Positions 1-64,000 of a DNA stretch of 64,000 bases are shown one piece after another. The notes beneath the pieces were generated by a model. The model was not told where the DNA came from and did no database searches. It was given only the letters and a program-made list of their open reading frames with translations. How positions within the stretch are numbered: position 1 is the first letter of the stretch; each line of letters opens with the position of its first letter. Source of the stretch: Balanoglossus misakiensis (lineage: Eukaryota > Animalia > Hemichordata); contig CM082577.2 of NCBI GenBank assembly GCA_040954595.2, forward strand, positions 13,213,903-13,277,902. Direction: 5' to 3'. A program made the position numbers and the translations under genes.

Positions 1-786
1 GCGTGATATCCCCCTCCCACATAAGAAAATTTTGTAAAATACGGCGCTCAAAGTTGCATTTTAATGAACTCCAAAGCAAATAAACTCAATGTTAGGGAGG
101 ACAAATTTTAATTTTGCCACTCCACTCTAAGTAAGCATCTGCCCTGGTACACTAGACTAACCAGCGAATAAATGCAATGTGGCGAATAATGAAGGGGGTG
201 GGTGTGGGAGGGGGTGTCCCCTTCCCACATAAGAAAATTGTGTAAAATATGTAGCGCAAAGTTTCATTTTAATGAACTCCAAAGCAAATTATCTCAATGT
301 TTTGGAGGACCAATTTTATTTTTTGCCACTCCACTAAAAGTTAGAAGATTTGGCGTCATCTTCGTCACGACATCATTTATAAAACTTCTAGTATATAGAA
401 GATGCAGCGCGAACCTATCAGTTATGCGAAATGCTTTAAACGATTATTCTCTTTTATGTATTTAGTTTGTTAAATGTTATCATCGGTGGGGTTGGGGTGG
501 CAAGCACTCTGCCGTGGTACACTAGACAAACAGCAAATTATGAATGAAGGGGGTGGGTGTGGGAGGGGGTGTCCCCCTCTCACATTAGAAAATTTTGCAA
601 AATAAAGGGCGCGAAACTGCTATTTTGTGGACTAAAAAGCAAAAGTTCGGTGGAAAAAGTATGTGACACCCCCCTAAACGTTTAAAAAAACAGATGACCC
701 CCCCCCCCTTTTGGACTTCAAAATTTAAGTGACCCCCCCCCCCCTGGATTCCCCCCCCCCCTGGCCGTAAAAACTGAACGGTCCCT
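1..786. mobile_element. Right part of a non-autonomous DNA transposon (PIF/Harbinger-like end) with internal ~200-bp tandem subunits
   Basis: Ends in ...AAAACTGAACGGTCCC|TAA (GGG-starting TIR on the minus strand, TWA flank). Subunits at ~10-130 and ~215-340. A second copy of the 485-786 part lies at ~32970-33275. Confidence 0.5.
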
Positions 787-793
787 AAGTACA

Positions 794-1365
794 CCATTGC
801 TGATTCTTTGTCCCGTTTGCAGCAAACATACAAACGCGACATAGGAGATGCATCATGCAAGATACTTCCTATCACTATAGAACTCATGTGTTTCGGCCAA
901 AAATTTTGAGCTAGTAATAGTTTTATTTCTATGATTTCTGTTTGATTTCAGTTGCTTAGTTACCGACACTAGGTCAAGGCACTTGTATAACTATGACTCA
1001 ATACTTCCTGTCAAGGGCATTACCCCCATTACATATTACAGTATCAAAGTTCAACTTCAGTCAAGTGTAAGTGTTAGGTTTCAAATCGCAAATCATGGGT
1101 TTTCAGAGAATAAGCATTGTGCTGAAGAGAGAGTGTCAGTTTTAGCTCTAAACACACTTTGAAAAGACGGACCAATCCATGAGTTATTGATTTTGATGGG
1201 CTAGCAGCCAGGAGGTCATATACATGTAATTCCCGTAAGCCTATTTTCCAAGCTTAAATATTCCATAAAAATGAGTTTTATTCGTGAACTGTGAATACCA
1301 CACTAGTTGGCCATTCTCTCCTAATAGAGATGTACGGAGATGGCATGTGACAATGTTCACCATCA
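794..1365 (+). repeat. Duplicated, internally deleted Ngaro/DIRS fragment plus flank (paralog of ~10165-10193 and ~12015-12532)
   Basis: CCATTGCTGATTCTTTGTCCCGTTTGCAG is identical to the RNase H end at ~10165. Positions 832-1365 align closely by eye to ~12015-12532. Confidence 0.8.
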
Positions 1366-3750
1366 TTTAGGCCGATTTTCGTCCTTGGTAGTAATTTATA
1401 TTAAATTTCTGTAACCATAACGACGGATAGAAGATTTTGCGAAATTCCTCAAATTAAGAAACTTGCTATATCTTTGCTACCAATTAAGCTTTAGATGAAA
1501 TTTAAACACTCGAACTTATAATGTCGGGTGCGAGCTTTTGATTGCTAACTTGAACTTTTGGGTTCAAGGTCAAGGTTTTCAGGTCAAAGTGACAAAATGG
1601 GCATTATGGACTTTTGTTCAACATGACACTTTACGGCGAGCGTTTACTAAACACTGTTTGGGTCTTAGAATGCTATAATTTGATCTCCAGATAGAGATGT
1701 GTATTGTTCTCAACCGGTACGTTCGCCACGCCGCTTTCTTAGGTACCCCTGAACATCAAACTCGGAAAAGGTAAATCCATAGCAATAAAAACCCCTGTAA
1801 GAAGGCAGAAAAGCAAATGCTACTTATCTACTTCCCAACTAATCATATAAATAATCTTTTAAACATTTTAATATAAAAATAACAGCTTGTTGTATGTCTG
1901 TTTATTTTTGAATGTTTACAGCTCTGCCTTCTACATCTTTGTGATTAGAATGGAATAATTGTTTTTTTTTTAGTTGTAAATAATTGCATTTCAATACTAT
2001 TTCTCAAAATAATTTCGGGAATTTGATTTGTTTAATTTGTTATAATGACAAAATAGTTCGTAAGTGTGCTTGAGTCATTCTTGTGTTGGGGAAAACAAAC
2101 ATATCATCGTAAATGATAGCATGTTTAGTCACACTAAAATAATTTAGTATTTTAAGTTATATGTAAGTGATGTGTACATGTCCACATATTTGGTGAACAA
2201 TTGCCATCGTGACTGTAATTCTTGAGATGTTTTGGAGCAAAAAAAATATTTTCTTGGTATACATATGTGACGTCCCATTTTGGGGGGACTCATATTTGTA
2301 AAGAAAATATAATGTCATATTTACAATTTTTTCCATTAATCAAACTATTTCTCAGATCCAATTTTCTAAAATTAGTTGCACCTTGTTTATATAAACTTCA
2401 GGCTTAAGGCAGCAAGGTAAGGGTTGAGCACAACTTGAGAATTATAACAAATACTTCGGAAAATTGAAGATGTTTGCCTTCTTCGAGTGCTGAGATATCA
2501 TGACTGACGCTCATGGGACTAAGAGGTGGGTTATATGGGGTGAGTGTGACGTAATGAGGGCTTAAAGTTAAGAATTTGATCTCAGGGTAGCGAAAGGGTA
2601 GAGACATCAGCCTATGTTTTGGATCTTATCACATGAACTGGCCCGCATAGCCACCTGTGTGACGCAGAACAGGTCGAATAAAAAATCCGAATTTACCCCT
2701 GTTCTACGTCATCAACCAGAACTATTTTCGTTGATTCGCCCGTCCCTGTAACTTTCTTGTAAAACGGAATAACAAGTGCTTGTACCCGTAGTTGTACATA
2801 ATTGAAATAATAATGACGGTCCCATGACGGTTCCGTGATAATATCGCTGGGTAAAATCAATACGAAAAAGGTAGAATTTGGAAAGTCAACGCTACGATCG
2901 TGGATGTGTGCTTGCACTTGCAGCTAGCGAGCTAGCCAGCACACGTGATTTTGGGGTTACGGAAATGGTTTCGAGTCAGCTGAGCGGGACGTCTAAATTT
3001 CTGTATTCTGTCCACCGGTCAACAAAATATATAAGACGTGGAAAAACATCGCAGTTCATTTGTTAGAGAGTCGAAAACATTTGTCTGGGGTTTGAGGCTG
3101 AGATCGGTACGAGGCATGTATTTCTGCGGAAACACAACGGCGCTGACTAGCCAGGCCGACGCAAACGCAACATGGAACTTCGTTCCCGGACTAATATTTT
3201 TAATATCCTGTCACATTAACGGTTTGGTGATATATGGCAACGGACCTGTGTTTATTTATTCATAAAGTTTTACATGAAGCGCGTCACTTTTTCTGTCAAA
3301 CTGCAACTTGCACCATAATTTTGCGGGCGAACTCGACGCGATGACTTGCTAAGACGTTGTGTTGACACGTACACAGCGCGAGTCGATGATTGACAGCCAA
3401 AATGTATCAAAATTCTGGCCCATGTGACTGACTCCGCGAATCTGATTGGTAGACAAGACACAAAGTGTATAAAACTTGAAAGTCGATTGCACTTTATGAA
3501 TGAAAATGATATCATCATTAGCATATCTCGTGAGGGTCACAGATCGTTGCGCAGGGGAAAGAACGTAATCCCGCTAAATGAACTACAAGGCCGCTCAAAT
3601 ATTTTAGCAAGATATTGGAATTTTTTTATCCTACCTCTTCTAACGAAAAATGAGAAGACTGTTCATGTGATAAATATATAATCCCATGATGTTTTTCTTT
3701 GTTTGACGTAATCGTAACAACACGACGCACCCAACACCAGGCCGCCGAAG

Positions 3751-6700
3751 TGATACAATGACAATGATACAATGATATTTATTATTCAATGCAAGGCCTC
3801 AGCCCATCGGACAATTTTTTTATTTTTTTTTATTTTTTTATTTCAGAGAAAAAAAAGGAATACAAAGCAAGGGAAGTCAAAAACACGAAAACAAAAGGAA
3901 GGTGAGGGCAAAGAGCAAAAACAAATCAAAAACAAGAACAATCATAATCGAGAATCTGAAGACATCACAGTGGCAGGATTACTTTCCATTTATCGTGAAA
4001 AAGATTGATTTTTCCATTTTTCTTTGCAATATTTTTTTCTGAGATTACAATACTTTTAACTTTTTCAATGAAAACAGCAAGAGACGGTTTCTCATTTAAA
4101 AAACGAATTGCATATAAATGGTACTTGGCTACAATTAATAAATGGTTTAATAGTAAGTTTCTGTTTTGAGGAAGGACACCAAAAAGGACATCTCGACAAG
4201 ATAGTGTGATTATTTGATTTGTTTTAAACTGGTAGAATTTTTGAAAGGTGGCCCAAAATTTTCTGGCTTCGCTACATTCCCAGAATAAATTCTCTATAGT
4301 TTCTTGTAAATTACAGTGTTGACAGCTATCACTGTCTTTTATTTTATTATTCATTAAAAAAGGGTTTGTAGCTAGTATGCGGTGATTGATTTTAAATTGA
4401 AAAACTCTCAATTTCACTTCTTTTGTGGTTTCATATAGCAGTTTCCATATTTTTGTCCAGTTAACGTTTTGCGCATAATTCATTTTAGAGTACTTTTTTC
4501 TGAAGTGGGTGGGAGAAACTTTTTTTGCTTAAACATCTCGTAGAATTTCTTTGTGGTGCCTGTTCGAATTGGGTTTTTTTTCAAGGTATTCTTGTGTATT
4601 TTCATCAGTTGCTGGAATGAAACTTCCATTTCTCAATAATTCTTTCCATTTTCTTGGTATTGATGAGATAACGCCACTATATGTTATAAAATCTACATTG
4701 ACGTTAAACTTTTCCTTAAACTCCTGCCAGGGGAGTGGAGCACCAATGACATCAAATACATCGCTTATGTACTTAATACCCTGTTGGAACCATTTCTTAT
4801 AGAATATGGTGTTCCCATCGACAGTAACATATTTGTTATTCCATATGAATTGTGACGCGACCTCCTGGGCTGTATGAATTTCCACATTTTTCAGTTCCGA
4901 AAAATATGTCAAAATATTCGAGTAAAACATTGGGATTTTAAAAGGAATGCGTTTGACGTCATAATTACTGTTTAATAGAAATCTGAGGCCCCCCAGTCTT
5001 TGAAAGTATAAATTTGGGATAAGCTTCCATGGGGAATCATTTTCTAAAAGTTGCTTCAAATAAGACAATTTAAGTGCCTTATTCATTTCCAAAACGTCAA
5101 TCATATTCAGTCCCCATTTATCTAAATCCCCCATAATTGTAACATTTTTATATGAGTTTTCTTATTTTTCCACAGAAATTTGAAAAGTATTGAGTTTGCT
5201 TCTTTTACAAAACTTTCAGGAACAGAAATTGCTTTCATAACGTATACTAATTTTGAAATTCCAAAGCATTTTGAAAGAAGTACTCTCCCCTCTATTGTCA
5301 GATTTCTACCTTTTCATATGTCTAATTTATCTCTAAGTTTTCTTAAAATATTCCAGCAATTAAGTTTCTCATTTTGAAATGTGTCGTGGCCAATGTACAC
5401 TCCGAGCAATTTGATTGGTGATTTAGTATCGGATAAAATTTGCGGAAGATCACCGGAGTATTTCCACAGACGTTTCGTTGGCCCTACTAAAAGTAATTCT
5501 GTTTTATTGTAGTTTATTTCTAACCCTGAACAATTCGTAAATTCCTTTAATAATTGAATGCTTGTTTTAATGTCTGCTATACCATTTAGGAATAAAGTTG
5601 TGTCATCTGCAAAACCTGAAATTTTCTTTTTGTTATTTGGGGTAAGAGTAATTCCATCAATATCCTCCGAATTCCTTACGGCTATTGCCAGCAACTCAAT
5701 TGATATTAGGAATAATGCTGTCGACAGGGGGCATACCTGTCTTATCCCCCGTTCTAATTCAAACCAACCCGTTGAAAACCCATTGTTTACGACACAGCTC
5801 TGTACTTTTGTATAGACAACTTTGACCCATTTACAGAAATGTTGACCAAAACCGAATAATTGTAGTGCCTTGTGCATGAAACTCCACTCCAAACTGTCAA
5901 ACGCTTTTAAAATCTATGAACAGTATAGCGCCTGGTATTTTTTCATTTTCCATGTATTCAATTAAATCGGAAACAAGCCGTAAATTTTCCATTATACTTC
6001 TGCCCTTGACGAAGGCTGTTTGGTCTTGATGTATAATTGAAGGTAGGACTTTAGAGACTCGAGTAGCGATACTCCTACTTGCTGCTTTGTAATCAGAGTT
6101 TAAAAGGGAAATGGGGCGCCAATTCTCTATGTTATGGGGGTCTTTACCTTTTTTTAGGAATGAGAGTGATTACTGCTTGTCTCTGGGTTTGTGAAAGTTG
6201 TCCCGATTCATAGGCATAATTAAGGCTGTCCACAAGCTTAGTACTAAGCGTGTCCCAAACGGCTATGTAAAATTCAGGTGGTAACCCATCACTGCCTGGA
6301 GATTTGTTTTTTGGGGATGACTTTAGCGATTCTAGTATTTCCTTTTCGCACAATTGTTTAAAGGAACATACAATACTGAGAATGTCACTGACACAAAAAA
6401 AGATAATATATACACTCGGTGATTCAAAACTGAAATCACAAAACTGAAATCATGGAGAAAAGCTAGCTCCATGCTAATCGTGGAAACTTCTCACGTTTTT
6501 TAAATGCATTCAGCAAAAATAAAGAAAACTGAGAAATTACATGTTCATTTTGTGATGAGAGAAGATTTACAAAAGTTCTGACACTTGGGTACTCTCTGAG
6601 TATTATTGGAATGTAGATTGTTCTGATGTCCTCATAAAAAAGGACAAATAAACACAGAATGAAATTCGTTTTCTATATGGAGGACATTTTGGACAGTTTT

Positions 6701-8609
6701 GCAATACATACACACTCATGACGTGGGATATTAGCGTGACGCCCCAGTTCAATATTTAATTTGTGTGTGGAGCAACGAAAATCAGCTAAAACTTTCTTTT
6801 TACGGTAAGTTAAAAAACGTAAGTATTTTTCAGGTTCTAATAATGATTTAAAAGTACAGTACATCTCAAGTATGGGGGAATTATTTACGCCATAGTGCCA
6901 TTCTTGTCTAAAACAATCCTTGATTCTCTGTGTGAAATTGAATAAAAATGTTGTTGGATCTCCTATTTGTTGTTCAAACCAAACTATACCAAAACCATAT
7001 CTGAAGAGTAGACTTTTGACTGAACTTGCCCAAGTGATTTTCCCTGCATCATCTAATGTTTTAAGCATCAAATAACATGCTTTTGGGTATCTATTCTCTT
7101 CCATTACAAGAAGTTTTATCCAATAAGAGATACATCTTTTAAAATACACACAGCATAAAGGTAGCCTACCACATTCCCCAAGTAACGCTTCAGTATTAAC
7201 ACTGCTGTTTACTCCGGTTAAAAATCTGCAACATTTAATCTGAATTCGTTCGATGGTATCAGAATATTCAAATCCCCATATTTCACTCCCGTAACATATG
7301 GTGGGAACAACGATTGAACGATTTTCTAATTGCAGATTTCAGTGAGAACATGGCTTTCGCGCCCTTCGCAGCCAGGTTTGATTTCGCTGGGGACCATGAC
7401 AATCTTGATGAGATAATTAAACCCAAGTAGTTATAGTAACTAACAGTTTCGACTCTATTGCCCCTATAATACCATTTTTCGTATCTCCTGAGATAACCCC
7501 CATTTCTAAAAACGATTATTTCTGACTTGTTGAGATTTACGTCCATCTCCCAATCCCTACAAAATGTTTCAAGTTGACTCAGCTTTCGCTGCAACACAAT
7601 TCTTTGGTCAGCTACATCAGCTACGTCATCAGCATACATTACCAAGCTAATCGATGGAAAATTCTCATTAATATAAATACCAGTTGATTGAGTGTCATTC
7701 ATGTAACTTGACAACTCATTAATGAATAAAGAAAATAACAATGGACTTAACATGCATCCTTGTCTTGTGCCTACCGTACATTAATTTTAAAATACTCTGT
7801 CAATCTATCTTTACATCGTACACATGATTCAAGTTGAGAGTACATTGATCTTAATATTTTCAGTGTCTTACAATGTAAACCATATGAAATTAATCTATGC
7901 CATAAATAATCATGATCTACTCTATCAAAAGCTTTGGAAAAATCGATAAAAACTATATAAAGACGACCACCTTTTCTGGATAAATATTTTTGAACTAAAG
8001 ATTGCAAAGAGAAAATATTGTCAACAGTAGAGTAACCCTTACGAAAACCAGCTTGGGCTTCTACTACAATACGCTTTTCGTTTGCCCATTTTACAAGCCT
8101 TTGATTTAAAATCTTTGTAAAATATTTACTACAGGTTGAAAGTAACGAAATACCTCTGTAATTGTTAACATCACTGAGTGAACCTTTCTTATGTAACGGA
8201 AAAATGATACCTTTACACCATTCCTGTGGAAATTGTCCAACACTCAAAATACTACTAAAAAGCCTGCACAACAATGGTGACATATTTATGGAATTTTTAA
8301 AAATTTCAGATACAAAACCATCAGGACCTGGGGCTTTTTTATTCTTTGAGCTCTTGATGACGTCATAGACTTCCCTCACAGAGATGGCTTCATTGACCAA
8401 CGCAGGTTGATTTTCTGCACAAAGTGAACAGTGACTGTCATGGTCATATAGCTCTGATCTTACTCTATTTCGGAAATCACTGTCACCAGAAACAATAGTG
8501 GGCACATTTAACAATTTTTTGAAATAATCTAACAATTCGGTTGGACAAATTTCGTATTGTAAACTACCCCCGCAGTACAACATGTCGAGGCAGAGGTGAT
8601 TTACGTTAC
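3751..8609 (-). mobile_element. 5'-truncated RTE-X-like non-LTR retrotransposon (degenerate ORF2), interrupted by an L1/Tx1 insertion
   Basis: RT motifs KAPGPDG, NYRGISLL, QAGFRKG, DFSKAFD, LSPLLFSLFIN and YADD in ORFs 7771-8583 and 7283-7753. C-terminal HKLNIELGRH..IPR motif in 6673-7149. The 3' end with AATAAA and a (CATTGTAT)-like tail lies at 3751-3810. Confidence 0.8.
3817..6349 (-). mobile_element. 5'-truncated L1/Tx1-clade LINE (frameshifted ORF2: RT and C-terminal zinc-binding domain)
   Basis: KSPGSDG, GIRQVCPLS, FADD and C..C...ET..NLFW.C motifs in ORFs 6144-6353, 5314-5892, 4529-5134 and 3965-4483. Poly(A) tail at ~3815-3843. Candidate TSD ACAATT at 3811-3816 and 6350-6355. Confidence 0.9.
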
Positions 8610-11600
8610 CTGATTAACTACATGCGTCTTATAGGCTCAAAGGCAGACTCCTGTAAACCACAAGCGTGGCTGTCTTACGACAATGCATTCAGGCAAGACA
8701 TGGCCAGATACCCGGATCTTCAAAGTTGGAGCAACCCCAACCCCTCAAGTTGATTACACATTCTTCCAGAAAAACCCGCATCTACTCCTGCCATTATGCC
8801 ACGAATGTAATAAAAGTGGCCACGCCAAACCTGACTGCCCATCATTGCCGGCACGGCCGAATACAAGAATAGCAAGTCAAGATTCCTTCCTAGGCGCTCC
8901 CCAAAACTACATCCGAATATGCAAGGACTTTAACCGTAGCTTCTGTAAATCAACATGTCCCGGACACGCCGCATCCACATCTGCAGCACATGCCACGCCA
9001 ACGACCACGTCGCCACCTTCAATAATTATCAACAGTCGCAGCCCCGTCAGGCCTTTCGTCCAAGCGGATCCAAGCAATCTACACCGCAGCCCTTTCGACC
9101 GGTCAACATGATTGTCAAGCACGGCCCGGGCACACTTATTGCAAAGATTTACATCAAACACGCATTTCGGCTCTGTCCAGTACGACGAAAAGATTGGCAC
9201 CTTCTCGGTTTCCGGTGGCAAGGCCACTACTTCTTCGACAGAGTTCTCCCGTTTGGCCTCCGCTCAGCCCCATTCCTATTGCTTCAGCCATCGAGTGGAT
9301 TATCCAGCAACGGGCGGCTACACCTGACCTCCTTCACAACCTCGACGATTTCCTTACAGGCGGTCCGCCAGACACTGACGCCTGTGCACACAACATGCAA
9401 GTAATGCTGAACACCTGCCAAGCACTGGGCTCCCCGATAGCTCCAGACAAGATTGAAGGCCCCTCTCCTGTTCTCACCTCCTTAAGTGTCGTCGAACTTG
9501 ATTCTATCAACATGGTAATCCGGTTACCCCAAGACAAGTTCGAAGACCTAACATCAACCATCACAACATGGCTTCACCGCATATCATGCACCAAACGGGA
9601 ACTGCTTTCACTCATCGGAACACTAAGCTTTGCATGCAAATGCATCCCCGCTGGATGCATTTTTCTCGGGCCAATGATTGACCTCAGCACCACCACAACA
9701 AGACTCAATGACACTATCTCACTAACAGAATATTTCAGACTCGACATACAGTGGTGGCACAAGTTCCTACCGACTCGGAATGGGTCAGCCGGATTTGTCG
9801 AACCGTCGTGGATCCCTGCCAGCAAGATGCAGATATTCACGTATGCATCACTCACCAAAGGTTGCGGTGCATACTGCAAGGGCAGTGGTTCAACCTACAA
9901 TGGCCCGAGCACCACAGCCAGAGGAAAGGACCATCCATCGCATGGAAAGAACTCTTCCCAATCTACCTGGCATGCATAATTTGGGCCATCGTCGGCAAGT
10001 TCAACGCATCATGTTTCATCGCGACAATCAAACCGTCATCGACATCTGGGAGAAAGGGTCATCACGCTGCCCCCTCATCATGGAACACCTCCGCGGGAGG
10101 TTTTTCATCTCGGCCAGGGGCAATTTCCACATCATGGTCACCTGCATTGCAGGCACTACTAAGGCCATTGCTGATTCTTTGTCCCGTTTGCAGATCGACC
10201 TATTCCGGCAGTTGGCACCACAAGCAGAGCCATATACCGTACCAGTCAAGGACGCCATATCTCGCACGCTCGACTGGATTCGCGGGCATCTCATATAGAA
10301 CTTTCGCGTTTAGAAGACCAGGTCCGATATTTCATGATGAATAGCACAGCCGCATCAGCCCGACACACACATGGTCGGCCAAACGCGCTAACTCAACTTC
10401 TGCCGCACATACATACCAGGGGGGGGGGGAGGGGGGGGGGAGACTCACGCCGCAAAGCACAGTGGGTAATTTTCCACCACAGCCGCACATTTCAAACCAG
10501 GCAAGCGAACTGCTGACTTCCGAAGTCTGGGCAACACGTTTGATGTGCCTTGTATTTTGCACAATATTCGACTTCAAGGAGACAGACCTATAATACTTCC
10601 TAATTTGGTTCTGTTTCTTTGTTATTTTTGTCAGTCCAACCAAGATCCACGAGATCGTAAACTGCTTGGATTAGGTCGCGTCGAGGGGCTGCGGCCGGCC
10701 ACAGGTCAAGTCGCTGTGTGTTGTAAACAAACGTGGTAAAATGCAACACACTCGCTCTACCCACTGTCACTGTGCTATACCGTACTGTCGATCGTTTCCA
10801 TGTCAGTTTCACGCTCGCACGTTATAATGCCCCTTCATGCCTATCGTAATCCCGGGATCGTAATTTCTTCATGATATGACAGTCCCACCGATCTGACAAC
10901 ACGCTCGCTTTTATTACTAGTATGTCGTTTTGTCCCGTTCGCTAGCCCTGCTCCCGGCGTTCCTGGACTATCCCGTACGCCAACTTTACTGAACTGCAAG
11001 TTGCAGAATCAGTTTGCGTCTGGGCCGAAACTTGTCTGTTACCGACTTGTTTCCGACTGGTACAGCTAAGACTAGCTCAGTGTGGCAGGGCCGGTGTTGT
11101 GTCTCACGTCGACGTCTCCAAACACTGCTAGTACTGCTACTTCTGAGCGGACTCAGGCGACCTTGTTAGCTATATATATAGCTAGCTTTAACGCAGGGCC
11201 ATGAGTGATTTTGGTATTTTGTAAGATACTTGATCACGATTCTAACTGGAATATTGCGTAGACAAAATAATTTGCGCCTGTTTGTATCTGTTAACTCGAG
11301 CTGCGTACACTGTAATGCCCGTGTGCCAAACACGTTGTCTATGGGAGTCACAGAAATACTACCCACTTTCGGGCGTGGAATTCAACAATGTCATACGGGA
11401 TTTTAGAAAGTGGCGCTTAGAGGCGCTTTCATGTTTTTAAATTGTTATGATGAAGAAAAACTCAACAATGCGTTTTAAATGGATATCGCCCCGACCGTTT
11501 TCATGCAATAATGCCCAAAACACAGCTAATTAACTTTTTAAGGTCCTACTTTAAGATTGGGTATGTCAATTTCAACTCTCCGTAAAATAAACACAGATGT

Positions 11601-12075
11601 AGTATCATACGGGAAAAAATGTCTGGTGTTTCACACATAATGTAACTTTCTAAATTTGAGATCGTGATTTATTTCTATGATCACATTCTGTTCAAAAACG
11701 GGGTTTTCGAGCCTTTACTGTCGACAAGAGGCGCATATGAGTGAGCCAGAATGCTGCACTCTGATTGGTCAATTTAGTAGCCACTAGAGGGCAGCGTTCG
11801 TGAGTCGCCCCCCCCCCCCCTGCATACATACCACTGGACCGCACTAACAGTGACACAACGTTGTGCTGTCCTCTTCGTCACCTACCTCGCATCACAACCA
11901 CTGACGTATAAGACAATCAAACTTTACCTCACATCAGTGCTGAGCATGCACGTAGAAGCCGGAAACAGGGAACTGACGGATGAGCCCCTCATCCACAAAA
12001 CACTCCAGGGACTCAAACGTGACAAAGGAGATGCATCACACAAGATACTTCCTATCACTACAGAACTCATGTGTA
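8610..12075 (+). mobile_element. DIRS/Ngaro-type tyrosine-recombinase retrotransposon remnant (gag, RT, RNase H, start of YR), interrupted at 10417-11822
   Basis: Gag CCHC knuckle CHECNKSGHAKPDC. RT motifs HAFRLCPV, LPFGLRSAP and NLDDFL. RNase H motifs IAWKELFPI, DNQTV and IADSLSR. Recombinase N-terminus YKTIKLYLTSV...LPITTELM at 11850-12075. Many frameshifts. Confidence 0.88.
10417..11822. mobile_element. Non-autonomous DNA transposon with CAG(G)n-GACTCACG TIRs and 9-bp TSD (AcademH- or MULE-like)
   Basis: Left end CAGGG...GAGACTCACG, right end CGTGAGTCGCCC...CCTG. TSD CATACATAC at 10408-10416 and 11823-11831. No credible ORF inside. Confidence 0.85.
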
Positions 12076-12655
12076 ACGGCCAAAAATATTGAGCTAGTAG
12101 TAGTTTTATTTCTATGGTTTCTGTTTGATTTCAGTTGCTTAGTTACCGACACTAGGTCAAGGCACTTTTTAACTATGACTGAATACTTCCTGTCAAGGGC
12201 ATTACCCCCATTACATATTACAGTATCAAAGTTCAACTTCAGTCAAGTGTAAGTGTTAGGTTTCAGAAGCACATGGGTTTTCAGAGAGTAAAGCATTGTG
12301 CCGAAGAGAGAGTGTCAGTTTTAGCTCTAAACACACTTAAAAAAGACGGACCAATCCATGAATTATTGTTTTTGATGGGCTAACAGCCAGGTCATATAAT
12401 TCCGGTAAGCCTATTTTACAAGCTTAAATATTCCGTAAAATGAGTTTTATTGTGAACTGTGATTACCACACTAGTTGGCCATTCTCTCCTAATAGAGATG
12501 TACGGAGATGGCATGTGACAATGTTCTCCATCAGTTTATACACCTAATTTCATACCAAGATGCACAAAGACTTTCCATAGACTCTGATTTGGACAGTTTT
12601 ATTGGACACAAGTTGCTTTTTGACCTTCAGTGATGTATTTTATAAATTTTAGATT

Positions 12656-12938
12656 TGTTTCAGTTCGAAAGTGCTTTATGCATAATTAATTAGTCATTGG
12701 AATGCAAATTACTTTAGAAGGGGTAAGTGCATGCCTATTGCCTCTAGATGGCGCTCTACATAAGAGGCCACGGTTCAAGGTGGTAAACTTGACCTTTGAA
12801 CCCTCGAGTTGCATAACAATCCCAAGTACTTATGTAGTGTTTTATTTTAATTTATTTACAGTCAATCGTCATTACGTCTTTACGTCACGTTGTCCTGTAT
12901 GTTTGATGACCTGTTAGTGATAAATAAACCCTGTGACA
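12656..12938 (+). mobile_element. Possible solo LTR
   Basis: TGTTTCAG...CTGTGACA inverted termini with AATAAA near the 3' end. No clean TSD. Confidence 0.3.
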
Positions 12939-13819
12939 AAGAATTAGACACTAGCAGGGATTTAGCAGGGACGCATTGCGGAGAGATCTATACCTGACTG
13001 TTTACCCGGAAGCAGTGCGCAGCAGGCTACATAAAAATGACGGATCCATGAATGTATCGCTTGGTAAGCTCAAAAGAGACAGGTTGAATTCAGAAAGAAT
13101 ACAGTCAACCAAATGATCATGGACGCTTGCGGCTGTCATGGTACAAAGTGTAGGCGCAAGTCCGGTATGTCCCGAGTCGAATCAGTATGAGGAATGGTTT
13201 CTGGTTTCAGCGTTACGTCTGAACCTCTATATTCCACCGATCATCTAAATGCATGAAACATGCAAGCTGCAGTAAATTGTAAGCGAATCGATTACATTTG
13301 TGTAAGGCCGTCACTGGTTGAGATTCTGTCGCCACGCTCGTTTTTATTTCTGCGGAAAGGCGTGTCGACCGTACTGACCTGACCTCATGGACGCAGCAAC
13401 AGTTCCTTAATTACTTGGCACCTGAACTTTGGTTATTTTTAAAAACTTTTACATGAAGTACGTCATTTTTCTCAACGACATACGGCTCGAAGTTGCACTG
13501 CTCTGCAAAAAGTGGGTAGTAAATTTGCATATCTTATCATCACCGGAGCCTCGCTTTCGAACACGCGGGAACTACAACATGGCGTTCGCAACCCTCGCCG
13601 TTATCTGTAAACACGTTTATATGAGTGGTTTATCTCATTAAAAAGAAACAAAGAAAAAGAAAAATTAACTTTTCTGATTTTAAAGTTATACTTGCAATAA
13701 CGAAACAATCCGGCATTTGTAGCGTCATTTTCTTACAATTCACGACCTATCTCGGCACCAGTCATTAAGGTCACTGAACACGCTATGACAGGCCAATCTT
13801 CAGCGAACGGGTTAAGGGG

Positions 13820-16800
13820 TCAAGGACGTCGTTATTAAAAGCCGAGTGATATCATTACGCATATAATGAATATTCTGGGAAAGTGTATAAATGAGTTCGT
13901 GACAATAGTACCGATCTCATTCGATAACGTTGGAGAGAAAAGAACACAGTGGGAACGGATTGAGGCATGTGATATTTCTGATATATATTTGTGGAGAGCA
14001 CAAGAGGACACAGCAGACAGTTGTTCATTCAAGAGAGACCTGTAGTACAGTTTATTACTACGCATGTGCACACTACGTCATCATGAATACATGCATATAT
14101 TACACAGCCTTCCCTTTAAAAGAAATTGGGTGGCTTGATAACTTCAACAAATTTCAACTTGTAAACACAACATCTTTGTTAACAATAAAACTACTGAAAT
14201 TACAAATTCAGTTTCACAACAAATTTTCTGACTCTGTCTGATCTCCTTACAGGTTCTGCAATATTTCTAGATTTCACCCGTGTATTCTGACTTTTTGTAG
14301 CTTGGCCAGAATCACTAGCAACTTTCACATCAGTATTTTTCACTGGTTGTGGTTTACAGGAATTCTGAACAGGAATTGTACTGAACATTTCAGTTACTGG
14401 TCTTGCACAGATATCAAGATTAGTCAAAACTGAATCATTGAACTCTGTCATAGGCAACTCAGTTTGAAACTCTTCCATGGTTTTCAACATATGATCAGCA
14501 TGAAGTAGTTTAGTCAAGGATCCTTTTTTCACAATGTAATTTCGAGGTCCTTTGACTTCAATGATCGACCCCAATAACCATTTGTCATATTTGGACTGTG
14601 GTCTAGGATTTTTCACTCTAACCACGTCACCTATTTCAAAGTATCGCTCTTGTTTTCTAGAACGATCAAACTGCTCTTTATGTGCTCCCTGTTTCTTTTC
14701 AACCTTTTTAGCCAAACAAGGTTTTACCAAACTCAATCTGGTACGAAGCTGTTTTTACACATCAATTCAGCTGGAATAACACATGTTGTGCTATGAGGTG
14801 TGGTTCTATACCTCAATAGAAAATTAGCAATTCCACGTTTCAAAGACATAGATGATCCACCGGCTAAAACTTGCTTAGTGAAACTTTCTTTCACAAGTTT
14901 AACTGCTCTTTCAGCAGCACCATTAGATGCAGGGTGATATGGAGCTACTTTAATATGATGAATACCATTTCTTTTCATGAACATATCAAATTCAGCAGAA
15001 GTGAATTGTGGGCCACTATCTGAAACTAACTGTTCAGGTAGACCGTGTTCAGCAAATATGAGCCTCAACTCATCTATTGTACGCTCTGCTGTTATGTTTT
15101 TCATTGGCTTCACATCAACCCATTTAGAATGACAATCAACTAGAATAAGATAATATGATGTCTTATATTCACAAAAATCAATATGCACCCTCTGAAAAGG
15201 TCTCATTGGCCAAACCCATGGATGTAATGGTAATTTACTGGGTGTTGGTCTTGCTCTCAGAGTCTCTGACATACTGAACAAGCTTTGACCTTGGATTCAA
15301 TATCAGAATCAATTCCTGGCCACCACACATGACTGCGTGCCAGTGCTTTCATTGCACATATTCATGGGTGTTCCCAATGAAGTTCATCCAGCAATTTCTC
15401 TCGAAATTTCCTTGGTATGACAACCATGAGACCCCAGAGAATACATCCACGTTCAAGAGATAATTGATCTCTTTTCTGATAATACGGTTTCAATGCATCA
15501 GGCATGTCTGTAGTACAATTCTTTGGTCAACCATTCAAAACATAATCATACACTTTACAGAGAATTGGATTGACCCTGGTTTCTCAAGCAATATCATCAG
15601 CTAGAACTGGTAAACTCTCATCAATTATACCCACAGCAAATACTTTGGAATCAGTATCAGTATTGTGCTTACTTGGATTCGGTAGCCTTGACAACGCATC
15701 ACAGTTTGCGTGTGCCGCTGTGTTACGATACTCAATATCATAGTCATATGCCTGCAGAATTAATGCGCAACGTTACTTTCTTGCAGCTGCTATGGTAGGG
15801 ATACCCGCTTTTGGACCCAAAATAGCCAGCCGTGGCTTGTGATCTGTTAGAAGAGTGAATTTTCTCCCATACAGAAAATCATGAAACTTCTTAACTCCAA
15901 ATATCAATGGTAATGCTTCTCTTTCAATTTGAGCATAGTTACGCTCGCTTAGGCTGAGCGTTCTAGAGGCATACGCTATTGGTCTCTCATCACCATTTTC
16001 GAACACATGTGAGAGAACTGCTCCAACGCCATAACTTGAAGCGTCACAATCAAGCTTCAATTTCTTACTCTGATCATAGGGTATCTACAAGGTCTCACTA
16101 GTCAAGTTTGCTTTTCATGTCTCATACGCTTTTTGACATTTATCACTCCATTTCCAAACAGCACCTTTCTTTAACAACTCATGCAAAGGCTGCAATATAG
16201 TGGCTAAATTCAATAAAAACTGATGGTAGTACTGTACCATACCCAAAAATGAACGCAATTGTGATACATTCTTTGGTACCGGAGCCTGTTTGATGGCTTG
16301 TACAGAGGATTCTACAGGTTTCAATCCTTCACCACTGTATTCTGAACCCAAATACACAGTGCAAGACTTCGCACTTTGACAAATTTACATGCAAATAATT
16401 ATAACTCAATCTTTTGAGAACTTGTTCCAAAATATCAAGATTCTCATGAACATTGTCACCTACAATAAGGATATCATCTTGTTTCCAAACACATTTCTGA
16501 ACACCTTGAATGAAACAATCCATCTTAGTCTGAAATATTTTTGGCGCAGACTTCACACCATGAGGTAACTTTGTGTACGAGTACAGACCTTTATGAGTAT
16601 TAATGGTCAAATACTTTCTACTTTCGTCATCAACTGACAATTGAGCATAAGCATGTGTCAAACCCAAACGTGTGAATACTTTTGACCCCGACAGTTGAAC
16701 ATACAAATCTTGTGTAGTCGGTAAAGTACACTGCTCATTAATACTTCCTTTATAGTCACCACGAATTCTGACTGTTTTATCAGCTTTTGGCACCACTACA

Positions 16801-18000
16801 ATTGGACTCGCCCACTCAGACTGATTAACTTTAACTATTACTCCATTTTTAGGTACCATTGGTTTTTACCATGGTACCTTATGGGATCGGTTGCGTCTGT
16901 ATGTATGTATGTATGTATGTATGTATGTATGTATGTATGTATGTATGTATGTATGTATGTATGTATGTATGTATGTATGTATGGATGGATGGGTGGATGT
17001 ATGGATGTATGGATGTATGTCTGTATGTCCGTCCACATCAAAAACTTGAAAACCGCTGCGCGTATAACCTCGATATTTGGTGTGCAGATGCAGGCTGGGC
17101 TGAAGATGGGAGTTTGTTCAAATGAAGTTGTCATTGCCAAAAATATGCAAATTAGCTGAAAAAATGTGAATTTGGTCAAAACTCAGTAACTCAAGAACTA
17201 CTGGTCAGATTGCTTTGCAAAGTGGTGTGTATTTACTTTATTGAGTTGTTTTAATTAGGCAGGAACTCCCTCCTGTGTTTCATATAAACACAGCAAATTC
17301 CTGAATGATTACATAACTGGCTAAGTTTTATAGAGGCCAGCTGTTCTATTTAGTGTATGTACAGTACATATGCCATTGGCAGCTTATGGGTCAGTCAGTG
17401 TTTGCCCATTGATCTCTCTCTATGTGTGTGTGTGTCTGTATATGGCCATGTACTCCGGTGTAGACTTTTTCTTGTGTAATCCCTCAATGGGACCGCCGTG
17501 TCCTTGACGCGATTTTTTTCTAGTTTTGCCAATTCTGTTTCGACTGCTCCACGAAGCACATATGGAACTCGTCTTCGTTTGTGAAATACAGGTTTTGCAC
17601 CCTCTTTGACACGAATATGAGCTTTGTGCCCACGCATACCGTCATAGCTATCAGTAAATATGTTACTGTGCTTACGGAGAATCAAATCAAGCCTGTCTTT
17701 TGTTTTGGCAGTCAAACAATCACCAGCATTTCCTTTACTGACTGTTTGGGAAGTACACAGATATATCTTACACCAATTTAATTTCAACTTTTGTAACCAA
17801 TTTCTACCAAGTAGGGTTGGTTTACCTGGGTGGTCCACTACTATCAATGGCAAATCGACACACTGACCATCATAACATACACAGACCGAAATCGGATCTC
17901 CATTATAGCTTTTCAGTCTTACCGAAGATTTTCTCAAGGGACTTTGACTGAATTTCTTGTCATACTCTGTTTTAGACATGATACTGTAATATGTTTCCCC
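13820..18000 (-). mobile_element. Degenerate Ty3/Gypsy LTR retrotransposon (protease, RT, RNase H, integrase, PPT, part of 3' LTR)
   Basis: LLGRNWL (protease region), WASPIVVVPK and QDDIL (RT), [11 protein letters not shown] and TDHKP (RNase H), RVHIDF, SDSGPQF and YHPASNGAAER (integrase). Polypurine tract AAAGGGAAGG precedes TG at 14106. Confidence 0.92.
16851..17511 (+). mobile_element. Helentron-associated (HINE/DINE-1-like) non-autonomous element with (TATG)n microsatellite, inserted in the Gypsy pol
   Basis: 5' inverted repeat AGGTACCAT...ATGGTACCT, (TATG)n at ~16900-16982, 3' subTIR CAATGGGACC (17485-17494) and hairpin CGTGTC-CTT-GACGCG. Inserted in a T-run. Removing it restores the Gypsy peptide KLEKNGVIV. 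Confidence 0.75.
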
Positions 18001-19100
18001 CGATTTGACGAAAAACAAAGTTTCGATCGCGGCGTATTGATTTTCATTACAGTGATGCGCCAAAGCCTATGCAACCCAGAGATGGCCGCTCATTGGACAA
18101 AATGACGCAACCTTTGTTATGCAAAGTAGGGTCAAGTCGGGTCCTTTCATCGGTGATTCAGCTGAGGTCGCAGCGGTAAATTTTGAAAATACTGGCGATA
18201 ACGAGAGTTTTTTTTCGCAATTTATGAGGTTCCAAAACATACTGACAATCAAATGGTCTGTTACTCTGACAAAAGTTGGGAAGATAGTAAAAGAACGTGC
18301 AAGAAAGTTGAAAAATGTCCACGTTTAGGCGATCATGTTTGGTCATTCATCAGTGGTTTACCTGAGGTCGCGAGATCGCAGCGATACATTTTGAAACACT
18401 GGCCATAGCGAGAGATTTTCGTAATTTTCGACGTTCCCAAACACGACCGAAAACTAAATGTTTTATTTTTCTGACAAAAGGTAGGAAGGATTACAAAATG
18501 ACGTGCAAGAATGTTTTAAAATCCCCGCGTTTTGACAATCATAAGTTAGCTGTAGCGTTCTTGACTTTCTTTGTTTACAAACAGAACGTAGTCCCGCATC
18601 TTACTAATTTACATAAATAGGCATGAAATGCCAACAAAAATTATTTAATGGCACGTGATAATTTGCATAGTTATTCCATGGCTTTCAATTCACTCTATAT
18701 GAGAGTTTTGACATGTTATATGTGAGGTTTGTTATAAATATCAAGAAAAAAACTAACCAAGTGTAAAAAAGAACTTGCTTGTCAATAGTTTATTTAACAA
18801 ATGCTCCAAAATATTGAATTTTGAAAGGGACTATTTTTCTTCACTCTCGCAGTAATGAGAGGCAATACCAAAGTTATGTAGTAGTGAATCACAGAATAAT
18901 CTATAGTACAGATGCAATAATCATCATTATTGGTTACTTCTTCAATAATTTCATCAGTTTCTGTGAGCAGTTCCCTGCCCTTGTTGTTATTGTTCACACA
19001 GTTCAGGCAATTACAGCCTGGGCCACACATCATGCCCTTCTTTTTGCATTTACATTTTTATTTTTGCATCCTGTTTTCTTACATTTTCACCCTTTTGTGT
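18001..19100 (-). mobile_element. 3' remnant of a DNA transposon with a Cys-rich C-terminus (Chapaev- or Academ-like) and ~220-bp subterminal repeats
   Basis: KCKCKKKGMMCGPGCNCLNC cluster at ~18995-19060. Tandem repeat units at ~18120-18330 and ~18335-18540. A related unit lies at ~25545-25750. Confidence 0.45.
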
Positions 19101-19423
19101 AAAACACCACACGCTCTTGAACCTCCTGCATATTGTGACGGAAGCCTAGTCTCGGTTACCCAGACCCCCCTGCTTCTTCCGTTGGGCACTCCAGAAAGAG
19201 GGTCTGGGGAAACCCCATAGACAAACCTCCGGGCAAAGATGGCCGACTCGGGACAAAAGTGATGCATGATGGTTGCAGACTCGAACATAAAAAAACATGC
19301 TGAGAAGTGCTGGACCTGCTGAAACTGTTCACGAATTGAAGAGAGAGAGATAGAAGTTTGGTAAAGAGTTTTTTATAATATCGTCATATCATAATATCAA
19401 ATGTCATAAATGTTGAGACCATC

Positions 19424-20747
19424 ATGCATCGTTTTGTTGATTTGGTAAACCCGGGTCATAGGTTATTACCTGTTAGATTCATAAATTTAGGGACAAGGGA
19501 CATAGAGGTCAAACGAGGTCACGTCGTAGGTTTGTACAGACTGGAGAGAGCAGTTGATTGTAATGTCAGCTCTCCTGTTGACATGAACCAGTGTGACAAA
19601 TCAGCTGTTGTGCAAAATAGTGCGCCCTCTAGTGGCGACACTTGTGAAAAGCATGATAACAATGGGAAATCTGTTTCCCTGGGCATTGAAAAATTGCCAT
19701 CACATTTAGTGGATTTGTATCGTCGTAGTGTGCAACATCTTGAGCCTGATGAACAAAGGGAACAAGTGCAAATGCTGCTGATAAACAATTCGGACGTTTT
19801 TAGCAAGAATGCGTATGACTTGGGTTTGACCGATGTTGTTGAGCACAAGATTGATACACAACAGGCTACCCCAGTGAAAGTGGCACCGTATCGTGCGCCA
19901 TTTTGGAAAAAAGACCGAAATAGAGAGACAAGTTCAATCATTGGTAGACAAAGGCATGTTAGTCAAGTCAACATCGCCTTGGAGTTCGCCATGTTTGTTG
20001 ATCAAGAAAAAGGATTCTACACAGAGATTAGTAGTTGATTACAGGAGACTCAATGCAGTCACAATTCAGAATGCCCAACCTATTCCAAGAATACAGGACA
20101 ATTTAGAAGCAATGCATGGTGCGTGCTGGTTTTCCACCCTTGATTTGAATATGGGATTTCATCAGGTCAAGCTTGATAAGGAAAGTAGAGAAAAGTCTGC
20201 AATAGTGACTTCTTCTGGTAAATTGTTGGAATGGACTACAATGCCCATGGGATTGTGCGGTGCACCTGGCACTTTTGAAAGATTGATGGAAAAGGTTTTT
20301 CAAGGATTGCAATGGGAAATTTTATTACTCTATTTGGATGACATTATTGTGTTTGGGGAATCTTTTGAGCAGGAATTGGAACGGTTGCAGACTGTTTTCA
20401 ACAAATTGCGTGAAGCAGGTCTGAAGTTAAAAGCAAAGAAGTGTACTTTGTTTGCAGTTCAAGTAGAATTCCTGGGACATGTTGTGTCGGCTGAGGGTGT
20501 GTCAACCGATCCGAAAAAGGTTCAAACACTGAGAAATTGGCCTGTACCCACATCTTTGACTGAGGTTCCCAGTTTTGTTGGACTCGCCTCGTACTATCGG
20601 AGGTTTATACAGAACTTTGCAGAAATTGCAAAGCCCCTTACAGATTTGACGAAGAAAAATGTCATTTTTGTGTGGAGTGATGAATGTCAGCAAGCTTTTG
20701 ATCGGTTGAAAGATCTACTGTCATCACCAAATTCATATGACCTATGA
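19424..20747 (+). mobile_element. Second Ty3/Gypsy pol fragment (RT), frameshifted and truncated
   Basis: DVVEHKIDT, SPWSSP, VDYRRLN, LDLNMGFHQ, MPMGL, YLDDIIV and FLGHVVS motifs. Confidence 0.92.
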
Positions 20748-21169
20748 CAGAGCAGCGGGTTAGCTTGTTCAGCTGCTTGGACTTGATATAAGACGATGAC
20801 AGGTGTGCATTTAGCACATGGCAACGGTTTTTAGTTGTGTTACTACGACGATGGTTTATGTTGTTGACAGACAGTTGGTACCTTGCAGATATTGCAAGTT
20901 TTCCCTGATTGAATTGGTTCTGGGCTGGTTATCGCCTTTTCTTCCTTCTTTCCTATATTTTAGTTATTCCTTTTCTCAAGGGACTTCGAAGCCCAGGTTG
21001 GGGGAGTTGTTATGGAATTCCTTTTCCATGTGATTTATTATTCTACATGGTGTTTTGTATGGCTTCACTGTCGTGGTGGTGTTACCATAGTGACCGTTTC
21101 TGGGCTGTCTTGTATGATTGACAAGGATGGAAGGGTTTCCCCATCTTGATTATTGTTGGTACCATACCA

Positions 21170-21470
21170 AGAAAATCACTGGTCTGCTGACGTATTTCGG
21201 CCACATTAGCGACTGAGGGTAAAAGTCCGCTGCCGCATTACATTGAATGTTAACCAGTGTAGCGGGATCTGCGTAGACACATTTGAACGGCAACAGCTAA
21301 CAAACTCAGCGTAATTCAATAAAACGCCCTAACACTGCCTGAACTCCGATAATGTGTTGTCCCAAAATTCATTCCGTGGAAAATAATCACTGGTCTGTTT
21401 ACGTATTTCAGCCGATTTTCCAAGGACTACTGCAACCCGCCTGCTAATGAGATCTCCACAACATTACGTA
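21170..21470. repeat. Fragment related (inverted) to the interior of the 45471-45947 MITE
   Basis: AATCACTGGTCTGTTTACGTATTTCAGCCGATTTT and its flanks match the reverse complement of ~45625-45835. Confidence 0.6.
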
Positions 21471-21483
21471 ATGACGGTCATAG

Positions 21484-21902
21484 TCCGATGCCCCAGTGTT
21501 CGTCCTCAGCCCACCAAAAAATGCGAAAAATATTACAAAAATCTTCTTCTCAAAATCGACGTGGCCTAGGACCTTGAAATTTGGCACAGGGGATTTTGGC
21601 CACATGGTCTACAAAATCGCGAAAAGAATGTACATGCCCCCACTAACGTGCAAATTAGGTCAATTTGAAAATTTCGCTCGATTATAGCCACCAAGTCAGG
21701 TGACCAATTACAAATTCAAAGGGCAAGTGCACCAGTACTCATTGGCCCCAACCACCGTGCCAAATTTCATAGGCGTAGGTCCAGGGATTTTTGAGAAAAA
21801 CGGGAGCAAAAAAAACGACTCAAGAAGAAAGAAGAAAAACTCCAGCAATAACAGAAGATTTCAAGAGGGTTTTGAGACCCCTCTGGTCTCGAAACCCTAA
21901 TT
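21484..21902 (-). mobile_element. HINE/DINE-1-like element
   Basis: Terminal inverted repeat AGGGTTTTGAGACC...GGTCTCGAAACCCT at 21866-21898 and a (GAA)-rich tract. The core is shared with ~32755-32950. Confidence 0.5.
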
Positions 21903-22130
21903 AACGGACGTTTTATTTTTGAACTACTCTGTGAGAATATTTGTCATTTTGCCATGCGCGATGCCCGTCTTGTCATTTTTTGTAGTCTGCTTCATGTTTA
22001 ATGCCTGATCCCGGCCACTCGTGTTTACATTCATCTTCGCCATGTAGGTTCACAATCGTAATTTCTCTTTCTCACGCTATTTCGTTAAGGAAATGACACT
22101 GATATGCAACAAAATCAATTGTTGGTATAC

Positions 22131-22290
22131 TATAATAGCAATAACTCCGCCTCAGTTGGGTATACACTCGATTTGGGTACAATTCGCTCCATATAGCACC
22201 CGCCTAACGACTCGTGCTGTATGTCTCGAATTGTACCCAAATCTCGCGTATACCCGCCTGAGGCGGGGGGGGGGGTTATTGCTTAAATAA
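22131..22290. mobile_element. Palindromic ~160-bp foldback MITE (possibly Crypton-type)
   Basis: AGCAATAAC...CCGCCTCAG..GGGTATAC..GATTTGGGTACAATTCG is mirrored by CGAATTGTACCCAAATC..GTATACCC..CTGAGGCGG..GTTATTGCT. Confidence 0.65.
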
Positions 22291-22430
22291 TGGATTGAAT
22301 TTCGGAAATTTGGTTTGTTTAATTTGTCATAATTACAAAATAGTTTTATAGTGTGTTTGAGTCATTCTTGTGTTGGCAAAAAGCAAACCAATCGGTAGAT
22401 TCCATGTATTTTACTCCCGCCACTGTACCC

Positions 22431-24395
22431 TTATTTTTTTTTTATTTCTATAAAATCTTTAATTCAGCAATTGCAGAGTATACAGGATATATGTTACACA
22501 TACTTCATGAAATTTACAATAGTTCTATCGTTTTTTACATACTTTATATAATACAGCTCTTCAGTAAGGAATTTCCTCACATTTTGCTGTTTTAGTATCC
22601 TTGCCTTGTATACCGCAAAGGTGCTTAACATTATGATTAGGTTCAAAGGTTCGACCTTGGGTAGCTCTAGATAGTAACCATAGATTACATGCTCCCAAGA
22701 TAAGCTGGACTGAGTGTTATATGATCTATTAAGGGCTCGAGTAACAGTGGCCCAGAAATGTGTTGCACTTTTACAATCAAAAAGAAAATGCTTACAATCT
22801 TCAATTACATTACATACTTCACATAATGGAGAGGCTTCACTCTTCCATTTAAATAAATTCACTTTGTGTGGAAGTTTATCACACAATAAAAATAAATTGA
22901 ATTGAGCAATCTTTTTTATCTGTATTTTTTCACTTTGATTGTCCATATCATACTCCAGTTCGGATAAACACCGATTTTGTTTTCCCACACCTTTGTCGCA
23001 TATGATTTCTCTACATACTTATTTACCAGATTCCAATAGAAATCTTTACAGCAAAAAGTAAAAGCGTCTGTATATTTTCCCTGATGATTTTTTTTTCCAT
23101 TATAGCTTTTCTTTTATGAGTAACTGTCATCTCATTTCTCACATTTCTCATACACTGCTTCCATTGATCTGGAATGGCTTTTTTGTACTGAGTGATCCAG
23201 TTTCTTTTTTTTTTCTGTAGCCTGTACAAAAGGCAGTGCTGATTAATGAAATTACCATTAACAAATAAGTGGGCCATATGAATAAATCCAGCCTCGATCC
23301 ACTCAGTGAAAAATAAAGGATGGTTATTTACCGTTATGTTACAATTCCCCCAAATTATCTGTTCTCCCACCTTATTGGGTTTTTAATCTATACGTTGCCC
23401 GCTTTGCACAACCTCGTTCCAAATCTTTAAAATAGACGAATAAAAACTTGGCAGACCTTTTGTGACAAAACATAAGCCTGTATTATTGTTGTACATAAAT
23501 ACACGCTTGGTCCACCTAAACTTTTCCAGGTGGTAATCGAAGAGTATCTTCCATGTCTCGTTATCACTGTATACAAGTATCGATACCCATCCACACATTA
23601 GAACTTTTACAGTCGAACTTACATCAAGCATCTCTATACCTCCATTTTCAATCTTATTAATGATAATACTCTTTCGAATTTTTCCCTTTTTCCCACTCCA
23701 TAAAAAGTTGTAGAAAAGCTTGTTTAGTCGCACTATCACATCTTTTGGTGTTTCAATCATAGATGCTAGATAAACAATTTTAGAAAACGCAAGACTCTTC
23801 AGAATGGTTAGTTTACCGAAGACACTCAAATATCTTTTCTTCCAACTATCTAATTCTTTTTTTCTAATTTTTTGTCCCAATTTAAAAATTTCAACTGTTT
23901 CTTGTTGTGGCCAAAGTAAACCCCCAAAGCCTTAATGTCTTTATTGGACCATGGAATAAGGCCGATATTACCCTTCCTTTTCCAGGACCCTAGCTTCAAC
24001 CCTTCTGTTTTTTCTCTATTCAATTTTAAGCCAGAGTACTTTCCATATTGGTCAATAATATTCAGTACTTGGGCCAAAGATTTTACATTCTCTATGTACA
24101 CTTGGTTATCATCCGCCAATTGAGTGATTTTTATGATCTTATTCCCCACTTTAAAACCAATATTATTCTCATTGCGGATAACCTGGGTAAGCAATTCTGC
24201 AACTATGATGAAAAGTAGAGCTGACAATGGACAACCCTGCCTTATACCTCTTTTTAATGCAAATGGGGAGGTTATCCAACCGTTGTTGGTAACAGCACTC
24301 CTACTTTCGGTGTAGATTGTTTTAATCAAGGTGATAAATGAATTACCAAACCCGAATTTTTCCAGAGGTACAAACATAAATTTGTGTTCTACCAT
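22431..24395 (-). mobile_element. Second 5'-truncated L1/Tx1-clade LINE
   Basis: GIRQGCPLS, LADD, GKLTILKSL and CEVCNVIEDCKHFLFDC motifs across four frameshifted ORFs. Poly(A) tail at ~22431-22446. Confidence 0.9.
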
Positions 24396-26360
24396 ATCAA
24401 AAGCACATCACCCGTTATATATAATGGGGCTTGCCAGCCGAGCTGGTTACTTCAGATCTGCCATGAAGTTTGTCACAGCTGCTTTTATTCTGACACAGTT
24501 ATCAATACTAGAGATATGACCAATTTCACTTGAATGCAAGCGCCTTGTGGTGAACCAAGATCATAACAACAATTGTTAAAGTTTAGTTTTTGTTAACACG
24601 GCTTACTGTCGTGTGGAAATAGTTCAGAGAAGGTGTTTGGTGCGTATCAGCTGCCTATACAACATAGATTCCATGACCACTACTTGTAATTACCACGTCA
24701 AATTTCGACTGACCTCGGGATTTAAGTTTTGGAAACATTGGTATATGTGCAGAATAGCCAGACGGAGTTAAAATTTCCCTTTGTGTAAAGTTCGGCGTCT
24801 CACTGGAACCTAAGCAGTGGAAATTAAACACTAATGTCTTTTTATGGGCTAAGGAGGTCATACATTTCAATGTTCGTTATTTCCTTTCATGAGCGGAGAA
24901 TGATGGAATCCTCTGGGTCAGGGGTTCAAAAGTCGCATCGGGGGAAAATGATCCCGCCTGTAAATGTAACAGATACCTTCATCTGTGTTGGTCAGATTTA
25001 TACTATAAACGTTTATCTCTTTACCATTTGATACTATACAACTGTCTTAACAAAAGAGATAAAATAATTACTCACCATGCAATGTACACGCCTAATAGTT
25101 ATCTGCGACTGGCGGGCCTGCATACTCTGACACTGAGTGGATGGGAGGGGTCTTATCACTCATAGATACAAATACGGTCTTGTCCGATCCTATGTTTGAA
25201 TTTTGGCGATCAGTTTGCCTTGAATTTTATAGGAGCGTTTGATTTGACCTTTTTCACATCTGTTAAATACAATGACAGAAGTCCAAGACTTCTGCACATG
25301 ATCTGTGCCGTTCGCATGTGGTGTTGTTTATTCAGTACTTTCATGAGGGCCGCAGAATACCCAGCACCACGAACGCTAATCTAACTTCTGTATGAAAAAG
25401 AGATCATGGAGTCTCTGTTATTATTGCATGTTACCATATAGTTGGTATTTGTTTCGATCTTGGCGTCTTGATATTCGGAACAGTGACGCGACAGTGACGT
25501 GCACAGCCCAGACGGCCGTTCATTGGCCAAGTTACGCGGCTTTTGTTTTGCAAATTCGGGTCATGTTGGGTCACCTCATCAGTGGTTTGACCCAGAGTAA
25601 TATTTTAGAATCCCGGCGATAGGAAGAGATGTGCGTTAATTGTAAGGTTTCCGAATATACCAACAAATAGATATTCTCCCCGTTTGACGAAAGACAGGAA
25701 GGACTGTAAATGACTTGTTAAAATATAAATATTCACCTTCTTTCGCTGATCGTGATTCTTGACTCCAGGTTCCGTGGTGTTCAATACGTACCAGAAGAAA
25801 GTAGTTCCCTGTTCTTACATTGAATATTTACTCATGAAATACTGTTATTATTTTAATAACCACGTGAACGGAGAAAACTGTTGGTGCATGTGATGTATAG
25901 ATGCAGTTTGTGTTACTTGTATATGCATTTTCGGAAAGGGAATTGTCCATTTTAACATTTTAACAAGGACTATTTTATCTCATTAGCACATCACCTGTAG
26001 AAAATGCTGGTTGTATTTTGTCGACAAGAACGACATAACTGGCAGTACACGTGCAATGCTATTTTGTATTGGTATGCCAAGTAGGGAAAAGAAAAAGCCC
26101 AAATTCCTAGTAAACATCCCAACAAACTCAAATATCAAGTAAAATACAGTTATTGTCTCGATATTTTTAATGGGCCTGCAATGGAAAAATAAAGCGTAAT
26201 AAAGCTTTCTTGGCTGAAGATAAACATCCCACAGTTTTCCTCAATCGCGAATGATAAATTACAGTAGTGCTAAATTAAACAATTATGATTTCTAAAGATA
26301 TTTGGTTTTGTCGAGCTAATGTCGTTAACTAGTGACAGGTTTTTTCGATCCCTTCGATAG

Positions 26361-26450
26361 GTGCTGCGGCGGACAATGTTCAGTTGGTGAACAGAGCCAA
26401 CAAATATGAAGGAAGGGTGGAAGTATATCGCCCTGAAGGTGGTTGGACGC
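26361..26450 (+). pseudogene. Orphan SRCR-domain exon fragment
   Basis: An acceptor TAG is followed by ...NVQLVNRANKYEGRVEVYRPEGGW, matching the SRCR N-terminal consensus VRLV....EGRVEV....W. The rest of the domain is absent. Confidence 0.6.
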
Positions 26451-28145
26451 CTTTCATTCGCGGTTTGCCAGGTCTGCAACACTTCTGTCTGCCACCAACT
26501 TTCAGAAGGTTCTCTCGATCGCCGAAAAGCCGAGACATTTTCCATTTATGGATTAACATTCATTTACTTCTGAACATTATCAAAACTGTCATGAAGACGA
26601 CGACAAAGTCGTCTAGAATGCATATGCAGGTATAGAAACTGAAACATGTTGCTGTAATGTCCTCGACGTCGTCAATTTTGTTAGTTGCCGTGTTGCTAAA
26701 CATGGCCATTTAGACGGCGTTTATTTCAAAACAACATCCAAAAGTTTAGTGTGTGGACGCACAGAGCTTCTGTGGGCTAATCCCCTGTTTTTGCAGAGAG
26801 TAAACACTGGCATAGCACCAGTGTCGAAACATAGAGTGAGTATTTGACCATAGAACGTTAAATTTTTTTAACCTTTACCAATAATCACTTTTGTCCAATA
26901 TTTCAAGTAATTCAATGAAAAAGAGAACTCAAATCACATAAATAATTATGTCTACTTCTTTAAGTATAATTTGTTATTCAGGCTGTAATGTTTACCTTCA
27001 TTTTTAGTTTGGCTTACATTGTACAGATAACACATTTGTTGTCAAAAAATTTATAGCGTAAACCTCAATATATATAAAACCGTAAACTTGTACAAAGAAA
27101 TTAAATTTCAAAACATTTTCAAAATGCATCGGCGGAAATTCCGACACACTCAAAAGACATATGCCCCATCCGCCTGTTATTTCGCTATTTTGTCGTCTCA
27201 CGATATAGTCTATTATAATTAGCCTCTAAACACACTCGTAAAGAACTTAAATATACAGAGAGAGAACGAGAAAGAGCAAACGAAGAAGTCTAAGATGCTT
27301 GTATATCATGAATGAAAAACTTACCGATTTTGAACCTGCATTCCATCTCCAGGGTACCCGTTTATACCAGACTGTTTCAGCCATTATGGGATTGAAATTT
27401 TATAATCAGTATTCGGATTACCTGTAACATGGTAAGAAAACGACCGAATTGAAATACTATCTTTAGAATGTAACATATAAAAATAAACACTTTCAGTAAT
27501 TTCTGTCAATAATCACACAAAATGCTGCATACATTTGCGTTCATACCAGTCAATATCCTAAAGTTCATAGGTCAAATATACAATGGTATAGTTGCACAGA
27601 CAAACAGTCACAAGACGATACGTACAGCACAGCACAGACAATCAACAAAATACAGAACCAAGTCAAGTCCTTGAAAGACAGATATATGAACTTCCGACAA
27701 AAGGACCTGGAAGCAATGTCATTGTTTTCGAATGTAGTAAGGTAAGCCTATCCTGCCCGACATGCGGTACCTGCCATATATCAATATCTTAGACAAAATA
27801 AGAAGCAGTCCCACATTGAAGACAAATGTCACTGATGGCATCAGCGATCATTTGCTTTAGGGATACATTTTACTTATCCAGTAGCACATGACACCTGCCA
27901 AATAAGCATTTGAATGTAGAAACACGTCTCTTTCTGCGATAACCATGATATATAAGTTTTCAAGATAGCGAGATGATCATGAAGTAAAGCGCGCTCTGTG
28001 GTAGTATGTAGGGTGATGGCTAGGGCACAGGGATTTATTCAGGGATTGATAGTCGCTCAGCCTTTTTTTCTTCTTCTGCCTTTCTCTTAAGCTAACGATT
28101 CTAACCTTTCTCTTACCGATACACTCAGGCTGCCCTGCTCGCGCG

Positions 28146-28226
28146 ATGCGCCCTCTTTTGGTATACTCTTCCTACCACCTGACCTCCAGCTGGCGGTAGG
28201 AAGAGTTCACCAAATTAGGGCGCATT
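28146..28226. repeat. ~80-bp near-perfect hairpin
   Basis: ATGCGCCCTCTTTTGGTATACTCTTCCTACCACC pairs with GGCGGTAGGAAGAGTTCACCAAATTAGGGCGCAT. Confidence 0.75.
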
Positions 28227-28255
28227 TCATCATGCATATAATTATACTATGCCAT

Positions 28256-28940
28256 TGTTTATACTGTGTACGAGCAGAGAAGCCTCAGTGTTCAGGTTAG
28301 AACCGTATCGGCAACACAAAGACAGAAGAGCTGACAGAGAACACATTTATTTAGTTTCTATAATTATTTCTAAACTTTCCCTGAATAAATTCCAGTGCCC
28401 AGGGGTGGAAGGGACATGCGCAGTGGGACTGGGGTTAGACTTCTGATGTTATGTATGGTGTGTACGTTGTGGTGTTTGAGTCTCGTGAATAAATCTATAG
28501 TAGAAAACTAGCCGGTGTCTGGAGCAGACTCAAAGGTGGCAGCGGTAGGATAATGGCAAAGAAAATAGAGTATTTTATGGGGAGGAGAACTCGACGCAAT
28601 TATCAAGGCAGAGGGCAAAGAACAAAAGGTGGCGGCCATTATACGCATGTGTTTAAAAGTGGACGCAGCAATGGTGATGCAGTCTATGTCAGAGGATGAC
28701 AGAAAACAAATCGATGCAATCAAGGAAGAGCTGAGAAAGAATTTTGGAAGGAAGAAAGACGAATTAGCCGCCCAAAGGGAATTTCATTGAGGCCGTAAGT
28801 TGGAACGAAGAGAGACAATTGGAAAGAACGTACAAATGTACGCTCACTGAGAAAGCTAGCAGTTGAGGGCTTTCCTAAATGTGTCGGCAGTGGGCTCGAA
28901 TCCATTGTTATAGGATAATTTTCCAAAGATTTACCCAGTG
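28256..28940 (+). mobile_element. Gypsy-like 5' LTR, tRNA-Leu-type primer-binding site and gag remnant
   Basis: TG...AATAAA...CA LTR-like block at ~28256-28532. PBS TGGCAGCGGTAGGAT at 28537-28551. Degenerate gag-like reading (IIRMCLKVDAAMVMQSM). Confidence 0.55.
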
Positions 28941-29077
28941 AACTTAGCGACCAGCTGTCTACGTATACAGCATTACGGTGTCAGTGGCCATAGCTAGCTT
29001 AAACAATGTCTTAGAGTTTGCCTCTAGTATCAGTCCAGGGAAACACCACCAGTATGGAGTGTAATTCATGCCAAAAT

Positions 29078-29237
29078 TAGCACCCAGCTTTTCGATGAGA
29101 GTATTCACTTTTCGATGAGAGCACCCAGCTTTTCAATCAGAGCACTAAAGCTTTTTGATGAGAGCACCTAGCTTTTTGATCAGAGTTACCAATCCCACTT
29201 TTCGATGAGAGCACCCGCTTGTCGATGAGAGTATTCA
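29078..29237. repeat. Minisatellite, ~20-22-bp unit GAGCACCCAGCTTTTCGATGA
   Basis: About 7 degenerate tandem copies are directly visible. Confidence 0.8.
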
Positions 29238-29615
29238 TGTCTACTGGGGTGTGCTTAGGGGGTCTTATAGCGGTGACCCAGAAGTTTAAAGTTTTGAAAC
29301 TTTGACAGTATAGACGCCCAATTTGTTTGCCATCGTGGACGTAGCCCAGTGATCAAATGCACGGGTTGGATTTTACAAGAAAATAACGTCATTTATTTTG
29401 CAAAGATCGACGTGAGTTCACTGCACAAAGTGGACCGTTGCCCCCCCCCCCCCCGTATCATCTCTTTCATCTTGTGTCCAGGGCCGCACTTGCGTTTGTG
29501 TGTCTCTGGGGACGCCAAGAATGTATATGCCTCTTTTCCTAATTTGAATATTTTGAATTGGTTATGCTTACAAATTGATACATATTAGGTCTGCATTGAC
29601 TGGAACGCGTCAAGT

Positions 29616-29616
<1 letters not shown>

Positions 29617-29646
<30 letters not shown>

Positions 29647-30370
29647 GCTTTATTTAAAGAGGGTAGTCTGTGTTACAAAGTAGAATTGTAATATACAACA
29701 GAGCCCTCAAAGGCGAATGAGAATGAATACAACAAGGAAAAAAAACACTGAAAAAATCAAATCAAGTCGCAATGGCGGAAACATTCATGAAATCTAATCA
29801 AGTGATGAACCTTCATTTATAAATTTAGTGTGAAAAAAGTTACGTAGTTGTGACTTGAACTGTGACAGACTGTATATACTTCTTATAGACAGGGGAATAT
29901 TGTTCCAGATATTTGTTGCTCGATACATAAAAGACCTTTGCCCAGTTGCTGTTTTAAAAGTGGGCACATACAAATTAGCGTTGCTGACAGATCTAGTGGT
30001 AAAATTGTACATCTCAGAAACATAGGAAAATTCATTTAAATAATCAGGCGCCAGGCCATGTAGTATCTTGAAAGTTTGAACAGCAATGAAATACTCAATT
30101 CTAATATCAATGGGCAACCAATGAAGAGTTGTCAGAAGAGAACGACAAGGAAATGTAATGTCTACTCCTAAAATTACTCTGCCGGCTCTTTTCTGAAGTT
30201 TATAAATTCTCTGTAGATTGGTTTTTGATGTGTTGCCCCAAACAGTGCAACAGTAATCAATTATAGAAAGGAAAATAGCATTATAAACCAACATAAGAGT
30301 ATGCCTTGGGGTCAAAGGTCGCAATTTCCTCAGTACCCCAATCCGCATTGACAATTTTCTCATATTAATG
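29617..30370 (-). mobile_element. 3' fragment of an L2/Crack/CR1-group LINE
   Basis: IDYCCTVWG, LQKRAGRVI, LHWLPI, HGLAPDYL and WNNIP motifs. (TAA)n tail at ~29617-29645. Confidence 0.85.
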
Positions 30371-32620
30371 TCAAAGGTCATGTGAGGTCACGCGAAATTT
30401 GGGCAAAACGTTTTGACCCCATACTAATCCAGGTCCAACAAAAACCACTCCTCTAGCCCTAATGGTTTGTCTGATATTAGGTATGCGCAAAATTAATGAT
30501 GTAAAGTGTAAGAATCCATTAAGAGTTTCATCCCTCCAAACACAAAAGCTGTACCTGTTCTGGATGCCGAGATAAAGAAAAGTAGGTCAAAGGGCACCTG
30601 AGGTCACCCGAAATTTGGGCAAAAAAAATTTGAACCCCTATTAGTCCATCTCCCACAAGAACAAAACCTCTAGCCGTATTGGCTCGTCTAGAATTAAGTA
30701 TGCTCATAATTAATGAGGTAAAGTGTAACGCTCCATTTGGACTTCCATCCCCCTAAATGCCAAGGCTGTATCTGCTCGGGATGCTGAGATATTTTAAAGT
30801 AGGTCAAAGGTCACCTGAGGTCACCCAAAATTTGGGCAAGAAATTTTGACCCCATACTGGTCCATGTTCTACAAAAATCAAACCTCTAGCCTTATTGGTT
30901 ATTCTGGAATAAGTTATGCATATAGTTAATGAGATAAGCAGGTGTCAAAGGTGACCCCCAATTTTAGCTTTTCAATTTTAATCCCAACCCTCCAAACGCC
31001 GAGTATGTACCTGCTCTGGATGCCGAGATATAGGAAAGTAGGTCAAAGGTCACCTGAGGTCACCGAGAATTTGGTCTAAAATGTTGACCCTATACTGGTC
31101 CATGTCCCACAAGAACAAAACCTCTAGCCCTATTTGTTCGCCTAGAATTTGGTATGCACATAATTAATGAGTTAAGCAGGTGTCACAGGTGAACCCCAAT
31201 TTAGTGCAGGAGCTAAACCCCAAATTTTGGCATAATTGTGCACTTTGGGTTAGAAGCATGAAACTTGGTACACTTATGCATTGACCCATGGCGGCCATTT
31301 TCTGATATGGATCCAAAATGACAGCGCCCTCTAATGGCCAGAAACACACATTCATACTTTAAAATTGTGCACTTGCGGTTAAAAGCATGACATTTGGTAC
31401 AATTATTTATTCACCCATGGCGGACATTTCCAATATGGATCCAAAATACAGCGCCCTCTGGTGGCCAGAAAATGACATTTACACTTTCCCCCCGTTAATG
31501 GCACTTTTTGGTCAAGTTTAACACTCAGACACAGGAATGTGGGTTGTACAAGATGCTTGCTGCCATACATTCCTTTGAAGATTATCCTAATCCGGATGTA
31601 CATGTATCAGATCAATCTTGTATGTTACGAATTGAACAATTTGTTCGTTGGTATAACAGAACCAGTTGAATACACAAAGTCATGCAAAGTGGTAAGACAA
31701 CACATCTTCTCCAGAAAGTCAAGGGTTCTCGAGAATATTCCTTCTACACAGGCAGCTCTTAAAGAACATGTGCTATGAGAAACCTAGCATAGCTATATAA
31801 AACCAACAGAATCCCAGTGGAAATCAAGTTGGACAACTCTTAGTCAAACCCAAGAAAAGAGTCAACCTCAAGAAATTAGTTGCAAAAAGTCATGCACATG
31901 TTTCTGTAGGTGCTTTAGGTCTAGTCTGACAGCAGTGCTCTTTGTTACTGTGAAGGAAGATGTCATCAAGATTGATCTGATACATGTACATCAGAATTAG
32001 GATAATATACAGAGGAATGTATGGTAGCAAGCATGTTTTACAACCCACATTCCTGTGTCTGAGTGTTAAACTTCACCAAAAAGTGCCATCAATGGGGAAA
32101 AAGTGTGAATGTTAGTTTCTGGCCGCTAGGGGGCGCTGTATTTTAGGATCCATATTGGAAAATGTCCGCCATGGGTCAATGAATAATTGTACCAAATTTC
32201 ATGCTTTTAACCCGAAGTGCACGATTTTAAAGTATGAATGTCTGTTTCTGGCCACTAGAGGGCGCTGTCATTTTGGATCCATTTCAGAAAATGGCCGCCA
32301 TGAGTCAAAGCATGACTGTACCAAGTTTCATGCTTTTAACCCAAAGTGCACGATTTTTTGGTTAACTGCCCCACTAATTTTAGCTTTTCAATTTTAGTCC
32401 CAACCCTCCAAACGCCAAGTCTGTACCTGCTCTGGATGCCGAGATATAGGAAACTAGGTCAAAGGTCACCCGAGGTCACCCAAAATTTGGGCAAAAATGT
32501 TTGACCCTATACTGGTCAATGTCCCACAAGAACAAAACCTCTAGCCCTATTAGTTAGCCCGGAATTAGGTATGCATATAATTAATGAGTTAAGCAGGTGT
32601 TACAGGTGAGCCCAACATTT
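30370..32620. repeat. Tandem array of ~215-240-bp units (GTCAAAGGTCACCTGAGGTCACC...), split by an Academ insertion
   Basis: Units start at ~30370, 30586, 30804, 31042 and 32458. Confidence 0.8.
31202..32376 (+). mobile_element. Non-autonomous Academ deletion derivative with long TIRs and 3-bp TSD
   Basis: TAGTG...CACTA termini with ~400-bp inverted arms. TSD ATT at 31199-31201 and 32377-32379; the empty site is visible in a sister unit at ~30955-30975. The interior encodes IFSRKSRVLENIPSTQAALKEHV and a CKKSC..C.C...C.C.G.C cluster typical of Academ C-termini. Confidence 0.85.
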
Positions 32621-32969
32621 TTGGTCCATTCTGCGCACGGGCCAATAGACAGTCACTGTACTGGACCATTGCACAGACGTGGACATAGCGTCATAGCTTA
32701 ACTATAGAAAGTATAGGACCATGGCTGGGTCCAAAAATATGAAAAAATAAAAATAAAAAAATCTTCTTCCCAAAACAGACTTGGCCAACGGCCTTGAAAT
32801 TTGGCATGGAGGACACTGACCACATGGTCCACAAAGTATCTTAACAGAATTTTGATATCTCCATTCATATGCGATGTAGGCCCATTTGCCCATATATCGT
32901 CATCAGGTCACGTGACTAATTAAACATTCATAAGGGTACTGCACCAGCACTCCACTCAAAGCAAGCTTC

Positions 32970-33275
32970 AGTGGGGGTGGGGTGGCAAGTGCTCTGCCCT
33001 GGTACACTAGACAAACCAGCCAATAAATGAAATGTGGCGAAGAATGAAGGGGTGGGTGTGGGGGGGGGTGTCCCCCTCCGACATTAGAATTTTGTGAAAT
33101 AAACGGCGCGAAACTGCAATTTGTGGATTCAAAAGCAAAAGTTCGGTGGCAAAAGTATGTGACCTCCCCCTAAACGTTTAACAAAAATGACCTCTCCCCT
33201 TTGGATTTCAAAATTTAAGTGACCCCCGCTGGATTTTGCCGCCCCCCTCCCCCTCCGTAAAAACTGAACGGTTCA
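32970..33275. repeat. Second copy of the element end seen at 485-786
   Basis: GCAAGTGCTCTGCCCTGGTACACTAGACAAAC ... CCGTAAAAACTGAACGGT is shared with that copy. Confidence 0.75.
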
Positions 33276-34239
33276 TAAACTACTGATGTAAGCGGAATTC
33301 AGTTAATATGGACGGGGCGGTCAAATTCTTCATCTTTTCCCACTAAAAAAGTATTTAACACCCCTACCCCACAATTATGATGCCCCCCGTGAAGATATAA
33401 ACATTAAAGTGACACCACCAAGCTGGTAAATTTGTAGATTTGTCAATATTATTATTTGAATCTCTCCCTATCCCTCTATTGTGATTAAAACGAAACCAGA
33501 AACACAACAGACAAATTGACTGATATCCTCGACGCTGGACGCCTTCCGAAACCATGAGATGTTAATTAGATACCCAGGGGGCATTGTAGCATGTCACGAA
33601 TTACTGTAACAAAGGTTATCGCAAAGGGGATATCCAAACCATCGGCCAGTTCGGAGAATATAAGGAGGGGATTTCCAGAACAGACAAAAGGTTTCAAATT
33701 GGTTGTTTCATGTGAAATTCAAAGTAGCCAACGTCGTGATTATTTAATACAAACGAATTTATATCACACTAGAAATTAAAAATCAACTTCAATCCCGAAA
33801 AATCAATTTACTTAGTACGCCTTCTAGACAAGCGGCTATCGTAGATTACATTTCTCTCATTATAGAGAATGGGACTTCTCGACACATTACATTCAAAGAA
33901 AATGTCACAAATGAACATATGCCGGCAGTCACCATACATTTGCAACATTGCCGTGTAACAAGGGATACAATGTTCACCAAATTAAGCCCTCATTTTGCTG
34001 TATATCGACTACCAATCATTTTCTACTCATAAAGATATTGTTTCGTACGAAGATCACAAAGCTATTTACTACTGACATTAATCTGACCTATTGCGCCAAC
34101 GCGATGTAGGGCATAACTGTACTTTAAAACTATTTTGGCAAACAACGATACGCTTAAAACATACTCACGTCTTGTTGCGGCAAAGGAATAACCTGGACGA
34201 TTGCAAAGGCGCCTGGGACACGGGTTTTTGTAGTCAAGA

Positions 34240-34265
34240 TCACGTGACTTAACTGGGAATTCCCC
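34240..34265 (-). promoter_or_regulatory. E-box + NF-kB site module upstream of a minus-strand splice donor
   Basis: TCACGTGA (34240-34247), GGGAATTCCC (34255-34264) and donor GTGAGT at 34168. Confidence 0.5.
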
Positions 34266-34799
34266 GAAGTGATCACGCCATCCAAGCATGGTGTCAACAG
34301 ACCCAATTCTTCTTCCCCAGTGCAAGTACAGCTACAGACCCCCCCCCCCCCCACAACGTTTTTTTCGGAGATAGGTATTTTGGCAAGCATATTAGTGTCT
34401 GATGTGACGAGCGTGACCGTGAGAGGCTACGGTCATTGAATTGATGTTAATGTTTTCATTATGACAGAAATTAAAGTAAAATCCATCACAAGTGTTAGAA
34501 TATGACCATTTTCTTGTCATATTAAAAGGGTTGGTTTATGCAATATGCAAACTATGTGGGATTGATTTTTTGTTCAGGCCTGTGTGAACTGGAATATGGT
34601 TTTATGACCTAAGTTCACAGCGTTCATATATCATGAATAAATATGTCATGTATAAATTAACATGGTGCAATCTCTTCAGGGAAAGCCACTGGTCGCTGGA
34701 AGAAGTTTTTGTTGACCCATGATTTTGTGGATCCAAAATATAAATAACGTGAAAAGCTGTCAAATACTTTGTAATATTAATACAGTAATTCAATTATAA

Positions 34800-37700
34800 G
34801 ACAACGAGGTCTCCTTGTGAGTCAGGTTACTTGAACAGAGGTCATTTATTGATCAGTAGATATGCAAATGACGTTTTCGTCGAAAATAGCAGGGGATTTC
34901 CAAATCAACGTTGAAACAGTTTGGCGGTTTCTTGTGAAATCAAAAAAACATATACAGTTTTACACAAGTGTGTCATTTTTAATATGTCTACCTCATTTAC
35001 TTTGAAAATGATTCTACCTAGGCTTGTGGTAGACGTGTGTGAGTCTCTCTCCCCCCCCCCCTCTCTCTCTCTCATATGGTAGCAGAAGATTCTCAAGCCT
35101 ATATGCACGTAGGGAAACTCGCAAAACAAAACGAGAAATACTATTTATAACACAAATCTATGATGTCTTTTTTCAGGGAAGCAGGGCAATGCAGAACACA
35201 TTTTGAAAGTGAAATTTGTATACTTCTTCAAAACACCATGCTATAAGAGTCTTTCTTTTCAACATTTCCAGCGACGTATACTGAAAGCACTTATCATTGT
35301 GTTGATTAACAAAGGCAGGCGCATTCACCTGGACTGCGTGACCGATTTACATGCCTCATATACCTCGAAACCGAAAGTTAAAGTTGATATTTTCAATATA
35401 TAAAATACTCTTCCTGAACATTACAACCAATTTAATACCATATCCTTATCATAGCTAGGGAAATGAAAATTACAATTTTACTGCCAGACGAGAATTTCTA
35501 CATTTGAGCATTTAGCTATCTTACTTGTTTGACCAGAGTATATGAATGATGTTTCACACCGACACAAATGTGAAGAAGATTACTAGTGTGACACATGACC
35601 TTTTTTCAGAAATAAATGTTTATTTCATGTACTAAAATCAACAAACACGAAGTTTCTTGGCCGATAATGTCAAACTGATTTAATCATTGTACAATTAAAT
35701 GCTTTCATTACCAGTAGTATATGCGGATATATTGTAATGGTGGCAATCTAGCGATGAACAGGTAGCAAAAGGATGTTAAATAAAAACATAAGACGGTCGA
35801 TTAAAGAGCGATATTACCAGCCATAACCTATTCAACCACCCTCTTCACGACTTCACATTATGATTGATTGTTTTTCTTTATTGTAGAGGAATGAGAATTC
35901 TTGACGTATCGTTCACATGCATTCATAAGTACACATTAGCACTCTAAATGCGCCAGACAATGCATTTACTTACAGGAAAGTCCCATAACAAGGCTCTCGT
36001 CAACCAGTTTGTCTGTTACAGCTATTGAGAATTCGGGCTGTCTATATCCATTGCCAGCATTGGGTGCAACATATACTTCAATTGTCCTTCGTGGATCAAA
36101 TAACACTAACTGACCACCATTGTTTATTCGGGATTTATCAAACTTGTATACCTTAGAAAAATTTAATATGAGAGAAAATAAGACTCAATCTTACCCCCCC
36201 CCCTTTAATTTAACAACGTAGGAGTGTGAACATTATCATCCCAATCCAGGCAAAACATGATACAGCTGAGTACGGCAGGGGAATTGTTTTTAAATATCGT
36301 AGCATGGGACAACATCCTATGTCTTCCTCTCTGCATCAAACAATAAGCAGTATTAGGGCTAATATATATATGTGTGTGTATGAGTGTGTGTTAAAAAATA
36401 AATTTATCTAGCATGAAAAACAGACCAAACTGGGTCATCCCTATCTTTTGACCCCACACAAATGTACAAACAGAAGGGCATACATGGTTGTATATTATTT
36501 TGATTGAATTGAAATATAACCTTGTATGCACTGATTATCCCAAACAAGCTGTAATTTCATACATATTCATTCATTTGGTAATTAGCAATGAATATGAATT
36601 TATAACAATTTCAACAACTTAAAATAAAAAAGTAGCAATGATTTAGCATCATGGTTAATACATAATGATGTTGTCAATCATAGACAGATTTTAAAGATTT
36701 GTTATGCAAACAAACTGGGGTAAAGAAACTGTGTGGTCTTTGTGAATACGTTTGCATTCGTTTTCGTTTAAATGCGAGTACATGGACCAGCATAGATTAT
36801 CCTAGCATGTTTTTTAAATACACATTGTTGGTGTAGTCAAAATGTAGAACAAATAAAAGGACCGCGCAGAATCTATTCACTTAACATGAGTGCCTGGAGC
36901 ATGCGCAACGCGGTGTTGTTGACAGACAATCACATGCAATTACTCATAGGAAAACCCCGAATGCTGGAGCCATTTCGCATCACCTGACATTCATCACGCG
37001 TGCTTGTAAATTTGAGAGACGCACGCTATAGCATACCTTCATTTTGTCTTCCTCATCGCGCTCATGTATAGTCTTACACAGCCTGGTTTCTGATTTTCAT
37101 AAAAAACCGACGTAATGCGAGATCGCTCACCATTTCTCGCCCTATCCCACTCTCCCCTCTTTTTCCCCCAACCCCTTTTCTGTCGTGAATTACTCATAAA
37201 ACAGATCCGAGGTCAGTTATTGACAATAAGATATGCAAATGAGGTTTTCGCCGAATGTGGACAGGGGATTTCCAGATCAAACAACAACATACTGGTAATT
37301 TGGTTGCTTCGTGTAAAATCCAATCTTTATTCGGGTCTCGTTCAAACCCGAATAAAGATGTTCCTTGAGATTCTCCGGAATGAGCATGGATAGCAACCAC
37401 CGATGGATGCATTGTCAACAACTAAAACAGTGGCTCTCCAACTATGTTGGTCAGTACGTGTTATCGGACAGACTGATGATAGTGCATTCGGCCTGCGTTG
37501 CTCGGCAAAAGCTCACCTGCATGACCTGCGTGTCACGTCAACAGCCGGAATTCTCATTATTTAGAACAGAAATAACTTGGTTGACAAGATAGGACTAACC
37601 TGCAAATAAATACGCTGTCAGCCGCCATATTCAGCTTTAAAACACTCCTGAAAATGGGGTTACAAAAGAAATTTATCATGTTACACACCTAACGAGGTCA

Positions 37701-40360
37701 TGCTTGTCTTTTGAGTCTAATCGCACGAGTAGGTACGAGCTTAATAACTTACATACAGTTATATTTACGAGCTTAATAACGTACATGCAGTCATTTTACC
37801 ATTTACTCAAGGTCAAATTTTATTTGCAGAGTTTACACCAGTTGCTTGTGTACCCAATTAACTAAGAAGCGACAAAACTATATTGTTCTGGGTTTAGTCT
37901 GTTAGTTGCGCACTTGTACGTATTCACAGCGGAAATCAGCATAGAAAAGCACGTGGGATAAAAAAAATACCAGTGCAAGACACAGGTGTCACAGAATAAC
38001 ATGTTTTTTCTTTCGGTTCTACAGCTGTGTGAACTTGTGACCTGGCATGATATGTATACGCCGCTGGTACCTGGCAACCTTAATTATCACACGGTGGCTT
38101 GGCACTGTATCAAACAGATCAACAGTTCACAGAGCATGCGCTCTGATAGAATACTGCGGCCACGCGACAAGGAATAGGATTAATTTAGTACTCATAGAAA
38201 GTTGTCATTGTATTCATTTTAGACACTTTACCGTTCTGCTGCTGTTTGTTGCCTTTTTATTGCCTTCTCGATATTATTACAATGTGACAAACTTAATATA
38301 AGGACTGGGGGTTAATTTGCGAAATGCAGTTTTCGTTTCACGTTTCACGCAAAACCACCCATCGCATCGGTAGCTTTGCATAGTATTCGATTGTTTTCAA
38401 AACAGTTTAATTTCTACCTCTCAACATCACTCATTAACCTCTGGCTGTCCTTGTCTTCTAAAAAACTAAACCGAAAGCTGAACAGGAATAAAGTGCAAGA
38501 GCTGACATATTAATATATATCAAGTAGAGCAGGATTCGTAATAATCATGATCAGGTAACGTGATAGGAAATTCCCGGAATTGGTCACGCCATCTCAGCAT
38601 TGTCCTAGCGATCCCTAAAGCTAAGGCCCTGCTCTCATTAGTGCATGTACGAAACTCTCGCCAAGGTTTTTTTTCAGATGCTATTTTTCCCAAGTTGATT
38701 TACCACTTAATGGAAGCACATCAATCATTTCAATGTTTGCTCTATCGTTAAAGGAGAGGCCCTAACTTGCGAATATTGGACAGGAATTTTAGACTTGGCT
38801 TTTTGGATGGGCTGAGTGCCAACGTAACGACATTCATTCCGCCGAAGCAATTGAAATATTAACTGAAATAAAAAAAATCAGCTGGAAGTTTTTGTCTGTG
38901 GTACGACAAGGTAATATCACTCGCAAATAAGCAAATCAAATACATTCTCAATTTACGATCTTGCTCAAAATAGGCCGTGGTCCATATTGTGACAATGAAA
39001 ATGCCGTGTGTTATGCAAATGCACACCTAACTTTGTGTCTGTTGGTAAATCATGTTAGAAATACAAAACCAGATAAAATAAAACGAGAACATATGTAAGA
39101 TAGCTTATGACACAATGCACGATCCGACAAATCAGGATAACGGCCATCAGCTGCTCATCATGCAAGGAGCAATTTGAATAGGTGAAGGATTTGTTGCTGT
39201 AAATGCAGAAAACAACAAACACTGGTGAACTTTGTTGGTCTTTGCTTTCGTTTGCGTTGAAATATGAGCACCATATATCAGCCTTTAAAGGTATTTTGGT
39301 ATATTTCACACATATACCTTGTTGGCGCAGTCAAAATGTACAACCCGAAACGGGACTGCGCAGAATCTACTGAATTGAACACTAGTATTTATCGGACAAG
39401 ACATGAGTGTCTGGAGCATGCGCACCGAGGCGTTGTTGACAACCAATACGACGAAATTACTCATAGGAAAGCCCCGACTGTGGCCCGACCCTTTTTTGTA
39501 TCTGATTCACTTGAAATTCGTCGGGTAGCGCTGGCTATTTTGAGAAAAGCAATATTGTCCTGGCATTTATATCAAAAACACCAAACGCAGACAAATATTT
39601 TGTGATATGGAAACGTATAATGGTACTTTTATTATCAGGCCGCAGGGTCTCGCCTGTCGTGAATTAGTAGTAACAAACAGAAACGATGTCATTTATTGCA
39701 AATGATGTTTTCGTTAAATATAGGCGGGGGATTTCCTGATCAAACAATAGCATACTTTAGTTGCATTGTGTGATATTCAAAACACATATTTTCTATATTC
39801 CTACAAGTGTGGCCCTTTTCACACTCGACCTCGTTGACGTTGCGAAATGTTGAGAAATCTACCTAAGCTTGTGTTACAGTCAGATCGCAATGCAGCCTAT
39901 ACATGTATACACGTATGCAAAATCCCACCACAAAACATGAACTTATAACAACTTAAAACAGCGGTGCATGTTCTTATGAGAGCAAGGCCATGCAGAACAC
40001 TTTTCAACCGTGGAATATTTAATTTAGCTTAGATGTAAAAAAAGGCGTGTGCATTTACATTTACTGCGTGGCCGAGTTATACGTCTTGTATGCCTTGAAC
40101 CGGACTGAAGAAATACTTATTCATTATGCTGCTGTTGTTGTTGTTGTTGTTGTTGTCGTCGTCGTTGTTGTATTGTTGAACGACTCGGACACACCGAACT
40201 GGACAAGTGAAATTACAATTTTAATGCCAGATTCGAAAATTTTAACAGATCAATTTCTACAAAAGTTTAACATTTGAGTGATATGGTATCTATTTGACCA
40301 GAGTGTGAAGAATATTCCACACCAACAAAACAAAAGTGTGAAGAAGATTACTAGTGTGAA
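34800..40360. repeat. Three diverged ~2.4-kb tandem non-coding units carrying octamer + NF-kB motifs
   Basis: ATGCAAAT..GGGGATTTCC at 34862/34892 and 37233/37264, with variant TTGCAAAT at ~39696/39727. Shared blocks: 36825-37290 vs 39318-39760, and 34855-35590 vs 39690-40360. Confidence 0.75.
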
Positions 40361-40397
40361 CTTCACCACAGGCATGCGACATAGGCGAAAGAGGTTG

Positions 40398-40810
40398 TAA
40401 TAATAATAATGTTTATTGTCTTTTAGGCCACCGGCCAATATGACAACTGCATGGTAAGATATATTACAAAACGAAATACAGCAACAACAAAAAAGAAACA
40501 TAAGGTCGCCTTCGAGCTTTCATGAAAAATACTCTTTTCTCCAAATCATGGCTTTATGGACAAATTTGCCAAGATTTCTTAACACTGTTGGCGACTTTGA
40601 CCTCATCAGTGTTAAAACATTATCTTCATAAAGAGACTCAGAGTTGTCATGTGGTAATAAATATCTTAAGCTTTGATACAAAGGGCATAAAAATATTACA
40701 CGAAATTCATCCTCCACACCTCCTGTACATATTTCACAGATTCTGTCTTCAAAGTCAATGTTGGCATAGCTGCCTCCCTGGACTCTTAAACCGAGACATG
40801 AACATCTCAA
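40398..40810 (-). mobile_element. 3' fragment of an RTE-X-like LINE
   Basis: RICEICTGGVEDEFRVIFLCPLYQSLR motif, AATAAA and a (TTA)n tail. Confidence 0.75.
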
Positions 40811-42229
40811 TCGAGGAGGTTGTTTGGGGTATGGTAGGGCTGGGGAAAGTATGGCTTTTTCAGAAATGTATGTCTATTACTGAATCACTTAGCAAAATAC
40901 AATTATACTCGGACAATTAAAAAATAAACTGTACAGTATATTGGCGGATAGTGACAAACTGAATCGATTCCACTACAGTAACTTTTGCCGATAAAATGGG
41001 TAGAACTTAACGGTGTGGATTCTATTGATAAATTAAATAGTTAACGGTGGCTGTAAATAGAAACACAAAAAGGCAGCACCAGGTACAGTCAAATTTTAGC
41101 CGCACAAAGAGAGATATCACTCGGTAGTCCGCCAACCTGTGTCACTCAACCAACATGTTTGCTTTTAAATTGTAGTGGAATGTGAACTTGTGACCTGGCA
41201 TTCATAACTCACCCTCACAGTCCCATTTTAACGCCACATAAGCTGCAACTGGATAAAGAAAAATTAAGCTTTAAATAATCTCGGATATGCTTTTAATTCT
41301 GTCTATTACATGATATAGCTTGATAATATATGAAGATAACACTCTTTATAGCAAAATAGCCCAACAATTAAAGAACTATATATGAGTACTATCTTTCAAG
41401 GGCCGGGTGACACCTACAGACATTTCGAATGAATAATTGTCTCGGCCACCGAAGCGTATGCCACAGATGCAGAGCCGCCACTGTTATAACCTGGTCACTT
41501 GGTTGTTGACAATGCATCCGCGGGTGACCGACGATAGAGAGACCAACGCCTGGCTGTGGCAATTTCAGAGGAAAGTGGTACTGATGCAGGTTTCAAGTTA
41601 CGTCTTTTTAGAATTTATAAAGCACAGACAACCGTGGTCAAAGTAATGAGAAAAAATATAAAACTCAAAATCAGGAAAGGGGTGTAATTGATCAAGATTG
41701 AAAACACTATTTTGCTTTTTATCTTGATTTGACAACACGACAGCAGGACAAAATGTACGTTTTACTGAAAACAGTCCATGACCGACAACGTTGATGTTCT
41801 GTCGTGGTTAAATTGACAAGTTTATAGTCTGAATGTCACACCGGCTGCTGATTTTAGTTAATCTAAGTTTAATAAGCAGCAGGAACTACCATCTTTGATT
41901 CTTCCTTAACACGTATGTCTTCCAGCAGTCAGAATCCGCGGCCAAAGCGACCGGCCACCACAGCTCAGTGCGTACAGCTAACGGCCTTCAGTCCTTCCGC
42001 TGACTCGAGTCGGCTTTTGCTGTAGCATAAAGCTAAGTACTGTATTGAACACAGTTCAAAGGTTGTTAGATGAACACCGTTCGGTCGAGTGGTTTTGTGT
42101 GTGATCCATGTGGCTAAATGTTGTTGTCAAAAGTGCATGAGCTCGACTCTTGTTGACTGTAATTTTATAACCATATTACCACAGTTTGCTTTTCTTTTTG
42201 AGATATGAATATCTGGTCTAACTGTGAAA

Positions 42230-44601
42230 TCATGCTAAAAACAATGTTATGCGATTCTCAACAAGTTCTGAAACGGCAATCTGGGGATTGGAAAGTCTGC
42301 TGACGGCAATCGAGGACGGTGCGCGAATTTTGACGCCGCCTATGTTGTGTAACCACTGTCCTTGCGGGTCATACTTCACGATTCTTCGATTTCCAGCGTC
42401 ACAGACATACACGTTGTCATTGGCGTCGACATCGAGTCCCTGTGGATCCTCTAGCTGACCGTTGCACGACCCTTTGGAGCCGAACGATGTCTGATAGGTG
42501 AGATCCTCAAAACTAAACACCTGCAAACGATGGTTGTCTCTGTCTGACACGATTACACGGCCTTCGCTGTCGACAGTGACCGATTCCGGCCATTTGAATT
42601 TCCCCTCGGCTGTGCCTTTCCCTCCCGTTTCACCGACAAAAGTACCGTCATCCGTGTATTTCAAGACTCGGTGATATTTGACGTCGGTTACAATGGTGAA
42701 GCCTTTGTGCACTGTTATGCCTCGGGGTTCTATGTCTTCCTTGCTACCAAATGCTCGAACAACACCATCGTGTTCGTTCCAGACGATTACCTGACTATTT
42801 GCGCGGTCGGTGAAGATAAAATTGTCGCCAGACATAGCGACATCCCACGGGCGGAATGGCTTGTAAAATGGACTCTTCGGTGTGATGGTCTTTCCAGATG
42901 TATGATTTTCGTCAACCACGTAAAAATTGTTCTTTCTACCCGTATTCACAGCAACCAGGCTATTATCTCCACGGAAGAAAACCCCACGCGGTGCATCAAA
43001 TCGTTCACATAAGACACATGTCTCGTAAACTGGCCCGGACGTTTCTGTAGTAAAAGCAAAGGAGCGTTTAATCAACCAGTGCTAAAATAATCCGTAATAG
43101 AACGGCATAAAGGACTGATTAAAATAATGTATGGTTCACATTTGGATATTGGAGCAGTTCTTATTTTATACACGACTTTGTAATTGTAACTAAAAAATTG
43201 TGAAAGTAAAGTTTTTAATTGAACATTTTGTCATAAATCTTTAGTGGCATATTTTCAAAATAATTGTTACAGGCACGTATATAAGAAATGTATTTAATCA
43301 ACTAGAATTACCTGCTGACGTATGATAAATTATCTCTTAAAAATGTGTCACTTGGCAGTATTATTTGCCCCCCCCCCCACATCCTTGCCTTTGGCTTGTA
43401 TTATTATGCCTATGATAGGAAATACCCCAATGCCCTGATTACCTATATGTCTTTCCTTTTCTGCATCTGTGTCTTTCCCCTCAAATAGTCTCTTATCACT
43501 TGACTCAAACTGACTTGTGTCTCGGATTCCAGGAGTCTGTTTTTCTGGCGTCAATGGTGATGTATTTCTTGCTTGATGTTGAACCTTGAAATTCTCCAGT
43601 TCAGAAACGGCCGATTTCACTGGCGTAAAAAAATAAAAAGGTGTATGATAGGAGTATGCATGTCTAGGTGGAATAACAGGCCGGTCAAACAAAATATGCT
43701 TACAAACAGTTTTACTAGGTATCAATGATTTGCTATATTTGTTATTTGCAGCTAATTTGTTTATTTTTAAAATATGTTTTATTTTTTTTACATCACAAAT
43801 CAACACAGTAGTCTACGTCTTCTGTGTAGAGCTTATTAAACCATGTTGTCATACACGGCGAAATGGTTTTGACCATTTTACCTGCATCTTTGACGATTTT
43901 ACCAATTTCTTCTTTCCGGAGACTTTCATTCGTTTCATTGATAACCTTGTTTTGTCCATTTTTAAATTTGTTTTCGGTCTGTAGGACTGATAGTGTTTCA
44001 CGATTATCATTTACTTTACTTCCCACGCCTTTGCCTGAAAGATTAACAACACTTCTGTGTTATTTCCCTTCTTTTCCAATATTAGTGATCAGCTTACAAA
44101 CTCTGGCTAATCGGTCAAAATACATGTAGAAATTTGTCTCGGACCAAACAGTACGGGTGCCAAATGCGCTATTTATCGATTCTGAATAGATTATGTCCGA
44201 GCATCTGCTTCTTCAGTGAGATAACTCTTTTACAAACAACTTCAATTGGAACTGTCATGCTTAACTACGGTATAAGTTCATTACTTACTGTAAGCAGCCA
44301 CGTTGGTGTCAGAGTGGTCATTTTTAGTCATTTGGGGTGTTTTGAAATTCTCTACCATCTCCTTTAATTTGGGCAGTCGCATTTCTCCGAAAAGTTCTTT
44401 TAATAGATCAAGGTTGTTCTCTGATATGTGCCCCAGCTCTTCCAATTTTTCGAAGACTTCATATGACCGTTTTAAACTTCCCCTATCACGTGCTTTTATT
44501 TGGTTTACGAGGAGGCTTAACATCCTGTCAATATTTTCGTCGACGATCTCTTCATCCAGATTATGAAACAAGCACTTAAGTGGATTTATCTGATTTGCCA
44601 T
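42230..44601 (-). CDS. DED-linker-NHL repeat protein (~485 aa), exons 44601-44289, 44034-43882, 43619-43443 and 43044-42230
   Basis: Exon 1 is a DED (VFEKLEELGHISENNLDLLKELFGEMRLPKL). The last exon has NHL repeats (FKWPESVTVDSEGRVIVSDRDNHRLQVF; LEDPQGLDVDANDNVYVCDAGNRRIVKY). All three introns are GT-AG and phase 1. The joined CDS is 1458 nt and open. A frame-neutral 24-nt micro-exon near 43312-43335 is possible. Confidence 0.8.
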
Positions 44602-45102
44602 CGCCGGCTTAAGTGCCAAAGAAAACATATAAAGGCCTAATTAGTATACTTGTACTCTAATCACAATGGGTTCAGTCAAAAAAAACATTTCCCATCACAC
44701 AAGACGCTACACCAAAATGAATATAGCCAACACTGCAAACTGTTATAAACAAAATATGAAAACCTGCATAGCTGGCAGAGGTTTCATAACAATACCCGTT
44801 TTCCGTAGGAAAGGACAGGCAGATTTTAATTAATTTCGCTTATGCGACATTGGGTTGAGACATGACATTTACAGATTACATAGTCCTCGGGTTGCATATG
44901 ACAACTCCGGCATACAAAATAGTAGGAATGTGGCAATATTTTCCTTTTTTTGAAGCGCTCTCAGTTCGAAGAAATATTGTCAGTGTATATGAACAAGTAC
45001 AATTTGCCTTACCTTTGGCGTGGTGGATGGTCAAGGCGGAAATTATCAGTTTTGTTCTCAAATCTCGTGAGTGTTCAGTGCTGTGTAAAGGGGCGACCCC
45101 GT

Positions 45103-45386
45103 GTCACGTGATTCGTGGGATTTTCCCGAATGAGTCAGGTGCTGAACGGCTGTCGCGAACCAACAAAACATGAAACAAGATTATTTCATACTAGTCGTCG
45201 AGAGCGTTAAACTATAAAAAGCTATCACCGTGCTTGATACATTGTTTGACACCGGCAATACTTCCAAAATCTTATGTTCACCTTACCTTCTGCGTGATAT
45301 GTGGTGGTTGGTCTCGACGGGGACGAGAGCCGAGTGTTCTTTGCAAAGGTATGACCTACATGTCACGTGATCTGCGGGGATTTCCC
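45103..45386 (-). promoter_or_regulatory. Tandem E-box/NF-kB/AP-1 promoter modules of the DED-NHL gene
   Basis: GTCACGTGA at 45103 and 45362. kB sites GGGATTTTCC at 45117 and GGGGATTTCC at 45376. TGAGTCA at 45131. Donors GTAAGG at 45012 and 45286. Confidence 0.6.
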
Positions 45387-45470
45387 GAATGTGTCGCGCG
45401 GAGATGATCTGCTGAGCCACTGTCAAACGTAAACAGATGACAGTTGCAATTTTTTCAGCAACCATATTCC

Positions 45471-45947
45471 TAGCTGTGATACGCAGCTGTACCGTAAGGG
45501 GGGGGGGGGGCTGATTACTCACGGACAGCTGCGGGCCGACCCCCAGGCCCATACTAAACGTGCAGTTGCACTATACCCGAGTACATGGGTTAACACTCCG
45601 GCAGCGGACGTTGACCCTCACTCGCTTATGTTGTGCGAGGTCTCATTAGCATATTAATGGCAGTCACTTCCAGCGGGTAGTACTCCTTCGAAAATCGGCT
45701 GAAATACCGTAAACAGACCAGTGATTTTTTCACGAAAGGAGTTTTGGGACCAGAAATAATCAGAGTTCAGGCTTGTATAGGGCGTTTTATTGAAATACGC
45801 TCAGTTTGTTTTCTGTTGCCGTTCAAACGTTACTACGCCAGTCGCGGCGGTGCAACTGCACGTTTAGTATGGGGGTCGTCCTGCAGCTGTCCGTGGGGTA
45901 ATCAGCCCCTCCCCGCCCCCCAAAGGTACAGCTGCGTACCGCAGCTA
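45471..45947. mobile_element. MITE with ~95-bp TIRs (TAGCTG...) and 9-bp TSD
   Basis: TAGCTGTGATACGCAGCTGTACC at the left end and GGTACAGCTGCGTACCGCAGCTA at the right. TSD CCATATTCC at 45462-45470 and 45948-45956. Confidence 0.9.
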
Positions 45948-48251
45948 CCATATTCCTAGTATAATAGAACTGTATCAAATTGAGTGCTTACATTTGGCCA
46001 ACAGATATTCCTAACCTGCAAGCATGTGGCTTTAAAAACGCTTGCTTTCGACATACATAGACCCTTTCTCTAGGGTCTATGCTTTCGATCACAATTTGTT
46101 TCCTCTTAAAATAATTTCACCGACATTGCGATCTTGTACCCATGCATGCCATGAAGACTATAATTTGAATCAATTTGAAAGCCGATAAGCAGTGGAGTAT
46201 ATGGCATGCAATAACAACAGCAGTTTGACAAGTTGGAATGATGGTATCTCAACATCTCAACGCTATGAAACGAGACATGGCCCTGTTACGGGAGCTGCTT
46301 AAAACCAATGATGTCCTCGGACAATGAGTTTTATCTTATATTCAGTGTGTATTGCATAGAGAGGGAGAGAGAGGAGGAGGCGGGGTGGGGTGGGGTCTGG
46401 AGCTAATCTCGCTATGTTCATCTGTACTTCTCGTCGAATAATGAACGCGTGTACATAGCAACAGTCAGCCATCGGTACGAATCAAGATTAAAATCACAAT
46501 TTAAGTATTAATCCGTTTAATAAGTAGGAACGATTGACGCATACATTTGTTTTAACGATTCACATGTAAAAATCGTCGACGTAAACAAGAACCAATTTAG
46601 ATGAGAGAAAAAATCACCCAACTCATCGCTGGCAGTACTCGAAAGTGGGCTTTCCTCGGCTGTGCAGTCTGCATACACAGATGTTTGAATACCGTCAATA
46701 CGGTCTCTGATCACATAATATGCAGTGTGATTTGTCGTTTCATCACTATTACAGGATGTGCCACTTGTCAGTAATTCAATGATGTTCTGTGTGGGTGTCA
46801 TTGGCACGTTTCAAATCTGGACAGTTTCTGATCCACTGATTAAAGATGCTTAAATAGGCCATGTTTAACGATTATAATTCCATTTACATCCCTTGTCTTT
46901 ACCTGTAACATTAACACCACATTTGTTTTAAATGCCATCATTTCTAATGTTTAAAGGGGAAAAGTCTCTCGTTTTGATGTAAAAACCCACTTAATACTTA
47001 CTCCAAATTAATGAGTAACTCATATGATGACCCCACATGGCTTGAAGTGTACGGTGAACTTCCACGACCAAGAACTCGCGACCCGGGACTGACGGTGCCT
47101 TCCCAACGCCAAGCTTAGGAGCGTTTGATTTCATTCCAACATTGAATTTCCGAGAAACCAAATGTTTCATCCGCCCTGCAGTTTTCCAGGGTCCTTTAAG
47201 TGTTTATGCTGATGCAGTGAAGTGTGGGCGACCACATAAGCGCGCGTTTTCCAGTACCAGACGGCAACATACACTTGCATGCGCACGTACTCTATGAATT
47301 GAAGTTCGCGCTCAAATACACGGTACAGACGATTTATTGATTTTGGTGAGTTTTTACTCTCGTATCTACAATCGGAATGGTAGTTGTGTGTGGTTGAATT
47401 TTGATTTACTATATATCCATATGTAAAATAATATAAACAGTGTCTTCTACCAGTGAGACATAATTCATGGGAAAGGGACAGCGAGAGAGAGACCTTGTCC
47501 CTTTAACGATTCACTAACCTGTCCGAACGAGACATCGCCTTCTTTCTAATGAAGTTGAAAATCACAACAAAATATATCCCACGAGTTGCATAGTATGCCT
47601 TTCCGCATACATTCTTTTATTTACCAATCAATCATTAATTGAAGCTTTGAATTACATCATATAACCAACAAAACGGGACAAATCACGACACAAACAAAAT
47701 GAACACAAGAGACATTGCAGGCCCTGACTATGAAAAGAATGACACTAGCCTAAGCAATAGTTTAATGTGAATAACAACAATGCAATAGTATCTGCCAGGT
47801 GGTTTTGAGGGCGTAGAGTATGTATACCACTATTAGTCAATTTAATATTTGAGCCCGATTTATAAATCCTCCATGTCTCTGACATGTTGTTATGTTTTCT
47901 TTATGTGTAACTGGTTTATGCGTGGACAATTTTTTTCAGGTTCTATATATTCGAGGCGTTCTCTTTATAACTAGTGTAAAAAATAGAAGTAGCTCGCCAG
48001 GTGAATAGAGTTTATGACGACAAGATCTGGATCATGGTAACCTGTTCCAAGCAACTAAACACTGACTTATACCAGGCGGAGATAAAATGGCCGATATCTC
48101 CGTTAAATTTTGAAATATTTTCATTTTCCTGAGTTTAACAATTATATACATCAAAAGCAATGTATTTTAAAAAACAAAAAATGGTGTTCCTGCCATCTCT
48201 TTTTGTATGTCCTACAATTTCACTGGTGTCTTTCTTCTGTCAACTGCTTAA

Positions 48252-48750
48252 AGGCACATAAGCTGCAACTTTTGGGATAATTATCGTAATTTTTGTTTAT
48301 AACTGTACTACCATCAGTCCATGCAGATGAAGGCAGTGAACTATACACAAGCATTGTCAACCCTAAATATGAGTGCATATGCAAGTTTTAACCAGGTGAA
48401 TAACAAAGCTTTGCCGCAAGCGAATATGGCCGCCCGTGGGAAAATGCAAGAAACAATGAAAAAGTTGCATTTCCGGTTGTGAAACTTCATAACAAAACAT
48501 GATCTCATGCACTCGAGCTCATGGAAGTAAATGTACACAGCTGAGACATTATATTTTCCTTTTTATTTTGCAATATTGCACTTTTTTAAACATTGCCGGA
48601 ATTTTCATCTTTCTTAAATTTTGGGCCATTTTGTCATAAATAAATGTTGAGCTTGATATTATCATGAAATATCATTTAATGGACATAATTAAAAGCATAT
48701 ATGAGATTATTAAAACTTTAATTTTTTATCCAGTTGCAGCTCACGTACCT
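48252..48750. mobile_element. Kolobok-type non-autonomous element with TTAA TSD
   Basis: TTAA|AGGCACATAAGCTGCAACT ... AGTTGCAGCTCACGTACCT|TTAA. A partial copy of one end lies at ~41232-41335. Confidence 0.8.
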
Positions 48751-48797
48751 TTAAATTGCAATTTTTCTGCTTAATGGTGGTAATACATGTATGTCCT

Positions 48798-49085
48798 CTA
48801 AATAGGTGCAATATGTTCGGCTGCTTGATATTCCTTTATCATCTTTATTAATTTTGGCATCTTCATCGTCTTGAAAAGGTTTATTAAGAGATCAAGGTTG
48901 TTCTCTGATATATACCCCAGCTCTTCCAATTTCTCGAAGACTTTGTATGACTTGGTTAAATTTTCGATGTCACGTGGTTTTATTTTGTCGCTGAGGAGTG
49001 CCTTCATCTCGTCAAATGTATCTCTGACGATCTGTCCATCCAGGTCGTAATACAAGCGTTTGAGTCGATTTATCTGATTTTCCAT
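48798..49085 (-). CDS. DED-only protein (95 aa), paralog of the DED-NHL exon 1; could be a pseudogene
   Basis: MENQINRLKRL...VFEKLEELGYISENNLDLL aligns to 44601-44289. A stop codon precedes the position of the paralog's splice donor. Confidence 0.7.
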   Translation of the reverse strand: MENQINRLKRLYYDLDGQIVRDTFDEMKALLSDKIKPRDIENLTKSYKVFEKLEELGYISENNLDLLINLFKTMKMPKLIKMIKEYQAAEHIAPI

Positions 49086-49392
49086 CGCGGGCTGAAGTAT
49101 CTACGAAAGGAAAGTCAGAATCAGTATAGTTGTGTGATGATCAAAGTTGTGTCACTTTAAAAACAATTACATTTTCGCCATCACGCATCACGCTCCATCA
49201 AAATAAACATAAAATTCACTGTCAATCTTTTGAGTCGATTTATCTGGTTTCCATCACGAGCTGAAGTATGTACGAAAGGAAAGTCAGTATCAGTTTACTT
49301 GTGTTATAATCAAAGTTGTGTCACTCTCAAAAACAACGGCATTTACGCCATCGAGCATAACGTTACATCGAAATAAACATAAAATTCACTGC
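49071..49392. repeat. ~170-bp direct duplication of the DED start/acceptor region
   Basis: TTTGAGTCGATTTATCTG...CTGAAGTAT.TACGAAAGGAAAGTCAG...AAATAAACATAAAATTCACTG is present twice. Confidence 0.8.
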
Positions 49393-50204
49393 CAACAGTT
49401 AAACGTTGTACATGTTTCATAACAATACGGTTTGCCATAGGAAGATACTAGGAAAAATTACTAAATGCGTTCATTATGAAACGACGAGCGATCTTTTTGT
49501 GTGTGTCATGGACATAAAAGAGAGGGGTCACCAAGGGTGATTTTTGCAGCTATATCTTCTGGGATGGAATTCTGATAGCAAATAGAAGTAGTTTCCATCA
49601 ACTTGTATCACCTGTACACCAATGGTTGAGACCAGGTCCGACATGCTACAACAATCACACTTGACATTTTTTTCCAGAATGCACTATTTTGAAGCCCGGC
49701 AAATTCAGTTTATTTTTGATTTTAACAAAGGCGGGTGAAGCGACTTCTATTAAAGAGTGCGCGTGGCGATGAGTCACCCGAAATCTTCTACGTTGCATTG
49801 GATTAAGATGTGGCGTCTATAGATATAGCGTCTTTCCGTGGTGCATATGACATGACAACTCTAGCGTATACAAAATGTTAAATATGAGGAATTTTCTATG
49901 TTTCAAATTATCACATTTACGACGAAAATCTGTCGTTTTGCAACTGTCCATAATTGGTTTATTAGTCGAAGTATTTAATACCATGGATGAATACGATTGA
50001 CTCTATGCTTTGCGTTGTAGTTTTACGACCGGACTTTGGATTATAAGGGAAATTTAGCAGTAATGACATGATACGACTGTGTGTGGTAACTTGATTGTAA
50101 TGCTTACCTTATTACCTTTGGGTAGCGGCGGCTGGTCTCACCTGAAAATAATAGTTTTTTCTCAAAACCTTGAAGTGTTCAGTGATGTACAAAAGAATGA
50201 CCCC

Positions 50205-50500
50205 CGTGTCGCGTGGTTTGTGGGATTTCCCCGATTGAGTCATTTGCTGAACGACTGTGCCATGTTAAAAGACAACATAAAAGTAGATAGGTTCATAACT
50301 ATAGTCGTCGACCGCCTACCAAAAAACAATAGCCTATCGCCGTGTTTTATACCTTGTTTGATACCGGCAAAGTGTGAACAAAGTAAAGTTCACCTTACCC
50401 TTTGGGTAAAAGTAGCTGGTAGGGCCGGAGACGAGACCCAAGCGTTCAGTGCTGTGTTAAGGTATGACCTCCACGTCACGTGATTTCAGGGGATTTCCCC
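50205..50500 (-). promoter_or_regulatory. Tandem E-box/NF-kB/AP-1 promoter modules of the DED-only paralog
   Basis: GGGATTTCCC at 50222 with TGAGTCA at 50236. GTCACGTGA at 50475 with GGGGATTTCC at 50489. Donor GTAAGG at 50398. Homologous to 45030-45390. Confidence 0.6.
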
Positions 50501-50813
50501 TATCGAGCCATATGCCGAAACAGAAACAGAAAATGTTGATAGTTTCACACTGATAAATTTAATCTACTCGTAGAATATGGCTTAATGGGGAAGATTCTGA
50601 AGGATAGACAGAGAGGTTGAAGGTTATTTTTTATATTGTGGAAAATATGTGAAACTCGGCAGCTCATGAGGCTTTAAAAGCGTTAATGACAGTGACAACA
50701 AAACTCTCAAGACATTGAAAACTGCCGCAGCAGGTTCGTGAAGCCCTGAGAAAATATGTTATGTCAATATCTCAATAAAGACCAAAATTTCCACACAGTG
50801 AAAAGAGTTATGT

Positions 50814-53800
50814 TAGGGAGGCCAATGGGTCTATTTCCACATCAAGATAAAATCACATGTTTGAGTTGTAACAATAACATTGTTGATGGCATGAATCATG
50901 TACTCTGTGTGTTTTTCTTATGTCTGTTGTAAGAATAATTCAGTGTAAAAATTTCAGAGCTTTGGCGGACTTAAAAATTATAGAAAATTTGGGCTGAATA
51001 TTGCAAATTGAGTGATTTCCCACAATTTCAGGAAGGTGCACAATAGGACAAACTTGCCATTTTAGGACCAAATTTTACAAAGAAAAACCACGGAAATCAA
51101 TCTTTTTTCAGTATAACTTGGACAACAAATACCCAAATAAAGAAAAAATAACAACAAATTATCACAAATATGATATGACTTAGACATATACGCTTTTAAA
51201 AATATCAATTTTATCGTTTGCCACTAAAAAATGGCCAAATTTGGCCAAAAAAATCATTTTTTTTATTTTTGAGTGAAAGTCAATGAAACTTTCAGATATA
51301 TTAGTCCAATACACAAAATAATGATTGACGCTGAAAAAATTAATTTTCTGGCAAAAATATGCAAATTATATGATAATCCTATGCAAATTAGATGTTTTGC
51401 CGGTAAGCAAATTTACAGATTTCCAGGGGTCTAATAAGCAAAAATAGGGCAGTTCATGCTATTTTGACATATCCTGCTGAAAGGGCATCAAAACATGTTG
51501 CATATCTATTATTTGCATCATTCAACAACTTAAGAAATGTTGATAACAATCAGCTGGAAATCTTAACTTTTTATACTCTGGACTCACCCACTAGGTCAAA
51601 GGTCATACATGCTTTTCAATGAGCCCTGCTAGGTTTGTTGTCAAATTCGAAGCACCAAAGCCACATTTTCCTCTTTTTTTGCCTATTTTCACATATTTAA
51701 ACATTCACAGTTATCATTTTATGATAATTATTGCAAATTTTCCACTCAATTGAGAAAAATTAGGCATTTCAACATGACTGAAGGAGTTAAAACAGGTTAT
51801 CGTGACAGGATATATTGAGAGGTACAGCCAAAAAGTTTCTACACTATACACCTTACCAGCTTCAGGATAGATTAAACAAAAGTCAAAACAGTTTTTCTGT
51901 TGGCGTTGCCTTTACATGTTTGTTTGCACATTTGGGACTTTATTTGATCAGCTTTGAAAGAGGTAAGTTATCTGATAATGGCTGGTCATCATCATCATCA
52001 TCATCATCAGTGTCACGGCGACATATTTTGGAAAGAGGTAAGTTGTCTGATAATGGCTGGTCATCATCATCATCATCAGTGTCACGGCGACATATTTTGG
52101 AAAGAGGTAAGTTGTCTTCAGACTCCTCATCAGAAGTGTATGACTTTGGTCTGATGATTTGAACTAGAGGTAAGTTGTCGTCGTCATCATCTGATGAACT
52201 GTCCATGTTCACAACAGTTACCACAGAGGGATTTTTTTCCTTAAATTTGGGCATTACATTTGTATTTGTTTTCACAAGTTGTAACAATAGCTTCCTTTTC
52301 TGTTCAACTGTTAATTTTGATCTTCCTTTCAGTCTTTCAGAGTTATTAATGTTTACATCTTCTGCAAGTAAATTCCAAAGCTGTAGTTGTCTGTTACACT
52401 GTGCACCACTTAATTTCCGGATTTTCTGTTGGTCTCTGATCAGTGTGTCTTCAGCTAGCTCTTTTCTCATTTCTGCCTGTTTCATTTCCTTCTTTTGCAT
52501 AACTGCTTGGCGTTTCCTGATTTTTTCTTCTCGTTCCTTCTTCTTAATCTCCTCTAGAGCAAGAAGCTGCCTATCCTTTGTTCCTACCATTTTGTGCTGT
52601 CTCTTTGCTTCTTTCTGTGCTGTATGGACAAGTTTTTCTTTCAGTTCTTGGTCTTGTCTCATTGCCCAATCAGTCGCCTTGTCACGCTTTGCACGAACCA
52701 CTGACGACAATGACATTGGGTTACTAGACGGGGCTGATTTACTCATCTGATCAAGAAGACCAAAGTCACTTTCACAAGGATCATTTGTTGCCCCTGGCAG
52801 TAGACTGGCAGCTTGAATCTGCTGTTGAGTTGGCACTGCAAATTCACCCCCTGGTAGATGCTCTCTAGCATGTTGAGCCAATTTCTCCGCTCCAGCAGCA
52901 CAACACACTTTTAAGATTTCCTTTACCTTATTATCTGTGTCATCTGGACGTCGAACTTCTAACATATACATTTTGTGACTCTCATTTCTCACTGCATCTG
53001 TCCAAAGTTTCTCACTTCCTTCAAAGAGACTTTCTGGATCTTCACTCCATTCTTTCAGTTTCTTCACACTTGCATCATAGATTTCATTCATTTCAAGTAT
53101 GTGTTTTACTGACTTTGTTTTTACCATTAAAGGCAAACAGACTTCATAGTAGAGTATTGCATAAGCTCTTTCCTCTGCCATGATACGAAGATCATTGTAA
53201 CCATCATACACACTGGCTTCCAGCTTATTCCAGTGACCTTTTGAATCACGCTGATCCACAAGAAAAATCTGGATAAACTGCCTACCTACATATGTTGGGA
53301 GGCTGTTATGAAAGTAGATGAGGTAGCGAGACCCAACAATAGGAGTGAAAAGCTGTGAGGCCGATTTCTTGAGTGTGTCCTGTGACAAACAGAATGCCTT
53401 AAAGTCTTTGCCTTTTGCATATTCCTTTTTACTCTGTTCACACAACAATTTGTCCGCTTCATAAATGTGCTTCTTTGCACCTTGCATTCTCCTGAAAGTG
53501 CTATCATGATCATCAGCATACAGGTATTTAACAGCAGCTTTATTCATGGCTTCAGTCATGTTTGTCAATTTGTGTGCACCACATGTGAATGCATGAATTC
53601 TTATTTTTTCATCTCTTTCTGTTTCAGTCATTTCATTCCATGTTGGTAGTAGGCGTTCTAATTCTTCTGTCTTCATTTCACATAGCAGTTTTGTTAACTT
53701 TCCTTCCGTTGCAGCTCTATCTGACATTCTTGCTTTGAAATTGATTACATTATATGTTTCTTCCACATCTTGCAAATTCATGTCTGTGCCTAGTCTCTGA

Positions 53801-56800
53801 AGTTCTGAAAGTAACTTTCGAAGGTCATCTAGAGTATCTTTAGCTTTGCCTCCAGCGATGGGTGTGAGACCTAGAGTGAATACAGTTCGGGAGCCAGTGT
53901 CACATTCATCATGGCTTGGAGACAAGACCAATTTATGAGTTAGCCATTCAAGCTGGCCTTTTGTAGTTTTATCTGTCATATAGGCAACATCTTTGTTTTC
54001 TCTTTTTGACCATTCCACTAATCCCCTCAATGTGGCAAGCTGTCCTGCTTCACACTTTAATCTCTGTGCTGTGGATCTTTTCGGCAATTTGACATCTTTC
54101 AAATCCATTGGAGAGAGGTGTCCTAGTACTGTTCGTATTACAGATTCAATCTGGTTTGAACTGACTCCTAATGTCAGGAGGTGATAATACACTAGTCGTA
54201 TTTCAGTTTTGTATAGGCCACCCTTTTCTTTGGTTTCCAGAGATGTCAAGTTGTGAATTGTTTCCTGCAGCTCCTTCTCTTTCTCAGTCTTCTCTTTCAA
54301 CTGCTCTTTCAACTCACTAACAATACCATCCAGGAAAATGGCAGCTGCCTCTCTATCAATTTCTATATTTTCTTCTGCTTCTTTGATTCGTTGTTTCAGA
54401 GTTGTCATTTCTTTGTCCTTTTGTGTGAGCTGTGTTTTTAACTTTTTCTGTTCTTTTTCAACTTCCCTGAGTTGCCTTTCCATTCTCTTTGTCTTTTTAC
54501 ATTCTGTAACGTGATCCATGGATTCATCAATCAGAGACATTGCTGCATCCTTCCACTGAGTGGCTTTTTCTTTGTAGGCGTCTCTTTCCTTGGATAGTGT
54601 CTGTATTTGTGTTTGCATACTTTTCATTTTTACAGCGTCATGTGCAGCCTTCTTTTTTTCTTCCTCCAAATTTTCCACTCTCTCTAACATATCATCTCTT
54701 TCTTGCAGAATATCTCTCACTTTCACACCAATTACAGCATGGTATCTTTTGTTCTCAGCTGTCACTACTTTAAGTTTCTTCTGAGCTCTGTCTACTTTCA
54801 TTTCTGCTTTCCTTTTGTCATCTTTAAGTTGGGCTTTACTTGGTGATTTGGAATATTTAGTTCCACTTCTTAGGGACAGATGGCAGGTATTGTTGACATC
54901 AAGGTAAGTATTGGGTTGGGTTACTTCATCATATGGTGGAGGTAAAGCATTAGACGTCTTATCGATTTGCATCACATCATTATAACTTGGCGGATTTGGA
55001 CCAGCGAGTAAGAATGATGGGGGATTTGAGTCAGGTAAGAATGATGGGGGCTTTGGGTCAGGAATGAGAAAACTTTGGCCCCATGTAAACTCTTCAATCA
55101 GGTAAGAAATAATGTTCCCATGTAGAGTTGCAGAATTTTTCTGATTTCTGCTTTTCTGAAATTTTCTTACAAGTTGTTCATACTTTTTATTTGTCTTTGT
55201 ACACTTTGCACGGAGCTGTGTCTCTGTTCTATTTGTTGTGTTGACCGCAGCAAACCGCTGTAGCCAGGTAAGGAGGAGACTCAAGGGATTGCAGCGAAAC
55301 AGTGATCCAAACTTTTTACTGGTGAAGTAAAGTTCCAGAATTTCTTTATGTGTCAATGCCAAATGAGCACAACTAGTACACTCCTCCAGCAGACTGGATC
55401 TAAAATGAAAAAAATTAAATAAAATTAGTTCAACTGAACGGTTTACAAGTAATGGGACAGCAACTCCAACATTTGATAAATTCACCTCCACAGTACAGTA
55501 GCAATGCATGTAATGTTACACAAAAATGACAATAAGCATTTCAACATGATAGAGAAAAATACCATGTAATTATGATTTGAATATCAAATTTGTCAGCTAC
55601 TGTTGCTATAAAAAGATCTATGTAAATATATATAACCACCTCAATTATGCCATAACTATATGTGTTACATTCAACATGCATTTTGTTGCACTTCAAACAT
55701 AAAAACAAAATACTTTGGGTGCAGTGAAATTTTACGCTGCTTAAAATTGTGTCTAAGACAAAAACATGTTCTCAATAAATTTACAAGCAACAGCTACTAA
55801 AATAATTTACAGCTACTGAATTAATTTACTTTTAATAAGCTAGGGCAGAATGAGAAACCACACAAAAGCAATAAAAGAATCCACCACCAGTATTACAAAA
55901 TCAAAATTAAAAAAACAACTTACAATAACAAAATAAACCAATGCCATGGTTGTTGAAACGTGAACTGGTGCTTTCATCTGGAAACAAGTCTTTCATCATC
56001 ACAACGATTAAACTGAACAGAAATAAAATTACATCAATAAATAATAAATTCAACAGAATATGAAACGATAGTCCTTGTTATAACGGTGGATTCACAATCA
56101 AACGAAAACAAAAATACAAACGGAAAGCAAGAAACGCTTGTCTATGTCACGATAATATCGAATCGAAAACCCGGAAGTGATTGTGCGATTTTGTATGTGA
56201 CACTGTAATATCGAGAAAACAAAAAAAACTGGCAAATCTGAATCAAAATGAAACAAAATTGATTATAAAACTTTACAAATGAAACCATAACTAAAGCAGT
56301 CGACATATACGAAACGAAAACATCACCTAAACAACACTTACGTGTAAGGATCGAAGCCACGCTGTACAAGGGACATGCTTGGCGTCCGTCGCCATGTAAC
56401 TGTAGGTACCGCTGAGTCGGCTACCCGGTCGGCTAACTCTAGATTGATCCGCGCAAACATTTTCGATCGGATCTCTCTGAAATTGTGACTGAATAGACAC
56501 TGAATGTCACAGAATCCAAATATTGGGGTTCCGTTTTTCAAATTTGGACGATAATTGATGCAAGATATCGTGGAAATAAACGATATTTACCGATGTCACT
56601 GAGCTTTCTGTCCGGGCGTTGCAGCTGAAGGAACCCTCATGTAGTAAAACTCTAAGCCTAGGCCTTTAAAGAGCTGTCATCTGATTGGCCAAAATCCATG
56701 TAGTATTTACGCGGAAAGGGGGTTAAATATCCAATCGAAAAAGTCGTTTGAAAAACACCTACTACCGATCGCCACTAGAGGGCGCCCTTTCGCATCATTC

Positions 56801-57025
56801 AAACCAGGTCACGTACACAAACACACAGAGTACAGAAGTTCTTGCCGATTTTAGACCTTTTAAGCAGAGAGTTGGACGATCAGTGATAATTCAAAACAAC
56901 ATTTTATTGGAAGAAAATAACTTTATTTAGGAAAAAGAGTGACAATGACAGAAAGCTACAATTTTTTTTCTATTTATAAGGGTTTCAAAATAGCCTGAAC
57001 AGGCTTATCAGCATGGGCCTCCCTA
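50814..57025 (-). mobile_element. Apparently full-length hAT-superfamily-like (hATw-type) DNA transposon, 6212 bp
   Basis: TIRs TAGGGAGGCCAATG and CATGGGCCTCCCTA. TSD GTTATGT at 50807-50813 and 57026-57032. Contains one long uninterrupted transposase-like ORF. Confidence 0.85.
51940..55509 (-). CDS. DDE transposase-like protein with long N-terminal coiled coil; the true start is probably in upstream exons
   Basis: 1189-codon ORF with candidate catalytic motifs TDKTTK, MSDRAA, CGAH (CxxH) and TNDPCESDF. An acceptor-like site near 55400 and candidate 54-nt exons at 56395-56342 and 55977-55924 suggest splicing. Confidence 0.8.
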   Translation of the reverse strand: MHCYCTVEVNLSNVGVAVPLLVNRSVELILFNFFHFRSSLLEECTSCAHLALTHKEILELYFTSKKFGSLFRCNPLSLLLTWLQRFAAVNTTNRTETQLRAKCTKTNKKYEQLVRKFQKSRNQKNSATLHGNIISYLIEEFTWGQSFLIPDPKPPSFLPDSNPPSFLLAGPNPPSYNDVMQIDKTSNALPPPYDEVTQPNTYLDVNNTCHLSLRSGTKYSKSPSKAQLKDDKRKAEMKVDRAQKKLKVVTAENKRYHAVIGVKVRDILQERDDMLERVENLEEEKKKAAHDAVKMKSMQTQIQTLSKERDAYKEKATQWKDAAMSLIDESMDHVTECKKTKRMERQLREVEKEQKKLKTQLTQKDKEMTTLKQRIKEAEENIEIDREAAAIFLDGIVSELKEQLKEKTEKEKELQETIHNLTSLETKEKGGLYKTEIRLVYYHLLTLGVSSNQIESVIRTVLGHLSPMDLKDVKLPKRSTAQRLKCEAGQLATLRGLVEWSKRENKDVAYMTDKTTKGQLEWLTHKLVLSPSHDECDTGSRTVFTLGLTPIAGGKAKDTLDDLRKLLSELQRLGTDMNLQDVEETYNVINFKARMSDRAATEGKLTKLLCEMKTEELERLLPTWNEMTETERDEKIRIHAFTCGAHKLTNMTEAMNKAAVKYLYADDHDSTFRRMQGAKKHIYEADKLLCEQSKKEYAKGKDFKAFCLSQDTLKKSASQLFTPIVGSRYLIYFHNSLPTYVGRQFIQIFLVDQRDSKGHWNKLEASVYDGYNDLRIMAEERAYAILYYEVCLPLMVKTKSVKHILEMNEIYDASVKKLKEWSEDPESLFEGSEKLWTDAVRNESHKMYMLEVRRPDDTDNKVKEILKVCCAAGAEKLAQHAREHLPGGEFAVPTQQQIQAASLLPGATNDPCESDFGLLDQMSKSAPSSNPMSLSSVVRAKRDKATDWAMRQDQELKEKLVHTAQKEAKRQHKMVGTKDRQLLALEEIKKKEREEKIRKRQAVMQKKEMKQAEMRKELAEDTLIRDQQKIRKLSGAQCNRQLQLWNLLAEDVNINNSERLKGRSKLTVEQKRKLLLQLVKTNTNVMPKFKEKNPSVVTVVNMDSSSDDDDDNLPLVQIIRPKSYTSDEESEDNLPLSKICRRDTDDDDDDQPLSDNLPLSKICRRDTDDDDDDDDQPLSDNLPLSKLIK

Positions 57026-57541
57026 GTTATGTTGCAATCATATTGAATTCATTGGGAGGCAGTACAACAAAGCAGATCTGGTGTTGCAAATGGTGGTTTC
57101 GCATGTCCGCATTAAATATCCACATGATTGAAAACGACGATTCATCAAACAAAGGCTGGCCCGCAGGAATCTGTGAAGCCTGTCTCCGATTGGCTTATTT
57201 CTTTTGTGGTTCTTAGTAAGACCATTCTGTTATTTCCTTTAATAGCTGCCTAATCAGGGGTAATGACGCTATAGCTTCCGGCGAACCGGAGGTACAGCAA
57301 CCTCAAAAGTTCTATTCTCATTGGTGGATAGACTGAAAGATTCAGTCTTGTGTGGTCGCTCCGGCTCGCCGCCTATAACCCTTTCCAGACTAGGCATTGC
57401 CGAAGCGCCCGCACACGGCTGAATCTTTCCGTCTAATGGGTTTATGGACCGGTTGAATAATGATTAAAACTCCACGTTTGAGCATATTTTAACACTACTT
57501 TTTTGGCTCCGAAGTTATACAAAGAGACTTTGGTATTGGGT

Positions 57542-57645
57542 CGGGGGGGGGGGGCGACTCACGCCGCAAAGCACACTGGGTAATTTTCTGCCATGGCCGC
57601 TCATTTTGAACTCAAAGCTTGCGCGGTTCACTTCCGGTCTACACA
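57542..57645 (+). mobile_element. Left terminus of the same transposon family as 10417-11822
   Basis: C(G)nCGACTCACGCCGCAAAGCACACTGGGTAATTTTC matches 10431-10474 almost exactly. No right end was found in the window. Confidence 0.75.
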
Positions 57646-58356
57646 CATAACGCTGGCTTGCTCCGACGCTGAAGATTTGTTTCCGTACAGTAGGTTCTGT
57701 ACATGCACGTGTTCGTGTTTCGTTGGAGGTAAGCGATGTTTTTCTTTCTAGTGTGGTTTTATATTTTGTATAAATCTGACTCACTTTCAGCCACAAGTTT
57801 AGCTACGCTATTTACGTACGTACGAGAGTGACATAACGCTCAACGGGCCATTGTGCTGTGGGTGCCGTACGTTAAAATCAAGTGACCCGTGTGATGATCA
57901 TCGTAGTTCGAGCAACAGTATTCCTTTGGAATATGTTCCCTATAAAAGTAAAACACCGTCACTATTCATGGTTACCTTTTGTGTGCTTTTTCTTCTTTTT
58001 TTTCTTCTTAAAGTTGATGACTAGTTCGTAGTCAAGTTTGCTGACAGACCGTGTTTATCAGATATTCTCATGCCAGGTCTTAAAGGGCATATTTACATAA
58101 AATACATTTAGTCTTATAAGCGGTACTTTTCAAACCATAGTTATATACCAGCAAACAGCAGCAGCAGTAACCAGCCGACTACTTTTTCGTTCTTCAACCT
58201 CAAATTTTCACCCATTTACCGCAAGTAAGTGTCCGCTTTGATTCTCGAAAATAGTAGTAGCTTATGTGCTGTCGTAAAGACACTGTTTGCTACCACATTT
58301 GTTGAACTATTACATTTTATTTATTCTTTTTTGTGTAGGCCTATTTCCATGTTGAA

Positions 58357-60393
58357 ATGGGAATACAGAATTTGTTACCAAAGCTGAAAAATGCAAACAA
58401 GAGGGTTACTTTTGCACAATTGTCAGGATGCATTGTAGCAGTAGATGCTTCCATGCTGCTGCACAGGGGAGCATATGGCTGTGCATTAGACCTGTGTTGT
58501 GGGAACGACACAGACAGGCCAGTTTTTATCCCCTATCTAAACATCAATGTCATGCTTTTTCTCTGTGTTTTTTGTACCTGGATGGCTGATAGAGAAAAAT
58601 CCAAGGTCAAACAAAGAATTTGATTAAAGGAACCTTATGGGTTAAATCATTTTTTGTTACAAATTATATCTTGTTGGGTTTTTTGCAGCTATGTTAAATA
58701 TGTAATAAAATGGTTTGAGACACTAACGTCCCATGGAATTCTGCCAATTTTAGTTTTTGACGGAATTCCTCTTCCAGCCAAGAAAGAAGAAAACAACAAA
58801 CGTTATAGGTTTGTGGCTATTTTTTTTTTTTTTTTTTTTTTTGCTTAACTGTAACTAATAGTAGGCCTTGCTTTCTACAGCAATTTGCAGGCTTCAGTTT
58901 TATTCACATAATGAAAATTCACTGTGTATGCATTCACCTCGATATTGTGTTTTATTGTTTTGTTAAATACAGAGAACGTGCAGCTGCCATTGCTAAGGAC
59001 AAAGCCTTGTTGCAAGAAAACAAACGCCAAGAAGCAAATTTACAATTTCAGAAGGGAGTATCAGTGACATTTAAAATGGTGACTGCAGTCATAAAGGTAC
59101 ATTTTCTAGTGTGACCACACATCCTGATAGTGTTGGTAATAGTCTATCAGTTTGGTCACGGTCACTCCACACAGGAGTGACCGTGGTTTGGTAAACAAAG
59201 CTACACTCTGATATTTTTACATATGATTGCACAGACTAAATAAAAACAAAACTCAAGAACTTGCATATAATGTTCGAAAGTTTTAATAAATAGGAAAGAA
59301 TATAAAATCATATATTTAGCAAAGGAGTAATTTTTAACACTGGGTTTTCTCTCAGCAACTATTAAAAAACAGTTTGTCTCTTTATCTGTTAGTAACACTG
59401 TTGTTTTAAATTACAGGCAGTACAACAGTTGGAATACCATTACATAGTGGCTCCATATGAGGCAGATGCCCAAATGGCTCACATGGCTAGAAATGGCATA
59501 GTGGATATTGTTATGACAGAGGACTCCGATCTTTTGGTGTATGGAGCTCCAAAGGTACAGAAGTTTTGATTCATCTAACAGTGAATTCCTCAGGATTATA
59601 CATGCAGAGTATGAAAATATGTCAGTGGTTCACATACTTGTTTCACTTGACCATTACATGTTTAATATGGTAAAAAGATTAAACTTTTTTTGTATCATGA
59701 ACTAAAATTAATACACTACTTATAATTGCATATGTACATCTTAATTTTGTGGTTTGTGATTCAACTAAAGCTTTTTAAAATTGCTTCATTTTCTGTTTTA
59801 CACCCAAGTTGCTGTTTAAGGCATGGTTAGAAGATAGTGGAGGACTACTTATAGAACAGGAGAAATTACACTTCTGTTTTGACTTTACATGGACCTTTGA
59901 CAGATTTGTCTGGCTGTGTATTCTACTTGGGTGTGACTATTTAGAAAGCATCAGAAACGTTGGCTTCGTATCAGCAACCAGATTCCTGACAGCAACTGCC
60001 AACAAAGACATTTTTGAGGTGAAGTTTACATAAAATTTGTCTATAATTTTTATGATGAATGCTTGGTTCAATGTACCTTCTGCAGCGTATTACTTCTGTT
60101 GTAAGCGTCATGGCATAAACTGCTACTCATGGCTGTCAGTATTTAACCATTGTAAGAAAATTACTTTATAGTCTTTGCTTAATGAATGAAAATGTTGGCC
60201 TTGTGAATATTTGAAGAAATGCACTTTAATTCTACAGAAGGCTGGGAAGTATGCACATTTTAACATATGCACTGTAGGCAATAACTTATCTTATGTCTGC
60301 TTATTTTAGACGCTTCCCCACATGTCAGCCATCCTGAAAAAAAACTTGCAGATTCCAAGGAACACACTGCGGATGGGCAGTGGTAGCGTTTAA
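58357..60393 (+). CDS. Exonuclease 1-like (XPG/FEN1 family) nuclease, spliced and 3'-truncated; exons 58357-58517, 58689-58808, 58973-59096, 59417-59554, 59809-60018 and 60310-~60393
   Basis: Motifs [48 protein letters not shown] and [12 protein letters not shown]. Exon phases are compatible. The first donor is non-canonical GC. Similarity is lost after ~60360. Confidence 0.85.
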
Positions 60394-61543
60394 TACTGTG
60401 TTAGCATACATCGTTTGGCCTTCGTCTCAGCTGACTTCATTTTGTCGGCGCATATGGCGGCATGCGGTCTGTCCGTGTCTCTGTGACCTTTATTGACTGC
60501 TTTGTTTTCGCAAGATACCCTGTCACCTAAACTCTCACGTTCGTCGAGTAAAAGTCACCATGTTGTTGTTGTTGTTGTTGTTGTTGTTGTCAGTCGTTAT
60601 TCTTACCTTTCATTAACCGTCCAATGTGAACTTCAGATCTCGCCAGAATCAGTTATTTTAGCTGAATTCCTGCTCGCTGGTTCCTTATGTATATCATTTA
60701 TATGTATAAAATGTTTGCGAGGGCGTTACGATCCTGTAAATATACGCACGCGTTTACATGTCAAAGATACTTTAAACAGAATATGTGATCGAAACGATTG
60801 GTTATAGTGTGTCACGTGATATGAGCTATGTAGCTATGGTGACCTTGGTGAAGTGAACGGCAGGTCACGACTCAGTGGTGGTGCATGTGTCTGACCAATG
60901 GAAAGTTAATTAGGCCTATACGAACAACTACAGTGTACTTTGGGGTGTGATGTTGATCACAGAAGTGACAAGGGCAAACCCGTCATTAAAATTTCAATGT
61001 ATTTATTAAAGCTCAAGAAATCTAGCTTTCAACAAAAATGCATTTAGTGAAACATTTTTCTACACAAGCTCCTAATACAGTACAGGCGTTACATCAAGGA
61101 AATGACATAATAACTGGTAGATACAATCAGGAACTGAGGTTTAAACTTGTTATGTACTACTCTAAATGGGAAGATTCCCTTGCCGAGAAACAATAGTGTA
61201 GATATTATACATGTATGGACAAGCAAAAGTCGCGCTGATGCTAAATATTCTTATCGATCTAAGATTCACACCGATTTCATAAATGATGATCAGATTCGTT
61301 AAAACTCACAGCAGGTAGTAAGATTTCTTGTTCAAGGAATCAGAGATTATTTTCCAATGGCAAGCAGTCTTAGCACCACACTAAGCTGGAAGTCAATAAT
61401 GACGGATTCGTAGTTCAGCTCTAAAAATATCTCTGATTGATTTCTTCCCATCTCATTTTTTGTGCTTCTACTGTGAAGAGAAACAGTGTGGTCCGACCAG
61501 TTTCTTCAGGCTGTCGGACGTCACACAACGTCGTCGAAAAGTG

Positions 61544-63418
61544 TTAGATTCTTGACAACAGGTGAGCGGCTGTCAGTGCAACGATGGGGGCGCCCGTTGG
61601 GGTGCCTGGGAACGGTCCCGAGGACCCGGCGATATCCAGATGGGAGTAAGCCAGAGGCTTGGCGGCATCGATTCCATGCTGTGCAAAAAAAAAGGTTTAT
61701 GTATGATGAGTGTTTGGGTCTTGAAGTTGAAAGACCAGTCTCGTTCTTGGCATTCTTTTTACACACGTCAGAAAAGGGAACCTTTCCGTTTTTTATTCAA
61801 CAAAATTCGTTCAAAAGTGAGTTAGGAGTACAACAGGTATGGGAGAAATTCCTACCTTGTCGAGACCTGACGCCATGATGAGGAACGCAGCGGGATTTTG
61901 GTGACCTCTGTTAGTCATTGTCGACGGGTTCGCTCCTGCTTGCAAGACATCCTCGTACTCTGACTTGCCCGCGTGAAATTCATAATCCTTGAAAGAGGTG
62001 AAACAAACATACTCAATCTGCAATTTACTGCGAAGAGATTTCGCATTCGTGTTGCAAGTAGCACTATTGTTTGCAGGGAACTCTTTAACATAGCCTATGA
62101 CAATTCGCCGATCAATCTCATTCTCGAATATACTCCATAGTCTGTCTCCTTTCTGTTTCCTTCCCACTCATCTTCACACATTCATTTTTCAAAGCGAATA
62201 TTTTAAATGTTCGATATTTTAAGTTTCTAAGTAAACGCACCTCTTTTCTGATTGTCGACACCTCAAAGGGATCAGCAAAGTTGTCGCCGGCTGAAACGAC
62301 AAAATATTGCATTCAGCGAATAATGACTTTCTCTAAAAGTTATATGCGTACGCCCACATGATGAATGCATGATACTGATACCAACGGTAGTAAGCTCGAA
62401 AGTCATTGGTTGAACTCAAAGTATGGGCAAAAATCATCCAACCAAAAGTGGCCTTGGCGCTAGCGTAGGCTTCCGTTCATCTCATGGTATCGGGAGCTTA
62501 CCCTGTTGTAACTGTCTTGCGTGATCCACTCGTCTTGCCGGGCCATTGTCCAGAACGATCTTCAAAAATAGAATAATTAATTGCAAATTTAGGACAATAA
62601 TACTTATCTATATCGGATTTAATTCCATTTTTGATAAGTCAAAATGACGATATACGACACATGTATTTGGCCAACGTAACAAGTTACTTACGGAGTAGTT
62701 GGGTCCCATGGCGCGAATAGCATGGCCAGTTAGCGTGGCAATGGTGTAGATGTGCGGATTGATCTCAGCCAATGCCTGTATTGAAGAAAAAACGAAAACG
62801 AGGAGATATAAAATCCAAAGATATTTCGTGCAAATCCTTGCTCTTTTGTCGCACGCAGTCACATAATTTTAATAGAATGGTGTATTTGAAAAGAAAAAGA
62901 AAAGTTGATGAGAGCGCTGGTTAGTCTGGTCCCCTGCCCCATTCACGCCGCTGGCTGTGCGCTATAGAAAAGGGAACATAGCTACTCATTGGACTTACCT
63001 GGTCCTTCATTTTACACAATGGATCAGCCATTGCCATGCGTCCCTCGGCGTCCGTGTTGCCGATCCTAATGCGAACTCCAGCACGAGATGTGATGATCTC
63101 ATCGGCCACATAGGAGTCTAACGGACAAGGGAAAGAACAATTTAAGGTTATGTCGTTGCAGGCAGGCGGGGAGAGTTTTGTCGAATTGGAATCAAAACAC
63201 AGGCTGATTATTGGAAAATCTTTCCCGGAAATGTTCCAACGTTTTCACTGGTATTCACGAGGGTGATAATTTAGATGGTATGTTGTACTAATTAACACCT
63301 ACCTGGACCCACACTGTTCCTGACCATTGTCATAACTGCAGAGACTTTGATTTTCTTTGGTTTCAAAATCGAGAGGATTTCGAAGAAGCCAGCTACAGCC
63401 GCTGACCCACATTTATCT
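61544..63418 (-). CDS. M17 leucyl-aminopeptidase family protein (W07G4.4-like), 3' exons; the 5' part lies beyond the window
   Basis: RDKCGSAAVAGFF (63418-63303), NTDAEGRMAMAD (~63117-63000), IATLTGHA (~62775-62692), DNGPAR, ADPFEVSTIRKE, RGHQNPAAFL and YSHLDIAGS. Stop at 61546-61544. GT-AG introns. Confidence 0.92.
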
Positions 63419-64000
63419 CTGGAGAAACAAAAATGAGAAAATGGGCAATGATGTCAACTTTGTGTTGTACAATAACAAATCGCATTGTTCTTTAGTACAT
63501 CGCTTTTTTCTTAAGAGAGCTCAGAATACTTAGTAAGTTGGTCAACGTCAGCCCTCCACGCAAATAGGGATAGCGCCCCCAGCGGTGAATGTCGTAACCG
63601 GGTACTCGAGCACCATTCGCGAAGAACCGTCAATGTACTGTGACAGATCTCTAGGTTCTGTATTGAAATCACGTACGCAATCCTACCTGTGCATTCCTTG
63701 CATTCCACCACTGATTTTAATGTCCGCTCCACCAGTATCGTAAGTCACGCCCTGAAATTACCAACACCAATTTATTCCTTTATTTTCCAACACAAAAACT
63801 ACACACTGGTGCAAGCGATAAAACAAGGACGGAGGACAAATGCGACATATTGCATCATAATTACAGGAATGAATGTCTGTCCTCTGGTTGTTCGAATACC
63901 AGGCAATAATTGTTGTAGATCAGTTATATTGTTATGAAACCGCGCCAACAACTACCGATAGAAATGGCAGCATTGCTGTCTTTGTAGTAACATTTGAATT

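What the first reader, a model, noticed from the sequence alone, without database searches (positions are those of the whole stretch)
42230..49085. DED-NHL fusion gene paired with a DED-only paralog: candidate invertebrate immune sensor/decoy pair
Seen: separate ORF-track fragments join through three phase-1 GT-AG introns into an open 486-codon frame encoding DED + low-complexity linker + NHL beta-propeller. About 4.2 kb upstream, a paralogous DED stops right after the domain. Established: DEDs recruit FADD/caspase-8-type partners, NHL propellers are RNA- or protein-binding modules usually found in TRIM-NHL proteins, and short DED-only proteins (PEA-15, v-FLIP/cFLIP-S type) can act as inhibitors. 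Inference: an exon-shuffled receptor couples NHL ligand sensing to death/NF-kB signalling and has a co-regulated decoy. I do not know of a characterised DED-NHL protein.
Basis: partly seen in the sequence, partly recalled or inferred. Interest (0 to 1): 0.8.

Follow-up and report, generated by a model that had tools for sequence, protein, structure and literature searches.

The report
Acorn-worm DED-NHL gene with truncated twin
An animal gene, likely from an acorn worm, is predicted to join a cell-death recruiting domain to a six-bladed binding propeller behind NF-kB-like promoter motifs, a pairing also present in annotated acorn-worm proteins, so it is likely one of many shuffled immune adaptors, and its truncated neighbour is likely a dispensable duplicate rather than a dedicated decoy.

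Summary
The sequence observation holds. Four minus-strand exons joined by three phase-1 GT-AG introns give 485 aa + stop, with DED 50.6 bits and NHL 76.8 bits, both above Pfam cut-offs, and a complete six-blade propeller model. No RNA run was available, so splicing is untested. The pairing is not unique: 3 of 122 DED relatives carry DED+NHL, all Ptychodera flava RefSeq proteins auto-named TRIM2/3-like, one with TRADD-N-like, B-box and filamin parts between. I found no paper describing it. The upstream DED is a partial tandem duplicate: promoters, DED exon and a stop-ridden exon-2 remnant. Its DED kept its fold under selection and its stop is shared with an 86% copy, but a frameshifted allele exists. 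New: all four promoter repeats of both genes hold kB-like plus CACGTG-like motifs. The LIN41-type RNA pocket and the DED FL/RxDL motifs are not kept. Verdict: a real, likely immune-inducible DED-propeller adaptor, a new variant of the known shuffled DED receptors of marine invertebrates; the decoy role is possible but unproven.

The parts
44289..44607 (-). Gene A first coding exon: 6 nt of 5' UTR after an acceptor, ATG at 44601, DED (about residues 7-88), phase-1 donor GTAAGT at 44288
43882..44034 (-). Gene A exon 2 (153 nt, phase 1-1), charged linker; predicted
   Evidence: acceptor also kept in copy B
43443..43619 (-). Gene A exon 3 (177 nt, phase 1-1), charged linker; predicted
42230..43044 (-). 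Gene A last exon: complete six-bladed NHL beta-propeller (270 aa) and stop
   Evidence: pLDDT 92.9, 24 strands; TM 0.86-0.87 to Thin, TRIM2, TRIM3 NHL
45012..45140 (-). Gene A proximal promoter/5'-exon repeat: TGACTCA, kB-like site 45117-45126, TCACGTGA 45104-45111, donor GTAAGG at 45012
   Evidence: motif names recalled
45286..45400 (-). Gene A distal promoter/5'-exon repeat: kB-like site 45377-45386, TCACGTGA 45363-45370, donor at 45286
48798..49091 (-). Copy B DED exon: acceptor, ATG 49085, 95-aa DED-only frame, TAG; no GT donor between 48915 and the stop, so the whole DED cannot be spliced in frame to downstream exons
46862..46951 (-). Copy B remnant of intron end and exon 2 (74% to 43994-44083); exon starts 46902, TAA where A has Glu, three stops in the first 27 codons
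50107..50245 (-). Copy B proximal promoter/5'-exon repeat: TGACTCA, kB-like site 50222-50231, CACGCGAC, donor at 50115 or 50107
50398..50512 (-). Copy B distal promoter/5'-exon repeat: kB-like site 50490-50499, TCACGTGA 50476-50483, donor at 50398
48248..48754 (.). High-copy miniature inverted-repeat element (23-nt arms starting TTAA) inserted 44 nt behind B's stop; offers a GTACGT donor at 48748
   Evidence: (summed depth about 1e5)

Best explanation
Gene A is predicted to encode a cytosolic DED-linker-NHL protein that likely works as a stress- or NF-kB-inducible immune adaptor of an acorn worm, and copy B is a partial tandem duplicate that is likely dispensable. Shown: the two domains, their folds, the open four-exon frame, shared kB-like/E-box promoter repeats, and the same domain pairing in P. 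flava proteins. Inferred: the propeller descends from a TRIM-NHL protein whose RING-B-box-coiled-coil front was replaced by a shuffled DED exon; it binds a multivalent ligand (more likely a protein or ribonucleoprotein than a LIN41-type RNA hairpin), and this clusters the DEDs so that they seed or join assemblies with the many lineage-expanded DED proteins of the host (tandem-DED caspase-8-like, DED-NACHT, Roc-COR-DED) instead of adding ubiquitin. B arose by duplication of A's 5' part, lost the propeller, kept a folded DED and its promoters for a long time, and now has both intact and frameshifted alleles, as in birth-and-death immune gene families; where intact it may dampen or tune DED assembly.
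For: Frame and domains; models and fold matches. DED+NHL in 3 of 122 DED relatives, named XP_070571952.1 (cluster mate XP_070562291.1), XP_070546788.1 and XP_070539273.1 of P. flava; the last has DED, a TRADD-N-like stretch, B-boxes, filamin and NHL, no RING. A's NHL is sister to XP_070571952.1/XP_070562291.1 (SH-aLRT 97, quick tree). 28 of 30 relatives looked up are hemichordate, 2 unnamed. The same DED family sits on NACHT (10 of 122), caspase (13 of 122), LRR, SPRY, DEAD helicase, GT4 and Roc-COR proteins. kB-like GGGRNWYYCC: 25 matches against 3.3 expected, 0 of 100 shuffles; present in 4 of 4 promoter repeats, motif columns 15 of 19 invariant against 41 of 93 elsewhere, p 0.01. B: 23 of 23 core columns stay hydrophobic, A=B at 20 of 23 core against 28 of 67 other columns, p 2e-4; +2 frameshift allele after codon 31 with 6 non-synonymous and 1 synonymous codon change, next to an intact allele with 3 synonymous and 2 conservative changes.
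Against: No transcript evidence for either gene. No ligand or partner is shown. Both DEDs lack the FL Phe (SL, AL) and RxDL (LPKL, MPKL) that mediate vertebrate DED contacts (PMC4558505 passages), though many relatives lack them too. In the careful DED tree A/B are sister to Roc-COR-linked DEDs (90/85, unstarred), not to P0014, and their place is unresolved, so orthology with the P. flava DED-NHL gene rests on the NHL tree, which has long branches and no other hemichordate NHLs. The four promoter repeats are copies of one ancestor and the motif was picked after seeing them, so the motif statistics are optimistic. B's open frame is unlikely under neutrality (about 0.16 x 0.05) and its stop is shared with an 86% copy, which favours a function for B. 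The frameshift allele comes from one sample (two runs).
Confidence: 0.5

Rival explanations
1. Sensor plus dedicated decoy: B is a maintained DED-only inhibitor, co-induced with A, that caps A's DED assemblies as cFLIP-S or PEA-15 do.
For: B keeps kB-like sites in both promoter repeats, acceptor, ATG context and an intact fold; its branch is no longer than A's; the stop is old enough to be shared with an 86% copy; its downstream exon decayed while the DED did not. P. flava has a related DED without NHL (XP_070571937.1, same LPKL motif, sister to the DED-NHL DEDs at 97/95) on a contig of the same length as the DED-NHL genes.
Against: A frameshifted allele with pseudogene-like changes exists; dN/dS 0.61, bootstrap 0.35-1.11; nucleotide identity in the DED exon (72-74%) equals that of non-coding flanks (70-74%); transposon insertions sit directly behind the stop.
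Confidence: 0.25
2. A itself is a negative-feedback regulator: NF-kB induces it, its single DED lacking the alpha-2 Phe joins a DED assembly by one face and ends it, and the propeller targets it to a complex. B is a shorter form of the same brake.
For: kB-like promoters; single DED, no enzyme or oligomerising NTPase domain; FL changed to SL/AL; NF-kB-induced DED inhibitors such as cFLIP are known (recalled).
Against: The Phe is absent from most of this DED family (Phe in 31 rows of the column), including NACHT-linked members that are probably activators, so its loss does not mark an inhibitor.
Confidence: 0.17
3. The DED exon and the NHL exon are not one transcript (separate genes or a decaying locus) and the linker exons are chance.
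For: No RNA evidence; the linker has no homologue or Pfam match; the window is rich in broken transposons.
Against: Only 1.2 kb separates the exons; all phases match; the NHL frame has an acceptor at its start and needs an upstream start; P. flava relatives carry both domains in one model; the NHL frame is intact with 2 synonymous and 2 non-synonymous listed variants.
Confidence: 0.08

Closest known systems
P. flava RefSeq models XP_070571952.1, XP_070562291.1 (359 aa), XP_070546788.1 (418 aa), auto-named TRIM2/3-like
   Same: N-terminal single DED plus C-terminal NHL propeller, no RING or B-box; 41% (DED) and 34% (NHL) identity to XP_070571952.1
   Different: Shorter or no linker; uncharacterised gene models; the DED of XP_070546788.1 belongs to another DED lineage
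DED-TRADD-N-linker-WD40 propeller expansions of Branchiostoma and Crassostrea (Kaur et al. 2021, PMC8195603; passages and section 12 read)
   Same: N-terminal DED, flexible linker, C-terminal beta-propeller; lineage-specific expansion in a marine invertebrate; proposed immune role
   Different: Propeller is NHL not WD40; no TRADD-N in gene A, although the P. flava DED-TRIM-NHL XP_070539273.1 has a TRADD-N-like stretch
'Direct connector' DED-NACHT and related shuffled receptors of amphioxus, sea urchin and Nematostella (Zhang et al. 2008, PMC2575513; passages read)
   Same: A death-fold adaptor fused directly to a sensing module by domain shuffling
   Different: No NACHT switch or LRRs; a single propeller
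TRIM-NHL proteins (TRIM2, TRIM3, TRIM71/LIN41, Thin, Brat)
   Same: Six-bladed NHL propeller, TM 0.78-0.87
   Different: No RING, B-box or filamin; basic RNA pocket of LIN41 not kept
PEA-15, cFLIP-S, v-FLIP (for copy B)
   Same: Short DED-only protein; fold matches PEA-15 and FADD DEDs at TM 0.83-0.90
   Different: Arose by local duplication of A, not an orthologue; one DED rather than cFLIP's two; no RxDL or FL; a null allele exists

Membership tests
DED (PF01335) proteins | Score above the Pfam cut-off and six-helix death fold | tested here: met
   50.6 and 52.5 bits, cut-off 35.9; B model has six helices, pLDDT 89.7, TM up to 0.90 to FADD DED (E-values 4e-3 and above). A's DED was not modelled.
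DED (PF01335) proteins | FL hydrophobic patch and E/D-RxDL triad (PMC4558505) | tested here: not met
   SL/AL and LPKL/MPKL; also degenerate in many relatives
DED (PF01335) proteins | Homotypic binding to FADD, caspase-8 or other DEDs | not tested
   The complex-prediction queue was full, so no prediction was obtained
TRIM-NHL | C-terminal six-bladed NHL propeller | tested here: met
TRIM-NHL | RING, B-box, coiled coil (tripartite motif), often filamin | tested here: not met
   No Pfam match in the linker frames; no Cys in the 127-aa linker
LIN41/TRIM71 RNA-binding NHL | Strongly basic top pocket (Arg/Lys before the blade Pro and after the DxxN Asp; PMC5908797) | tested here: not met
   By-eye comparison of blade motifs: 6 basic and 4 acidic top-face positions against 9 and 1 in TRIM71; Arg before Pro in 1 of 6 blades against 4 of 6; net charge -4. 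Other RNA-binding modes are not excluded.
DED-TRADD-N expansions (Kaur 2021) | TRADD-N domain after the DED | tested here: not met
   A profile iterated from two Pfam TRADD-like_N hits finds 14 of the 126 relatives searched but not the gene A model
DED-only inhibitors (PEA-15, cFLIP-S type), for copy B | Intact, expressed DED-only protein | tested here: inconclusive
   Intact in the window and one allele, frameshifted in another; expression untested
DED-only inhibitors (PEA-15, cFLIP-S type), for copy B | Inhibits DED assembly or caspase-8 activation | not testable with these tools
   needs cell or in vitro assay

The most novel reading that the evidence does not exclude
Acorn worms turned TRIM-NHL ubiquitin ligases into direct death receptors more than once by swapping the ligase front for a DED, so that an NHL propeller sensing viral RNA-protein complexes triggers caspase-8-type assemblies without FADD, and an NF-kB co-induced DED-only twin sets the threshold, with null alleles of the twin giving individual variation in the response.
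Probability: 0.15. Interest if true: 0.75.

Novelty: new variant of a known kind. Interest (0 to 1): 0.42.

Why it matters
It adds NHL propellers to the list of modules that invertebrate deuterostomes wire directly to death effector domains, with a visible path from TRIM-NHL (DED-TRADD-N-like-B-box-filamin-NHL) to minimal DED-NHL, hidden in databases under TRIM2/3-like names. The duplicated kB-like promoters make an immune role directly testable with existing acorn-worm challenge RNA-seq designs. It is not a new kind of system: DED shuffling onto propellers and NACHT domains is described, and nothing here shows ligand, partner or expression.

Tried and rejected
No whole genome is held. No RNA holder listed; this is no evidence on expression. 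The A-B complex prediction was never queued because the queue was full, so there is no result. Word-indexed searches found nothing for the DED among longer proteins and only 9 distant NHL proteins; the profile search listed 120 of 339 hits, of which only P0014 and P0071 carry a precomputed DED. The ESM Atlas gave only generic NHL clusters under 0.9 for P0014. Rejected: B as an in-frame alternative first exon or part of a tandem-DED form, because there is no GT between 48915 and the stop; B as a long-dead pseudogene; the GTAAGT near 47003 as B's old exon-1 donor (no homology to A's exon tail, 207 of 300 shuffles scored as high); further DED or NHL exons in the window (none). Literature: 'DED-NHL' 0 papers; 'death effector domain' + 'NHL repeat' 2 unrelated-looking reviews, listing only; 0 for four terms; listings showed no title or abstract on the pairing; 'NHL' has 0 main-text hits in PMC2575513, PMC8195603 and PMC10210618. 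Supplements: PMC8195603 12 of 13 files searched, NHL seen only inside sequence strings in the 2 passages shown, and its architecture tables may label NHL as a generic propeller; PMC10210618 one file, no hit. Subscription papers are not covered.
Full report
Observation. The minus strand carries an open four-exon frame, 44601-44289, 44034-43882, 43619-43443 and 43044-42230, with three phase-1 GT-AG introns of 254-398 nt, giving 485 aa plus stop. The first exon scores as a DED (50.6 bits, cut-off 35.9) and the last as NHL (76.8 bits, cut-off 20). The DED's best solved relatives by sequence are caspase-8 and FADD, weakly (E 0.003-0.07); the last exon matches TRIM71, Thin, TRIM3 and TRIM2 NHL domains and folds into a complete 24-strand propeller (pLDDT 92.9; TM 0.86-0.87 to Thin, TRIM2 and TRIM3). 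The linker exons are open only in the needed frame and differ in composition from the introns, but both can be skipped in frame, so the exact linker is the least certain part. No RNA run was listed, so splicing remains predicted. The second DED (49085-48798) is real (52.5 bits; six-helix model matching FADD and PEA-15 DEDs) and stops after 95 codons.

Relatives. A profile of the two DEDs found 122 cluster representatives. All 122 were scanned against Pfam and against A's NHL: 3 carry DED and NHL. They are Ptychodera flava RefSeq proteins XP_070571952.1 (with cluster mate XP_070562291.1), XP_070546788.1 and XP_070539273.1, all auto-named TRIM2/3-like. The last has DED, B-boxes, filamin and NHL without a RING match and a TRADD-N-like stretch. 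Of 30 relatives I chose to look up, 28 are from P. flava, Glandiceps talaboti or Saccoglossus kowalevskii and 2 are unnamed, so the window is likely from an acorn worm, though not a close match to the P. flava proteins found (DED identity at most about 45%). The same DED family is fused to NACHT (10 of 122), caspase (13 of 122), LRR, SPRY, DEAD helicase, GT4, Ig and Roc-COR parts: DED-NHL is one of many shuffled products. In a quick NHL tree of 41 rows the five DED-linked propellers group together (98) and A is sister to XP_070571952.1/XP_070562291.1 (97), with a long-branch warning and no other hemichordate NHLs sampled. In DED trees A and B are sisters (97; 99/95, 32 rows picked from 172). 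One clade for all DED-NHL DEDs is rejected (p-AU 0.033; one row, P0015, was added to the group after seeing the first tree), while a clade of A, B and the 359-aa P. flava proteins is not rejected (p-AU 0.114) but is not the best tree. So the fusion or DED replacement likely happened more than once.

What B is. B duplicates A's 5' part: two promoter/5'-exon repeats, the intron, the DED exon and the exon-2 acceptor, at 67-74% identity. Its exon-2 remnant has TAA where A has Glu and three stops in 27 codons; no NHL exon follows; a high-copy inverted-repeat element lies 44 nt behind the stop. There is no GT between 48915 and the stop, so B cannot feed a full DED into A's exons. Evidence for selection on B: all 23 hydrophobic core columns kept, identity to A 20 of 23 in the core against 28 of 67 elsewhere (p 2e-4), no faster rate than A against three outgroups, and an open frame that neutral change would keep with probability of roughly 0.16 (stops) times 0.05 (indels). 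An 86% copy in the sequenced sample shows no difference at the stop codon, so the truncation is old. Evidence against an essential role: dN/dS 0.61, interval 0.35-1.11, and a 97% contig that runs into the same element end and carries a net +2 insertion after codon 31, seen in two runs of one sample, with 6 non-synonymous against 1 synonymous codon change and a stop at codon 36; another allele is intact with 3 synonymous and 2 conservative changes. Contigs at about 86-88% over A's DED exon, A's third intron and B suggest further copies or divergent alleles. This mix fits a birth-and-death family better than a fixed sensor/decoy pair, without excluding a modulating role for intact B.

Each of the four repeats has a kB-like site followed within about 6 nt by CACG(T/C)GAC and, 90-115 nt on, a GTAA donor; the proximal repeats of both genes add TGACTCA, an AP-1-like site (motif names recalled). 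GGGRNWYYCC occurs 25 times in the window (17 distinct places) against 3.3 expected, TCACGTGA 6 times against 0.9. The repeats share ancestry and the motif was chosen after seeing them, so this is support, not proof, for immune or stress induction. Hemichordates encode NF-kB family members and regulate the pathway after dsRNA challenge (PMC10210618, passages).

Mechanism. Terminal death-fold domains bridge immune proteins by homotypic contacts (PMC8195603 section 12), and artificial DED fusions can redirect signals to apoptosis (cited in PMC2575513, passage). I infer that A couples ligand binding by the propeller to DED clustering. The ligand is unknown. The LIN41 pocket residues (PMC5908797, passages) map to fixed blade positions; by eye A has 6 basic and 4 acidic residues there against 9 and 1 in TRIM71 and the domain's net charge is -4, so a LIN41-type hairpin is unlikely, other RNA modes remain open, and a protein ligand is my preferred guess. 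Both DEDs lack the FL Phe and RxDL (PMC4558505, passages), as do many relatives, so partners may be lineage-specific DEDs rather than FADD. No complex prediction could be obtained because the queue was full.

Comparison and verdict. Closest described systems are the DED-TRADD-N-linker-WD40 expansions of amphioxus and oyster (PMC8195603) and DED-NACHT direct connectors (PMC2575513). A is not a TRIM (no tripartite motif), not a LIN41-type RNA binder by pocket, and not a TRADD-N protein. My searches found no paper on DED-NHL (listings only, subscription papers and one supplement file not covered). It is a new variant of a known kind: real, uncharacterised, already present in public gene models. 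Interest 0.42. Two earlier unchecked notes on this genome also point to an acorn worm with Roc-COR death-domain sensors; they are leads only.

Noticed in passing
window 33065-40360: Eleven kB-like matches (nine places) in duplicated non-coding units (34231-34292 like 38542-38603; 34838-35031 like 37180-37323 and 39654-39876; 36751-36963 like 39241-39480), one unit with TCACGTGA beside GGGAATTCCCC; no DED or NHL coding sequence found. Possibly promoter remains of further duplicated immune genes.
   Followed up: partly
window 51940-55515 (-): Intact 1191-aa single-exon frame with a coiled-coil stretch and repeated acidic tail, about 1.4 kb upstream of B's promoters; no Pfam family above cut-off, Atlas hits only to unnamed eukaryotic clusters under 0.9. 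Looks like a transposon-type protein (recalled impression, untested).
   Followed up: partly
window 49053-49395: Tandem 173-nt duplication (86%) that copies B's acceptor and first codons upstream; the upstream copy reads ATG then stops after four codons and could act as a competing acceptor or short upstream frame.
   Followed up: no
window 45471-45947: Inverted-repeat element with nested arms just upstream of A's distal promoter; inner part also at 21271-21500.
   Followed up: no
window 48748: The element behind B offers a GTACGT donor 49 nt after B's stop, near the usual 50-55 nt limit for nonsense-mediated decay (limit recalled), and AATAAA/ATTAAA signals inside it.
   Followed up: no
P0015 (XP_070571937.1): P. 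flava DED without NHL, sister to the DED-NHL DEDs, on a contig of the same length and with an accession number close to XP_070571952.1: may be a parallel DED-NHL plus NHL-less pair. Position not checked.
   Followed up: no
window 3965-30387: Many broken reverse-transcriptase and integrase-like frames of retrotransposons; not examined.
   Followed up: no
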